Source: Ostrea edulis (lineage: Eukaryota). Taken from it: DNA of 64,000 nt. Of this stretch, positions 1 through 64,000 are shown in pieces (the stretch's first letter is position 1; the number at the start of each line of letters is the position of its first letter). The position numbers and the translations under genes are program-made. The notes under the pieces are model-generated. The model was not told where the DNA came from, ran no database searches, and was given only the letters and a program-made list of their open reading frames with translations. The stretch is taken from positions 102,114,001-102,178,000 of the forward strand of contig NC_079165.1 of assembly GCF_947568905.1 (NCBI RefSeq), read 5' to 3'.

Positions 1-3000
1 TTGTGTGTGTGAGCATGACTTTGCTAAATGATCTTGAACATCTGTCATGGCCCTATCCCTGACATGGGAACCGTGATTTGAGAGAACTTGAACCTACATT
101 ACACAATGAATGCATTCAATTTGTATTAATATATGAGTTTTGTAAAATCCAACACTTTTTTATCGACTATCACGAACCTCTTTTACCAAAGACATTTTGT
201 GTCATGTTTTGTTGAAAATGGTCTAGTATATCTAGAGAAGAAAGATTATCATCTTTGTCATTATTTCCATAGTGATGACAAGGAAGTGCTGCTTGAAGAC
301 AATTTGAAACATCTGACTTTCCTGACATTTACCCTGCTGATATAACCTCAAATCAATATCCTAACATATCTGTAAGTCAAAGGAATCAGTATTAAAAAAA
401 CATGAGTTTATATGCATTTAGTTAGAGCTCAGACCGGATTTGTGACAGACAGAAATTAGAACAAAAGCATTCTTTGTTATTTGCCCTGTGGTTTAACACT
501 AAATCTGCAGAAAAAAATTCAGACCAAAAAAAAAGAAGAGAACCATGGAATGTCCCATCTTGATCAGTGATGTCACAGAGTATCAGTCTGTCTTGGACCT
601 GATTTTGTTGACTTTAAATCTAACTGATGGAGAAACAACAGGTGTCAATATAAAGAATATCCTGATCACTTAAAATTTAAAGGGCCAACAGATGATTTTG
701 TTGAATCAGAGCAATTTTAAATACAGTGCATTTCCAGGTAACAAAGTCATACTTGATTATTTTTCTCTCCTTCAGATTACTGTCTCAACAACATGATTTA
801 TACTAAGCTCTGAACATTTAGACTTACAGAACATGGGTACAGAGATACAGAATTATTACTAGATAAACCTGATGAATGAGAATGGTCCAGATCTAACACC
901 TATCATTAAGATTATTATCTCCTCAAAATCCCACAGCCATAAAGAGCACCATAGACCTAATTCCCGCTATCTTAAAAACTCCCTTATGTCATCAGTATCT
1001 GGGAGGAGACCCACAGGAATGACCAGTGCACAGACATTTGGTCATTTGTCACAATTAGTCACGGGATGGGACAGCATGAGGGGAGGATCAAAAGCCACAC
1101 GGCAGGACATTTGCTCTTCTTTCAAGCTCCTAATAGAGTTTTAATCTTACAATAATCGAAACTGACTTTCCGTGGACACAGAAAGTTAGAAGCAAATTAT
1201 TTCTTTCACTGAATTGTGAAAGGAATTAAGACTGTCCTTGAATTGGCTATCAAGCCATGACAATAGTTAATTCAGCATTCTAATTAAATGCACCACCCTA
1301 ACAATTAAGTTTGGAGATGGTATTCATCCATGTCAACCAAAGCTTGTCCATATCATGCCGAGAATATCAGAATTTTCTACATTAATTGTAAAATCTCCTG
1401 TTGATTTGTTAAAAAGTTAAGGAGTTTGACAGGGGGCTGAATTGTTGCCTGATCAGGTTCCTCCAGTCAAAACCATCAACTAATGACAAAATCTCAGGGA
1501 TGCATGAAATGTAGTTTTGCTTGTTAAAACAACTCTGGGTGAGGTGGAATTTCGAGGATGGATAAACCAGAGGCTGGCAATGGCAAAATGATTGATAAGA
1601 AACAAAGTCTGACTAAACCATTCAAACTCTTCAGAGTTACAGCTGGGAAAACTTCAGAATTCATACAAGTCTTGTTCACTTGTAAAACACAACAGAAAAT
1701 GCATATTTACCAGTTCTTTTTAATGAGGAGCCCTTTCTTCAAATCTTGGAATGTTTTCTCTGAAATACACATTACCATAACATCACTTCTGAATCTTAAT
1801 AAATGTTTGTCAATGAGTACAAATTCAATATAATGAATGGTTTATGACAAGACTAACTAATGCATTCATTAATTAAAAAAATATATATAGCTGAATTAAA
1901 TGAAGTCATCGTCCCTACTTTACTTTCTGTTAATTTCTTCTTTTTTTTTTTATTCATTTCATGACAAAATAAAACATACTTCCTAATGTTTCCTTGGTTC
2001 TGTCTCTCTTTTCCTTCCTCCAGCAAGAAGTCTGAGGGAGAAAAATCGGCAGCATGAACGATAAGTTGACATGGTGAAACCTAAACTGTTCCTTCATCGG
2101 TGTGAGACTAGTAATGATGTGATCATCCAACGATAATACGATTTTGTTTGCATTAATCAATACCTGATCAGGTTCTAAAGAAATGACTCCAACATTTTAC
2201 ATCTTCCATGAGGTGTCATTAACAACAATGCTTATCTCCCTTTAAGGTGCGTAAACATAAAACTTAGAATAAAGAGGCTTATAATCTCACCCATGATAAA
2301 AGCTCCCATAATACAAAATTCTTCACTTTAAGTAAATGGTTGCATAATGAGAGATGTGCATGCAGTAATGATGATAATGACTTTGAATTCCTGAAATGCG
2401 TTCTCATTGATTGATTGTTTCACCAAGTGGATTCATCCATGACCTCAGTTTCCCAATGGCAATTACAAAAATCAGATTTTTTTTAAGCAAACTGTGTGAA
2501 AAGTTACTTGTAATCAATGTTATCAAACAGAATGGTTAATATATTCTCAACAACACTGGAGATAAAGTGTGAACTGTAGACAGCATCTTTGTTTTATTTT
2601 CATCCATTAAAATTCATAGGACTTTAACATATATAACAAAGTAATCCAAAAAGTCCCATTGCCATAACAACAGTCACCAGACTGCAATACAACAAGAAAT
2701 TTACATCTGAAAATTTGCTTGTTGCTGGTGCAATAAGTGAGGTTTTTTCTATTTTCTTTTACTTTTCTTTATTTTTCTTTTCTTTTTTTTTTCTTTTCTG
2801 GTGATCAGAAATGTATTTCTTCCAATTTTCATTGAAAATAAAAAAAAATTCACTCATATATTTCACCAATTACCTGGAGTTACCATATCTGCATTCTACA
2901 CTTCAAGACCTTTCAAATGATATAACACATCATTTGCAATTTACAAGTTTTGCTCTGGCTACCATGCACCATCTAACCACCAGTGCCACCTGTTTTCAAG

Positions 3001-3899
3001 AGAATTCTCATGATTCCCTTTTCCTTTATAAGTCCAGCACCATTTTGTTCACCAGCAGTATACAATCCTTATCCCTCATTCCCACCCAGGTGCCATGAAT
3101 TGCACTAGTTTGGTACATACCTCCTTGTTCATTAGCACTACTAGGTATGCAACCAGTTTTGAAGGTTTTTAATTAAAGAACATTTCAGAATATGATCTAT
3201 ATAATTTGTGTCCTTGGGATCAAGGCTGCCATGTTTATTATAACTATGTACCCAGTCTGTGTGCTAGATAATCAGAACTTCTGAGGAGTACAGATGATTT
3301 TTAAACATGTAATGCATTTACATGTACAGCTGTAGAGCCATAATGAAATTCATACTGGCTCTGTAATTTCTGAGTTGAACTTGAAGTTTGTGGACTGTAT
3401 TAGGATGGTTTTAGAAATTTGTAGAATAAAAACTACAGTAGTTGTAAATTTGTACATTGCTAAATACCCATATTTACCACAAAATTTTCTTATGAAACCA
3501 TCTTTATTTTTGCATTATTCACAAATCTTTGCTTGAAAATTCAATGGGAGGAAAATACTTTACCTAAAAATTTAAATCCTGCAAAAACATCTTTTTATTG
3601 GTGCATTTTATTTATATTGCTGTTTGATCAAATAATTGGAAATCCCATGTAAACACAATAAAATCCAAATTTATTTGATGCGTCCAAAATCTTGGGTATC
3701 CTATGACCTTAACATGTTCAAATGTAAATGCTTTATGGATGATGCACAATGACCAACAGGCACTGATCACAATAGGCTATCTGAGTGACTCAGATGACCT
3801 ACCAGAGAGGCATAGAATTATTGATGTGTATACACATTGCAAAAACAGTCCTTTATACATTGTTGTATCATGTTACTTATTTCACATCCAAATCAATTT

Positions 3900-4520
3900 G
3901 TGAAATTTGAGAAGAATTAAGAGCACCTCTCCACAAAATTGAGAAAACTTGCAAAAGAAATAGGACAACATACATATATTGAGAAATATTGCAGAAACAA
4001 GTTAACCGTTCAAACAGATTTAGAAATGAGAACATCTTTCATAGGTTATAATCATAAACTGAGAAATGTTGCAGAATCAAGAGCACCTCTGTAGATTATA
4101 AAATGAGGGCCTCTCTTTAATGAATCTTAACGAATGAGGAGGACCTCTCTTATAAGCTAAAACGACCTCTGTAGAAGACTTCTCCAATGAATTAAAAGGA
4201 CATCTTTAATGAAGTAAGAGGATTTCTCTAATGAATTAAGAGGTTCTAAGAGAACATCTCTAATGAATGAAGGTGATTTCTCTAATCAGAGAAGACTTCT
4301 CTAATCTCTAATACTCAGTAAATCCAGAGGACCTCCCTGATTAATGAGGATTTCTCTAATGAATCAAGACAATTTCCACCATGAATCAACCTAATTCTCA
4401 TTAAAATAATTAGAATAAGAAATACATGGCAGAATAAAGTGCATCTCTATCTTAACATGAGAAAAATAGCAGAATTAAAAGGACATCTATCATGAATTGA
4501 GAAACAATCAAAGACTTTTC
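3900..4520. repeat. Degenerate low-identity minisatellite (CTAATGAATTAAGAGG-like motif)
   Basis: Repeated variants of ctctaatgaat..aagagga occur many times between about 4100 and 4400; boundaries are approximate. Confidence 0.5.
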
Positions 4521-7500
4521 AAAGAAAAGTTGTCTCTTGTAGCCCAATGTTTAGCTAATACGTGCATGAACTTATGATAACATGTACTTATGATACTTTC
4601 TCTTAATACCTAATTCCTTCTAATACATCACTGATTTATGTATAGTTTACATGATAATTTCCAGGTTGGGGAAAAATTGCAGCCTTCATCTACTATAGTC
4701 TCCGAATCGGTCAAAATTAAATAATATCATTTCCTAGTATCAGTAACCAGCTCAGTAACACATAATGAAAAGTGTCTTATTTCTCCATCAATTATTACGT
4801 GGCAGGACCATTGTCATCCAAGGTGAATATGAAATAGCTACATAACCCATCGCTCTCTTTTATTGATATTCCCAGACAATGCAGATCCTCATAACAAACA
4901 GTTAATTTTTTCTAAATTCAATTGAAAATAAATTTTGCAGTGAAATGATTATAGCTACAATATAATTTTGCTACTGTTTGACAACACCAGTATCATAAAG
5001 TACACGCATGAATTTTTTTTTTCAAAAGTGAAATTCCATTCATGTTAAAATATCATTATTTCCAATAATCTTTGATTCAATTTCTTTACTCAGTAATGTC
5101 TTTTTAAAATGTATTAAGATATCCATTGTTTGATTAAACTAACAAATTGAATTTAATTACGAACCTCTCAGATCAAACACGTCCTCATCCTGTGAAAGCC
5201 ACGAGATACTGCAGAAAGAAACAGGTTTGACTGTCAGGATCACAGAAGAGTTTAACTAAATAAGATGCTTTTTAAGTTTTGGCAATTTTTCACACACATA
5301 TAAAATTTCTTTCTTACACTGTATTCCCATAATCAAGCAACATCATTTTTTAAATAAAAAAACCACCTCTAAGAAAGAAATTTAAAATTCAGTATGGTAC
5401 CTTAAAAGAAATTTATAAATTCCATGTCTTTCACACATAAATTAATAATACAATTTTTCTTAATGCTGAGATATCAAATTTTTTACACTTTCAAACTTTA
5501 AATCCTCAGATAGCGCAATAGCTCGATCGCCCCCAGAAACTAACTCTTACCTTATTCCATCACAGTGATTATAACTAGTCACATGACAGGCTTCCTGCGA
5601 TACAGTGTGTAACAAAGGTCACTTGGAAGCACCAACAGCATCGTAGCTCAGGTACAAGGTCTCTGTCTGCAGCATTTCCAGCCAGCCATGGAGAACTACA
5701 GAACTGCAGCTAAAGGTTGACAGCCCTTGGCCATTTTAGATCTGCAATTATGCACTCTGAAAATCAATGAGTTGTTTCAGAAAATTCTTTGAAAAAATAG
5801 CATTAAAAAACTTTTCTTTCCAATTCTTTTTTCCCCCATTGTTTTGATTTCAAAGAAGTTGGTTAAAAGAAAACTTTATTTAATAATGTAAAGTTATTAG
5901 AGTGTGTATCTTAATTTTGTTTCCCAAAAAGTAACATAAATCTGCCTATGAATGATGTAACTAATTAGGTCCTGTTTTTGCCACCTGATGAAGCTGGGGT
6001 AAGTGAAGTTTTGATAAGAATGTCACATTCTGTATCGCTGGATACAGGAACCAACTTCTGTGAGTAGCAGATAACCCTCGGGACAGGGTTCATCTCAGAA
6101 GAGGGATGCACCTGCTAATCAGCCTACAAAAATGTCTGATAAAAAAAACCCATCTACTTAAATTTCACAGTAATTAAAACTTTACATGAAATTGTATTTA
6201 AATTCTAAACTTTTTCCGTGAAGAGTTTTTAAAATACAAAAACAATTTACATAAAGAAAATTAAAAATACAGACACTTGTGTGCTATAACTGTATTGAGT
6301 AAAATCATCATACTCACATATATAATAGATTTATTTAATGATGTCAGAGGCAAGTTACATGAAAAAAAACCTTGTACATATGAGTCTAAACAGATGAATA
6401 GAAGAAAATGATACCAGTATGTGAAGAAAAATGATATTTCAATTTATGAAAGACACACTGTAGTGCAAAATGATCATACCGTTAAAAAAATATTAATGCT
6501 AACTGCTAATTTCCAAAAGAAAATAATGCTTTTCAAACAAATGGTTTCTATGACAATATTCAATACAAGCATTCATGTGGGAAATGATTCCCATCAACAG
6601 TTTTGCACCTGTTGTGTAATGGGAGCAGAAAGAAAATATAACACCCCATCCTTTCTGGCAGTGAATTACGCGATCTGCATGCAGGCAAGCTCCTGCTCAA
6701 ACCAGCAGACCATAGCAGGTCATCTGTCAAATCAGTCACTGAAAAAAAGAATTTCACTTATAATTTCAAATTAGCATATCAAATAAAATGGTTTGAATAT
6801 GGATTTGCAATTCCGTTTCTCTGTAACGCATTGTTACCTACTTAATTGTGTGATATTTATACCAGTATCTGTATCTGAATTTAAAGCCTTTTAACTTATT
6901 CTAAATTATGATTTCATTTCATATATGGATATACTATATGCTACATCACATGTCATAATTTGTTGTGTTTCACATATTTAACTTTCAGCTATAAATAAAA
7001 AAAAAAATTTAATATTAAAATGTATTCATGTGTTTTTACTAGAAAATCTTAGGCCTGGTTTAAATTTTGTTGATTTTATGATCATCCATGTATTATAGAG
7101 GTATCACATCTATAAAAACAAAGAACAGGATTTATTTTCAGAACAACTGTACATCGCAGATTTCAGTACCTGAGAAATGTTGCATAATAAATCCTTCATC
7201 AAGATTTTCAAAAGTTGGCAGATATGCAATACATCATACTGAATTTGAAGAAGCTTTTTTATACACTTGATGAATGAATTAGTTAATGAACTAATGATAT
7301 AAAAATGCTTAATTCTAAAACTCAACATGCATAATGAAAACTATATTCGGAAAAAGTTCACAAGATCTATTTAATATTCTTTATAGAGATACTTTATTTC
7401 ATAATTTTAAACCAGCCATATTTTATTATTATTATTACTCAATGCATGGAGTCTGGAAAAGTATTTGCCTCTCCATGACTAGCTTGCATTTAGTAGGGAA

Positions 7501-8151
7501 TTTTATTCAATTGGTACAATAAAAAAATCAATTATTTATATTAAAAAATATTGTCAATTTTAAAGGGTAAAAGGTAACTCTTTTATTTTCTATTATTTAT
7601 ACAAAATGACTTCTGCAATACACAATTAATTCACATATATTCATGAAGTAGCAGTTTTTGTGAGACTTTTAAAAATTAAAATTTCGTTATTTTAACCAGC
7701 TTTTACATTATTATGTGGTTTAACAAAAATGTCTGAAAAAAAATTCTACTTTGAAACCATGATAGTGCCAAGTGCTCTCAGATATTTCATCTCAGAAATC
7801 CTGCAAACTTGGATAATTTAAGTTGAAATGATACTTTTTTTATATCATATACCAACCAATGTATCGTTCTTTGATACTGTGGATTTCACAGTGTGTGATC
7901 CGGTTTTCCGGATCACCACACTGTGGTTTTCTGATTCCGTATCAGTATCCTCTGAAACTGATGCTGTCACAATGATGTCACAATGCATCAACGCAACATT
8001 ATTTGTGGAAAATATTGACCTCGTCACAAACGAACCTGCGTATACAAAACATAATTTCATGGTATGTCTGTGTTTTTGATCATTTGGATTACATTTATTA
8101 TCTTATAAATGTGGATTTAAAATGCATAAGGGGGTATATAATAAATTTATC

Positions 8152-8307
8152 ATTACTACAGTAATTTGATCCGAAGAGTTGGATCACGTGAGTTTACAGG
8201 TGCGGATCATCAGATCAAACTCGACGCTTCATGTCTTGTGTGATCTGATGATCCGTTCCTGTCAACTCGACGTGATCCGACTCTTCGGACCAAATTACTG
8301 TAGTAAT
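8152..8307. mobile_element. Foldback/MITE-like element (about 156 bp inverted repeat)
   Basis: The left arm attactacagtaatttgatccgaagagttggatcacgtgagtttacaggtgcggatcatcagatca is the near-perfect reverse complement of the right arm ending ...ccaaattactgtagtaat. Arms are about 66 bp with a short spacer. Confidence 0.7.
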
Positions 8308-8399
8308 AATATATATTTATCAATTATGAACTAGCTGGTATACTAGGAAATGTAGATTTGTCCAGTTATTTGCAGGTTATATTAAGTCAAGTAAAGAAT

Positions 8400-8400
8400 C

Positions 8401-8453
<53 letters not shown>
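8400..8453. repeat. (TA)n microsatellite
   Basis: Uninterrupted TA run. Confidence 0.95.
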
Positions 8454-8459
<6 letters not shown>

Positions 8460-9046
8460 CTTTATTCCATTTTTTGAGCATTGTCCATTGAAGAAATAAC
8501 CATGTGCTCTTCATTAAAGTTGTCATGGATTTCACGTCCATCATAACCATAGCAACCTGAAGTTGTCAATAGTTCAAGAATGAAATGTACTCATCACATT
8601 GTAATACCATATTATATTGTGAAAGCGTTTTATTTCCTAACACCAAATTTAATTTAAATATATATACTAAAATGAATTAAAAGGAAGTTATATCATGAAA
8701 TTCCTTTTCAAAAGACATTGAAAAATACATATATTATACGGTACAATACCTTATGCAAAAATCATGTAAATTAATATAATCAAAACAATTTTTTAAATGA
8801 ACAAAGCACTGGAGATGTATCGACACAAAAATGATAATCATGCATCTAAACAAAAACATCTTATACTGATATATCTAAACTTACACAATAAGACCTTTTG
8901 TAAAATATATATAATATATATATGTTTTCATGTACATGTATGTTTGCAAATCATGCTCATTATTTATAGGCCTATCTATGCTATGCCCCCGGTGGGACCA
9001 TGTTTGGCAAATAAATCTATCTATTCTATATATATATAGACTCTAT

Positions 9047-9206
9047 ATAAAGCACAGAAAATTTCACTTCAAGTTGCCTAGATGGTCGAGCAGTCTAGCG
9101 CGCTAGTTACATGCTGCTAGGAGATTTGGTTCCGTAGGTCGTGAGTTCAACCCCAGGTAGGGGCGGAAGTGGGTATCCAAATAAAGTGAAATTTTCTGTG
9201 CTTTAT
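9047..9206 (+). mobile_element. tRNA(Leu/Ser)-like sequence enclosed by a perfect 23-bp inverted repeat
   Basis: ATAAAGCACAGAAAATTTCACTT (9047-9069) and its reverse complement (9184-9206) flank 9076-9163. That segment has an A-box-like TGGTCGAGCAGTCTAG and a B-box-like GAGTTCAACCC. Confidence 0.6.
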
Positions 9207-9277
9207 TATTATATTTAAAAATATTTCTTCACTTGAGGCAGTTATGTTCATTTAAGAGTTCATTGCTATTTCTCTGC

Positions 9278-9311
<34 letters not shown>

Positions 9312-9797
9312 CTTTTTTTTTTTTTTTTGATTTGTTGATCATTAATTCAGCTGTATTTAATTATGCATGCATGGTTTTCAAAAATATGATATTATCATTG
9401 ATAACCAACTTACACTGGGCTAGCTGATACTGCACAGCTTTATGGTTCACAGCTTCCAGCTGCGTCAGTCTAGTGTTTGTTGTCTTATTCTTCTACAATA
9501 ATAGATTTGTCATCCTCACCCGCTGCAGCTCTGATTAAACATAAACATGTATTGTTTATCCACTAAACATTGATCATAACGCACAACTTACATACAAGCG
9601 AGATAACTCCGATTGCTGCATCCGACCAATGTTTGCCGAGTTAACGTCCCGAATTTTAATTTTGAACTGGGAGGGATGGATTCATCGTCGGATACCCACA
9701 GCTGAGCTCGAGATCAGCCGTGGGTATCTGACGATGGGATGGGTTGGAAAAGGGGGCAAATGTTAACCATAAAAGGTCGAGGCAGATGGGGAAATTT

Positions 9798-9832
<35 letters not shown>

Positions 9833-9968
9833 AACTTGTAAAATAAGGACTACTTTTAACCATTCGACGGAAGTTATGAGGACAAAAATTCTGTCTTTAC
9901 AGTTGCGTCTCCATAAACGTGAGCCACAGAATGTACATAGATTTAGATACAGGATACATGTATTAGTT

Positions 9969-10064
9969 TAGTGGGGACAAGTGGTGTCCTTTCTGATATT
10001 CTCTTCTCTCTCTCTTCTCTCTCCCTTTCAATTCCAAAGAGAGCATTAGATAAACTTTTATAGA
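9969..10064 (+). repeat. Dispersed repeat fragment shared with 24675-24772
   Basis: Both sites contain tagtg(g/a)ggacaagtggtgt and aattc(c/a)aaaga(g/t)ag(c/t)attagataaacttttataga, near (GA)n tracts. Confidence 0.6.
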
Positions 10065-11045
10065 CGCTTTTCACCTTTACTAATCACAGGGACTCGATTG
10101 TCACATACATGTATTGAAGTTTTGTATTATTTGTAAAATCTACCACTAAAATCCGGTGGGTTTTTTTTTGGGGGGGGGGGGGGCTTGTCGTTTTAAAATA
10201 GGTTAATCATATGCACATTTAAAAAAGTATGTATATCTGTGACCCTCTAAAAGTAGCATTCTCTTGTTCACACAAAATATATCCTACTCCTATCTCATAC
10301 ATTTTTTTTTTTTCTTTTATGCATGACACGTATCAACACTTCGCGAAAGTTACGTCCCTTGTCCGCCATCTCCCGGATAAAAATCGTATTTCCCTACGTT
10401 GGCCTTTGTAATTTTCTTCTCTGTAGCTTTGATATCTGTTATTTTTCCATCAATTGCAGTCATCTACAATATGCCCCAGATTGGGGCAACCCATTAACTT
10501 GTATAAAAACTTGGTAATTGGCTAAAATTCAAAGTAATAACATCTTACATTTGGTAAGGTAAAGAAGGAAAACTTGGTTTTTCACCGATTGACCTTTGGT
10601 TGACCCCGCAAAGGGACGTAACTCGCGGCGAAGTGTTGATACGTGCCCAATTTTTGCTGTTGCAATTTTTCATTCTATCGCACTTGTAATATAATTTATT
10701 TTTCTTGTAATATAATTTATTACAAAAATTTTCAATAATTCAATTTTCATTACGCAACCTTTAAAACCAAAATGTGAACATTCTAAATATTGAATGATTT
10801 TCATATGTAGCATGAGTTTTAAAATACACCGAGGCAGAATTTATGTTTCCTCGCACACCTAAAACAGATTTTTCAACATCTTTGACCTGTTTTTATATTC
10901 TTATGAAGCAAAGTTTATTAAAAGGCTTCTACATGAGAAGTTCGAAAAATCTCTTCCTGCGGCCTTAACTCGTCAATTAAATATACATGTATTGACGACG
11001 TTTCATCTATTAATCATTTTATTGAAAAATAAATATTAACGGTTA

Positions 11046-11594
11046 ACTAACAACTCAACTGAAATATGACACGCGGGAAGATTTCAGCTTCTCCATTGCC
11101 GACCTCTCAGATTTATGTAGAAACATTCCATTATCACCTGCATATATATGGTGTTTATGTATCTCAACTGATTCGATACACAAGAGATTGTTCTGAGCAT
11201 GATCAGTTTTTAAATCGAAACAGGCTACTGACAAACAAGTTGATGTTAGAGGGGTTTCAACAGTCTCGTTTAAAGTCAGCATTTCACAAATTATATGGTC
11301 ATTATAATGATCTAGTTAGCCAGTACGACCTATCATTGGGTCAAATGCTGTCTGATGTGTTTCACACCAATTGTTAGGCCGTTCTTGGCACACTGATTTT
11401 GATAACGGATTACTCCGTTTACCTCATTAAGACATAGGTTCACGGCAGGTGTGACCGGTCGACAGGGGATGCTTATTCCTCCTAGGCACCTGATCCCACC
11501 TATGGTATGACCAGGGGTCCGTGTTTGCCCAACTCTGTTTTGTATTGCTTATAGGAGTTATGAGATTGATCGCTGTTCGTTATCTGCACCTTTC
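11046..11594 (+). mobile_element. 5'-truncated Penelope-like retroelement 3' end (RT C-terminus plus 3' UTR)
   Basis: ORF 11066-11377 contains YGVYVSQLIRY..C....FLNR..LLTNKLM..GFQQSRLKSAF.K.YG.YNDL, a C-terminal RT region typical of invertebrate PLEs. Homologous copies lie on the minus strand at 17742-18780. Clade assignment is inference. Confidence 0.65.
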
Positions 11595-11985
11595 CTTCAG
11601 TTGGCTGACCATTTAGGTTCCATTTTTCTGCATTTTTTAAAATTTTACCTTCAATCCTGAAAATAGCAATTTTTGTTTTATCAGCTTTAACAGTAAGATC
11701 CTAGTCAGTTGTAGATACATATAACTCATCTAACATTTTTTGGAGCTCGTTTATATTCTCAGCAAAAATGACCACATCATCTGCATACATCAAAACATAT
11801 CTAAGTTTAGTTCTCGCAAATGTAATGGCGCAGTATTGTGTTTTAAATATTCCTCTTCAAATCATTCACATATAGCGAAAAAAGTATGGGAGATAGCACT
11901 TCTCCTTGTAAAAGTTCTATGTTACTTCTATAAAAAAAAATCTGACATTATATATTAGACTTTATTCTTTGTAACACAGAACGCT

Positions 11986-12147
11986 TCACGCCAGCACACC
12001 TTTCATGTGCTTCGTGTTATACTGTCGCAGGGCGTCGCAGTTCATGTCCTCATGTATGGCGTCCAATACGTGTGAGGCGTGAGCGACAACTTGGTGATAT
12101 TGGCTCCTTGTCTCTGCGTGAAGACCCAAGTCCTCAAATAGTTGTTG
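11986..12147 (-). other. Candidate terminal coding exon of an unidentified gene (53 aa plus stop)
   Basis: Acceptor ttctgacag is followed by an open phase-0 frame QQLFEDLGLHAETRSQYHQVVAHASHVLDAIHEDMNCDALRQYNTKHMKGVLA*. The segment is GC/CpG-richer than its flanks. No upstream exons were identified. Confidence 0.3.
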
Positions 12148-12171
12148 CTGTCAGAATGTGTATTCGTTTGA

Positions 12172-12417
12172 AGGATTCCCCCGGTGATCCAGGTTAGAAT
12201 AGGTCCTTGGTACCCCTTGCTTGTCGTAAGAGGCGACTAAATGGGGTGGTCCTTCGGATGAGACCGCAAACAAAACGAGGCCCCGTGTGTGTCGTAGCAG
12301 GTGTAGCACGATAAAGATCCCTCCCTGCTCAATGGCCATAAGCGCCGAGCATGTGACGTATCCATATGAGTGAAAGATTCTTGAGAGAGACGTTACACAG
12401 TGTACAATCAATCAATC
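12172..12417 (+). mobile_element. Bivalve SINE (core-domain SINE, CAAT-repeat tail)
   Basis: ggtccttcggatgagacc...ggcacgataaagatccctccctgctc...catatgagtgaaa...caatcaatcaatc; homologous to five other copies in the window. Confidence 0.85.
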
Positions 12418-12877
12418 GTTTAAAGGATGGATGGGTGTGGTCACTCTGTTGTTGTCTTTTTACACTAAACTTTTAACATCAAAGCACTGTCCATGTTTTG
12501 GTAATGCCCGATTTGAAATTTAGTGTGATGAAATCATTTATTAAAGTTCTTGTTGGATGTATAGCGGGTCCCTGAACCTTCTAATTGCGTATGATAAGGA
12601 AGACAAACAATAAGTGGTATAAAATCGTGCAGCTTTCGATTAAATGCATTCATGTTTCCACGAAAATGAAAAATCCTTTAAGTGTGTCGGACGATCAGAA
12701 TACTTAAAACTTGAGGGTCTTTTTCAAGATCAGACATAAAAATTATATGTTTGTTTTAATAACTTTGGATGTCTTCATCATGTGTCAATATGAAATTGCT
12801 GTGATTTGTTAGCACACACATATACTCACAGAGAGAGGGGGGTGGGGGGGGAGAATTGTTCATTTAAATTGAGACTC

Positions 12878-13110
12878 ACCTGCTGTAAATTTACGGCCGT
12901 AGTGCTCGGTGAAGGTTCTTTAGCATGTCAACGTTAAGGTCATATCCGAAAGACCCGTAATTCTCACTTCTCAATGCCAAGTGTTTGGCGAAGGAGCAAC
13001 CACTACTTTTGTTTGACGTCGCCATGGCACGAGTGACGAGTGGGGCTCGAACTCATGGCCTCCCTGTTACGAAGCGAACGCTCCAGATACCACCGAGCTA
13101 TACCGAGAGA
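12878..13110 (-). mobile_element. SINE copy, diverged
   Basis: Reverse-complement similarity to the SINE at 17135-17460, including a tRNA-like head (gtggggctcgaactc = B box on the minus strand). Confidence 0.65.
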
Positions 13111-13995
13111 GAGAGTTCTTGAATTCGTCTTTCATAATAGCTAATATTCTCGAAAATAGAATGTAAAACTGCATGATGAAATCGATTAGTTCAAGTTTAT
13201 TTACATGAGTATAGTAAAGAAATACATATGAGTATAGTAAAGAAATACATGCGGGTCTGAACTGCGATACTTCATTACGGCATACTTCAAGAGCGCCTCA
13301 TAAAAAGTATACTGGCGTGAAGTGTTGCAGTGCAAGTATTTCTAAAAATGAAATTTATTTTTTATATTCACATTCTATATTCAATTCTGTCCGAATTCCC
13401 TGTCCTTAAAATAGACGTATATTTATCAAGATTCATACGCCCGTTGTTTACAACCGCAGCACGTTCACGATGAAATGATTATCATTACAATTTGTAAATA
13501 CATGTACATGTATATCAAAGCAAAAAAAACCATATAATTTCACAATAATCGGCTATACAATACATCAAAACCTTTGTTTTTACCTTTCTTCTGAAATATA
13601 TTCATAATGACTAAATATCCAAGATTGCTCTCGACAACAGCTGATCGCATCTTGCAAATAGAGTAACCAACGCCCAACCCGACCTCCAATAATGCAACCG
13701 CTTTCCGACCCTGCAATTAAAGCGACCACCGACCCACATCTCTCCAAAGGGACAGAAGAAAAAGAAGAAAGAAAATATTTAGCAAATCATTCTTCTTGTT
13801 TCTTCAAAGCGATCAATTATATACCCATCAATGCATTGAAATATTTCTTTGTACCGTGTATCCTTGTCAACTATCATGCGCCAACTTAAGTTCTAATGAC
13901 AAAGTCATGAAAGAGACTTATTGGACATCCATGTCTTTTCTTCCATGTTTACAATATCATTCTAAAATATATACAAAGCATGTAGATCACTACTA

Positions 13996-14222
13996 TGTGT
14001 TTGTGAAACACAAATGCCACCGATAATGGCCAGTTCCAAAGATGGCCAAGGTTACAAGGACAAATATCTTGGTACCAGTAGAAAGATCTTGTCACAAGAA
14101 ATGATCATGTGCAATATGAAAGCTCTAATATTTACCATTTAGAAGTTATGACCAATGTCAAACCTTTTAAAGGTAGGTCAAACGCCAAGGTCAAAGGGTT
14201 TAGTACCCACCGAAAGGTCTTG

Positions 14223-14268
<46 letters not shown>

Positions 14269-14352
14269 CTCAAAGGTTATCAGCAACATTAAAGTTTCAG
14301 ACAGAATTACAAAATGACAGACAGGACAAAAACAATACCCCCCCCCCCCCCC

Positions 14353-14384
<32 letters not shown>

Positions 14385-14385
14385 A
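13996..14385 (-). mobile_element. Non-autonomous Helitron/HINE-type repeat in the TLR 3' region
   Basis: Reverse-orientation copy of the element starting at 63806 (tttatgccccc..gatc...gacagacaggacaaaaacaata; catgtgaaatatcaaagctct repeats). It ends about 23 bp from the TIR stop codon. Confidence 0.75.
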
Positions 14386-14408
14386 ACCCTGCATAAAAGT
14401 GTTTATTC

Positions 14409-16532
14409 TTATGACTTGACGAATGTAACAAATCTTTCCCAAAAGAGTTCGCTTGCAGACGTGTCATTTGGCCACTCTAAGAAAGGCGTTGTTTTCAGTA
14501 GAACATGTAACGAGTTACACATGTTTCTGGTGTCAACATTCTCCAACATCACAACAAGAAGAGACCCCCTGTCGCCCTCCACTTGCCGAGTCTGTGCCAT
14601 CATCATCTCAAACTTGCACCAATGGCTCTGAACAAAGTTGTTAGTTAACAACAAGACCACCTTTCGACTTCCGTTGATCTTCTCGATGATATTGTCAATG
14701 ATTAATTTTCCAACTTCAAAATCTCGGTCATGGAGGCACAGTCGAAGATTTTCTTTCTTTTCTAAACATGGAATCAACTTCGATATGACCCAGACGTGGT
14801 CATTCGAGTGATATGCAATGAATACGTCTTAGAGGAAATCGTCCTCACCGGGTAACCGTTCATATCCCAGTTTCTTAGCACGTATTAGATATACGTAATA
14901 TTTGATGTGCCATCGATAGTGATACACCAAACTACCAACAATGACGATTATCACCAAAGCTACACACACACTCACAGCAGCAATTACATACGGATTCAGT
15001 GGATGACAGTACGAATACGACAAGCTGAACTTTGATAGGGTTTTCCCTGCCCATTCATGGGGCGATTTACACTTATAAGTATACGGCCATAACATGAGCA
15101 CCTTCGTATTATTCTTAATCCATTCCCGGAACCAAACTAAATCGCACGTACAAAGGTAGGGGTTGCTTCCCAATGACAGTTCCTTTATGCCTTTTAGAAA
15201 TACGGGAGGGAAAGAGGTCTTGTTGATTATCGCAATTTCGTTGTGATCAAGAAAGAGCGTTTTAATTGACGACACATTTTGAAAAACCCCACTCCTCCAT
15301 GTGCTCAGCAAGCAGTTTTTCAGATTCAACGAACACAAAAAGGGCATCCTTGAAAACAAGTTTTCTGGAAGCGTCAAAGCGGAAGTGCTTTGAAGAATCA
15401 ATTTGGTTAGATTGACCAAATGATGAAGAAGCTCGAAAAGCTTGACTCCATTGAAAGTGGTCAGTCGAATCTTTGTCATGTCCAATACATTTAATCCACG
15501 ACAGTATCGAAAAATGTTTTTATAATCTGACACAGGCTGTGGTGGTCCAGAATGTGCGTCTGGAAACATATTCATGTGGTTGGCGATGTAAAGAAGACGC
15601 AAAGAAGAGCTATTGAAACAGGTAGTTTCAAAGACGATATTGTTGGAGAGTAAATACTGGAAAGATAGGCGGACTAGAGATGGCAGATCTGAAAATGTGT
15701 TGTTTGGAATAACCCAGAAGTAGTTTCCATCCAACGTTAGATTTCGAAGTTTTGGAAGACAGTTACCTCGGAAGTTGTCTTTGTCTATATCAGTTATTTT
15801 GTTTTGGCCTAAATCAAGAACTCGTAATTTTGGAACAAGGGATATTCCCGCATTACAAAATGTTGGAATATGGGTTATTTTGTTAAAACGAAGTCGAATA
15901 ACTTTCAAGAGATGCGCACTTTTAAGGCTCGTATTTGTAATTCGATTGTTATTGAGACCAATGTATTTCAGTCTTGGTAAGCTTGAGAACACCCGACTAT
16001 CAAAACTTTGTAGATTATTACTATTTAGAGAGATTCCCTCCAGTGAAGACACATTCCCCATATGGCTAAACATATCCTTCGGAAGGTTCGGAAGGGCCAT
16101 CTCAATCAGATACAACTTCTTTAGTTTGCTGTGCCGCAGACCGTGAAAACTCTTCTTCAGGATTGATACAGGAATCTGATTTCCGCTAAGGTCCAAGAAT
16201 GTTAGCCCCGGAAAAACTTCAAAGGCATTACTGGAAATGTTCCCGATTTGATTTCCCCCAAGAATCAGCTCCTTGAGTCGGAGTTTTGTTATGTTATGTA
16301 GTGTGTCCTGGTCGACAGATGGAAGAAAATTTCCTGTGAATTTTAAAACTTCTGTTTTCTCTGGGAGTTGTGGGATGTACCGTAAACGCTTACCATGTTT
16401 CTCACAAGACGCTACTCTCGCCGTACAAGTACAGAAATGTTTCGGGCATGGCCATTTGGAATCACTTTCTTGAATATAAATCACAAACAATATAAAGATA
16501 ACTTGAGATGCCTGCGCCGCCATTGTAAACAT
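14409..16532 (-). pseudogene. Toll-like receptor (single cysteine cluster, intronless) with one in-frame premature stop before the TIR domain
   Basis: Order of parts: signal peptide, LRRNT (CPKHFCTC), multiple LxxLxLxxN LRRs, LRRCT (NPYLCTCDLVWF...YKCKSP), TM helix, then GEDDFL-TAA(14829-14831)-DVFIAYHSNDHVWV...LCLHDRDFEVG...SQWC-type box (QSHWCKFE)...FWERF*. The two ORFs are in the same frame, 17 codons apart. Could be a pseudogene, null allele, truncated receptor or sequence error. Confidence 0.92.
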
Positions 16533-16693
16533 GACAAAATATCACGGACATTAAGATTGAAGTTTCGGGAAGTTCCCTTTTATCAGAAGGAAATATATAC
16601 GTATCGCATCCCCAAAAGCACGATGTATCGATCGATGCGTTTTAGATTTGTATGTACATACTTCATACGTTATATGAATATGAAAACTCTCTT

Positions 16694-16706
<13 letters not shown>

Positions 16707-16739
<33 letters not shown>
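16707..16739. repeat. (TG)n microsatellite
   Basis: TG run following a short TA run, upstream of the TLR start. Confidence 0.9.
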
Positions 16740-16740
<1 letters not shown>

Positions 16741-16969
16741 CACAGGCTGTGGTTGTCCAGAAAGTGCGTCTGGAAACATCATATTCATGTGGCTGACGGT
16801 GTAAAGATTGGAAGACATTGGCACACAGACATTTAATAAAATGGACCGGTCAAAGTGGTTAGTCGTAGAGTGTTAATGTTGTCGTGGACTCTGTTCGTAA
16901 TATACCTTGGTCGCCCTAGATGTAAAATATCTTCCTTCAAACGTACTGTATTTTAACTATCGTGTGAGC

Positions 16970-17061
16970 CACAGGCACTTATATCGCTTGGGGCCTAATT
17001 ACTATATATAAGAGTACTCTTGTATATAGTAATTAGACCCCAAGCGATATAAGTGCCTGTG
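16970..17061. repeat. 92-bp near-perfect palindrome (46-bp arms, no spacer, 2 mismatches)
   Basis: cacaggcacttatatcgcttggggcctaattactatatataagagt | actcttgtatatagtaattagaccccaagcgatataagtgcctgtg. Confidence 0.9.
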
Positions 17062-17134
17062 CTCTTCACCTACACTGTAGTGTGAAAAATTATCAAAGGG
17101 ACGTAAAATCATATTCCCAATTCAAACCGCCGCG

Positions 17135-17460
17135 TTGGTCTAGAAATAGAGTGTTCCCCTGCATGCGGAAGGTCGGTGTTCGAATCCCGGCCGCGACAGA
17201 CCTAAGTCATTATAGTTCCATTGTCAAACGCTCGGCATCAGCCTCAGGTGTGAATGTTACGGGTCCTCGGAGATGACCTTATAAACGGACGTCCCGTGTC
17301 ACAGTGAGTATGGCACAATAAGGAACTCTCTCTGCTCAATAGCCGTAAGCGCCAAGAATAGGCCGAAATTTGAAGCCCTTCACCGGTATTGGTGATATCG
17401 GTGACGTCTCCATGAGTGAAAAATTCTCGAGAGCGACGTTAAGTAAGAGACAGCCAATCA
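17135..17460 (+). mobile_element. Near full-length SINE with tRNA-derived head
   Basis: A/B boxes (gcgttggtctag; gttcgaatccc), core ggtcctcggagatgacc...cccgtgtcacag, 3' part gtgacgtctccatgagtgaaaaattctcgag. Confidence 0.85.
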
Positions 17461-17741
17461 ATCTTCCCAATTCAAGGGTTCGCGATTCACCATATCCTTT
17501 TCTCTTCAGAAATATGATAAATCATAAACCCGTGACTGGAAAGCAAACAACTTTCATGGAAAAGAGTAGAATATTTATATACATTGGGATTTTTGTTCAA
17601 GTGCAGCACAGCTTTGGCTCTATAATGGTTTGGTCCTCGTAGGGCAGCATGAAATTATCAAATTCAAACCGATTTTTTCATATAAATATGTATGGGGGCG
17701 TGAATTATTTGATTAATAGGTAATACACACAAATTGAGCTA

Positions 17742-18780
17742 TCAAAAGTGAAGACAACGAACAGTGATCAATCTCATAATTCCCATAAAGAATACAAAAT
17801 TAAGAGTAGGGAAAACACACACCCCCTGGACACACTAGAGATGGACTTAGATCCCCGTGCAATCTAATTAAAGCAAGATCCTATGATCCGCTCATCTACC
17901 ACCGCTACCTAGTGAAGCGAAAGTAGATCATATGATCTAATTTTAATTAGATTGGTCCCCATGAGGAGTAAGCATCCCCCGTTGGCTGGTCGCACCAGCC
18001 CTGAGCCCCTATCTTGATAAGGTAAACGGAGTAATCCGTAGTCAAAATCAATATGTAAAGAACGGCCTATCAGTTTATATGGAGCACGTCAGACAGCATT
18101 CTACCAAACGACAGGTTGTATGTACAAGTAAGGTCGTTATAACGAACTTAGATTGTTCGAAAAACTTACTTCAAACGAGACTGTTGAGAGCCCAGAAGGA
18201 GTAAGCATCCTCTTTTAACCGGTCACACCCACTGTGAACTTGATACCTCGATCGGGTAAATGGAGTCATCGGTGTGCAAAGAACGGCTTCAATATTGGTA
18301 TGAAAATTGTCAGCATTTGACACAATGACAGGTTGTAATGGTAAATTAATAACGACCATCAAATTTGCGAAATGCTGACTTTAAACAAGAGTTGAAATCC
18401 ATGTAATATCAACTTATTTGCCAGTACCTTGCCTCGATTTAAAATTGATCATATGCACAACACGCTCTCATTTATCGAATCAGTCGAGATACATAAACAC
18501 CGTATGCTGGTGATAATGGCATGATGCTGCATAAATCTGGGAAGTTGACGACGGAGAAGCTGAAGTCGTCCCGTTTGTCATAAAGTTGATTTGTCATTTT
18601 GCCCGTAATGTATAGAAATATGTAGCAGATATGGAAGACGCTGTGGTGTCTTTTATTTCGAGTTCACTAGGATATTTATACCGAATCAACAAATGAATGA
18701 TGATGGACGTTGTTAATACATGTAGATAAAACGTCGTCGATATATCTAAATGTTGTGGTGATTTGTTCTTTTCATGTACA
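17742..18780 (-). mobile_element. Degenerate Penelope-like retroelement: RT fragment plus a partial tandem second 3' copy
   Basis: Minus-strand translation gives FRYIDDVL (RT motif C, near 18740) and LYDKRDDFSFSVVNFP...SPAYGVYVSRLIR. The 3' region (about 18345-18200) is repeated at about 18195-17742 and is homologous to 11046-11594. Confidence 0.75.
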
Positions 18781-20639
18781 AGTTTTTGAATAAATTCTGC
18801 CTCATATGTGAGCGGATCAAAGGATTTGTTGAATATCTTTTTAATTCAACAATCAATCTATTCAATACTAAAGGGAATTTCCCTTAGGACAAAATATAAA
18901 AGCACATAGAGAAGTGTAAAATATTCGTCTTAATGAAATGAACCATAGAAAAATTAATGAAAATTCATTGGCCTATATATGAAAACTACGTCATCACTCC
19001 ATAAATAATGCTTCTACTTTCCCTAGTTAAGATTTGTTAATTTATCTCAAGAAAAGGCAATCGTACTCTTGAACAGCAGGGCGTGATTATCAAATTTTAG
19101 CTCATTTACAAAATATAACAGAAAAAACCCAATAAATGAAAATGTCTGCATGTAGTCTAGTTAATATTTATCGCACAAGAAGGTCCATCGTCACAAATCA
19201 AGGCTTTACGTACCCTCCACACAACTTGTGAACGTATTCACAAACACTTGACTTGTGGGGATGACGAAGGTTCTGCTAATGACTATCTGATACACTCGTA
19301 CCTCCTTATCAAAAGGAAAACTACATACATATATGTGCAATTATTTGCATTATATATTATTATATCAACGTTTAAAGTGGCATATAGGTTTATTGATTTG
19401 TATATTGTGATAAAATTGGATGTATGAATATATGTACACATACCACTATAATAAATAAAATTACTACTACTACTTACTACTACTATACACTGTTGTCAGC
19501 TTCTTATTACCTTGACAATGAGTGTCAATGACCCTACAGGTTAGGTTGTGGTTTTTCCCCCGCAAAAAATAAATGGTTTGAACTTTCGTATGAAGACAGT
19601 TACTATTTGGGTCCAACGTCACGGATTGCGTGAAGAAGGGTGTTTAATTTCGGTATTCGTTGCAGACACGGGGTCTCAACGGTTGCGGTGACTTGAGAAT
19701 ATTCAACCAACATTTTTGACTCGTCAATATTAAAATTCCACAGAAATCCACAGAACTGGACAATATACAATTATTGCTGTTTTTGAGGTCAATGCGATGA
19801 TTTAGACACCCGAGGAGTACAATATTCACCGAGCCCGAAGGTACTTCGAAGGTGGCAATAATTGTTTTATTATATGATTAAAAAACGTTCAAGATTGTTC
19901 TTTGCTTTAATTGTAAGTTTCAACGACCTATTTTTGGTCCTATGTGGAAAAAATAATTCCTTATGTTCACCTGAAAGGTCACGTGCAGGTAAACATAACG
20001 TAGTATGATTTCTACATTGTTGGAAAATTTATCTCCTCTTTTGTTCTCGCTCTATATCAATGACTTAGAAGAATTTCTTTCTAGTAAAAACGTGCTTGGA
20101 CTCTCTATTAATTCAAGTATACCAAACACTGACGAAAACCAATGTCTACTTTATTTAAAACTTTTTATTTTATTCTATGCCGATGATACATTGATTATAT
20201 CAGAATCTGCAGTGGGATTACAACATGCTCTTAATGAGTTTCATTCATATTGTATTCAGTGGAAATTACATGTCAACGTTGATAAGACAAAAAATATGTT
20301 TTTTTCCAAAGCCATGTATGGGGTTATACGAAAAATTAGACAATCACTAAGCGCACGGTACTGGTGTCACTTTACGTTACGCTTATAACGTCATAAATTG
20401 TGGCAAAATATAATCACGAAAGCAACGTCACATTTTAAACAAATTCATTATCTCCAAGCTATACTATCATAACTAAAGCACATGCATGATTTAATGTTTA
20501 AAAATTCAAAATAAATCTTTGTACGTGTACTGTATAGTGTACATTCATGAAAATTATGAATTCTTAGAAATACTCCAAAGTATACGTACTGTATTTATTT
20601 CACCGTGCCTACAACAGCAGGCATGTCGTATGAAATAAG

Positions 20640-20719
20640 GGTAACCTTTTCGGTAGGTTTCGTTTCGCTTCGGTAGATTTTGTTTCATTTCGATTTCGAT
20701 TCGCATTTTACAGGTAACC
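20640..20719. mobile_element. Solo TIR remnant of the element at 21477-22709
   Basis: tttcggtaggtttcgtttcg...cgcattttacaggtaacc matches the right end of that element. Confidence 0.6.
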
Positions 20720-21476
20720 ATCCCATGAAATAAGGCTTGTAATTCTTCTGAATGACCTCTGAGAAATTTGAACACAGTAAAAAAAATCAGTTTTGGTTTT
20801 TTCTAGGATATATATTGCATGGCTAATTGTATGTTTTAATGAATTTCTATATTTTTTGTGTTTCTTTTTCTCACATTTTAACCCGTTTTGCTCTATACTT
20901 TCTCACCACCTCTGATGTTTGTTTATATTCAGTCTGATTGATTGCTAGCCTTAGTTCTCGGCATTTTTGGAGTTAATATATCTATAGAATTCAAGCCTTT
21001 CCCTTTATGATATTTTCTTTTTCTCATCCACTTTCTGAAATCCATAATAAAATAACAAAAGTCTTTTTAAAACTCTCATAAATTTAAGCTTTTACAATCT
21101 ATTTTTTGTTGGGGAGGAGGGGGGTCGTCATGGAAGTGAAAAATGATTTAATCATAAATTCAAACCTTTCCATATTTTTGGAAAAAAAAGCTACGAGATT
21201 AATTTGGTACATTGTACATATATGAGCACTTATGGCTTATTTACCAAATCGAAACTTATTACCAGCCTGGAATGTCAACTTGATTTGTTCGATAAAGTTG
21301 TTGCACCTGTACTTTTGTATGGTTGTGGGATTTGGGGGTTCGAAAATCTTGACATTATTGAGCGAATGCACTTAAAATATATTTTCAACTTAAAAAGTAG
21401 TACTCCAAATTATATGGTCTATGGAGAAACTGGCCGCTTTCCTTTATATGCAACAGTGTATACAAGAATGATTTCT

Positions 21477-22709
21477 GGGTACCTGTAAAGTGCGAAACGA
21501 AACGAAACGAAATCTACCGAAACGAAACCCACCGAAACGAAACGAAACCTACCGAAACGAAACGAAACAGATTGTATAACCGAACTCTTTTAATTATAAT
21601 AATTAAAAATGGTATCTTAGGCCCCTGTGAAAGTTACCACATATAAATAAAATTCGCCTCCCCTTTGATGTAGGCTTTCGACTTGACTTACAAAGTTTTA
21701 AAAGTTGGAAAGGGGGGAGTAAGCACAAAGTACATATCCGTAGTTGATTAAATGCCATGTACAATTAGTTTCGGATTCATACATTTCAGAACCGAGGGTT
21801 ACAGTCTCAGGGATCTGGGGAAACACACTATACGAGGGGTGGGGTCGCCGACGTTGGATCCGCCTTTGGGCATAGATACATTGTTTGAAGAAGCTGGTGT
21901 CTGAGAAAATTGAAAGCAGGAAGAGCTCTTAACCTCTTATTTTATCTCTAACTGCTGAGGTGCGAGTACTTTCAATAATGGAAAAACTCTATACATTTGG
22001 GATGTTGCTAAGACGGGGAATTGAAAACGGGACGGAAAACGGATTTTTTTTTAATGCAATAATATTAGGAGGAGGTCGGCATTTTGTAAACTGAAAAGGC
22101 TTATGAACAAGGGGATTTTAAGCAGAAATCACAAAGAGAACGGGAGGACATATTCAGAATCCACCGTTTGATATAGTATATAAATACACAATATCCACAT
22201 GTATACATATATTTGTCTTTAGAGCAAAAAATACTGAAACATGTATTTATGCCCAAAATCGGATTCAACGCCGACGACCCCATCCCTCGTTTAGTGTGTT
22301 TCCCCAGACCTCTGACCTGTGAGACTGTAATCATCCGTTCTGAAATTTATGGATCCGAAGCTAATTGCACATGGTATTTATGTACTTTGTGCTTACCCCC
22401 CCCCCCTTAAAACTTTGTATCAGTCAAGCCGAAAGCCTACATCAAAGGAGAGGCGAATTTTATTTATATGTGTAAACTTTAACAGGGGCCTAAGATACCA
22501 TTTTCAATTATTATAATTAAAAGAGTTCGATCATACAATCTGTTTCGTTTCGGTAGGTTTCGTTTCATTTCGGTGGGTTTCGTTTCGTTTCGGTAGGTTT
22601 CGTTTCGTTTCGGTGGGTTTCGTTTCGGTAGATTTCGTTTCATTTCGGTGGGTTTCGTTTCGTTTCGGTAGATTTCGTTTCGATTTCGTTTCGCACTTTA
22701 CAGGTACCC
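21477..22709. mobile_element. Non-autonomous TIR element, long (about 230 bp) TIRs containing (GAAAC)n repeats, 10-bp TSD (Mutator/Foldback-like)
   Basis: Ends GGGTACCTGTAAAGTGCG...CGCACTTTACAGGTACCC. TSD AATGATTTCT at 21467-21476 and 22710-22719. Removing the element restores the LINE frame TRMIS|YWGRL. Confidence 0.9.
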
Positions 22710-23014
22710 AATGATTTCTTATTGGGGAAGGTTATTTTTAAATCCAGATAGTAAGATTGTGTGTAGTTTGTATAAGTATGTACATGATCTATTCTGTAAA
22801 GAAAGTTATAAGAATTCTTGGTTATCTTGTATTAAAAATATTTTTGATCTTTGTTGACACTCCAATATATGGAATGAACAAGCAGTTTTTAATACAAACT
22901 GGTTAAAAATTACTGTTGAACAACGTCTTAAAGATCAGTATATACAGAAATGGCAAAGTGATATACGGGAGTCATCTAAGGGTGAAACGTATGGCATTTT
23001 CAAAAGTGAATTTG

Positions 23015-23115
23015 CAGGCCCGTAGGCAGGATTTTTCAAGGGGGAGGGGTTACATAGACTCGCAACGCGAGTCTATCACCTCGCACCGCGAGGTGCCACT
23101 ACGGCAGGGGGTCTG

Positions 23116-23153
<38 letters not shown>

Positions 23154-23342
23154 TGGCACTTAATTTGAATTTTGGAATCATGCCTTTTTTACTATGAATT
23201 TTCATGATTTTCATAAAAAATCCCGACTTTAATAGTCACAATTCAAACAAAATGCCGACTTTAATAGTGCTTAGTAGTTTTCAAGAGGGGGGGGGGTTGG
23301 GGTTCGTACGAACCCCACGAACCCCCCCTGGCTACGGGTGTG
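23015..23342. mobile_element. 328-bp MITE with imperfect 16-bp TIRs and apparent 5-bp TSD
   Basis: CAGGCCCGTAGGCAGG versus reverse complement CACACCCGTAGCCAGG; ATTTG on both sides. Removing it restores the LINE frame KSEFGFEKYL. Confidence 0.8.
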
Positions 23343-24886
23343 ATTTGGGTTTGAAAAATACTTAAATACTTTACCTAAAAAACTTCGAACAATATTTATT
23401 AAATTTAGAACTTCAAATCACCAACTCCCAGTAGAGACTGGAAGATGGTGTGGCACTCCTAAAGACGAAAGAACTTGCCATATCTGTAATACGGGTCAGA
23501 TAGCTGACGAATACCATTTTATCCTTGAATGTAAGTTTTTTTTAATGTTATAGAAGAAAGTATCTGTGTAGAAAATATTGTCACAAACCTAACTTTTTCA
23601 AATTTTCAGAGTTAATGTCAACTTCAGACCCTAATGTACTTATCAAATTGTGTAGTTTTATATCTAAAACATATGACCAATTCTGCCTTCCTTAATTCAT
23701 TTTATGTATCTAAAACAACTCCCTGCTTTTTTCATGTGTACCTTGCATATAATATATTCTATTTGTAAATATTGTACCTCATGTACCATAATATGGTGTG
23801 AGTGAATAAAGTAAAGTAAACTGGATCTCAGTCAATTAGAGAGCTAGGAATTATTCAATCATATAATAGAGGCTATTATTTCTTGATGATTTGAATATGT
23901 TTCTTAAGTGGCTGCAATCTGCAAAACCCATCTTTGTGCACAATAGGAAAGGCACTGAATCAGAGAGAATCTATTTACTATGATGTCAGATTTAGGACAG
24001 GCGAAAGAGATTTTTGAAAAATCGTTCCCACGAAATAAAATTTGTGATTGTATTTTAAAGATTCTGCAATCCATAAGAAATTCAAGATGTATTTATTATC
24101 AATAACTACGTGATTAAAAAGGGAACGAATGTTATTTGGTGCATGGTGGGAACGAAATTGATTCCGAGTGAATTTTATTTCATGGGAACGATTTTAAAAA
24201 AAACTCACCACCTGTCCAAAACCAGCCAACGTAGTTTACCTTGTAGAACAGAACAAACGAGAAATGGACAACAATGCGATGGATATTAATTATTCTCTTG
24301 AGAGAAATGGACAGATATAGCCTTTTATGAATCACCAAGATAACTTGAAATCCATAATTATATAACCAAATCTTTTAACCATTAGCCTATACACTCTAAA
24401 ATAGATTTTATATCACCAAAATTTCAGAGAAAATCTTATACGAAGGTAACGAAGTTTAATCATGTGTTTGCTTTCTAAAAAAAATTTATTTAGAGCAAGA
24501 GAGAGAGAGAGAGAGGTTCAGTAAAACGTGTAAAGTGAGAACAAATTTCAACCAATGGTCAGACGTTGTGAGGACAAGAATTGCACTATGAGGACAAATA
24601 AATGTCCTCACAATATTACGTCCTCATAAATGTGACCTACAGCATGTGAAAGATGTTGATACAAAATATTAGCTTAGTGAGGACAAGTGGTGTGAGGACA
24701 TGTCCTTTTCTCTCTCAAAAACCTTTTTTTTTTTCATAATTCAAAAGATAGTATTAGATAAACTTTTATAGATATCCCTATATTTATACCTAACATAGTA
24801 CTTTTTTGCCTTTAGAATAATATATATATGTGTGTGTATTCTCTTCTACACATTGTGAGGACGTCCTCATTTAGTGGGTTTGGTCG

Positions 24887-24929
<43 letters not shown>

Positions 24930-25577
24930 ATCCTGAAGAATTGCGAACGATAGCATTGAACTGTGCTACTACTTTCTGGTCAATTTTTAAAAGTTGTCAT
25001 TTTGACTAGAGCGCGGGAAATAATCCGAGCTAAATCTCAACCTCTAACAAGAATTTTTTTTTGACGCCAATCCCAGAAGTCCCCCGTACAAAATGGCGGA
25101 TGGTTCGATTCGTAAAATAATAATTTAAAAAAAATCTTTGAAGTATTACAAACCTTTCTTATTTGAAAGGAAAGGATAAAAATCATATTCTTCCCCCTTT
25201 CTTTTTCTTTTTAAAATATTGTCTAAAGAAATGTAAACAGTCACGTCACAACTACCAGGCTACGAGAAGAGCAAGACAGTAATCCTACGTATTGACAGTG
25301 AACCAGATCAGTTTTCCTTGTTTTCAATATAATTTTTTTGAAAATGTATTCAGATATGCTGCGCTCGCCCCAACGGTCACACCGTAATCATATTAATCAA
25401 TCACTAATGAATTCTGCTTTGCATAAAAGGAATCTCATAAGCAAAATTGCAAAGCTTTTGAAAATATATCAAGTTGAAAATGTAGGCATGAAACCAGAGT
25501 CAACGCGCGTAATTCTTTAATTCGGAACGTGATCATGCACGGTTTAAAAGTTAGTAGTGTTTCAAGGTCGTAGTAAA

Positions 25578-28500
25578 ATGGCTGCCTCCAGTTACACATG
25601 TGTGTTGTCAACCCGAAGACCGTTTTTATCTGTTTTGAGATCCTATTCCAGATGCAGTACCACATTTTTTGACAAGAAGCATAAGCCAAAACCACAAGGT
25701 TTGTAAAATTTATTAGTATAAAATTTATTAGTATGATAAATGTGCAGATGTTGTGTAATCTTACATGGCTAGGCCAAAAAAAAAAAAAAAAAAAAAAAAC
25801 CCCAAAAACAAATCCTGTTCAACAGTTTACTCATCAATGCAATTTCACCCAGTTACTAGTACTTTGAACTAGAGTCTGAGTTCAAGGAAAGAATTGTGAT
25901 AAAAAGATTAATTTGGGTAAAGTTAATTTAATAAGATGTGTCATATAACACAGTTCTAATAATGATGGTAAGGGTCTATACTATACTACCCCTTATATTA
26001 ATATATATGGTGTGACCGTTGGACCGAGCGAAGCATGAAATGGTCATTGGCGTGTCCCAAGTGATGATCATAATTCTGTTAAGAACGGTAACATTTTATC
26101 AAGGTAATATGATTCATTTTAAGAATATATTACAGTATTTATGAAATTCCCCTTGCGCTAAACGCCCAGTGACATCTAAATGTTAAAGAGGGATATATGA
26201 GGATAATTACAGGATCCACCTATTCCTTTACTGCGGGGAATATAACGCCAGCTGACGTAAACCATGCATTGTGACGTCACATGTAGCCTCGGCTTCTTCG
26301 TCTTTCAAATCAAACAATTACAAACAACAACAATACATCCCGTTTGCAATATTAAAAAAATAGCTAAAACTAAACAAAAATTACCCAACAAATTCAATGT
26401 GGTAAAAAAAGGCCCCGCATTAATATATCATATATTTTTATTCAAGGAGACTCATGAACTCGTTCATCTATTTAGTCGTATTACTTTTTTTCTATTTGAT
26501 GATTGCTAAAAACTGTAACAACAATAATTATACCATTCATTGTTAACAAACTGAGTGTTTGAATTACAAATTGCATGTCTGTCTTGTATTTTTGCCATTC
26601 AAGACGTCGAATAACTGTAGAAGCAACTAATGAACAAAACAATATGGCGGCACCCATATGGATCACAACATTTTCAGTGAACGTATGTAGAGATTATCTC
26701 TATTCCTTTGCTGATTTTCTCACTTTTTCCTATACATACGTGTTACCTTTAGAGCCTTGCTTCGCGGACGGGCCTTTGGCCCGTCCGAGCTTTGCTCGGT
26801 ATTAATTGTGTAATTGAATGTACAGTACTAATTTCTAAACGATGGTTTGGCAAATATTGTGATGTTCAGGAAGTACACTGTCCATTTATGGAACTTAATC
26901 CATTTCTATCCCCCTTTGACCTGGCAGATCTGCCACTTTGCCTTACATCTTACTGAATCATTACTTTTATTTGGATCCTGTGTCATTATTTGCCTTACTT
27001 TTCGTCATATTCTGTGTCATTATTTGTCTTACTTTTAGTTGGATTCTGTGTGATTATTTGCCTTACTTTTAGTTGGATCCTGTGTGAGTTTTTGTCTTAC
27101 TTTTAGTTGGATTCTGTGTGAGTTTTTGCCTTATTTTTTGTTGGATTCTGTGTGATTATTTGTCTTACGTTTTGTTGGATTCTGTGTCATTATTTGCCGT
27201 ACTTTTAGTTGGATCCTGTGTGAGTTTTTGTCTTACTTTTAGTTGGATCCTGTGTGAGTTTTTGTCTTACTTTTAGTTGGATCCTGTGTGAGTTTTTGTC
27301 TTACTTTTAGTTGGATCCTGTGTGAGTTTTTGCCTTATTTTTTGTTGGATTCTGTGTGATTATTTGTCTTACTTTTCGTTGGATTCTGTGTCATTATTTG
27401 CCTTACTTTTCGTTGGATTCTGTGTCATTATTTGCCTTACTTTTCGTTGGATTCTGTGTCATTATTTGTCTTACTTTTCGTTGGATTCTGTGTCATTATT
27501 TGCCTTATTTTTCGTTGGATCTTTTGTTTGTATGTTGTTTTACGTCCCATTTGAGAATTTCTCATTAATAAACAGACATCGCTCTCTATAAGTGAAGTGC
27601 CACAAATTTTCCCCTATGGTTGGCACTTGAGGCTGTATCAGTAAACCTAAGGTTTGTTTATCATGTCACATGGGAGATCAGTTTTAGGGTTATATCTGAA
27701 AGATCCTTGACTTTCACTTCTAATGCCAAGTGCTTGTTTGAAAGAATAGTCACTACCTATGGAAAAAGTGTTAGGTTTGATGTGGCACCAGGATTGAGAA
27801 TTGGACCAGTTCCGATGTGAACACCATATTGTCTTAACCACCAGACTCCCCACAGGTGGAATCCAGTGTAACTTTGTCTTACTTTTGATTGGATCCCATC
27901 ATTTTCATGTAACTTTGCCTTTTGATTGGATCCCATGTAAATGCAATGGATCTTGTATAACTTTGCTTTGTTTTTGTCAGCATCCAATAAAGATGACCTT
28001 ACTTTAAAGTTCTCATTAGCTCTGAATGACTTCAAAGATTATTGAATTAAAGGGACAAGCTCTTATATATATATTTAGGATTGGTGCCTGTTTACCATGC
28101 CCAAAGAACAGTATCCTGGCATCGGTCGTTCAGCACCAGTCCATATTTCAGGAGTTCAGACACAGAACAGACTGTCACTGCTGAACCAGTAGAAGAGGAT
28201 TATCATACCATCATAAAAAACACAGAACGCAGCAAAGGTCAGTATCATCATAAAAAACACAGAATGCAGCAAAGGTCAGCACCATAAAAAAAACACAGAA
28301 CACAGCAAAGGTCAGTACCGTAATAAAAAACAGAGAATACTCCAAAGGTCAGTACCATCATAAAAAACGCAGAACACTCCAAAGGTCAGTACCATCATAA
28401 AAAAACACAGAACGCAGCAAAGGTCAGCACCATAAAAAAAAACCCAGAACACAGCAAAGCTCCGTACCATCATAAAAAACACAGAACGCAGCAAAGGTCA

Positions 28501-31500
28501 GCACCATCATAAAAAAACAGAGAACACTCCAAAGGTCAGTACCATCATGAAAAACACAGAACACTCCAAAGGTCAGTACCGTCATAAAAAACACAGACCA
28601 CTCCAAAGGTCAGTACCGTCATAAAAACATAGAACACAGCAAAGCTCCGTACCATCATAAAAAACACAGAACGCAGCAAAGGTCAGCACCATCATAAAAA
28701 AACAGAGAACACTCCAAAGGTCAGTACCGTCATAAAAAACACAGAACACTCCAAAGGTCAGCACCATCATAAAAAAACAGAGAACACTCCAAAGGTCAGT
28801 ACCATCATGAAAAACACAGAACACTCCAAAGGTCAGTACCGTCATAAAAAACACAGACCACTCTAAAGGTCAGTACCATCATAAAAAAACACAGAATGCA
28901 GCAAAGGTCAGCACCATAAAAAAAACACAGAATACAGCAAAGGTCAGTACCGTAATAAAAAACAGAGAATACTCCAAAGGTCAGTACCATCATAAAAAAC
29001 ACAGAACACTCCAAAGGTCAGTACCATCATAAAAAAACACAGAACGCAGCAAAGGTCAGCACCATAAAAAAAACCCCAGAACACAGCAAAGCTCTGTACC
29101 ATCATAAAAAACACAGAACGCAGCAAAGGTCAGCACCATCATAAAAAAACACAGAACACTCCAAAGGTCAGTACCATCATGAAAAACACAGAACACTCCA
29201 AAGGTCAGTACCGTCATAAAAAACACAGACCACTCCAAAGGTCAGTACCGTCATAAAAACATAGAACACAGCAAAGGTCAGCACCATCATAGAAAACACA
29301 GAATTGAGAACACACCAAAGATTATAGGAATCAAATTTGAATTCCTTTGCTTTTCCTGGATTGCCTTGTGTGTATACTTTTACTTCATGTTTACATTGTT
29401 TTAATCAGGTCCATTGGATCATCATGAGTTTCAAGCCGAGACAAGAACACTATTGGATATTGTTGCAAGGTCACTTTATTCAGAAAAAGAGGTATGCCAT
29501 GCCCCCCTCCCCCGAATTTTTTTTCTGTTATGATCGGAACAATTGGCCTTCATGAGAATACTATCCTTTTATGGAAAAGTTAAATTAGATGTGATGGTGT
29601 TTCAGGTGTTTATTCGAGAGCTGATCTCTAATGCTAGTGATGCTCTGGAGAAATTACGATACCTGCAGATGACTGACTCAGAGGTTAAGGATCCGGACAT
29701 ACCTCTAGAGATTCATATCGGTGTGGATGAAAACAAAAAGACATTCACAATACAGGTATATAGATAAGACACAGAATTTAGGTGTTTATTCGAGAGCTGA
29801 TCTCTAATGCTAGTGATGCTCTGGAGAAATTACGATACCTGCAGATGACTGACTCAGAGGTTAAGGATCCGGACATACCTCTAGAGATTCATATCGGTGT
29901 GGATGAAAACAAAAAGACATTCACAATACAGGTATATAGATAAGACACAGAATTACTCAATTTATTCCTTGATGTGGGCATAAATACATGTCCATGAAGG
30001 ACCTGCAGGTTTTTTTCCTACCACATGCGAATGGTAACTATATTACTTGAAATCAAAGGCCATCTGTCATAAATAACTTTCCTAAGGTGGCCTCTTCAAA
30101 GAGGTTTGACGTGTAGTGTTTGAAATATAACCAGTTGTGGTTGTGCCCTGTGATTGGTATGAGTACCATTTAGGACAGCTGGTAGCTTATATTAAGAGAA
30201 TCACAGTCTAGTTTGTCGGGTATACATGTATGAGATGCCCAATTAATATTTCATCACCTCACATACCGAAAAATTATAGAAAGTGATTCCTTATATTCAT
30301 ATTTGAAATAAAAATGAAAATTTAAAATTGACATTTCAAAAATACTGCCTAATAGAAACTGAAATGCACATGGTATTCCATGTTAATTTCCATAGTCCCC
30401 ACCCACTGATCCTTCATTTTGCATGAACTGAGAAATTTACATCCTGTTGTAAGTTGTGGGGAAATCAATACATTGAAGCTTCATGAAGGTTTATTACAGA
30501 GAATGCAGTTAGAAATCAAAATGATACTTATAAAATAGTCAAATAACAAAAATATCCAACCTCAAAAAATAGGTGTTATGTGGTATATGGAGGTGCTCAT
30601 AATGTTTAATAATTTTGTAGGATACTGGGATAGGTATGTCCAAAGAAGAAATGATTGAAAACCTCGGAACAATTGCAAAGTCAGGATCTAAGGTATAAAA
30701 AATTTGTGTTCCTAAAATTACTTATTTTGGAATATATTCTGAATCAAATGTAAAGGTATATTTGATTACTAAAGACTGTACGGAAAGTGTATATTTTATT
30801 TTTGGCATATTATAGAATTCATAGTGGGTATGTTCATTTTAATAGGAATTCTTAGAATCAATATCCAAAAAGACGGGAGATGTGGGCAGCAGCATCATTG
30901 GTCAATTTGGAGTGGGATTTTATTCCTCTTTCATGGTAGCAGAAAAAGTTGAAGTATTTTCGCAATCCAACAAACCAGGGTCTCAGGCCTTTTCCTGGAC
31001 ATCAGACGGGTAAATATGTCGATGTAAATCTTGATTGATTGGGGGATTCAACATTCATCACAAACAAATTGTTGTGTACAGCTTTGAATCATAATATTCA
31101 TTTGTTGTATCATCTGACAAAGTAATTGTGTGAAACATCCAGATTGGCATTTGCATCTTCTTCCTTGATCCAATCAGTACTATTCAAAAGACTTGTTTTT
31201 TACAGCACTGGAAGTTATGACATGGCAGAAGCTGAGGGGGTGCAGAGGGGAACAAAAATTGTCCTGCATTTAAAGGGAGACAGCTACAACTTTGCCAAGG
31301 AGGAACGTATCAAAGGTTGGTATCAGACAGAAAGAGATTTATCAAACATTGGTATCAGATGAAAAGGATTTCAACTTGGACGAATGTTTAAAAGATTGGA
31401 GAAAAAGATGTAGACATAATTGTTGTTCACGTTAATTATCCATCTTCTGGATCACCCTTGCGTTTTGTTTACTGCTGCCAGAAATGATGCCATTATCATC

Positions 31501-34500
31501 TACTTGCAATATTAAAATTTCAGAGGTTATTAAGAAATACAGCAACTTCGTTGGGGTTCCTATTTACCTGAATGGAAAACGAGCGAACATTGTACAGGTG
31601 AGTGATTACCTGTTTATTAATTGGGAACAGAATGAAACTTCAACTCATCCTATTGCACATTCATACAAGAGAGCCATTGATGTCAATTATTGATGTGTAG
31701 AAAACAAAGCCTTTTCAAAACTTCTATGCATTTGAACTATTGCTATTGCAGCCCTTGTGGATGATGGAAGCGAAAGACATTACGGATGACATGCATGAGG
31801 AGTTTTACCGCTTCATTGGAAATGTATACGACAAACCTCGTTACATACTTCAGTACAAAATTGATGCTCCACTTAACATACGAGCTTTGTTCTATGTACC
31901 AGAGTACAAGCCCAGTAAGTCAGTCTGAGATGTTTAGTTTAGTATGTACAGATCTCCCCTGTCTTCTTCAATGATCAGATTTCCAGTTCTGATGTCAAGA
32001 GAGTAAATCAGTGCCATATTGGATACACTTGCTCAGTTTTGAACTATGGTTTTTTTTCCTGGTAAATTTTGAGCTTTAATGTAAATAAAATTTTTAATTT
32101 TTGATATTGAATTTAAATTTGATGCATGTTTTAAAGTTATTTTTGATTTCTTTCAGCCATGTTTGACATGAGTCGAGAGACAGATGTTAGTGTTAACTTG
32201 TACAGTAGAAAAGTGATGATTATGCCAAGGGCCAATCATATCCTGCCAAGGTGGCTCCGGTTCATGAAAGGTTAGTCAACCTGCATTTCTTATTGTCATA
32301 ACTTAAAAAGTATATATGCCAAAGGAGTCCTTTTATTTTGATTCAAGCAAATTATTTGATCACACCAGATGTCAATACATGATACAACTTCTTGTCAAAC
32401 ATATTTTCTTGGACCCAACTTAACATAAAGTGTACTATTACTTTACAATCTTCCACTTTCAAATTACTTTGTAGTTAAGCAAATGTCAATTTTCAGCATT
32501 GTTTAACAAAAAGATTTGGATTTGAGATATCAATAATAAGATTAATGGTAGACATGTGCTGCAGAGTTGTCTTTCTTTATCTCCGTAATGTCCTGTGTTG
32601 TACAGGTGTTGTTGACAGTGAGGATATCCCGCTGAACTTAAGCAGGGAACTCCTACAAGACAGTGCTCTCATCAGGTAAAGTCGTAGTCAGAAAATATAG
32701 TCTCTCATATAGAGAGCACTCTCATCAGGTAAAGTTGTAGTCAGAAAATATAGTCTCTCACATAGAGAGCGCTCTCATCAGGTAAAGTTGTAGTCAGAAA
32801 ATATAGTCTCTCACATAGAGAGCGCTCTCATCAGGTAAAGTTGTAGTCAGAAAATGTAGTCTCTCACATAGAGAGCGCTCTCATCAGGTAAAGTTGTAGT
32901 CAGAAAATATAGTCTCTCACATAGAGAGCGCTCTCATCAGGTAAAGTTGTAGTCAGAAAATATAGTCTCTCATATAGCGAGCACTCTCTTCAGGTAAAGT
33001 CGTAGTCAGAAAATGTAGTCTCTCATAATTCAAGTTTTCCAGACCCCATCAATAGCAGTAATTGTTATAAATGTAACTAAAAAAAAGAGTATTGTGGCTT
33101 CATGATCCACATGCTTCATAGCACATTTGGTGGATGACTGAATGATGACAAGAAACAATCCCTCATCAGGGGGCATAGATTCACTGAATTTTCTTGTCTG
33201 TACATGTATCTCCATCAAGTTTTTAAATAAATGTTGGAGAAGGGAGAATAAAAAAAATGAACATCCTTTTGGCTTTATCTTGATGCAAACTCGATTCAGT
33301 GTGTTTACTGCTTATATATTGAAGCATGGTATAATTTTGATTGATATATGCCTTTCTGAAAATGAATCTATTTGAATCCCTTTTGAACATGGTCATTTTG
33401 TTTGAACAGGAAGTTGAATGATGTACTGTCCAGTAAGATGATTAAATTTTTCATGGACCAAAGTAAGAAGGACCCACAGAACTACATGAAATTCTATGAG
33501 GATTATGGACTGTTCTTTAGAGAAGGCATTGTAACAACACATGACCAGGATCAAAGGGTGAGATTGAAGTAGTGATGTCAGTAACATACCAAGGCTTATT
33601 TGTTCAATCTGATGTCAAAAACATATAAAACTTTTCATTGATGTTGGAAATTAAATAATTTGTTTAAAAAAACATACATGTATGATACTGTGGTTTTATA
33701 AATATTAGTCGGCATCAATTTTCTTGAATTTAGTCATTTGCACAGTTTCAAGGGTCTTACTATAAAAGTGGTTAATATTTACGCTGGGGGTTAAGTACGT
33801 GTTTTTCCACATCCAACCTTACACGTGGAGAAAAAATACATGATAACGTAATATAGTATATATTATATCAAATATTTATAAGTATGATGTATATATGTGT
33901 GGGTGAAATTTACGCGCTTATTACATGACCGCGTAATTAGTGTGAATTTCCCCCACGCATAACCACTTATACAGTATACATTTGTGGAATTGAATTCTTT
34001 AGTATACACTGTACATTTGTAGAATTGAATTCTTTAGTATACACTGTACATTTGTAGAATTGAATTCTTTAGTATACATTTGTAGAATTGAATTCTTTAG
34101 TATACACTGTACATTTGTAGAATTGAATTCTTTAGTATACATTTGTAGAATTGAATTCTTTAGTATACATTTCGATGAAACCGCAGTATAAGCATGTGAA
34201 AATGTGTAATTGCATTGGATAAATTTAATGTGTGGTCCAAACAGTTGAGATTTTGTAGAATGATTGTAACTTTGTGTGGAGATATTGTGGTGATGATTAT
34301 ACCGAGGTGTGTAGATATTGTAGTGATGATTGTGCTGAGGTGTGGAGATTTTGTAGTGATGATTATACTGAGGTGTGGAGATATTGTAGTGATGTTTGTG
34401 CTGAAGTGTGGAGATATTGTAGTGATGATTATACTGAGGTGTGGAGATATTGTAGTGATGTTTGTGCTGAGGTGTGGAGATATTGTGGTGATGATTATAC

Positions 34501-37500
34501 TGAGGTGTGGAGATATTGTAGTGATGATTGTGCTGAGGTGTGTAGATATTGTAATGATGATTATACTGAGGTGTGTAGATATTGTAGTGATGATTATACT
34601 GAGGTGTGGAGATATTGTAATGATGATTATACTGAGGTGTGTAGATATTGTAGTGATGATTGTGCTGAGGTGTGGAGATATTGTAGTGATGATTGTGCTG
34701 AGGTGTGGAGATTTGTAGTGATGATTATACTGAGGTGTGTAGATATTGTAGTGATGATTATACTGAGGTGTGTAGATATTGTAATGATGATTATACTGAG
34801 GTGTGTAGATATTGTAGTGATGATTGTGCTGAGGTGTGTAGATATTGTAATGATGATTATACTGAGGTGTGGAGATATTGTAGTGATAATTGTGCTGAGG
34901 TGTGGAGATATTGTAGTGATGATTGTGCTGAGGTGTGTAGATATTGTAGTGATGATTATACTGAGGTGTGGAGATATTGTAATGATGATTATACTGAGGT
35001 GTGTAGATATTGTAGTGATGATTATACTGAGGTGTGTAGATATTGTAATGATGATTATACTGAGGTGTGGAGATATTGTAGTGATGATTGTGCTGAGGTG
35101 TGGAGATTTGTAGTGATGATTATACTGAGGTGTGGAGATATTGTAGTGATGATTATACTGAGGTGTGTAGATATTGTAGTGATGATTATACTGAGGTGTG
35201 GAGATATTGTAGTGATGATTGTGCTGAGGTGTGGAGATTTGTAGTGATGATTATACTGAGGTGTGGAGATATTGTAGTGATGATTATACTGAGGTGTGTA
35301 GATATTGTAATGATGATTATACTGAGGTGTGTAGATATTGTAGTGATGATTGTGCTGAGGTGTGTAGATATTGTAATGATGATTATACTGAGGTGTGGAG
35401 ATATTATAGTGATGATTGTGCTGAGGTGTGGAGATATTGTAGTGATGATTGTAACTTTGTGGGGAGATATTGTAGTGATGATTGTGCTGAGGTGTGGAGA
35501 TATTGTAGTGATGAGTGTGCTGAGGTGTGGAGATATTGTAGTGATGATTATACTGAGGTGTGGAGATATTGTAGTGATGATTGTACTGAGGTGTGGAGAT
35601 GTGGTAGTGATGATTGTGCTGAGGTGTGGAGATGTGGTAGTGATGATTGTGCTGAGGTGTGGAGATGTGGTAGTGATGATTATACTGAGGTGTGTAGATA
35701 TTGTAGTGATGATTGTGCTGAGGTGTGGAGATGTGGTAGTGATGATTGTGCTGAGGTGTGGAGATGTGGTAGTGATGATTATACTGAGGTGTGTAGATAT
35801 TGTAGTGATGATTATACTGAGGTGTGGAGATATTGTAATGATGATTATACTGAGGTGTGGAGATATTGTAGTGATGATTATACTGAGGTGTGTAGATATT
35901 GTAGTGATGTTTGTGCGGAGATGTCGTCTTATATTGTGAATGTGTTTTGTAGGAGAGGATTGCGAAGCTGCTGAGGTTTGAATCTTCTAAGACAGCCCCC
36001 GGGGAGTTAATTGGTCTGGATGATTACGTGGACAGGATGAAGGCTGGGGCACGAGACGTCTTCTACCTGTCTGCTCCGAAGTAAGTAAAAGCAGAAATTG
36101 AAACGTTCATGTGACTGTAGAGGGTTATGGGACCATGGTTTTCAATTTCCAATTGTGATGTGTTCAGAGCTTTACAAATAAAATAGTGCCATAAGCAGAC
36201 TACTTCACTGAATTAAAGTTTTAATGAAATTACAGAATCACATACAGACACTGTTCACTTGGAACAAAATTTCTCAAGAGGTTTCACTTTCCATCTTGAA
36301 AAGTTATTTATCATAAACAGGTTGATGTTTTTAAACCATGTATCGGTTCAGGAGAGTATGATTGATTTCATGGAGCTACTTCAGTGTGGAAATGTGTTTT
36401 CATTCCTTTTAGATCTCAAGCTAGGGAGCATTAGACTGAAATTAATAACACAGACTGCCAAATAGATCAAATTTAATGATTCCTAACAGTTCTTTTAGTT
36501 TTCTGTATGACACTTCATGCTTTTAACTAGTCGACAGTTGGCAGAGAGATCTCCATACTTGGAAGCTTTACAGAAAGAGGACAAAGAAGTGTTGTTTTTG
36601 TACGAGCCGTATGATGAACTCGTTCTCATGAACCTGGGCCAGTTTTACAAGAAAAATCTCAAATCTATTGAGAATGAGATCACCAGTACGAACACAGATG
36701 AAGAAATTGATGCAGCAGACTCAGGCAGTCTGTCTAGGTCTGAAGCCAATGATCTAATGGACTGGTTATCAAACACTCTCCTAAACAAAGTCAGCAAGGT
36801 TAAGGTAGGGAGTCTTAAAATGCAGGGTCACTGATAGAAATCTCTTAAGTTTTTGTAAAAACAGTAGTTATTTAGGGACGAGATCAAAAGTTCAATTTCA
36901 GAGAAAAATCTAAATTCACATAGTTTTCACCAAGACCCCCCCCCCCCCCCCCTTTAAAACTGAATATGATGAATTTTGATTTTAATCTAACATTGATCTT
37001 TTGATTTGCCCTTTAATGAAAAATGGAGGTGATGAAAAGATAAAAAATTGATTTTGTCCTGTTTTACTTAAATGTGTCTTCTCCTCAGTACTTGTTTGTC
37101 ACAACAAATATTAGAATGTATTTGCTCTAGAGTATTTCTGGCATGATCATGAATTAGAAATAAACAGCTGTGTTTTTCCATTCAGGTAACAAAAAGGTTA
37201 TCCTCCCATCCGTGTGTGATAACTGTAGCGGAGATGGCATCAGCCAGGCATTTCCTGAGGACCACGCTGGCTGGCAAGAGTCAAGAGGAGAGGTACAGAC
37301 TACTGCAACCCACACTGGAAATCAATCCCAGGTAATGGACAGAAGACCGGGCAAAGGGCCGAAAAAACCATCTCCTTAGGTGTCTTTGGATAACGTTTTG
37401 ATACATTCTTATATTGTAAAGAAATCAACATTATTTAAAAAAAAAACCCCAGTCATTTTGAAAGTTCATTTATTCGGCAGTGTGCCACCTTTTGAGATCC

Positions 37501-40500
37501 CTGCAGGTACACGTATGAAAGAGAAGCAGTATTATCTGTTTACTTCAGCATGTCAGTTCAACACAATGAATTTGCAGGAAAATGATACACACAGAAAATA
37601 ATGCTAATATAAATATCTAAGTGTGGACTTATTTTGCAGTCATCCCTTGATAAAGAAAGTTCACTCCTTACAGCAAAGTAATCCGGAACTTGGGAGACTG
37701 GTGATTGAGCAGGTAAGGGAAAAGTTACCTTTATTAATGGTCTGCTGATGTTCTGATTCCACATTTAAATTCAGTAGTTCTCTATAGAGTATGCAAAACT
37801 TCAGATAATTATCATTAAGGACTAATTTAGATAAAATTCTAACCATTTCAATCTAATTTTCCGTACCCCTCCCCCCCCCCCCCCCCCCTCCCATAAGAAA
37901 TGTCCCTGTTAATGAAAAACATTCCTATTTTGACTTTCAAAAAATATAAGGGATAAAACTACAAATTAGAATGTTTTTGAGTGTTACTTGTGTTACCTAC
38001 AATCTTAGTGGTTCAAGCCTCAAGTGAAATTAAGACTTTTTCCTTATTGACCCCCAGCAGGGTACTTTCCTGTTCCCAGCAAGGAAGCATATCCTCATCT
38101 GATTGACAAGTTATATTGAATTAATCTCTGATAATATTCACTGCCAGGAAATGTTTTTTATCAATGAGAAATTCATACACATGCATAGTACACAACACAA
38201 CCCACAATGCTTTATCATAGTTGTACATGTGTGTACATATGTTTGTTCAATTTTGGACGAGTTCAAGGTGTTAATTTAAGAAATCTATGGTTTGTAGAAA
38301 AATAACAGGAAGAAAAAGACAGTCAATATATATTTGTAATATCCCACATTTTTTCTGAACTAGCTTGAAATGACAGGTACTACCAAATGTGGCAAAACTG
38401 TTTTCATAACTGTCCTGAAAAATAGTGTTTTTACAGTTGTTTACTATATGTTAGTGATCAGAATGACAAGAAAATTAGTGACTTCTGATTGGGCGGTAAA
38501 AATTAGACTTGCTAAGTCCGAAAAAAGCTGCATCCCAAATTGGTTGTCCTGAAAAGTGTTGTCATCTTGAAAGTTACAGAGGAGGTGTAGTATTTTATGG
38601 CTGTTTGAAAGCCCTGCATGGAAGGTTTTGGAATTCTATAGTAGTTACTGTGTCTCTGACCATCTTCAGTATTTTAAAACTTGCTGAGTGTATATTCAGT
38701 ACTATAGTAGACAATGATCAGAGAAAAATCGCTTATATGTTTTTAAGTCCATACATGCCAACTTTTAAAAATCCCCATGGGGGATTTTGCGCGCGACGAC
38801 CTTTTTTCAAAGCTCAAAATTCACGTCATTTTAGCATGAAAATAAATATTTGTCTTTTCAAATAAAATATCAATCAAATCATTGTAAATGTATCATATAT
38901 TAACACAACATCAAGTGTGTTTGACCATTAACTATATAAAAAAAAAACTTTGAAAGATATACATAAATATTTTTATTAAAATCATCTAATCAGCAAAATT
39001 TTTTTCCAATAAGTCACATAAATATCAAATAATACTTAAGGTTGCATCATTTTACACCATACAATAAACATTGGCTGGTCTATATATCAAAATTTAAATT
39101 AAAGCACATGCATTTAGGTACGACTACAAAGACGATCTTGTTTGTCTGTAAAAATGGGCTTGCAGAGTCTGGTGGAATAATCAGCATTGCAACCAGAAAA
39201 GGAGTGATCTGCCCTGCTATGAAGTTTGTGAACAAAACCTTTGCACCCATGACATCTGAAATAATTACCAGGAAAAAAACACATTAAAATATACGATTTT
39301 ACTTGTAAATTAAGGCTACTTGCTAAATATAAAATTCAGTACAGACTTGTGCGAGTTACGCATCACAAAGTATATTTAATGAATACTATACTATATAGAT
39401 TATATAATACATCGCTATAGACGGATAGATTTGGATAGCCTATATTATCATAGTTGGAAAAAATATATATTTGACGTACCTTATTGCAAATTTTGGATGC
39501 TGTCAGCGAGAGGCAAAAATTGAGAATGTCCGATTGTTTGGTGGTGACACTATCATCGTTGTCATTCACGTTTGTGTAAAGGATATGTCAATTTGAAATC
39601 TGTCTTCCCGATTAATTACTATCAAAACATGCTTCGCACTGTCCAATAAACACCCCGACAGAAGCAGACCAACCCGACACCATACGACACAGGTAAACAG
39701 CAATGGCTGACTATTGTCCCGATTTCTGATTGGCCAGTTCAGAAATGACGCGGGATTTCAAATTCCGGTTGGAAATGGGGGTTTGTTGTCGTAAAATGGG
39801 AGATATTTTTAGAAAATCGGAATTTCGGGGTATTTCTGCAATCCCGATCGAGATATTGGGATTTGTCTTTTCAGTTGCTTCAAATCGGGAGAATCCCGCA
39901 CAAATCGGGAAAGTTGGCATGTATGTAAGTCTTAAGGTTAAAAGTCAAGGTCATATTCAGATACTCGGTACTTGATGTTGGATTGTGTGATGCAAGAAGT
40001 TTATAAGTACATGTATTTCTAAACAGTGGTTTGAAGAAGACAGCTTTATATTTTGAAGCCTGAAGGTCAAAGCCAAGGTCATAATTAGAATATTGAATGT
40101 GGGATTGTGTTACTATATCTTGAATATTTTTCAATCAATAGACTTCTTATTCTGACAGTACTTAAGTGGACAATGGTCAGAGATATACATCTATACAATT
40201 TGAAATCAATTGCCAATATCACAAGAAGTAAATTACTTTGGGATTGTATGGCAGACTAACTCAAGAATTATACAATCCACAAACTTACTATTTGGTGCAG
40301 TGTAGATGATGATTTTATAGTTTTAAAAACCTATGAATTTTAAGCCTTAAGGTCAAAGTAGCACATCATTGAGCTAAGTTTGCATTAACTTTGTTCTAGT
40401 TCTGCACTTGGCTGGTACTAGGGAAGTATTCCTATATTTTCTATGATGTTCAAAAATTGTAATATATTTCCCCTCCCCATGCATCTCTATACAGTATAAA

Positions 40501-42648
40501 GTTTTTCCACAGTATTGGACATACACTGGTAAATGAGAAATCATGATTAAAATTAAATTCCATGCAGTGAAATTTATTCATTTTACATGACGCATACACA
40601 TAAATCTAAAATCCATTTCCATTATTTTAAAAAAAGGTTATTTGTAGTAAGTTAACTGTAAAAAAAAAAAAAAAAAAAAAAGCCTTAAAAAATTATGCAG
40701 TCATTAAAAAATCATTCTCTCTACTCTTGGAAGTCTAGCAAACAAACTGTGCACTGTGATGACACAGAAGAAGGCCTATTTGGAAACTGTGAACTGTCAG
40801 GTGTTTTTGTTCAAGGATGGGACCCTTATGGTGAAAATTCATGATTTCTTATAAGAATGTCTTGACATTGAACAATCAGAATGAGTCCATACAGTGTGGA
40901 GTTAATTTCCCCTGGGTAGGTGCTCTGGTGGTAAGGTGGGGATAATAGTGAAAATGTATCATTTCTTTAAAAATCCTCTTGACATGTCAAACAGAGGCAA
41001 AATGATATTGAGAAGAAAAGCCTCTATCAAAATTATGAAATTTATGGCTCTTGGATTCCAAAATTAAGGCTTGTGTTGTGAAAATACATATTTCTTTTTA
41101 AGTATTGAAGTTCATGCTAGGCATAAATTAAAGGTTGATTATGAGTTTGAAAGATGGTCTTATTGCTCCAACAGCATGCAACTTTTGTCATGTGATGTTC
41201 AGTTGTATGTTAAAGCTCATGAGCATGGACCTCTTGTACAAACAAACCACAGAAACTTATACCTGTAGAAAAACTAGTGATACAATGTCTTACAATGTCT
41301 AATGTAAGTGATACAATGTCTTACCTGATCATTTGCCCACATGTGTGTACATTGGTTCACACCTGTATATAAGATTTAAGTCTTACCTTTTACTGCTCAC
41401 TTGAACACCAAGTGAACTTTTCTGATTACCCGTTCTCCCTAGTTTGTAAACTTTTAATAATACACATTTTCTCAATTTTTTCTCTAGAACAAGGGGGCCA
41501 ATTTCAACTAAACCCTATACAGAGCATCTTGTATGTTGAAATGAAGGGTTATGCCCCATTTGAAGGGGAAATAAACAAGAAAGGTAAAAATATTGTGGAC
41601 CCTTTAAAACTGGTTTCATGAACCACTGGGCTAGAAAAAATGAAAGTTATGTGAAACCTTTCTGACATAATGTAGGTTCTATATTGTTAAAAAAATCGAG
41701 GCCCCAGGGTATATGATGGGGCCACAATAGGGAACTAAAGTTTTACATATGAATATTTTGAAAATAATTCAAAAATCATTTTCTCAAGAACACCAGGGCT
41801 TTGATCAGTCATATTAATATGCAAGCATCATCAGGTAGTACAGATTCCAGCAACATGGCCCAAGCGGGTAGGATAGGGTTCCAAAAGGGGATCAATTTTT
41901 TTCGAATGACAGTCTATGGGAAGTTATTTAAAAAAAATTATTAAAAACAGCAGGACCTTATATGATTAGTCATAAAAAACAAGAATACACGGGTAGTGCA
42001 GATTCAAGTTTGTTAAATCATGGTCCTTTTCTGGGGGGGGGGGGGATGCGCGAAGGATGGGACATAAAATATTTACATAAGAATTTATAGGAGAAAATGT
42101 TATTCTCAAGAGCAGAATTAACATACTGAAGTATTCTTTGGTATTGCAGAATCAAGTTGGTTTATATCATTTCTCTCTGGTTAGGGCCACAATACAGATT
42201 AAGGGAAAATGTGTTGTGTAAATCTTTTCAAAGAACATCAGTGCCATGATTAGTGTGTAATCATCCTCAGGTAGTGTAGATTCAAGTTTGTTTGAATCAT
42301 GGTCCTGGGAGTAGGGTGGGGATCAAAATAGAATCTTTAGAAATATTCTTCTCAAAAACCACTTCCATGATTAGTCATATTTATATGCAAGCATGCAGAT
42401 TCATATTTAATCAAATCATGGCCCTAGGGGTTAAGGTGGAACTAAAATAGGCATTCAGAGGTTTACATGAAAATATGTAGGGAACTTTATAATATTCTTT
42501 TCAAGAGTAGCAGCACCACACTACATCAATATGCAAATATTCCTAATTTGTGTGGATCCAAGTTTTTTCTTTTCTAGTTATTGACCATTGGGGTAAGGGT
42601 GGGGCTAAAATCAGGGATATTGAGTGTATATTGTTTAAAGTCCCGCAG

Positions 42649-42684
<36 letters not shown>

Positions 42685-45600
42685 TGGTGAAGGACTGCAA
42701 AATTTAGGCATATGCTCAGCGCTTATGGCCTTTGAGCAGGGAGGGATCTTTATCTTGCCACACCTGCTGTGACACAGGAACTCATTTTTAGTGGTCTCAT
42801 CAGAGGGACCGCCCCATTTAGTTGCCTCTTACAACAAGCAAGGGGTACTGAGGACTTATTCTAACCCGGATTCCCAGGGGCTAAAATCAGGGATGAAATT
42901 TGACATAATACACGAATATAGGGAAAACAAAATTTAAAAAAAATCTTCTCCTGAACATCAAGGCCATGTTAGTAATTTAGAAATTGAAACATGCACAGGT
43001 TATGTGGATTGAAGTTTAATTATTGGTAAGTCATGATTCCTGGGAGCTATATATAGGTTGATTACTGGTAAGTCATGATTTCAGGGAGCTATATATAAGT
43101 TGATTACTGGTAAGTCATGATTCCAGGGAGCTATATATAGGTTGATTACTGGTAAGTCATGATTTCAGGGAGCTATATATAGGTTGATTACTGGTAAGTC
43201 ATGATTCCAGGGAGCTATATATAGGTTGATTACTGGTAAGTCATGATTTCAGGGATCTATATATAGGTTGATTACTGGTAAGTCATGATTTCAGGGAGCT
43301 ATATATAGGTTGATTACTGGTAAGTCATGATTCCTGGGAGCTATATATAGGTTGATTACTGGTAAGTCATGATTCCTGGGAGCTATGTATAGGTTGATTA
43401 CTGGTAAGTCATGATTTCAGGGAGCTATGTATAGGTTGATTACTGGTAAGTCATGATTTCAGGGAGCTATATATAGGTTGATTACTGGTAAGTCATGATT
43501 CCTGGGAGCTATATATAGGTTGATTACTGGTAAGTCATAATTTCAGGGAGCTATATATAGGTTGATTACTGGTAAGTCATGATTTCAGGGAGCTATATAT
43601 AGGTTGATTACTGGTAAGTCATGATTCCAGGGAGCTATATATAGGTTGATTACTGGTAAGTCATGATTTCAGGGAGCTATATATAGGTTGATTACCGGTA
43701 AGTCATGATTCCAGGGAGCTATATATAGGTTGATTACCGGTAAGTCATGATTTCAGGGAGCTATATATAGGTTGATTACCGGTAAGTCATGATTTCAGGG
43801 AGCTATATATAGGTTGGGGTCATAAACGGGGTAAATTTTTATCGTTGGAATGTAGAGGGTAAAAATTCTTTTTAAAATCTTCCAAGGTGACTTAGCTGAG
43901 CATTCTGGTCCATAAGCCTCTTGTTTCCCAAGCTTCAGGAATACTACTTCTCATCTAGATCTTGGTATCTGTTGATTATAATAAAGAATAAGTGTAGAAA
44001 ATTAAGGTTCCTGGAAGGGTGACAATACATGTATGTCTATTCTTATAAAGTACAGTGTAGAGATAAATTACTGAGAACAAGTTTGCATGAAAGAAAAGTA
44101 CATGTAGCTATCGAACCGCTGTTTGTTCCTTAATACTATCGAAGACAAGGTTGTCTCCTTGACCTCAACATGGTGCTCTTTCAATTCATTCTGCTTGTCA
44201 TTAAGAGGTAGCATTTTGTTTTTCTATCTTTTAAATCTAGCTTGCTGAGTTTTGAGAACACATGTTCTAATTTGTGACATATCAGTTTTAGTGTCTCTGC
44301 ATTCGGGTTTTGCTATGGGTGCGATGTAACCAGCACATTGACTCTGAGGGGGCTGAGGGTTATATATAGGTGCACTGGAAAAGAATAGTTTACATATCCA
44401 GGATTAAAACCAGGATTGCAGAGATTGTTGATCATTTGTGACTCCATTGTGCTGTAATTTCAAGGGTTGTACTCACATATACTTATTTCTTGCTTTCACC
44501 ATTGTTTTTCCTCTTCTCTCACTCTTTTTTTAATATTACCACTCCATGACTATGTAGCACAATTTGACTCTATCTTCAGGAAACAGGAAAAAATCATTAC
44601 AGAGACTGATTTTAAACAGCATCTATTCTTCTTAACTGCATTTCGTATCTGATTTTAACATATACAGTGGCATTTGCATGAATATTGCTTGACACAAAAT
44701 GGGATACCTATTGATTTATAAGAATAAATGTGAAGAGTAAAGGCAATTGAAGGGAAGATCCTGAATATTGTTTGTGTACAAGAGACATTGATGATCTAAA
44801 TTCAATGACACTTGAATGGATACTACCTTGCTCAATTTCTATTGATTTTCAAGCTTATGTGTGTAGGGTCAAGTTCATTGTAGGGAACAATTCTAAAGGA
44901 ACTGGTGTACAAGATGGACTAATTTTTTAAAATGGATTTTAATGACTCTATAGCTTTTTATTTTTGAAAATAAAAAAAAATCAAAGAGCAAGCTCATAGA
45001 GGAAAATTCACAGATGTTGTCTGTATGCAAGATTTAACTGATATTTCTTGTTGATTTTTTAAATGAAGCTACCTTGGATAAACATCTTGGTTCTTATAAG
45101 TTTTTAATGTTGAATATTCAAAGTTGAAGTTAGTATTGTGAAATTTTTGACATACCCATAGTGCAAAAAGGTGCTCCAGTTTGTAGTACCTGTAATCAAA
45201 ATTCCAAGGTGATCAAGGTGGCTACTCATATACAAAATTTGTCTTCTCCAGAGGAGCTTCATGTTAAGGCACCAAGCTTGCCAAAATTGGTTTGCTACTG
45301 AAGTAGTTGAAGGTTAGGTCAAAGTTAACATCCTCTCAAGAACGACTGCATGCAATGTTTCCAATGATGGTAAAGGTCCCGAAGATGTGTTGCAGCTAAT
45401 AAGGACAGTGTTTTAATTTCCAAAATAGATAATAAACATCCAATCATTGAAAATTCAATGTTAATTTCACAATTTTTACATTTTATACATGCTGTCAATG
45501 GGTGATAGGGTGGAAGGGGAGTCACTATTTGAGGTGGTGGATCCAAAGGAAGTAAGGTAGTAGAATTTTTTGTCTTATTGAAAAGGATGAAGAAAACTTC

Positions 45601-47734
45601 AAACATCATCAATGTAACCTCACAGAATCAACATTTGGATGGTAGACCTATGGAAATGAGATTTTCTACCATCTTGGGCATTGTATGCCAAAAACATTTT
45701 GTTGACATATATAGATTTTATCCATATCATGTACGCTGCATAAAATACCAGAAGATTCAATCTAATCATGTCAAGAATTCCCTCTAGTGTTTGTTTTGAA
45801 AAAGTTTGTTCTCCTGATCCCTTAGCTACTGGTAATATAGTGGTATATTTATGTGTGGTGGTCAGCTGGGTTCGATTGTTGGTGGCCAGATAGTTCAGTT
45901 GGTAGAGCATCTGATTAGAGATTCAGGGGGCCTGGGTTCATTCCTGGTCTGGTCTGTTGCATTTTCTCCCTTCCTAGTATTACATCTGGTGCCATAGATC
46001 AGCCCCTGGAACTGACAGGTGAAAATGCCTGCCAGGGGATAAAGATCTACATGGTTTGATGTCTTCAAGTGTGAAGACATTTAAGGAGGGAGGAATGTAG
46101 CAGTCAGCTGGGTTTGATCACTGTTGGCTAGAGCACCTGACTAGAGATTCAGGGGGCCCAGATTTGAATCTCAGTCTGCTCCATTGCATTTTCTCCCTTC
46201 CTGTTAAATGTGTAAGTGTATAAGACTATTTTCAATTTTGAAAAAAAGACCATGTATTTTGTATTTTTTTGCTTTTCTGCAAACTCTGCTCTTTACTGTG
46301 TTATGTTTTATTTCAATTTCTTTTTAAAAACTTAAAGTTTGAGTCTTCCTTTATTCAATTACATATTAGGGTAAGTTCAAGGTTCGAGACGATTAGGTCT
46401 CTAAGTAGGGGTGAATCAATATATCGATATATCAAGGCGATTAGGTCTCTAAGTAGGGGTGAATCAATATATCGATACATAGAAATGTACCGGTATACAC
46501 CTGTCCAACGATATACGATACGGTGTTTCGACGATACGATATAATGTCGGGTTTAAAAATAGCCCTTTTAATAGTTGGGATCGAAGTTCATAATTTAAAA
46601 ATGGCTTTTAACAGGAACACGATTCCTGACTTTAATAACCGCTTTTACATTGTGACATTGGAGATTCCTCAGACTTTAATACCCGCTTTTACATTGTGAC
46701 ATCAGAGATTCCTCAGACTTTAATACCCGCTATTACATTGTGACATTGGAGATTCCTCAGACTTTAATACCCGCTATTACATTGTGACACATCGGAGATT
46801 CCTCAGACTTTAAAACCCGCTTTTACATTGTGACATCAGAGATTTCTCAAGACTTTAATCCTCGCTTTTACATTGTGACATCAGATATTCCTCAGACTTT
46901 AATACCCGCTTTTACATTGTGACATCAAAGATTTCTCAGACTTTAATCCCCGCTTTTACAGTGTGACATTGGAGTTTCCTCAGACTTTAATTGTCATTGT
47001 TTGTTTTGTTTGAAATAAAAGATATTAAAAACCACTTCATTTTAAATTTTGATATTTTGCTTCAGAAAATGCTTAACTACATTGTATATCCAATATATCG
47101 GATATCACATCTGACAGAAAATATTGTATCGTATCGTATCAGAAAATCTTGAGCAATACACACCCCTATCTCTAAGACAAGCAGACGAATGCTTTGGGGC
47201 ATTTTGGTTGATTTGTACACATACAAATTTTTATAAACATATCACATCAACAAAGATCTGTCCACATTTCCAAACATTTTTTTTAATATGCATGAAATTA
47301 TAACAGTAACATCATACCATAGAGTTCTGTTAACATCACATGATCACACCAAATGTAAACTGCAGGTACACCTAACTAACGCATCACTGAAAATGTCCCA
47401 GCAATTCTGTACACTGGGAGATATACTGTAGATGGAAAAGTCATCAATACACGCTAGACTAATCTGTTATACAATAGTGTTGACAAGCTCATACTTCAAC
47501 TCCCTGTATTAGTTATCAGACAGGTCATTTACATCAGTCCATCTGATACGTGCATTTTGTGAGATAGCAATTATCAGATATGTTCTTGAATAAAAATAGT
47601 AGCTATTTCATGTAAATTAAAGCATATGTCCTGGGTGTTAAGATACGATTATGAAATGCTTTTTTAGCTCACCTGAACCAAAGGTTCAAGTGAGCTTTTC
47701 TGATCACATTTTGTCCGTCGTCCGCCTGTCTTAT

Positions 47735-47766
<32 letters not shown>

Positions 47767-47768
47767 GA

Positions 47769-47811
<43 letters not shown>

Positions 47812-49235
47812 CAAAAGCATCCTTGGGTGAAGGGCTTTCTAAGTTTGTTCAAATGAAGGGCCATGTCCCTTTCAAAGGGGAGATAATCACAAAAATGCAA
47901 AAATAGGGTGGGGTCATTTAAAAATCAAGAATTACTGGGCCAGAAGAGCTGAAATTTACCTGAAAGCTTCCTGACATATTGCAGATTCAAGTTTGTTCAA
48001 ATCATGGCCCCTGGGGGTAGGATGGGGCCGTAAGGGGGGATTAAAGTTTTACATACAAATATATAAGAAAAATCTTTAAAAATCTTCTTCTCAAGAACCA
48101 CAGAGCCAGAAAAGCTGAGATTTACATGAAAGCTTCCTGACATAATGCAGATTCAAGTGATGGGGCCACAAGTGGGGGGGGGGGGGGGGAATCAAAGTTT
48201 TACATACAAATATATAGTTAAAATCTTTTTCTCAATAACCACTGAGTCAGAAAAGCTGATATTTACAAGAAAACTTTCTGACACAGTGCAGATTCAAGTT
48301 TGTTCAAATCATGGCCCCTCGGGGGTGGGGGTAGGGGGGCCACAAGTGGGGGGGGGGGGGGGGGGGGGGGTCAAAGTTTTACATACAAATATAAGGAAAA
48401 TCTTTAAAAAATCTTCTTCTCAAGAACCATTGGGCCAAAGAAGTTGACATTTACATGAAAGCTTTCTGACGTAGTGTAGATTCAAGTTTGCAAAAATCAT
48501 GGCCTCCAGGGGTAGTTGGGGCCATAATAGGGACTAAGGTTTTACATGCAAATATATATGGAAAGTCTTCAGATATGGGCCAAGGTGACTCAAGTGAGAG
48601 ATGTGGCCCATGGGCCTCTTGTTATTTTATTCTTTTTATTATCTATAGATGATATGAATATTTGAGCATTTAAAAGGTTTTTTTATTCTAATTCTAATGT
48701 GCTGCTAATAAACAATGGTGTGGAAACAAAACACATAATGAGTTGTTGTCTGTACATTGTTGCATATTGTTTGGACAACATTCTTTTAAACATATGATTT
48801 TTTAAAAAGTTCTTGGTAATAAATATTCCATTCAGTATAACTTGAACAAGTTTGGAATTGTCATGGAATGGCCCTGGCTGTTTTCTTCAACATAATTGTT
48901 TGAATTATCATTATGATCTCAACATTTTTGTTGTGGCATTTTGTTGTTATAACATGATGCTTATTTGGCAAATATTACACACAATTTTGTTTAGTGGTAG
49001 TGAATTTTTCATATCAAAATGTGTTTCTTGGTGTCTTCTTCATTGTTGGAGTTAACTTTTCACATAGGTAACTTCTATTAAAAAAATGATGGGTCAATTT
49101 CACTTAAACTTGGCCCAAAGTATCCTAAAGTGGTGAAGAGAATTCAAGTTTCTTGAAATGAAGACACGCTCTTTTCAAAGAGGAGATAATGAGAATTAAG
49201 CATTAATTACATTGTAAGAATCTTCTCAAAAACCT

Positions 49236-49269
<34 letters not shown>

Positions 49270-50825
49270 CTGTTGTGAAGGGGATTCAAGTGTAGGAAAA
49301 TGAAATGCCATACTCTCTTTAATAGGGGAAATAATGAAAGTCATGGACAAATGGATGTTATATTTAAGAAATATTCTTTTCAAGAACCCACGGGCCAATT
49401 TCAACCGGACTTGGTACAATGCATCTTTAAGTAATTTAGGGGCTTTCAGATTTATTCAAATTATGACAGTGTTTCTTTTTAAAGGGAGATGATCTATAGA
49501 AAATAAATGTAGTGAAATTGAGGTGGGCTTGCTTTAATATCTTCTCCTGAACCACTGGATTTAGAATTTAAAAATGTTGACAGACACATCATCATACAGT
49601 GTAGAAGTTTATTGATAGGCCATTGGCCAGAAACTTTGATAGGAATATGCAGGGAACTACTTCACCTTCTCAAGTGTAGCAAGACTGTAGTATATTTCAT
49701 GTGTTCATGTGTAGATTCAGTTTAATTTAAATTGTTTTCTCTTGCACTTACATTGATGCATTTATGTTTTTGAAAATGGCTATCTATGGCAATCCTGGTG
49801 AAGATTTCAATGGCATCTCATTACCCGATTGCTTCCTTTATGTATAAAACATTTAATTGGAAAGACTTTCTGAGTATTCAAAGGTGCCCCCCCCCCCCAC
49901 CACCACCACATTAGGTTGAGCTATGATGGGAAATACAGACCTTAAAATTCTCTCAAGCAAAACTTTCAAATTAATATGAAAGCATTTTTCTATTACCATA
50001 TTTGTTCTATAATAAACATATTTGCAAATTACCTATTAATTTTAATGTAGAGTCCATGACGTGTTGCGATTTTGAATCAAAGTTTAGATTTTTATTGATT
50101 TGCAGGGTTAATTTAACTCGTGAGCATTTGCAGCACACAGTGATCAACATGTACATGATATGAATTTTTTATGTGGTTAGCCTCCTAATCTTTCAGAATG
50201 AGATTTTGTGGTTACTATCATATCTGTAATGAACTATTAATACATGCCTTTGACGAAGGGATTTTTCTAAATCAAAGAAAAACAACAAAAATAGTTCTTT
50301 TCATTTGTACACTTTAGCCTGCACAGATTTTGTCAGCAAGATGAAATAAGCTGTTGTGTATAGGTACCCAGATATGAGGTGGTCATTATCAGCTTAGTCA
50401 TGTTTATCTAGGTCATCCCCCTCCCAGAAATAAAAATCACTTGCCCTATTGGTAGAGGACAAAAGGACATTTAGTTTATAGGGATCCGAAAGAACTTTGT
50501 GATACACAAAATAATATAGAACAAACAGTAAACATAATTCTGTTTGTTTTCATCTGATGTGATTGTAGAGTACATAATGAAAATTACCTTTTGTAGTTTC
50601 AGTGAAGAAAAATTTGAATTATCGATAATTGTAAAATAATTCCTTGATAGGTTAACACTGAACTTTTTTCCCCCTCCACTCGTATGATAATACAATGGTT
50701 AACAGTGAACTTTTTTCCTTCAGTTGTATGATAATGCGATGGTACATGCGGGTTTGGTGGATGACCCCAGAACAATGGTGGACAGGCTGAACGAACTCCT
50801 AGAAAAAGCCCTAGACAAACACTGA
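25578..50825 (+). CDS. TRAP1: Heat shock protein 75 kDa, mitochondrial (TNF receptor-associated protein 1, HSP90 family); 17 exons, about 716 aa
   Basis: Exons with GT-AG and consistent phase: 25578-25698, 28079-28237, 29409-29491, 29606-29755, 30621-30692, 30846-31009, 31206-31315, 31524-31597, 31752-31914, 32157-32270, 32606-32675, 33410-33557, 35953-36080, 36531-36804, 37186-37331, 37640-37712, 50724-50825 (2151 nt). Motifs: [56 protein letters not shown]; C-terminus [24 protein letters not shown]. Exon 1 is an Arg/Ser-rich presequence and is the least certain exon. Confidence 0.95.
25985..26812 (+). mobile_element. Non-autonomous Helitron-like element in TRAP1 intron 1 (related copy at about 60395-60992)
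   Basis: 5' part ggtgtgaccgttggaccgagcgaag and 3' hairpins gacgggcc-ttt-ggcccgtc and cgagctttgctcg. Equivalent motifs occur in PWP2 intron 1. Superfamily assignment is inference. Confidence 0.45.
26968..27525. repeat. 34-bp minisatellite, about 16 copies (TRAP1 intron 1)
   Basis: Unit ttggattctgtgtcattatttgccttacttttcg with variants; degenerate copies resume at about 27850-27960 beyond a SINE. Confidence 0.9.
27575..27830 (-). mobile_element. Degenerate SINE copy
   Basis: Similar to 12878-13110 (ttctcacttct.aatgccaagtg.ttg...aatcactacc). Confidence 0.55.
28207..29303 (+). repeat. About 37-bp tandem array (about 29 copies) derived from the TRAP1 exon 2 3' end plus donor
   Basis: Unit accatcataaaaaacacagaacgcagcaaag|gtcagt; the first copy is the coding exon end. 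A higher-order block repeats with a 632-bp period. Confidence 0.95.
29604..29954 (+). repeat. Perfect 175-bp tandem duplication containing the whole TRAP1 exon 4
   Basis: Exon copies at 29606-29755 and 29782-29931 are identical by eye and separated by 26 nt (gt...ag). Confidence 0.95.
32665..33026 (+). repeat. 53-bp tandem array (7 copies) spanning the TRAP1 exon 11 donor
   Basis: CAG|GTAAAG donors at 32676, 32729, 32782, 32835, 32888, 32941 and 32994. Confidence 0.95.
33968..34172. repeat. 28/35-bp minisatellite (about 6 copies)
   Basis: Unit (tacactg)tacatttgtagaattgaattctttagta. Confidence 0.9.
34249..35920. repeat. 33-bp minisatellite, about 50 copies, filling TRAP1 intron 12
   Basis: Unit gatattgtagtgatgattatactgaggtgtgga with y/r variants and occasional 31-bp units. 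Confidence 0.95.
38750..39925 (-). mobile_element. Internally deleted DNA transposon with 16-bp perfect TIRs, 6-bp TSD and a degenerate transposase-like fragment
   Basis: CATACATGCCAACTTT at 38750-38765 and its reverse complement at 39910-39925; TAAGTC on both sides. Minus-strand 39120-39265 reads [11 protein letters not shown].../[15 protein letters not shown], resembling hAT-type [23 protein letters not shown]...C.RTK. Confidence 0.7.
42606..42880 (-). mobile_element. SINE copy
   Basis: Reverse complement of the 12172-12417 family (tttcactcatatggagacgtcacc...gagcagggagggatctttatc...attctaacccgg). Confidence 0.85.
43015..43815. repeat. 42-bp minisatellite, about 19 copies
   Basis: Unit gttgattactggtaagtcatgatttcagggagctatatatag; identical phase at 43141 and 43561 (10 x 42). 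Confidence 0.95.
44100..44460 (-). mobile_element. Possible degenerate LINE ORF1 coiled-coil remnant
   Basis: Minus-strand frameshifted translation [18 protein letters not shown]...MTSRMN resembles a coiled-coil N-terminus; multiple stops and frameshifts. Confidence 0.25.
45855..46210 (+). mobile_element. Tandem pair of tRNA-derived short elements
   Basis: 45884-45954 folds as a cloverleaf (GGCCAGA/TCTGGTC acceptor, 8-nt anticodon loop, damaged T loop). A second copy lies near 46100-46210 with the same tail gcattttctcccttcct. Confidence 0.65.
46454..47168. mobile_element. hAT-type MITE (8-bp TSD) carrying an internal about 44-bp tandem array
   Basis: Ends TAGGGGTG...CACCCCTA; TSD TCTCTAAG at 46446-46453 and 47169-47176; subterminal cgatacgata motifs. 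Array cctcagactttaatacccgcttttacattgtgacatcagagatt at about 46620-46990. Confidence 0.85.
47661..48623 (+). mobile_element. Non-autonomous Helitron/Helentron-associated element with about 5 Cg170-like (about 166 bp) monomers
   Basis: 5' tttttagctcacctga, gtccgtc-type microsatellite, internal monomers aaaatcttcttctcaagaaccac...gattcaagtttgttcaaatcatggccc, 3' hairpin ggcccatgggcc and ...ctcttgtt end. Confidence 0.85.
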
Positions 50826-51089
50826 TTTGGACATGCCTGTAAAGGGCGTCTAATGATGGGAGATGCTGATGTGCATTAACACTGAATATTTTCCGTGAAA
50901 AAGGTGTTTGATTAACTGCTTTACTGCAACAATTCCTGTATGTTTTATGGGAGGGACTTTAGTATTGAACATTACACGGAGACTTGAGAGAATGGCCACG
51001 TAAAGCAGTAGAGAACCGTCACTATATGGATTATGTTTTACCTTAGGGACTACAGAGTGCATATGTGTTAACTAACTTGTCTGTGATTC

Positions 51090-51095
51090 AATAAA
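51090..51095 (+). promoter_or_regulatory. Probable TRAP1 polyadenylation signal
   Basis: AATAAA about 265 nt after the stop codon, followed by U/GU-rich sequence. Confidence 0.6.
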
Positions 51096-53199
51096 AATAT
51101 TACTGATTATCGTTTGTTTTGTGTTTTATAACTCGGGGTGAATATCTAGAAAAAAGGAACGTACAGATTGTTTTGTTGCTAGACAGAAACCTTATGAAAG
51201 AGATCCAAACCAAGTCTTTCAAATTAGAACAAACCAAAGTTATTAAGTAGGCTGACATAGATACCAGCCCCTCCAGAATGTGTGTATCGGGACACCCAGG
51301 CCATCACTTCACACAAATCTGGGACATGAATGTCGCAGATAATTTTACATGACTCAATATAACCTACACCAAAACTGTTGTTCAGGTACACCAATTTAAG
51401 GTAGCTCACTACATTTTATGACATTACGTCACAAGATAGCGATTCAAATGTTTACTTGTATATCGCTTGATTGGATTGTATATCTACGTAGCTCAATTAA
51501 TGGATAAGGAATATTACTAACCCGCAGATCTTGAGATCAAATCTGCCAATGTCTTTTATCTAATAGAAATAAGTTTTTTCCCCTACAAATAGCATATTTT
51601 TTGCATTTTTGACATGTACTTACAGAGCATGTTTTGCATAGCAAGATTTGCTTCCTAATCTGACAGTATCTAGGTGTTGGTTGTATAGTGGATTCAAGAC
51701 AGTTGCATGTTTGACTAAAAGCCATTCCCATCTACAGTAAAACCTCTCTAATCTGACATGCACTGGGAGACCAATTTTTTGTTGGAATACACAGTATGTC
51801 AGAATAAGCAGTGTAAAAAAATGAAAATTAAAAGGGTCTGAATGCACAGGTGTCAGATTAGACAGTTTTCACTGCATTACTATTTACCAGGTACCCATAG
51901 TATTACTGACTTTAGTCAGTGTTCCATTTCTCAATGAGATAATAATCTTCATGGTTTCATTTCGGAATACAGTAATCAATCAATTAGAACATGCTTTCTT
52001 ACCTCATCCAAATTGCAACTCAGTAGTAAATGAGTCATCCTGAACCGTTGAGTTAGTGCCCCTAAATTTTTTTCTAAGTTCAGTATGTGATCAGTCTTAT
52101 AATTTTGGTGGACTAAGGCTCCCATCTCCCAAAGTTTTTGGGTGTGTCAGTTTGAGTACAGTAAACCTGAAGAGTTGCTATGCTTCACATGATACAAAGC
52201 ATGCTCAAATATACTGCATGTAAAGGATATCCAATCCAGTATCATTATTTAAACAATTGAAATACTTTCTTTTTGTTGTTTTATTGGGTGATGAATTGCA
52301 GAAAAAATTCTTAACACGCATTAGCAGGTTAAATAAATTTTTCTGTAGTGGATGTTACCTTCATCTATTTGACCTTGATGATACTCCATATTTGGTAATG
52401 ACTATGTGAACTGGTGGTATTAAAAAACCGAAACAAAATAGTTTGCGAGTGTGTTCATTGTCTACAATGAAAGCAATGTAAATTTCAAAAGAAATAAAAT
52501 TCAGCTAATGTAAATATCCAAATATGCATTTTGCATAATCAGATTGGAGTGAATTTGTATGCTGCGAAGTCTGCAAATAAACATTGCAATATATTATTGA
52601 AAACTGCCTACAAATCCGACACCTGTGCAATTCATTTCACTGGGTATTCCAACTCTCAGCTTTAGTTACATATTTTCATTCTTTACAGTTTACTTTGACA
52701 CACTGTATTTCAATGAAAAGTTAGCCTCCCAGTGCATGTCAGATTACAGGTTTTCCTATAACAAGGTCAATTTTCGGTGAAACCCACCTCCTGTTATCCC
52801 AACTGAGCTGTTACAGCGTAGACTAAAATCTCTAGTTAGTACTTTGTCTCCTGGATTATAGCTTACCTCCATGGTTGTCCGTCTGACACACATTTCTGTT
52901 GTGCTGAGGTAGTGATATTCCGATAGAAATTAGCTGTGGTGGCCTCAGATCAAATTTCTATTTTTACAAGAGTTGTGCCATTTGTACATTATTCTTTGCG
53001 CAGATTATAGAAATTATTTTTCAAATCTAAGAATATGTTGTCTTCTAAGAATGACTTCAACTCTATTTCCAACCATTTAATCTTTCTTGGGTATTAAAGA
53101 AGTTTAGTCATATGCAACAGTGAATCAGATGGCCGACAAAACTACTTCCTCATAGAAAACAACAATGTAAATACAATCAACAAACATCTTCAATTTTAA

Positions 53200-53210
53200 T
53201 TTATTTTATT
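53200..53210 (-). promoter_or_regulatory. Probable ATP6V0C polyadenylation signals
   Basis: Two overlapping TTTATT (AATAAA on the minus strand) about 750 nt after the stop codon. Confidence 0.5.
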
Positions 53211-53956
53211 GCCACTTGGCATACTTGAAACAATGGTATTAACCTAATACAGATTCGCTGCTAGATCTAGCTCCACGGTGATTTAAGACATAATTCTTAC
53301 TCTATATATAAACACATCCTGTTGGATTAAAACGATGAAGAAATTTAAAAATTGACATTGTTCATTAGGCAAGGGCAAACATTATATGTAGAAAGCATTT
53401 CGATTTTACATATATTTTCTTATTTCTGCAAATTTCCAAATTCAGCTCAACACGGAATAACAGACAATATAAATATTTTTTGTTACCATATGTACAGCTT
53501 AGTATGTACACGTACCTTGTGTAGTAAAAGAATTTCATAGTTTACGGCTGGGGTGGGGGGTAGGGGCTGTGTGTAGGGGTGGGGGTCTGGAAATGGACTA
53601 CAGAACAGAAATGTCAGAATGATTGAGCAGAAATACTTTTAGAACTTTTACGTTTCAAGGTACACAGAATTGAGACCCATGTTTGACTTCACACAAACCA
53701 CAGAATGATGCACAAGATCTAGAATAAACTGGCCGACTATGGAATGATTATAACACAGCATTTACAACAATGTTCTAACAACACTACCACATCCAGACCT
53801 TATACAATGTCAATGACAAAGTAGTTTCACATGGGTTTACTTAAAATGTACAGGATTTATATAAAGTTACTTTAATCGACCCCTCTCTTACACACACAGT
53901 ATAATATCTGACCAGCATTTTAGAGTTTGTACACGTTCAGTCATGGAAGAGATGAA

Positions 53957-56900
53957 TTAACTCTCATTTCTGGTCGCCAAAATTAGGGCTACGATAAATC
54001 CGTATAATCCCAATACTTCAGCAAAAATAAGAATTAGAATCATTCCCACAAACAGTCGAGGTTGCTGTGCCGTACCACGTACCCCTGCGTCACCCACAAT
54101 TCCGATGGCAAATCCTGCAGCGAGACCGCTGAGGCCTACACTAAGACCAGCTCCTAAATGTGTGAAGCTCCTACAAATAGAATGTTAGAAGTTTTATTTA
54201 AGATCAACAAAACAAGTTTTACATCATAAGAACGCATGTCAACTGCATCAGGCTCAGTAATTAACGAAAAAGAATGGAAGTAGTATAGGAGAATGCAATA
54301 TGATGCTGGCAATAACAATGGTTTTTTAAAACTTTGGTCATAATTCCAAATTTTCTTACAAAATTATCAACTTACTTGAATATGGTATAATCTTTATCAA
54401 TGCTGTTGGCTATTACTGCAGCTACCACCAATCCATAAATAGCCAGAATACCAGCCATGACCACAGGGATGACGGACTTCATAATCAGTTCAGGCCTCAT
54501 CACGGACATGGCTGCAATTCCAGTACCAGATTTAGCTGTTCCATAGGCAGCTCCCAGAGCTGAAAGTACAAAGTGGTATATGTTTACACGCATGTCTATA
54601 GTCGGCTGCCTTCATTTTGTCAATTTCTGATTATTTTCACAAACTCATCCCCTGAAAGTGATTTTTTCTGATGCATGTTCAATATAAAAATCAAGTCACA
54701 TCTAGCACATTTTAAGCAACAGCCACTTTGAGAAAACCAAATGTGACTTTCCAAAAATGTAATACATGTATTTGTAAGTGTTATATCATTTAAGCACTTT
54801 CATGGCTAAGGTTATTCTGATGGAGATACAGCAACAACTGTTACAATATAATCTGTCAATGTGTGATCACGACACAAAGAGAACACCTCCTTTCTTCTGT
54901 AGTGAAACAATAATCTTAGAATCAATGGTTTCTCACTGACACTGGAGAAGAAATAAGTTCAACAGGACCTACTTCAACAGGAAGTTTGTTACATACACCT
55001 GCAAGCATATGCTGATTTTACTTGACAACTATTTGGATCATTTAGAGAATCATAATATATACATGTACATTAAATCAAATATTTCCAGTTTGAATGTCTG
55101 GTTTTTTTAAAGCTATGTATACAAATTAGTCTGTAGTAAAAATGTTTAAGAAACATTATTTTATTTACATATATGCTTCCTGTGTGGCAATATCAAAAGG
55201 GTAAATGTTTGTTATAGACAGGGTTCACAAGATATTGAGTGGACAATATTTTCTTGGGTCCTGAGTAGTTTGACCTCAAAATCAACCTTTAGGATGTACT
55301 AATGTACCAAATATGATATCTGTCAAGAAAAAATTTCTTAAAATATTGAGTGGACAACACACCACAAAGAATATGTGTGCACACCACTAAATGCCCCTTT
55401 TTTTTCAAATGGGCGGGGTGGACATAAAAATACACCCTCCCCCCAACCAAACAATCTGTCTAACAAGTGTACAAGTTTAATTTTACACTTTTACTTTATA
55501 TTTGGCCTAATATATTCCTTGTGATAATACCAATCCATTGATATCAAAATAATCCAATATTGCCACAAAATCATATCCACACTATCCACTAATTTTGTTT
55601 GTTCATTTTGTTCTACAGTATATGTAAAACCACAAGATACATGTGCCTCATGTCCCCAAGGTCACGGGAAATGAGAATTTCAGAGATTAACCATTTATTT
55701 TACACAGTGTCTGGACTTTCACTACAGGTGAAATACCCACGAGGTAAAACATTTCTGACATTTAGCCATTCATCAGTATTGTGTGTTAAAACTTGAACAT
55801 ACTGAAAAACTTACTTTGACTACATTGAAGTAACTACATCTGTCCTAAAAGCACTAATAGTCCCTCTCAGGACTTGCCCAATCTGGTGCATATCACCATT
55901 TAAAGGTCACTTGTATATCAGCTGGTGTCAATTATGACCAGCTTTTAGCTTTAGCCTATGTTGCTTTGTTGAACATGAAATCAACTCTCTTCCCTGTCTG
56001 ACCTTGCAAATGACCATAAGTATACCTAGTACAATAGCCAGTCAGGGCTACTTTAATAAGCCCACAGAAAATTTAGAATCTTACTTGATACATTTTATGA
56101 AATTATGCATGTTTAGATAATTATGTATTGTATTCTAATATTTCTTTTTTTTGATCAAACACTGCATATAAAAGTATTTTGAAATATGCATAAATTGCTC
56201 ATTTAGTCAAACCCTTGATGTAAACAATTTTGATGGTTGGTAGAAAAGTAAAGACATTCAAAACATTGAAAAAATTGTGAAAATTGTTTTGATTAATAAA
56301 TTGTAGTTGTTTCAACTAAGTCTGTTTGCATCCAAACAAAATACATTGCTTTGTGTTAAAAATACCATTCAGTTGGATTAATTGTCAAAAATTGTTAAAA
56401 TATTAAAATATTGAGATTGCATCATGTGCATGGATTATTGAAATGTCTTCCCTTGAAAACGAGACAAACTAGATGTGTCGGTATGATTGATTGATTGATT
56501 GTATTTTGCTTTATGTCTTGCTCGAGAATTTTTGACTGATATGGAGACGTCACCAAGACTGGTGAAGGGCTTCAAATTTAGGCCTATGCTCGGGGCGGCA
56601 TGTACAGGTGGCGAGTAATGGCTAGGACATTTGAAAGTCCAAGGGCAACAACTCTGATAAAAGGTAATATGAAAGTTATCAAAAAGGTAAACACTAAAAA
56701 TATGCTTATCATTTAAGAGAACATCAGAGAAAGAAGTCTAGAAGTTTATGGGCAATGACTTTGGTAAAAATAGATCAATCTGACATCATGAAACTCAAAC
56801 TTGATCCATAAGTCATCAATATAAATATATATTTATATATATATATAATAGATATTAATTCATTATCTATAAGCAAAGTAAAAAAAAAGTCTGAAAAACC

Positions 56901-59572
56901 CCCAACTATATTAAGATAGAATGACTGATGGAAAATGGTAACACTTTATCTCCCAACTATACAGGGGCAACAAAAAAAAACCAACCAAAAAAAAAAAAAG
57001 AAAGAGGTTTGACTGAATAGACACAAAATAGGTCATTTCTACGATGGTTTACATTTTGTCCAATTTGTTTTTAAAACTAGCAAAATGTCATTGGGCTGAG
57101 GTAAATTACAAGCTCAAACATACTCTTTATGGCCATAAGGGAACATCTAATGCTACTTTGTTGTATATCATAGCCTGCATAAGAATAAAGTTTTTCTCCC
57201 ATTGACCTTAAACAAATGACCTTGGATCAGAGTCAAGAGACACATTTCATACCATATGCAGTCTTTGTGACAAGCATGAGCATCTTCTATTTTTTTCATA
57301 CCAAGTTACGACCCAAACATGATTTGCAAAGACAGATGTCCCCAAAAATTTTGATTGCAGGGGATATAATATTAAGGTAATAGTAACTATTAGTAAGAAT
57401 GCATCAGGAAATCACTTAATGGTTTTTAAGAAACATGGAAACATTTAAATATGGGTTTCCACTTTGATTCTAAATCCAGTACCGATCCATATATCCTGCT
57501 CACTGCTGCCTCAGCACCTCTATTTTTGGTATAGCCCTTACCAATAAGATGCTAGTAGCCAGAAAAACCTGTTCTAAGCTGTCCAAATCAATGAGAAATT
57601 CTGTCCTACACATTCCTCTCCAGATCTGCCCATTATAAATGAAGGAATCAATATCTCCTACTACCACACCATACAGCATACACAGAAGCAGGAAATCAAT
57701 GCAATTCTAAAACAGTATTACAGGGTCACTGAGGACTTCACACATTACCAAACTTTATCTACCTACTACTAACTACAAAGAACTGATAATATTATTTATC
57801 AATGTTTACATTAAGCACTGTAACCAGATACACAACACAACCTGACAAGCAGCCCTATAAATAGTCTGATTGAAGAACAGCTAAAGACCTTTCAATAACT
57901 GAAATAGATGTAAATCTAATTACCTATATATATTAAAAGCCATATTTTACTACACTTACAATTGTACACATTAAAATATTATCTACTACAACTACTCTGT
58001 ATCATATATATATTAAGTTATTCATAATAGTCATGTGACCTAACACCTGCTGCCAACATAAATGTCACATGCATTATACCTGGCCAATCTTTAACCATGT
58101 GATCATATATTACATAAATCAGCTGATTTTGTTTTAAGTATTTCAAAATTCTGAAAACTGAGGATAACTGACTTTCTGACTTGTTTTACAATTTTCCACA
58201 ATGATTTAATGCACATCAAGTGGTGTGCTAAAAAATTAATCATCCACTTCAGTCAACAATTAGAGGGGTCAAAGCACTACAACTTCTACCATGCAAAGCG
58301 TCATCTGAACAATTGTAATTGTCAGTAAAACTAAACAGTAGAACTATTATTGTAAACTGGTGATCATGGATATCAATAGTATAATATTTCTAAATAAAAA
58401 CCCCACCCCTTTGCCATCTTTCCGAAGACTTAGAATTAATCTAGGTTTATATTACAGTGAAATTCCTCTGTGGCCTGGATTTAACTTTTAAAACATGATA
58501 GCAAATATTATCTCTTGAATGACTCTATCACTATATACACAACTCTGAATTTCAAACTACTAACATTTTCCATGTCATTTCAATGTCAACACAGAGACCC
58601 AAAGAAGAGACAACCTTGGAATTTTCCTACTTTCCATTTGTTAATGCCATTTCATGACAACCCATGGAATGTCTGCATGCACAATTAATATTTCTTATGT
58701 TGGTCCATTAAGATAGACAACAACATGAAAGGTAAAATGATATCTGCCTTGCTCACACACATAAACAAATGCATTATTTAATGCCGTTACTGTAGTTTAA
58801 ATCTTACAATATTAAAGAATGCATAAATTTGTCAATTTAAACAAAAAATTCCACATTCAAACTTTGAAGCTTTAGGTGTAGCTATACATGTTAAAAGAAA
58901 TGAAAATGATAAAAATTACGTAAGTAACACACTTGACAAGCCGGATGCAGCATTTCTTAAGTGTTGTCTCAACTTGTTTGCAGACAAAAATCAATCATTT
59001 GAAAGAACTATCTATACTATAATAAACTCTTATATGTATCATTGTATGTCATATATTTCAACAGAAACTGACTATGTATCATAGAAGAAGAAAATTATAT
59101 TGACTTGTCCAGAATAGCTATAAGGGGCTTGGAAGAGACGTAGATAATCCTTTGTTTACTCAATCCTTTTCCTCCCAAAGGTCAATCCAGAGCTACGCAT
59201 TTATGTCAAGTACTTCTACTAATGAGACATAGGTAGTGGTTTAACAGTAGTATCCAAATAATATATTCGACTAATATTCATTAAATAAGTTTTATTACAA
59301 TTACTGCTGAATCTAATAACTAAAATAAAAAAAAAAATAAAAACCCAAAATGGATGGATTCAGTATTTCTAACGGGGAATAAGTGTTATATAAATTATAA
59401 ATATCTGCGACTTAAGTTAAGATCATATTACGTATATAACTACATGTACCCGACGATTGATAGATCAATCGACCTCAACATTTTCATTCAAAACCTTACC
59501 GCTGAAAGCTATGGCGGCTGTAGCACCCATTGAGCCGAAGAACGGTGTGTATATTGGTTTGTTATCTGCCAT
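53957..59572 (-). CDS. ATP6V0C: V-type proton ATPase 16 kDa proteolipid subunit c; 3 exons, 156 aa
   Basis: Exons 59500-59572, 54376-54559, 53957-54170 (471 nt, phases consistent). [17 protein letters not shown]...[28 protein letters not shown]...[32 protein letters not shown], with the conserved TM4 Glu. Confidence 0.97.
56485..56595 (-). mobile_element. SINE 3' fragment in ATP6V0C intron 1
   Basis: gattgattgattg tail plus ctcgagaattttt.act.atatggagacgtcacc...taggcctatgctcg. Confidence 0.8.
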
Positions 59573-59865
59573 GTTCCAAATCAAAGAAATTTCCCTTACA
59601 GACGAGTAAAATGTGGATATCTTTCTCAGCAGTTCTTCCTCAAATTATCCACCGTGAATATGGCGAATGACATGTAATCATGTGATCGATGGGAGGAAAA
59701 TTTGTGAACTGAGTTATCATTGGCTGAAGTTATTTTGAACAACCAATCAAAAATAATTTTACAATCCGAAATACCAAACAAGGGGGATAACTTTAATCAA
59801 ACACGTGGTTTTGTATACAAGCATCTTCACATGTCCGGTGAAAGATCTTCCTGACGTCTGTGACG
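59573..59865. promoter_or_regulatory. Putative bidirectional promoter shared by ATP6V0C and PWP2
   Basis: Only 293 bp separate the two divergent ATGs; contains oppositely oriented CCAAT motifs (attggct near 59719, accaatc near 59742). Confidence 0.7.
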
Positions 59866-61829
59866 ATGAAATTTTCATACAAAGTAAGAATACTCGTGAA
59901 GAGCTCTCTATTTTACATTCTCGATCCAGCATTGTCTATATATTTTTCTTGTATATTTAAACACTGACTCACCTTAGTTATGTTCAGATGTCCCGTCTTC
60001 TTCAGTTCTGATTCGATTTCTTCTTCATTTTGTGTTCAGCCTCAGTTTCCCACCCTCTATGAAATGTCAGTACATGTATCTATTGTTGTATGAAATTATT
60101 TTCCTTCAGTTTGAAACACAGGAGAAATAGCTGTCAGTTGGCTCAACTTTAAAGCAGTAATTAATACAATGCTGATTTCCAAGAAATGGAATATTTTAAA
60201 TATAGATTAAATTATTGATATAAAGATATTATTTCAAGTCTCATCTACGTCTTAGAAGAACCTTCCAACAACTCGGAAGTTGACCATTGTTTTGACTTCG
60301 ATGCTACAGACTCAGCATTAGAGTCAAGTCAATTGACAGATGTTTTTCTCTTCTGCATGAAATGGAGATTATAAACATTTTCATGTATGACATATAATAT
60401 GTTTTACGGTGTGATCGTTGAGACGAGTGAAGACCCTTTATATTTTGCAACACGAATTTAGACATTTTAAAATCCACCTATTCGTTTAACTGTGGGAAAC
60501 ATAACACAGTCGATGTAAACAGTGCATTGTGACATCATATCAGCTGCAATGTTGTTTTTCTTCCTTTCAAACCAACCAATAACAAATCGTACGAAGGTAA
60601 GAGAAAGCCTGTCTGGAATTTTAATACGATTGTTGTACTTTCCCAACAATTTATTTATTTTATTTACGGGGTTGTCAATGAAGTATACCGCAGTGACGGC
60701 AACATTTTTCCGGATGCATTATGGGTAGTCCTTATCATTTTTCAGCTGATGAAGAGCAAATCACATGATTTACATGTTTCATATTACATATTACTAAACA
60801 TGCAGTGCTGGTTAGTAATATGTACATGTATTTTATATAAGTAATAAATTTGTATTATTTATTTACAAGTATTTAATTGGTATATCAATACTTAATTTTA
60901 GATTATTTTAAGTTTAAAAACACTTCAAAATAATACATTATCACATAATCATTGGAGTGAGCTCTTTGCGATGTGAGCTTTGCTCGCTATTACCAACATG
61001 TTGAAGAGGGTTGCAAACTGGAGATAGGACTCGCAGAAGAAATCAAGCCTATTTGACATAGACGGAACCTAGCTGCAGAACTGTAGCTCTCTGAGAAAAT
61101 TTTTTAATATTGAATTTATGAGACAGCCATGCAAGAATATAGCGATATAAGGCCTCAATCATACACATTTTTTGGTGCACCGTAAATTGAAGGTTTTTAT
61201 AAGGGGTGGATCTGTAGCTCTCTGATCTGTCCCAATATTTTCTCAGATAGGTACAGTTCTGCAGCTTGACAGAACCTTAAAGAAACTGATTATATGTTAC
61301 ATTTAATACAGTTTTCCAACTTACTGGGGGCTGTGTACAGGAAGGGAAACATTCTGTTCGGTCCTGATGGCAACACTATCATAAGTCCTGTGGGAAACAG
61401 AGTCTCCGTTTTTGATTTGAAAAAGTAAGTTGCATGATTTATGTCTCTTGTTTCAAATATTATGAAACAAAACAAAATCTTTTGTTAAGAAGAAAGAATT
61501 AGAATGGATGACCATTTTCTGGCCAGTGCCATACAATCTAAGCATAATAATGCAAATATTGCCATTTGTTTAACTAATTTTTAGCCATGTGATATTTAGC
61601 CAATGTCATTCGTGAAATAAAGATCTGTTCTTTTCTTTTTCTGCATTTAAGAGAATTTTGTATTCTAGTTATGAACTCTTTCGAGAGAAGAATCTCAAAA
61701 CTGACCATGAAACAAGATGTTTTTGTACTTGCAGCAACCAGTCAGAAACTCTCCCCATTGAGAGCAACACTAATGTTACCTGTGTGGCTTTGTCACCAGA
61801 CGGTGTCACCCTCATACTGGTTAATGAAG
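59866..61829 (+). CDS. PWP2: Periodic tryptophan protein 2 homolog (WD40, SSU processome UTP-B); first three coding exons, gene continues beyond the window
   Basis: Exons 59866-59883 (MKFSYK), 61312-61424 (FSNLLGAVYRKGNILFGPDGNTIISPVGNRVSVFDLKN), 61735-61829 (NQSETLPIESNTNVTCVALSPDGVTLILVNE). These match the PWP2 N-terminus MKFAYRFSNLLG...ISPVGNRV.VFDLKN. Confidence 0.92.
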
Positions 61830-61977
61830 GTGAGAGCAACACTAACATTACCTGAGTGGCTTTGTCACCAGACGGTGTCACCCTCATACTGGTTAATGAA
61901 GGTGAGAGCAACACTAACATTACCTGAGTGGCTTTGTCACGAGACGGTGTCCCCTCATACTGGTCAATGAAAGTGAG
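61759..61977 (+). repeat. 72-bp tandem triplication of the PWP2 exon 3 3' part plus donor
   Basis: Units start at 61759, 61831 and 61903; GTGAG donors at 61830, 61902 and 61973. Confidence 0.95.
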
Positions 61978-63805
61978 GCAAGTGGATTCATTATATTTGA
62001 AATACTTGTAAATATTTCTCAGAGAATTATAAGTGTTTGTTATGAAGAGAAAACACATACTGGTACTAATTGTTCGGAATGCTCAGTGGAGAAATTTTCT
62101 TTTGGGTGCATACAATTTGCATATAATAGATGTTGTATAAAGTTTAGAAGGATTTTATTCATGTCAAAACAAATCAGAATTATTTAGTTTGAAAAACTAA
62201 TAATATAGATATTAATAGATATTGTGCCCTCAAAGATGAATGATCAGAAAGATATATATGAGATTGTTGTATTTTGCATTGCTGATTTTTACACTTTAAT
62301 GTCTTTAAGGTTAAAGATTGAGGGCATTTTGATTGTTAGTTTTTCTGCAAGTTTACATTAGTAGCTACTTTTTATACAAAATAAATCTGCATGATTGAAT
62401 TTTGATTGCTATATGTTTTTCGTAGTCTTTGGACTGAAGCTCATCAGAAGCATGATTTCGTAATGCATCTGAGTTTATCTCCCCAAGGTGAACTCTATAT
62501 ATAAAGTTTGTAAAGTGCAAATGTATACAATAAGTTACTCAATTAAATTTTCTGAATTTGGTTGAATATATGATACACCACACACACAAATCAAGTGAAT
62601 AATTAGTATTCAGGGCTCAGTATGAGTGGAAAATTCTCATATGGATTATTGATTGAAATCAAATGAACTGAAGTATTCAGGGAGTAAAGAAACATAACAA
62701 ATGCTTATTTCATATCACATCATGTATACTATATTAACAAGAAAACGGAATGGGTAAGGTGCGTGGAAAAATGGCGGCCAGAAATTTCAGTGTTTACGTC
62801 TTGTAGTGTGTATGACCTTTCCTCTGCTGCTTTGTGGAAGCAAATCAATGTCCTAAATGCACCTCTGCCACAGAAGAGCCCACATATTGAGAAATGGAAA
62901 GATGCTTCTTAATATATATAAAAAATAAGTTTTAACTTCAGGAAGGTATGCCTTGTGATTAATGACCCATGACAATGAAATTTGGAAATTTAGCAGCTCT
63001 TTCTAGAGAACTGGGCATTTTCTGAATATATAGCAGTTAGTATCACAACAATAATTAGATAGCTGAATTTAGTACAAGACTCTGCACATAGGATTAAAAA
63101 AAAAGGAATGTTCAACATAAATCCAGCACTACAGGAAATATTAGGTGGTTAACCAGCTGCGGTCCTAGGTGACTGTCATCATGGACCATCTAAAGCCAAT
63201 GATGACCTGTCAACCAAGTCATAAATAGTGCAGTATTTCCACTGCTGTTAGGTTCCTGTGGATTTGTTTTATACCGCTAGTTTAATGGAATACCTGGAAA
63301 TTTACCTTGAATTTATCTACCTTTACAATGTTGGATAATGTCTATTTATTTATTTCATTGTTACTGTAATCCTGAAATCAGAAAAAAAAGAATACATATA
63401 AATTCAAACTGTAAAATAGTACTATATTGTCATTAGAGTAGTTTTGGTTCAACACTGAGTAAATCATTTAAAGGTACCACTGAAATATATTGGTCAAGGT
63501 TTTTCAAATTTAAAACTTTAACCATGAAGGAGAAAAAGTCACTCATTTCTGCCATTGCACATCATTACTGTATTTAAAATGATGTGGCCCAGTGCTTCTG
63601 TTCATCTGTCAGCACCTTGTGGGGCAAATAAAAACAGTACTTATGAGGCTAGAATAATCAAACTTGCAACAATGTTCCCAATGATTAGAATATTGTCAAG
63701 ATCAAAGGTTAAGGTTAAACTTATTTGAGCAATTTTGTAGACACAAAACAAGACTTGATGTACATATTTCCTATGGTTTGGTGCGAAGTATAATTTGGAA
63801 AGTGA

Positions 63806-63874
63806 TTTTTATGCCCCCCAGATCGGAGGGGGGGGGGGGGGGGGCATATTGTTTTTGTCCTGTCTGTCGTTCTG

Positions 63875-63911
<37 letters not shown>

Positions 63912-63919
63912 AAGTGATA

Positions 63920-63954
<35 letters not shown>

Positions 63955-64000
63955 CAAAACCTTTCCGTGGGTACCAACGTTTTTGACCCCTTGACCTTGG
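63806..64000 (+). mobile_element. Non-autonomous Helitron/HINE-type repeat (same family as 13996-14385), truncated by the window end
   Basis: tttatgccccc..gatc..ggggcatattgtttttgtcctgtctgtc...gagctttgatatttcacatgagtattccttgtgac. Confidence 0.8.

What the first reader, a model, noticed from the sequence alone, without database searches (positions are those of the whole stretch)
14778..14840. Single nonsense codon uncouples an otherwise intact TLR from its TIR domain
Seen: the 708-codon frame is broken only by TAA at 14829-14831, where TIR box 1 normally has Tyr (F/L-Y-D-x-F-x-x-Y). It is a one-base change from TAC/TAT. Both the ectodomain-TM part and the TIR part are otherwise free of stops and frameshifts. 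The gene is intronless, so exon-junction NMD would not be expected. Inference: a very recent null allele, a membrane-anchored signalling-dead decoy receptor, or readthrough. The BB loop also has RDFEVG instead of RDFxPG.
Basis: partly seen in the sequence, partly recalled or inferred. Interest (0 to 1): 0.7.

Follow-up and report, generated by a model that had tools for sequence, protein, structure and literature searches.

The report
Oyster immune-receptor gene being lost
An oyster Toll-like receptor gene really does carry a stop codon just before its signalling domain, but it is one of at least two natural knock-out variants at a gene this species seems to be losing, which is an ordinary fate for immune receptors.

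Summary
On the minus strand, one frame runs from ATG 16532 to the stop at 14411-14409. It encodes an LRR ectodomain, one transmembrane helix and a TIR domain, and is broken only by TAA at 14831-14829 (codon 568).

Nine relatives have Tyr (8) or Phe (1) at that position. It is not an assembly error. Contigs from two other runs of the same species (two studies) carry TAA, and most others carry TAT.

In the same species, 13 of 14 contigs I fetched carry a 46-base frameshifting deletion in the ectodomain (window 15923-15968). By cluster counts the deletion is in 23 contigs against 1 intact. An Arg that is invariant in relatives (codon 579) has two missense alleles.

A 97%-identical sister taxon has TAT and no deletion. 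dN/dS against it is about 0.25, so the decay is recent and lineage-specific. The valine in the BB loop is ancestral to this clade of bivalve TLRs.

Nothing supports a selected decoy receptor or readthrough. Expression could not be tested. This is a new example of a known kind, comparable to human TLR5 392STOP and penguin TLR15. Interest is low to moderate.

The parts
14832..16532 (-). Codons 1-567: a signal-peptide-like start, LRRNT (CPKHFCTCT), LRR ectodomain with 11 N-x-S/T sites, a cysteine cluster next to the membrane, the TM helix and a 30-residue cytosolic stub.
   Evidence: ORF list, translation, Pfam LRR_8 E 9e-36, closest relatives are bivalve TLRs of 699-738 aa, motif positions.
14829..14831 (-). 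Codon 568 is TAA in the window and TAT (Tyr) in most other contigs of the species and in the sister taxon.
   Evidence: Relatives have Y or F here.
14412..14828 (-). Codons 569-707: TIR domain, free of stops and frameshifts.
   Evidence: Pfam TIR E 7.9e-17. Solved TIR domains of TLR6, TLR1 and TLR2 match at E 1e-27 to 1e-26.
15923..15968 (-). These 46 bases are present in the window but deleted in 13 of 14 other contigs of the species. The deletion starts at codon 189, has AAA microhomology at both ends, shifts the frame and brings a stop after five altered codons.
   Evidence: The 190-aa products are P0121, P0124 and P0126.
14796..14798 (-). Codon 579 is CAC (His) in the window, CGC (Arg) or TGC (Cys) in other contigs. 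It is Arg in all nine relatives compared.
14922..14987 (-). Transmembrane helix, codons 516-537.
   Evidence: A run of 22 hydrophobic residues read directly. No predictor was run.
14709..14726 (-). BB loop RDFEVG, codons 603-608. It has Val where vertebrate TLR1, TLR2 and TLR6 have Pro.
   Evidence: The nine relatives have V or A. TLR6 and TLR1 have NFVPG.
14409..14411 (-). Natural stop codon of the full-length frame.
14402..14407 (-). AATAAA, one base after the natural stop. It is a likely polyadenylation signal.
   Evidence: Read directly. Its function is inferred.

Best explanation
The window holds one natural knock-out allele (Tyr568 to stop, TAT to TAA) of an intronless Toll-like receptor gene with a single cysteine cluster, in an ostreid oyster.

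The allele is real and segregates in the species. The gene as a whole appears to be in the course of being lost or has become dispensable. A second, independent and much commoner knock-out (a 46-base frameshift deletion in the ectodomain) and two missense alleles at an otherwise invariant Arg occur in the same population samples. A fully intact haplotype is rare.

Shown:
- the variants themselves;
- their presence in several individuals and studies;
- intact orthologues in other oysters, and no break seen in the sister taxon over the part read;
- purifying selection over most of the divergence from the sister taxon.

Inferred:
- If the TAA allele is transcribed and translated, it gives a membrane-anchored LRR protein with a 30-residue tail and no TIR domain, which cannot recruit adaptors.
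- Carriers suffer little, because bivalves have many TLR paralogues.
For: - **TAA is in the reads.** Contigs built from the reads of runs X1 and X2 match the window over 14360-16690 in one piece with no differences and no joints.
- **TAA in other individuals.** It is also in L002 (ERR13868516) and L003 (SRR25445064), which are contigs of other runs with other haplotypes.
- **The Tyr allele.** TAT is in the 11 other contigs that cover the site (a further contig, L014, stops short of it), and an uninterrupted 704-aa product exists (P0129, L004).
- **The deletion.** The 46-base deletion is in 13 of 14 contigs. By cluster counts, 23 contigs carry the deletion-type N-terminal piece and 1 carries the intact product.
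- **Other studies.** Word shares of 0.86-0.88 in nine more runs from four studies match what deletion haplotypes give (0.83-0.89).
- **Codon 579.** Arg is invariant in nine relatives. Here the alleles are His, Arg and Cys.
- **Sister taxon.** Its contig (97% identical) has TAT and no deletion. The 40 listed differences split into 19 nonsynonymous and 21 synonymous over about 1153 and 320 sites, giving dN/dS of about 0.25.
- **Other oysters.** Full-length orthologues of 705-708 aa exist.
Against: - **No RNA data.** Neither expression nor the fate of the TAA transcript is known.
- **Contig limits.** Logan contigs collapse the two haplotypes of a diploid and can be mosaics. Phase, the apparent four-gamete pattern and allele frequencies are therefore only rough.
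- **Biased sample.** The contigs were retrieved through protein clusters, so the sample is not random.
- **Relatedness.** The two resequencing studies may include related or hatchery animals.
- **Weak polymorphism signal.** Within-species SNPs (11 nonsynonymous, 8 synonymous) are too few to show relaxed constraint on their own.
- **No raw-read check.** The only raw-read run tried (X21) laid no reads.
Confidence: 0.8

Rival explanations
1. Assembly or sequencing error: the true codon in the reference animal is TAT or TAC.
For: TAT is the commoner allele in the species.
Against: Contigs of X1 and X2 are identical to the window across the site at word depth 21 and 29, with no alternative contig. 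TAA recurs in L002 and L003 from other runs and studies, on different haplotypes.
Confidence: 0.02
2. A selected decoy: the TAA allele is kept because the TIR-less, membrane-anchored ectodomain dampens signalling, by binding ligand or pairing with full-length TLRs.
For: The stop falls exactly between the juxtamembrane stub and the TIR domain, leaving an intact ectodomain and TM helix on the reference haplotype. The allele occurs in several individuals. A human TLR5 stop allele acts dominantly (PMC2194120).
Against: All orthologues are full length, with Y or F at the site. In L002 and L003, TAA lies downstream of the frameshift deletion, where it cannot matter. Most other haplotypes are knocked out much earlier, so there would be little full-length partner to dampen at this locus. 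The TIR part after the stop shows no sign of long separate decay or of selection.
Confidence: 0.07
3. Stop-codon readthrough or recoding restores a full-length receptor from the TAA allele.
For: The downstream frame is open for 139 codons.
Against: An open frame is expected for any young nonsense allele. The stop is not conserved in any relative. By general knowledge, TAA is the least leaky stop, and the context CTC-TAA-GAC is not a known readthrough motif.
Confidence: 0.02
4. The deletion-bearing contigs are a separate paralogous pseudogene copy, not alleles, so the window gene carries only the single lesion the reader saw.
For: Logan contigs are short (about 2.3 kb) and end in simple repeats, so their wider genomic position was not seen.
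Against: They match the window at over 99% through both flanks, up to the same microsatellite and poly-G tract. X1 and X2 show no contig with the deletion joint, so the copy is not a fixed second locus. SNPs are shared between deleted and undeleted contigs.
Confidence: 0.07

Closest known systems
Human TLR5 392STOP (Hawn et al. 2003, PMC2194120)
   Same: A common single-base nonsense polymorphism in a TLR gene that abolishes signalling and segregates in healthy carriers.
   Different: The human stop lies in the ligand-binding domain and was shown to act dominantly. Here the stop lies after the TM helix, just before the TIR domain. Its effect is untested, and a second knock-out allele is much commoner.
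Penguin (Eudyptes) TLR15 pseudogenisation (Fiddaman et al. 2021, PMC8788240)
   Same: Several independent disruptions of one TLR gene, with a full-length form surviving only as a rare haplotype in the population.
   Different: In penguins even the full-length form was shown to be non-functional, a case of cryptic earlier loss. Whether the intact oyster haplotype (L004) works is unknown.
Naturally TIR-less TLR relatives and soluble TLR forms (RP105/CD180 and others; from general knowledge, not tested here)
   Same: The predicted product of the TAA allele has the same layout: LRR ectodomain, TM helix and a short tail without a TIR domain.
   Different: Those are conserved genes or regulated isoforms. 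This is one allele of a gene whose orthologues all keep the TIR domain.
Bivalve single-cysteine-cluster TLRs annotated 'TLR2' or 'TLR13' (for example Saccostrea echinata P0001, 708 aa)
   Same: 72% identity over the ectodomain, the same length and domain order, the same box 1 and the same BB loop without Pro.
   Different: The window copy is interrupted at codon 568. The names TLR2 and TLR13 come from automatic annotation and do not imply orthology with vertebrate genes.

Membership tests
Toll-like receptor (type I LRR-TM-TIR receptor) | Leucine-rich-repeat ectodomain | tested here: met
   Pfam LRR_8 E 9e-36 in five stretches, and LRR_4 E 1.8e-17.
Toll-like receptor (type I LRR-TM-TIR receptor) | Single transmembrane helix between the LRR and TIR parts | tested here: met
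   A 22-residue hydrophobic run at codons 516-537, followed by basic residues, read directly. No TM predictor was run.
Toll-like receptor (type I LRR-TM-TIR receptor) | Cytosolic TIR domain | tested here: met
   Pfam PF01582 E 7.9e-17. Solved TIR domains of TLR6, TLR1 and TLR2 match at E 1e-27 to 1e-26.
Toll-like receptor (type I LRR-TM-TIR receptor) | All parts in one uninterrupted reading frame | tested here: not met
   The window allele has TAA at codon 568. The feature is met by another allele of the same species (P0129, L004, 704 aa from the second ATG).
Segregating loss-of-function allele (polymorphic pseudogene) | Disabled and intact forms both present in one species | tested here: met
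   TAA is in the window, L002 and L003. TAT is in 11 contigs. One haplotype is fully intact (L004).
Segregating loss-of-function allele (polymorphic pseudogene) | Variant seen in independent individuals and data sets | tested here: met
   Runs ERR13868516 and SRR25445064 come from two accession series, in addition to the reference-like X1 and X2.
Segregating loss-of-function allele (polymorphic pseudogene) | Loss of receptor function shown by assay | not testable with these tools
   This needs a reporter assay or a knock-out phenotype.
Decoy or dominant-negative TIR-less TLR | Truncated form conserved or otherwise kept by selection | tested here: not met
   Nine relatives are full length, with Y or F at the site. 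TAA also lies on contigs that are frameshifted upstream.
Decoy or dominant-negative TIR-less TLR | Truncated protein is expressed | not tested
   No RNA run was offered for this species.
Programmed stop-codon readthrough | In-frame stop conserved among orthologues, with a constrained downstream frame | tested here: not met
   No relative has a stop at this site.

The most novel reading that the evidence does not exclude
The repeated, independent hits on this one TLR are not neutral decay. The hits are the 46-base deletion at high frequency, TAA at about one contig in seven, and two changes at an invariant Arg. On this reading they reflect selection for loss or attenuation of the receptor in this oyster lineage, for instance because a parasite or virus exploits it. 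Alternatively, the TAA form acts as a TIR-less dominant-negative kept by balancing selection.
Probability: 0.1. Interest if true: 0.6.

Novelty: new member of a known kind. Interest (0 to 1): 0.3.

Why it matters
For annotation, this locus should be treated as a polymorphic pseudogene and not as a sequencing error to be "fixed". The reference haplotype is also not representative, because most animals sampled carry a different knock-out.

For oyster immunogenetics, it offers natural knock-outs of a defined TLR. These come in three states (early frameshift, TIR-less, intact) and could be genotyped cheaply. They could then be tested against survival in disease outbreaks.

As biology it is unsurprising. 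Expanded invertebrate TLR families are known to turn over quickly, and segregating TLR null alleles are documented in humans and birds.

Tried and rejected
- **Raw reads.** The only raw-read run offered (X21, an oyster metagenome) laid no reads on the stretch, so there are no read-level allele counts.
- **RNA.** No holder is on record as RNA. X19, guessed to be RNA, is a 97%-identical taxon whose contig ends in CCGG plus an Illumina adapter. It is probably a restriction-based DNA library and says nothing on expression.
- **Exact look-up.** A search for the 564-aa product (undeleted plus TAA) found no gene on record. That haplotype is therefore documented only by the window and by X1 and X2.
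- **Papers.** Searches for oyster or bivalve TLR stop codons, pseudogenes and resequencing found nothing on this locus.
- **Splicing idea, rejected.** I first wondered whether the contigs of about 2.3 kb were transcripts and the 46-base gap a spliced "exitron". The contigs begin in the upstream microsatellite and end at the poly-G tract, as DNA assemblies do. The gap has no GT..AG ends (it starts AAATAC and ends CCTTA).
- **BB loop, rejected.** The BB-loop valine is not a sign of decay, because it is ancestral.
- **Not run.** I did not use the large representative search or structure prediction, because family assignment was never in doubt.

Full report
**What is there.** The feature lies on the minus strand. 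An ORF of 567 codons runs from ATG 16532 to TAA at 14831-14829. The same frame then continues for 139 codons to the stop at 14411-14409.

The first piece is a leucine-rich-repeat ectodomain (Pfam LRR_8, E 9e-36). It starts with a signal-peptide-like stretch and an LRRNT cysteine motif, has 11 N-glycosylation sequons, a cysteine cluster next to the membrane and a 22-residue transmembrane helix (14922-14987). A 30-residue basic stub follows.

The second piece is a TIR domain (PF01582, E 7.9e-17). Its closest solved structures are the TIR domains of human TLR6, TLR1 and TLR2 (E 1e-27 to 1e-26). An AATAAA sits one base after the natural stop.

The nearest named proteins are bivalve TLRs of about 700 residues. 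The best is a Saccostrea echinata protein at 72% identity over the ectodomain, so the genome is that of an ostreid oyster. Notes by other agents of this scan call it a flat oyster; I did not verify the species.

The stop aligns with Tyr in eight relatives and Phe in one of nine, directly before box 1 of the TIR domain. It differs by one base from the TAT found in other copies of the same species.

**It is not an error.**
- Contigs built from the reads of two runs (X1 and X2, from two studies, both possibly from the sequenced animal or close kin) cover 14360-16690 in a single piece. They have no differences and no alternative contig or joint.
- The protein search found a cluster of 99%-identical products from other runs.
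- I fetched 14 of those contigs and aligned them to the window. TAA recurs in L002 (ERR13868516) and L003 (SRR25445064), on haplotypes that differ from the window. TAT is found in the 11 other contigs that cover the site.

- Thirteen of the 14 contigs lack 46 bases that the window has (15923-15968). The deletion begins at codon 189, has AAA at both edges, shifts the frame and ends translation five altered codons later.
- In the cluster, the deletion-type N-terminal product is on 23 contigs and the uninterrupted 704-residue product on one (L004, SRR25445068).
- The sampling is biased, because contigs were reached through proteins. However, the word shares of nine further runs from four studies (0.86-0.88) match what deletion haplotypes give (0.83-0.89) and not what the intact one gives (0.93).
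- Codon 579 is Arg in all nine relatives. It is His in the window and L003, Cys in seven contigs and Arg in the rest. Both changes are CpG transitions.

**Age and phase of TAA.** TAA occurs with His579 (window, L003) and with Arg579 (L002). It also occurs with the deletion (L002, L003) and without it (window). Taken at face value, the allele is old enough to have recombined or picked up a second change. Logan contigs of diploid animals can be mosaics of the two haplotypes, so the phase is not certain.

**Timing of the decay.** A contig from a second taxon (organism B, 97% identical over 14360-16419) has TAT, no 46-base deletion and only an in-frame 3-base insertion within the coding part. Forty of its substitutions against the window were listed: 19 change the protein (one of them the stop itself) and 21 do not. 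Over about 1153 nonsynonymous and 320 synonymous sites, that gives dN/dS near 0.25.

The gene was therefore under purifying selection for most of the time since the two taxa split. Other oysters keep full-length orthologues of 705-708 residues. The disabling variants are recent and specific to this lineage. Within the species I counted 11 nonsynonymous and 8 synonymous SNPs. That ratio is higher, but the numbers are too small to carry weight.

**Most likely mechanism.** This TLR is dispensable in this oyster, or has become so, and is being lost through several independent lesions that still segregate.

If the allele is transcribed, the message would end translation 420 bases before the normal stop. 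Its product would be a glycosylated, membrane-anchored LRR protein with a 30-residue tail and no TIR domain, so it could not recruit TIR adaptors. All of this is inference, because no RNA data were available.

**Rivals.**
- *Selected decoy receptor.* This would be the interesting alternative, but every orthologue keeps the TIR domain. TAA also lies on contigs already frameshifted at codon 189. Most other haplotypes make no full-length partner at this locus.
- *Readthrough.* It has nothing in its favour beyond the open downstream frame, which any young nonsense allele has.
- *Separate paralogous copy.* The deleted contigs could in principle come from another locus. They share both flanks with the window up to the same simple repeats and share its SNPs, and the deleted form is absent from X1 and X2.

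**The BB loop.** RDFEVG (14709-14726) is not a defect of this copy. All nine relatives have Val or Ala there, while human TLR6 and TLR1 have Pro.

**Comparison with what is known.** Segregating TLR knock-outs are well documented.
- The human TLR5 392STOP allele is common and acts dominantly (PMC2194120).
- Crested penguins carry several independent disruptions of TLR15, with a rare full-length haplotype that proved non-functional in vitro (PMC8788240).

The oyster locus follows the second pattern closely. Whether its rare intact haplotype still works is the open question. I did not test it.

**Verdict.** The "null allele" reading is supported but needs widening: the locus is a polymorphic pseudogene with at least two knock-out alleles. 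The decoy and readthrough readings are unsupported. This is a new example of a known kind, of modest interest, and useful mainly as a set of natural TLR knock-outs for oyster disease genetics.

Noticed in passing
window 14338-14437: A poly-G tract and a high-copy repeat lie directly 3' of the gene. Summed contig depth is about 1000-1900 here, against 21-29 over the gene, in runs X1 and X2. Many short contigs branch off at 14388-14391.
   Followed up: no
window 16662-16750: There is a (CA)n(TA)n microsatellite upstream of the gene whose CA/TA boundary varies among contigs. A 7-base indel (16662-16668) and a 1-base insertion near 16598 also segregate in the 5' flank.
   Followed up: partly
window 34274-35909: A 33-base satellite of about 50 copies at 91% matches. 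It explains the extreme G skew of 34-36 kb and the stack of overlapping ORFs there.
   Followed up: partly
window 26961-29303 and 32658-33025: Three more minisatellites: a 34-base unit in 16.5 copies, a 37-base unit in about 30 copies with higher-order periods of 112 and 260, and a 53-base unit in 7 copies.
   Followed up: no
window 29604-29954: An exact tandem duplication of a 176-base unit (2.0 copies, 100% matches). This is the stretch another first-stage note reads as a duplicated TRAP1 exon.
   Followed up: partly
window 45884-45955: A tRNA-like sequence. Rfam tRNA scores 39.5 bits, but ARAGORN cannot name the anticodon (a four-base loop call). It may be a tRNA pseudogene or a tRNA-derived repeat.
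   Followed up: no
run X19 contig, laid on window 14360-16419: The contig of the 97%-identical taxon ends in CCGG followed by Illumina adapter sequence. The run guessed to be RNA is therefore probably a restriction-digest DNA library.
   Followed up: no
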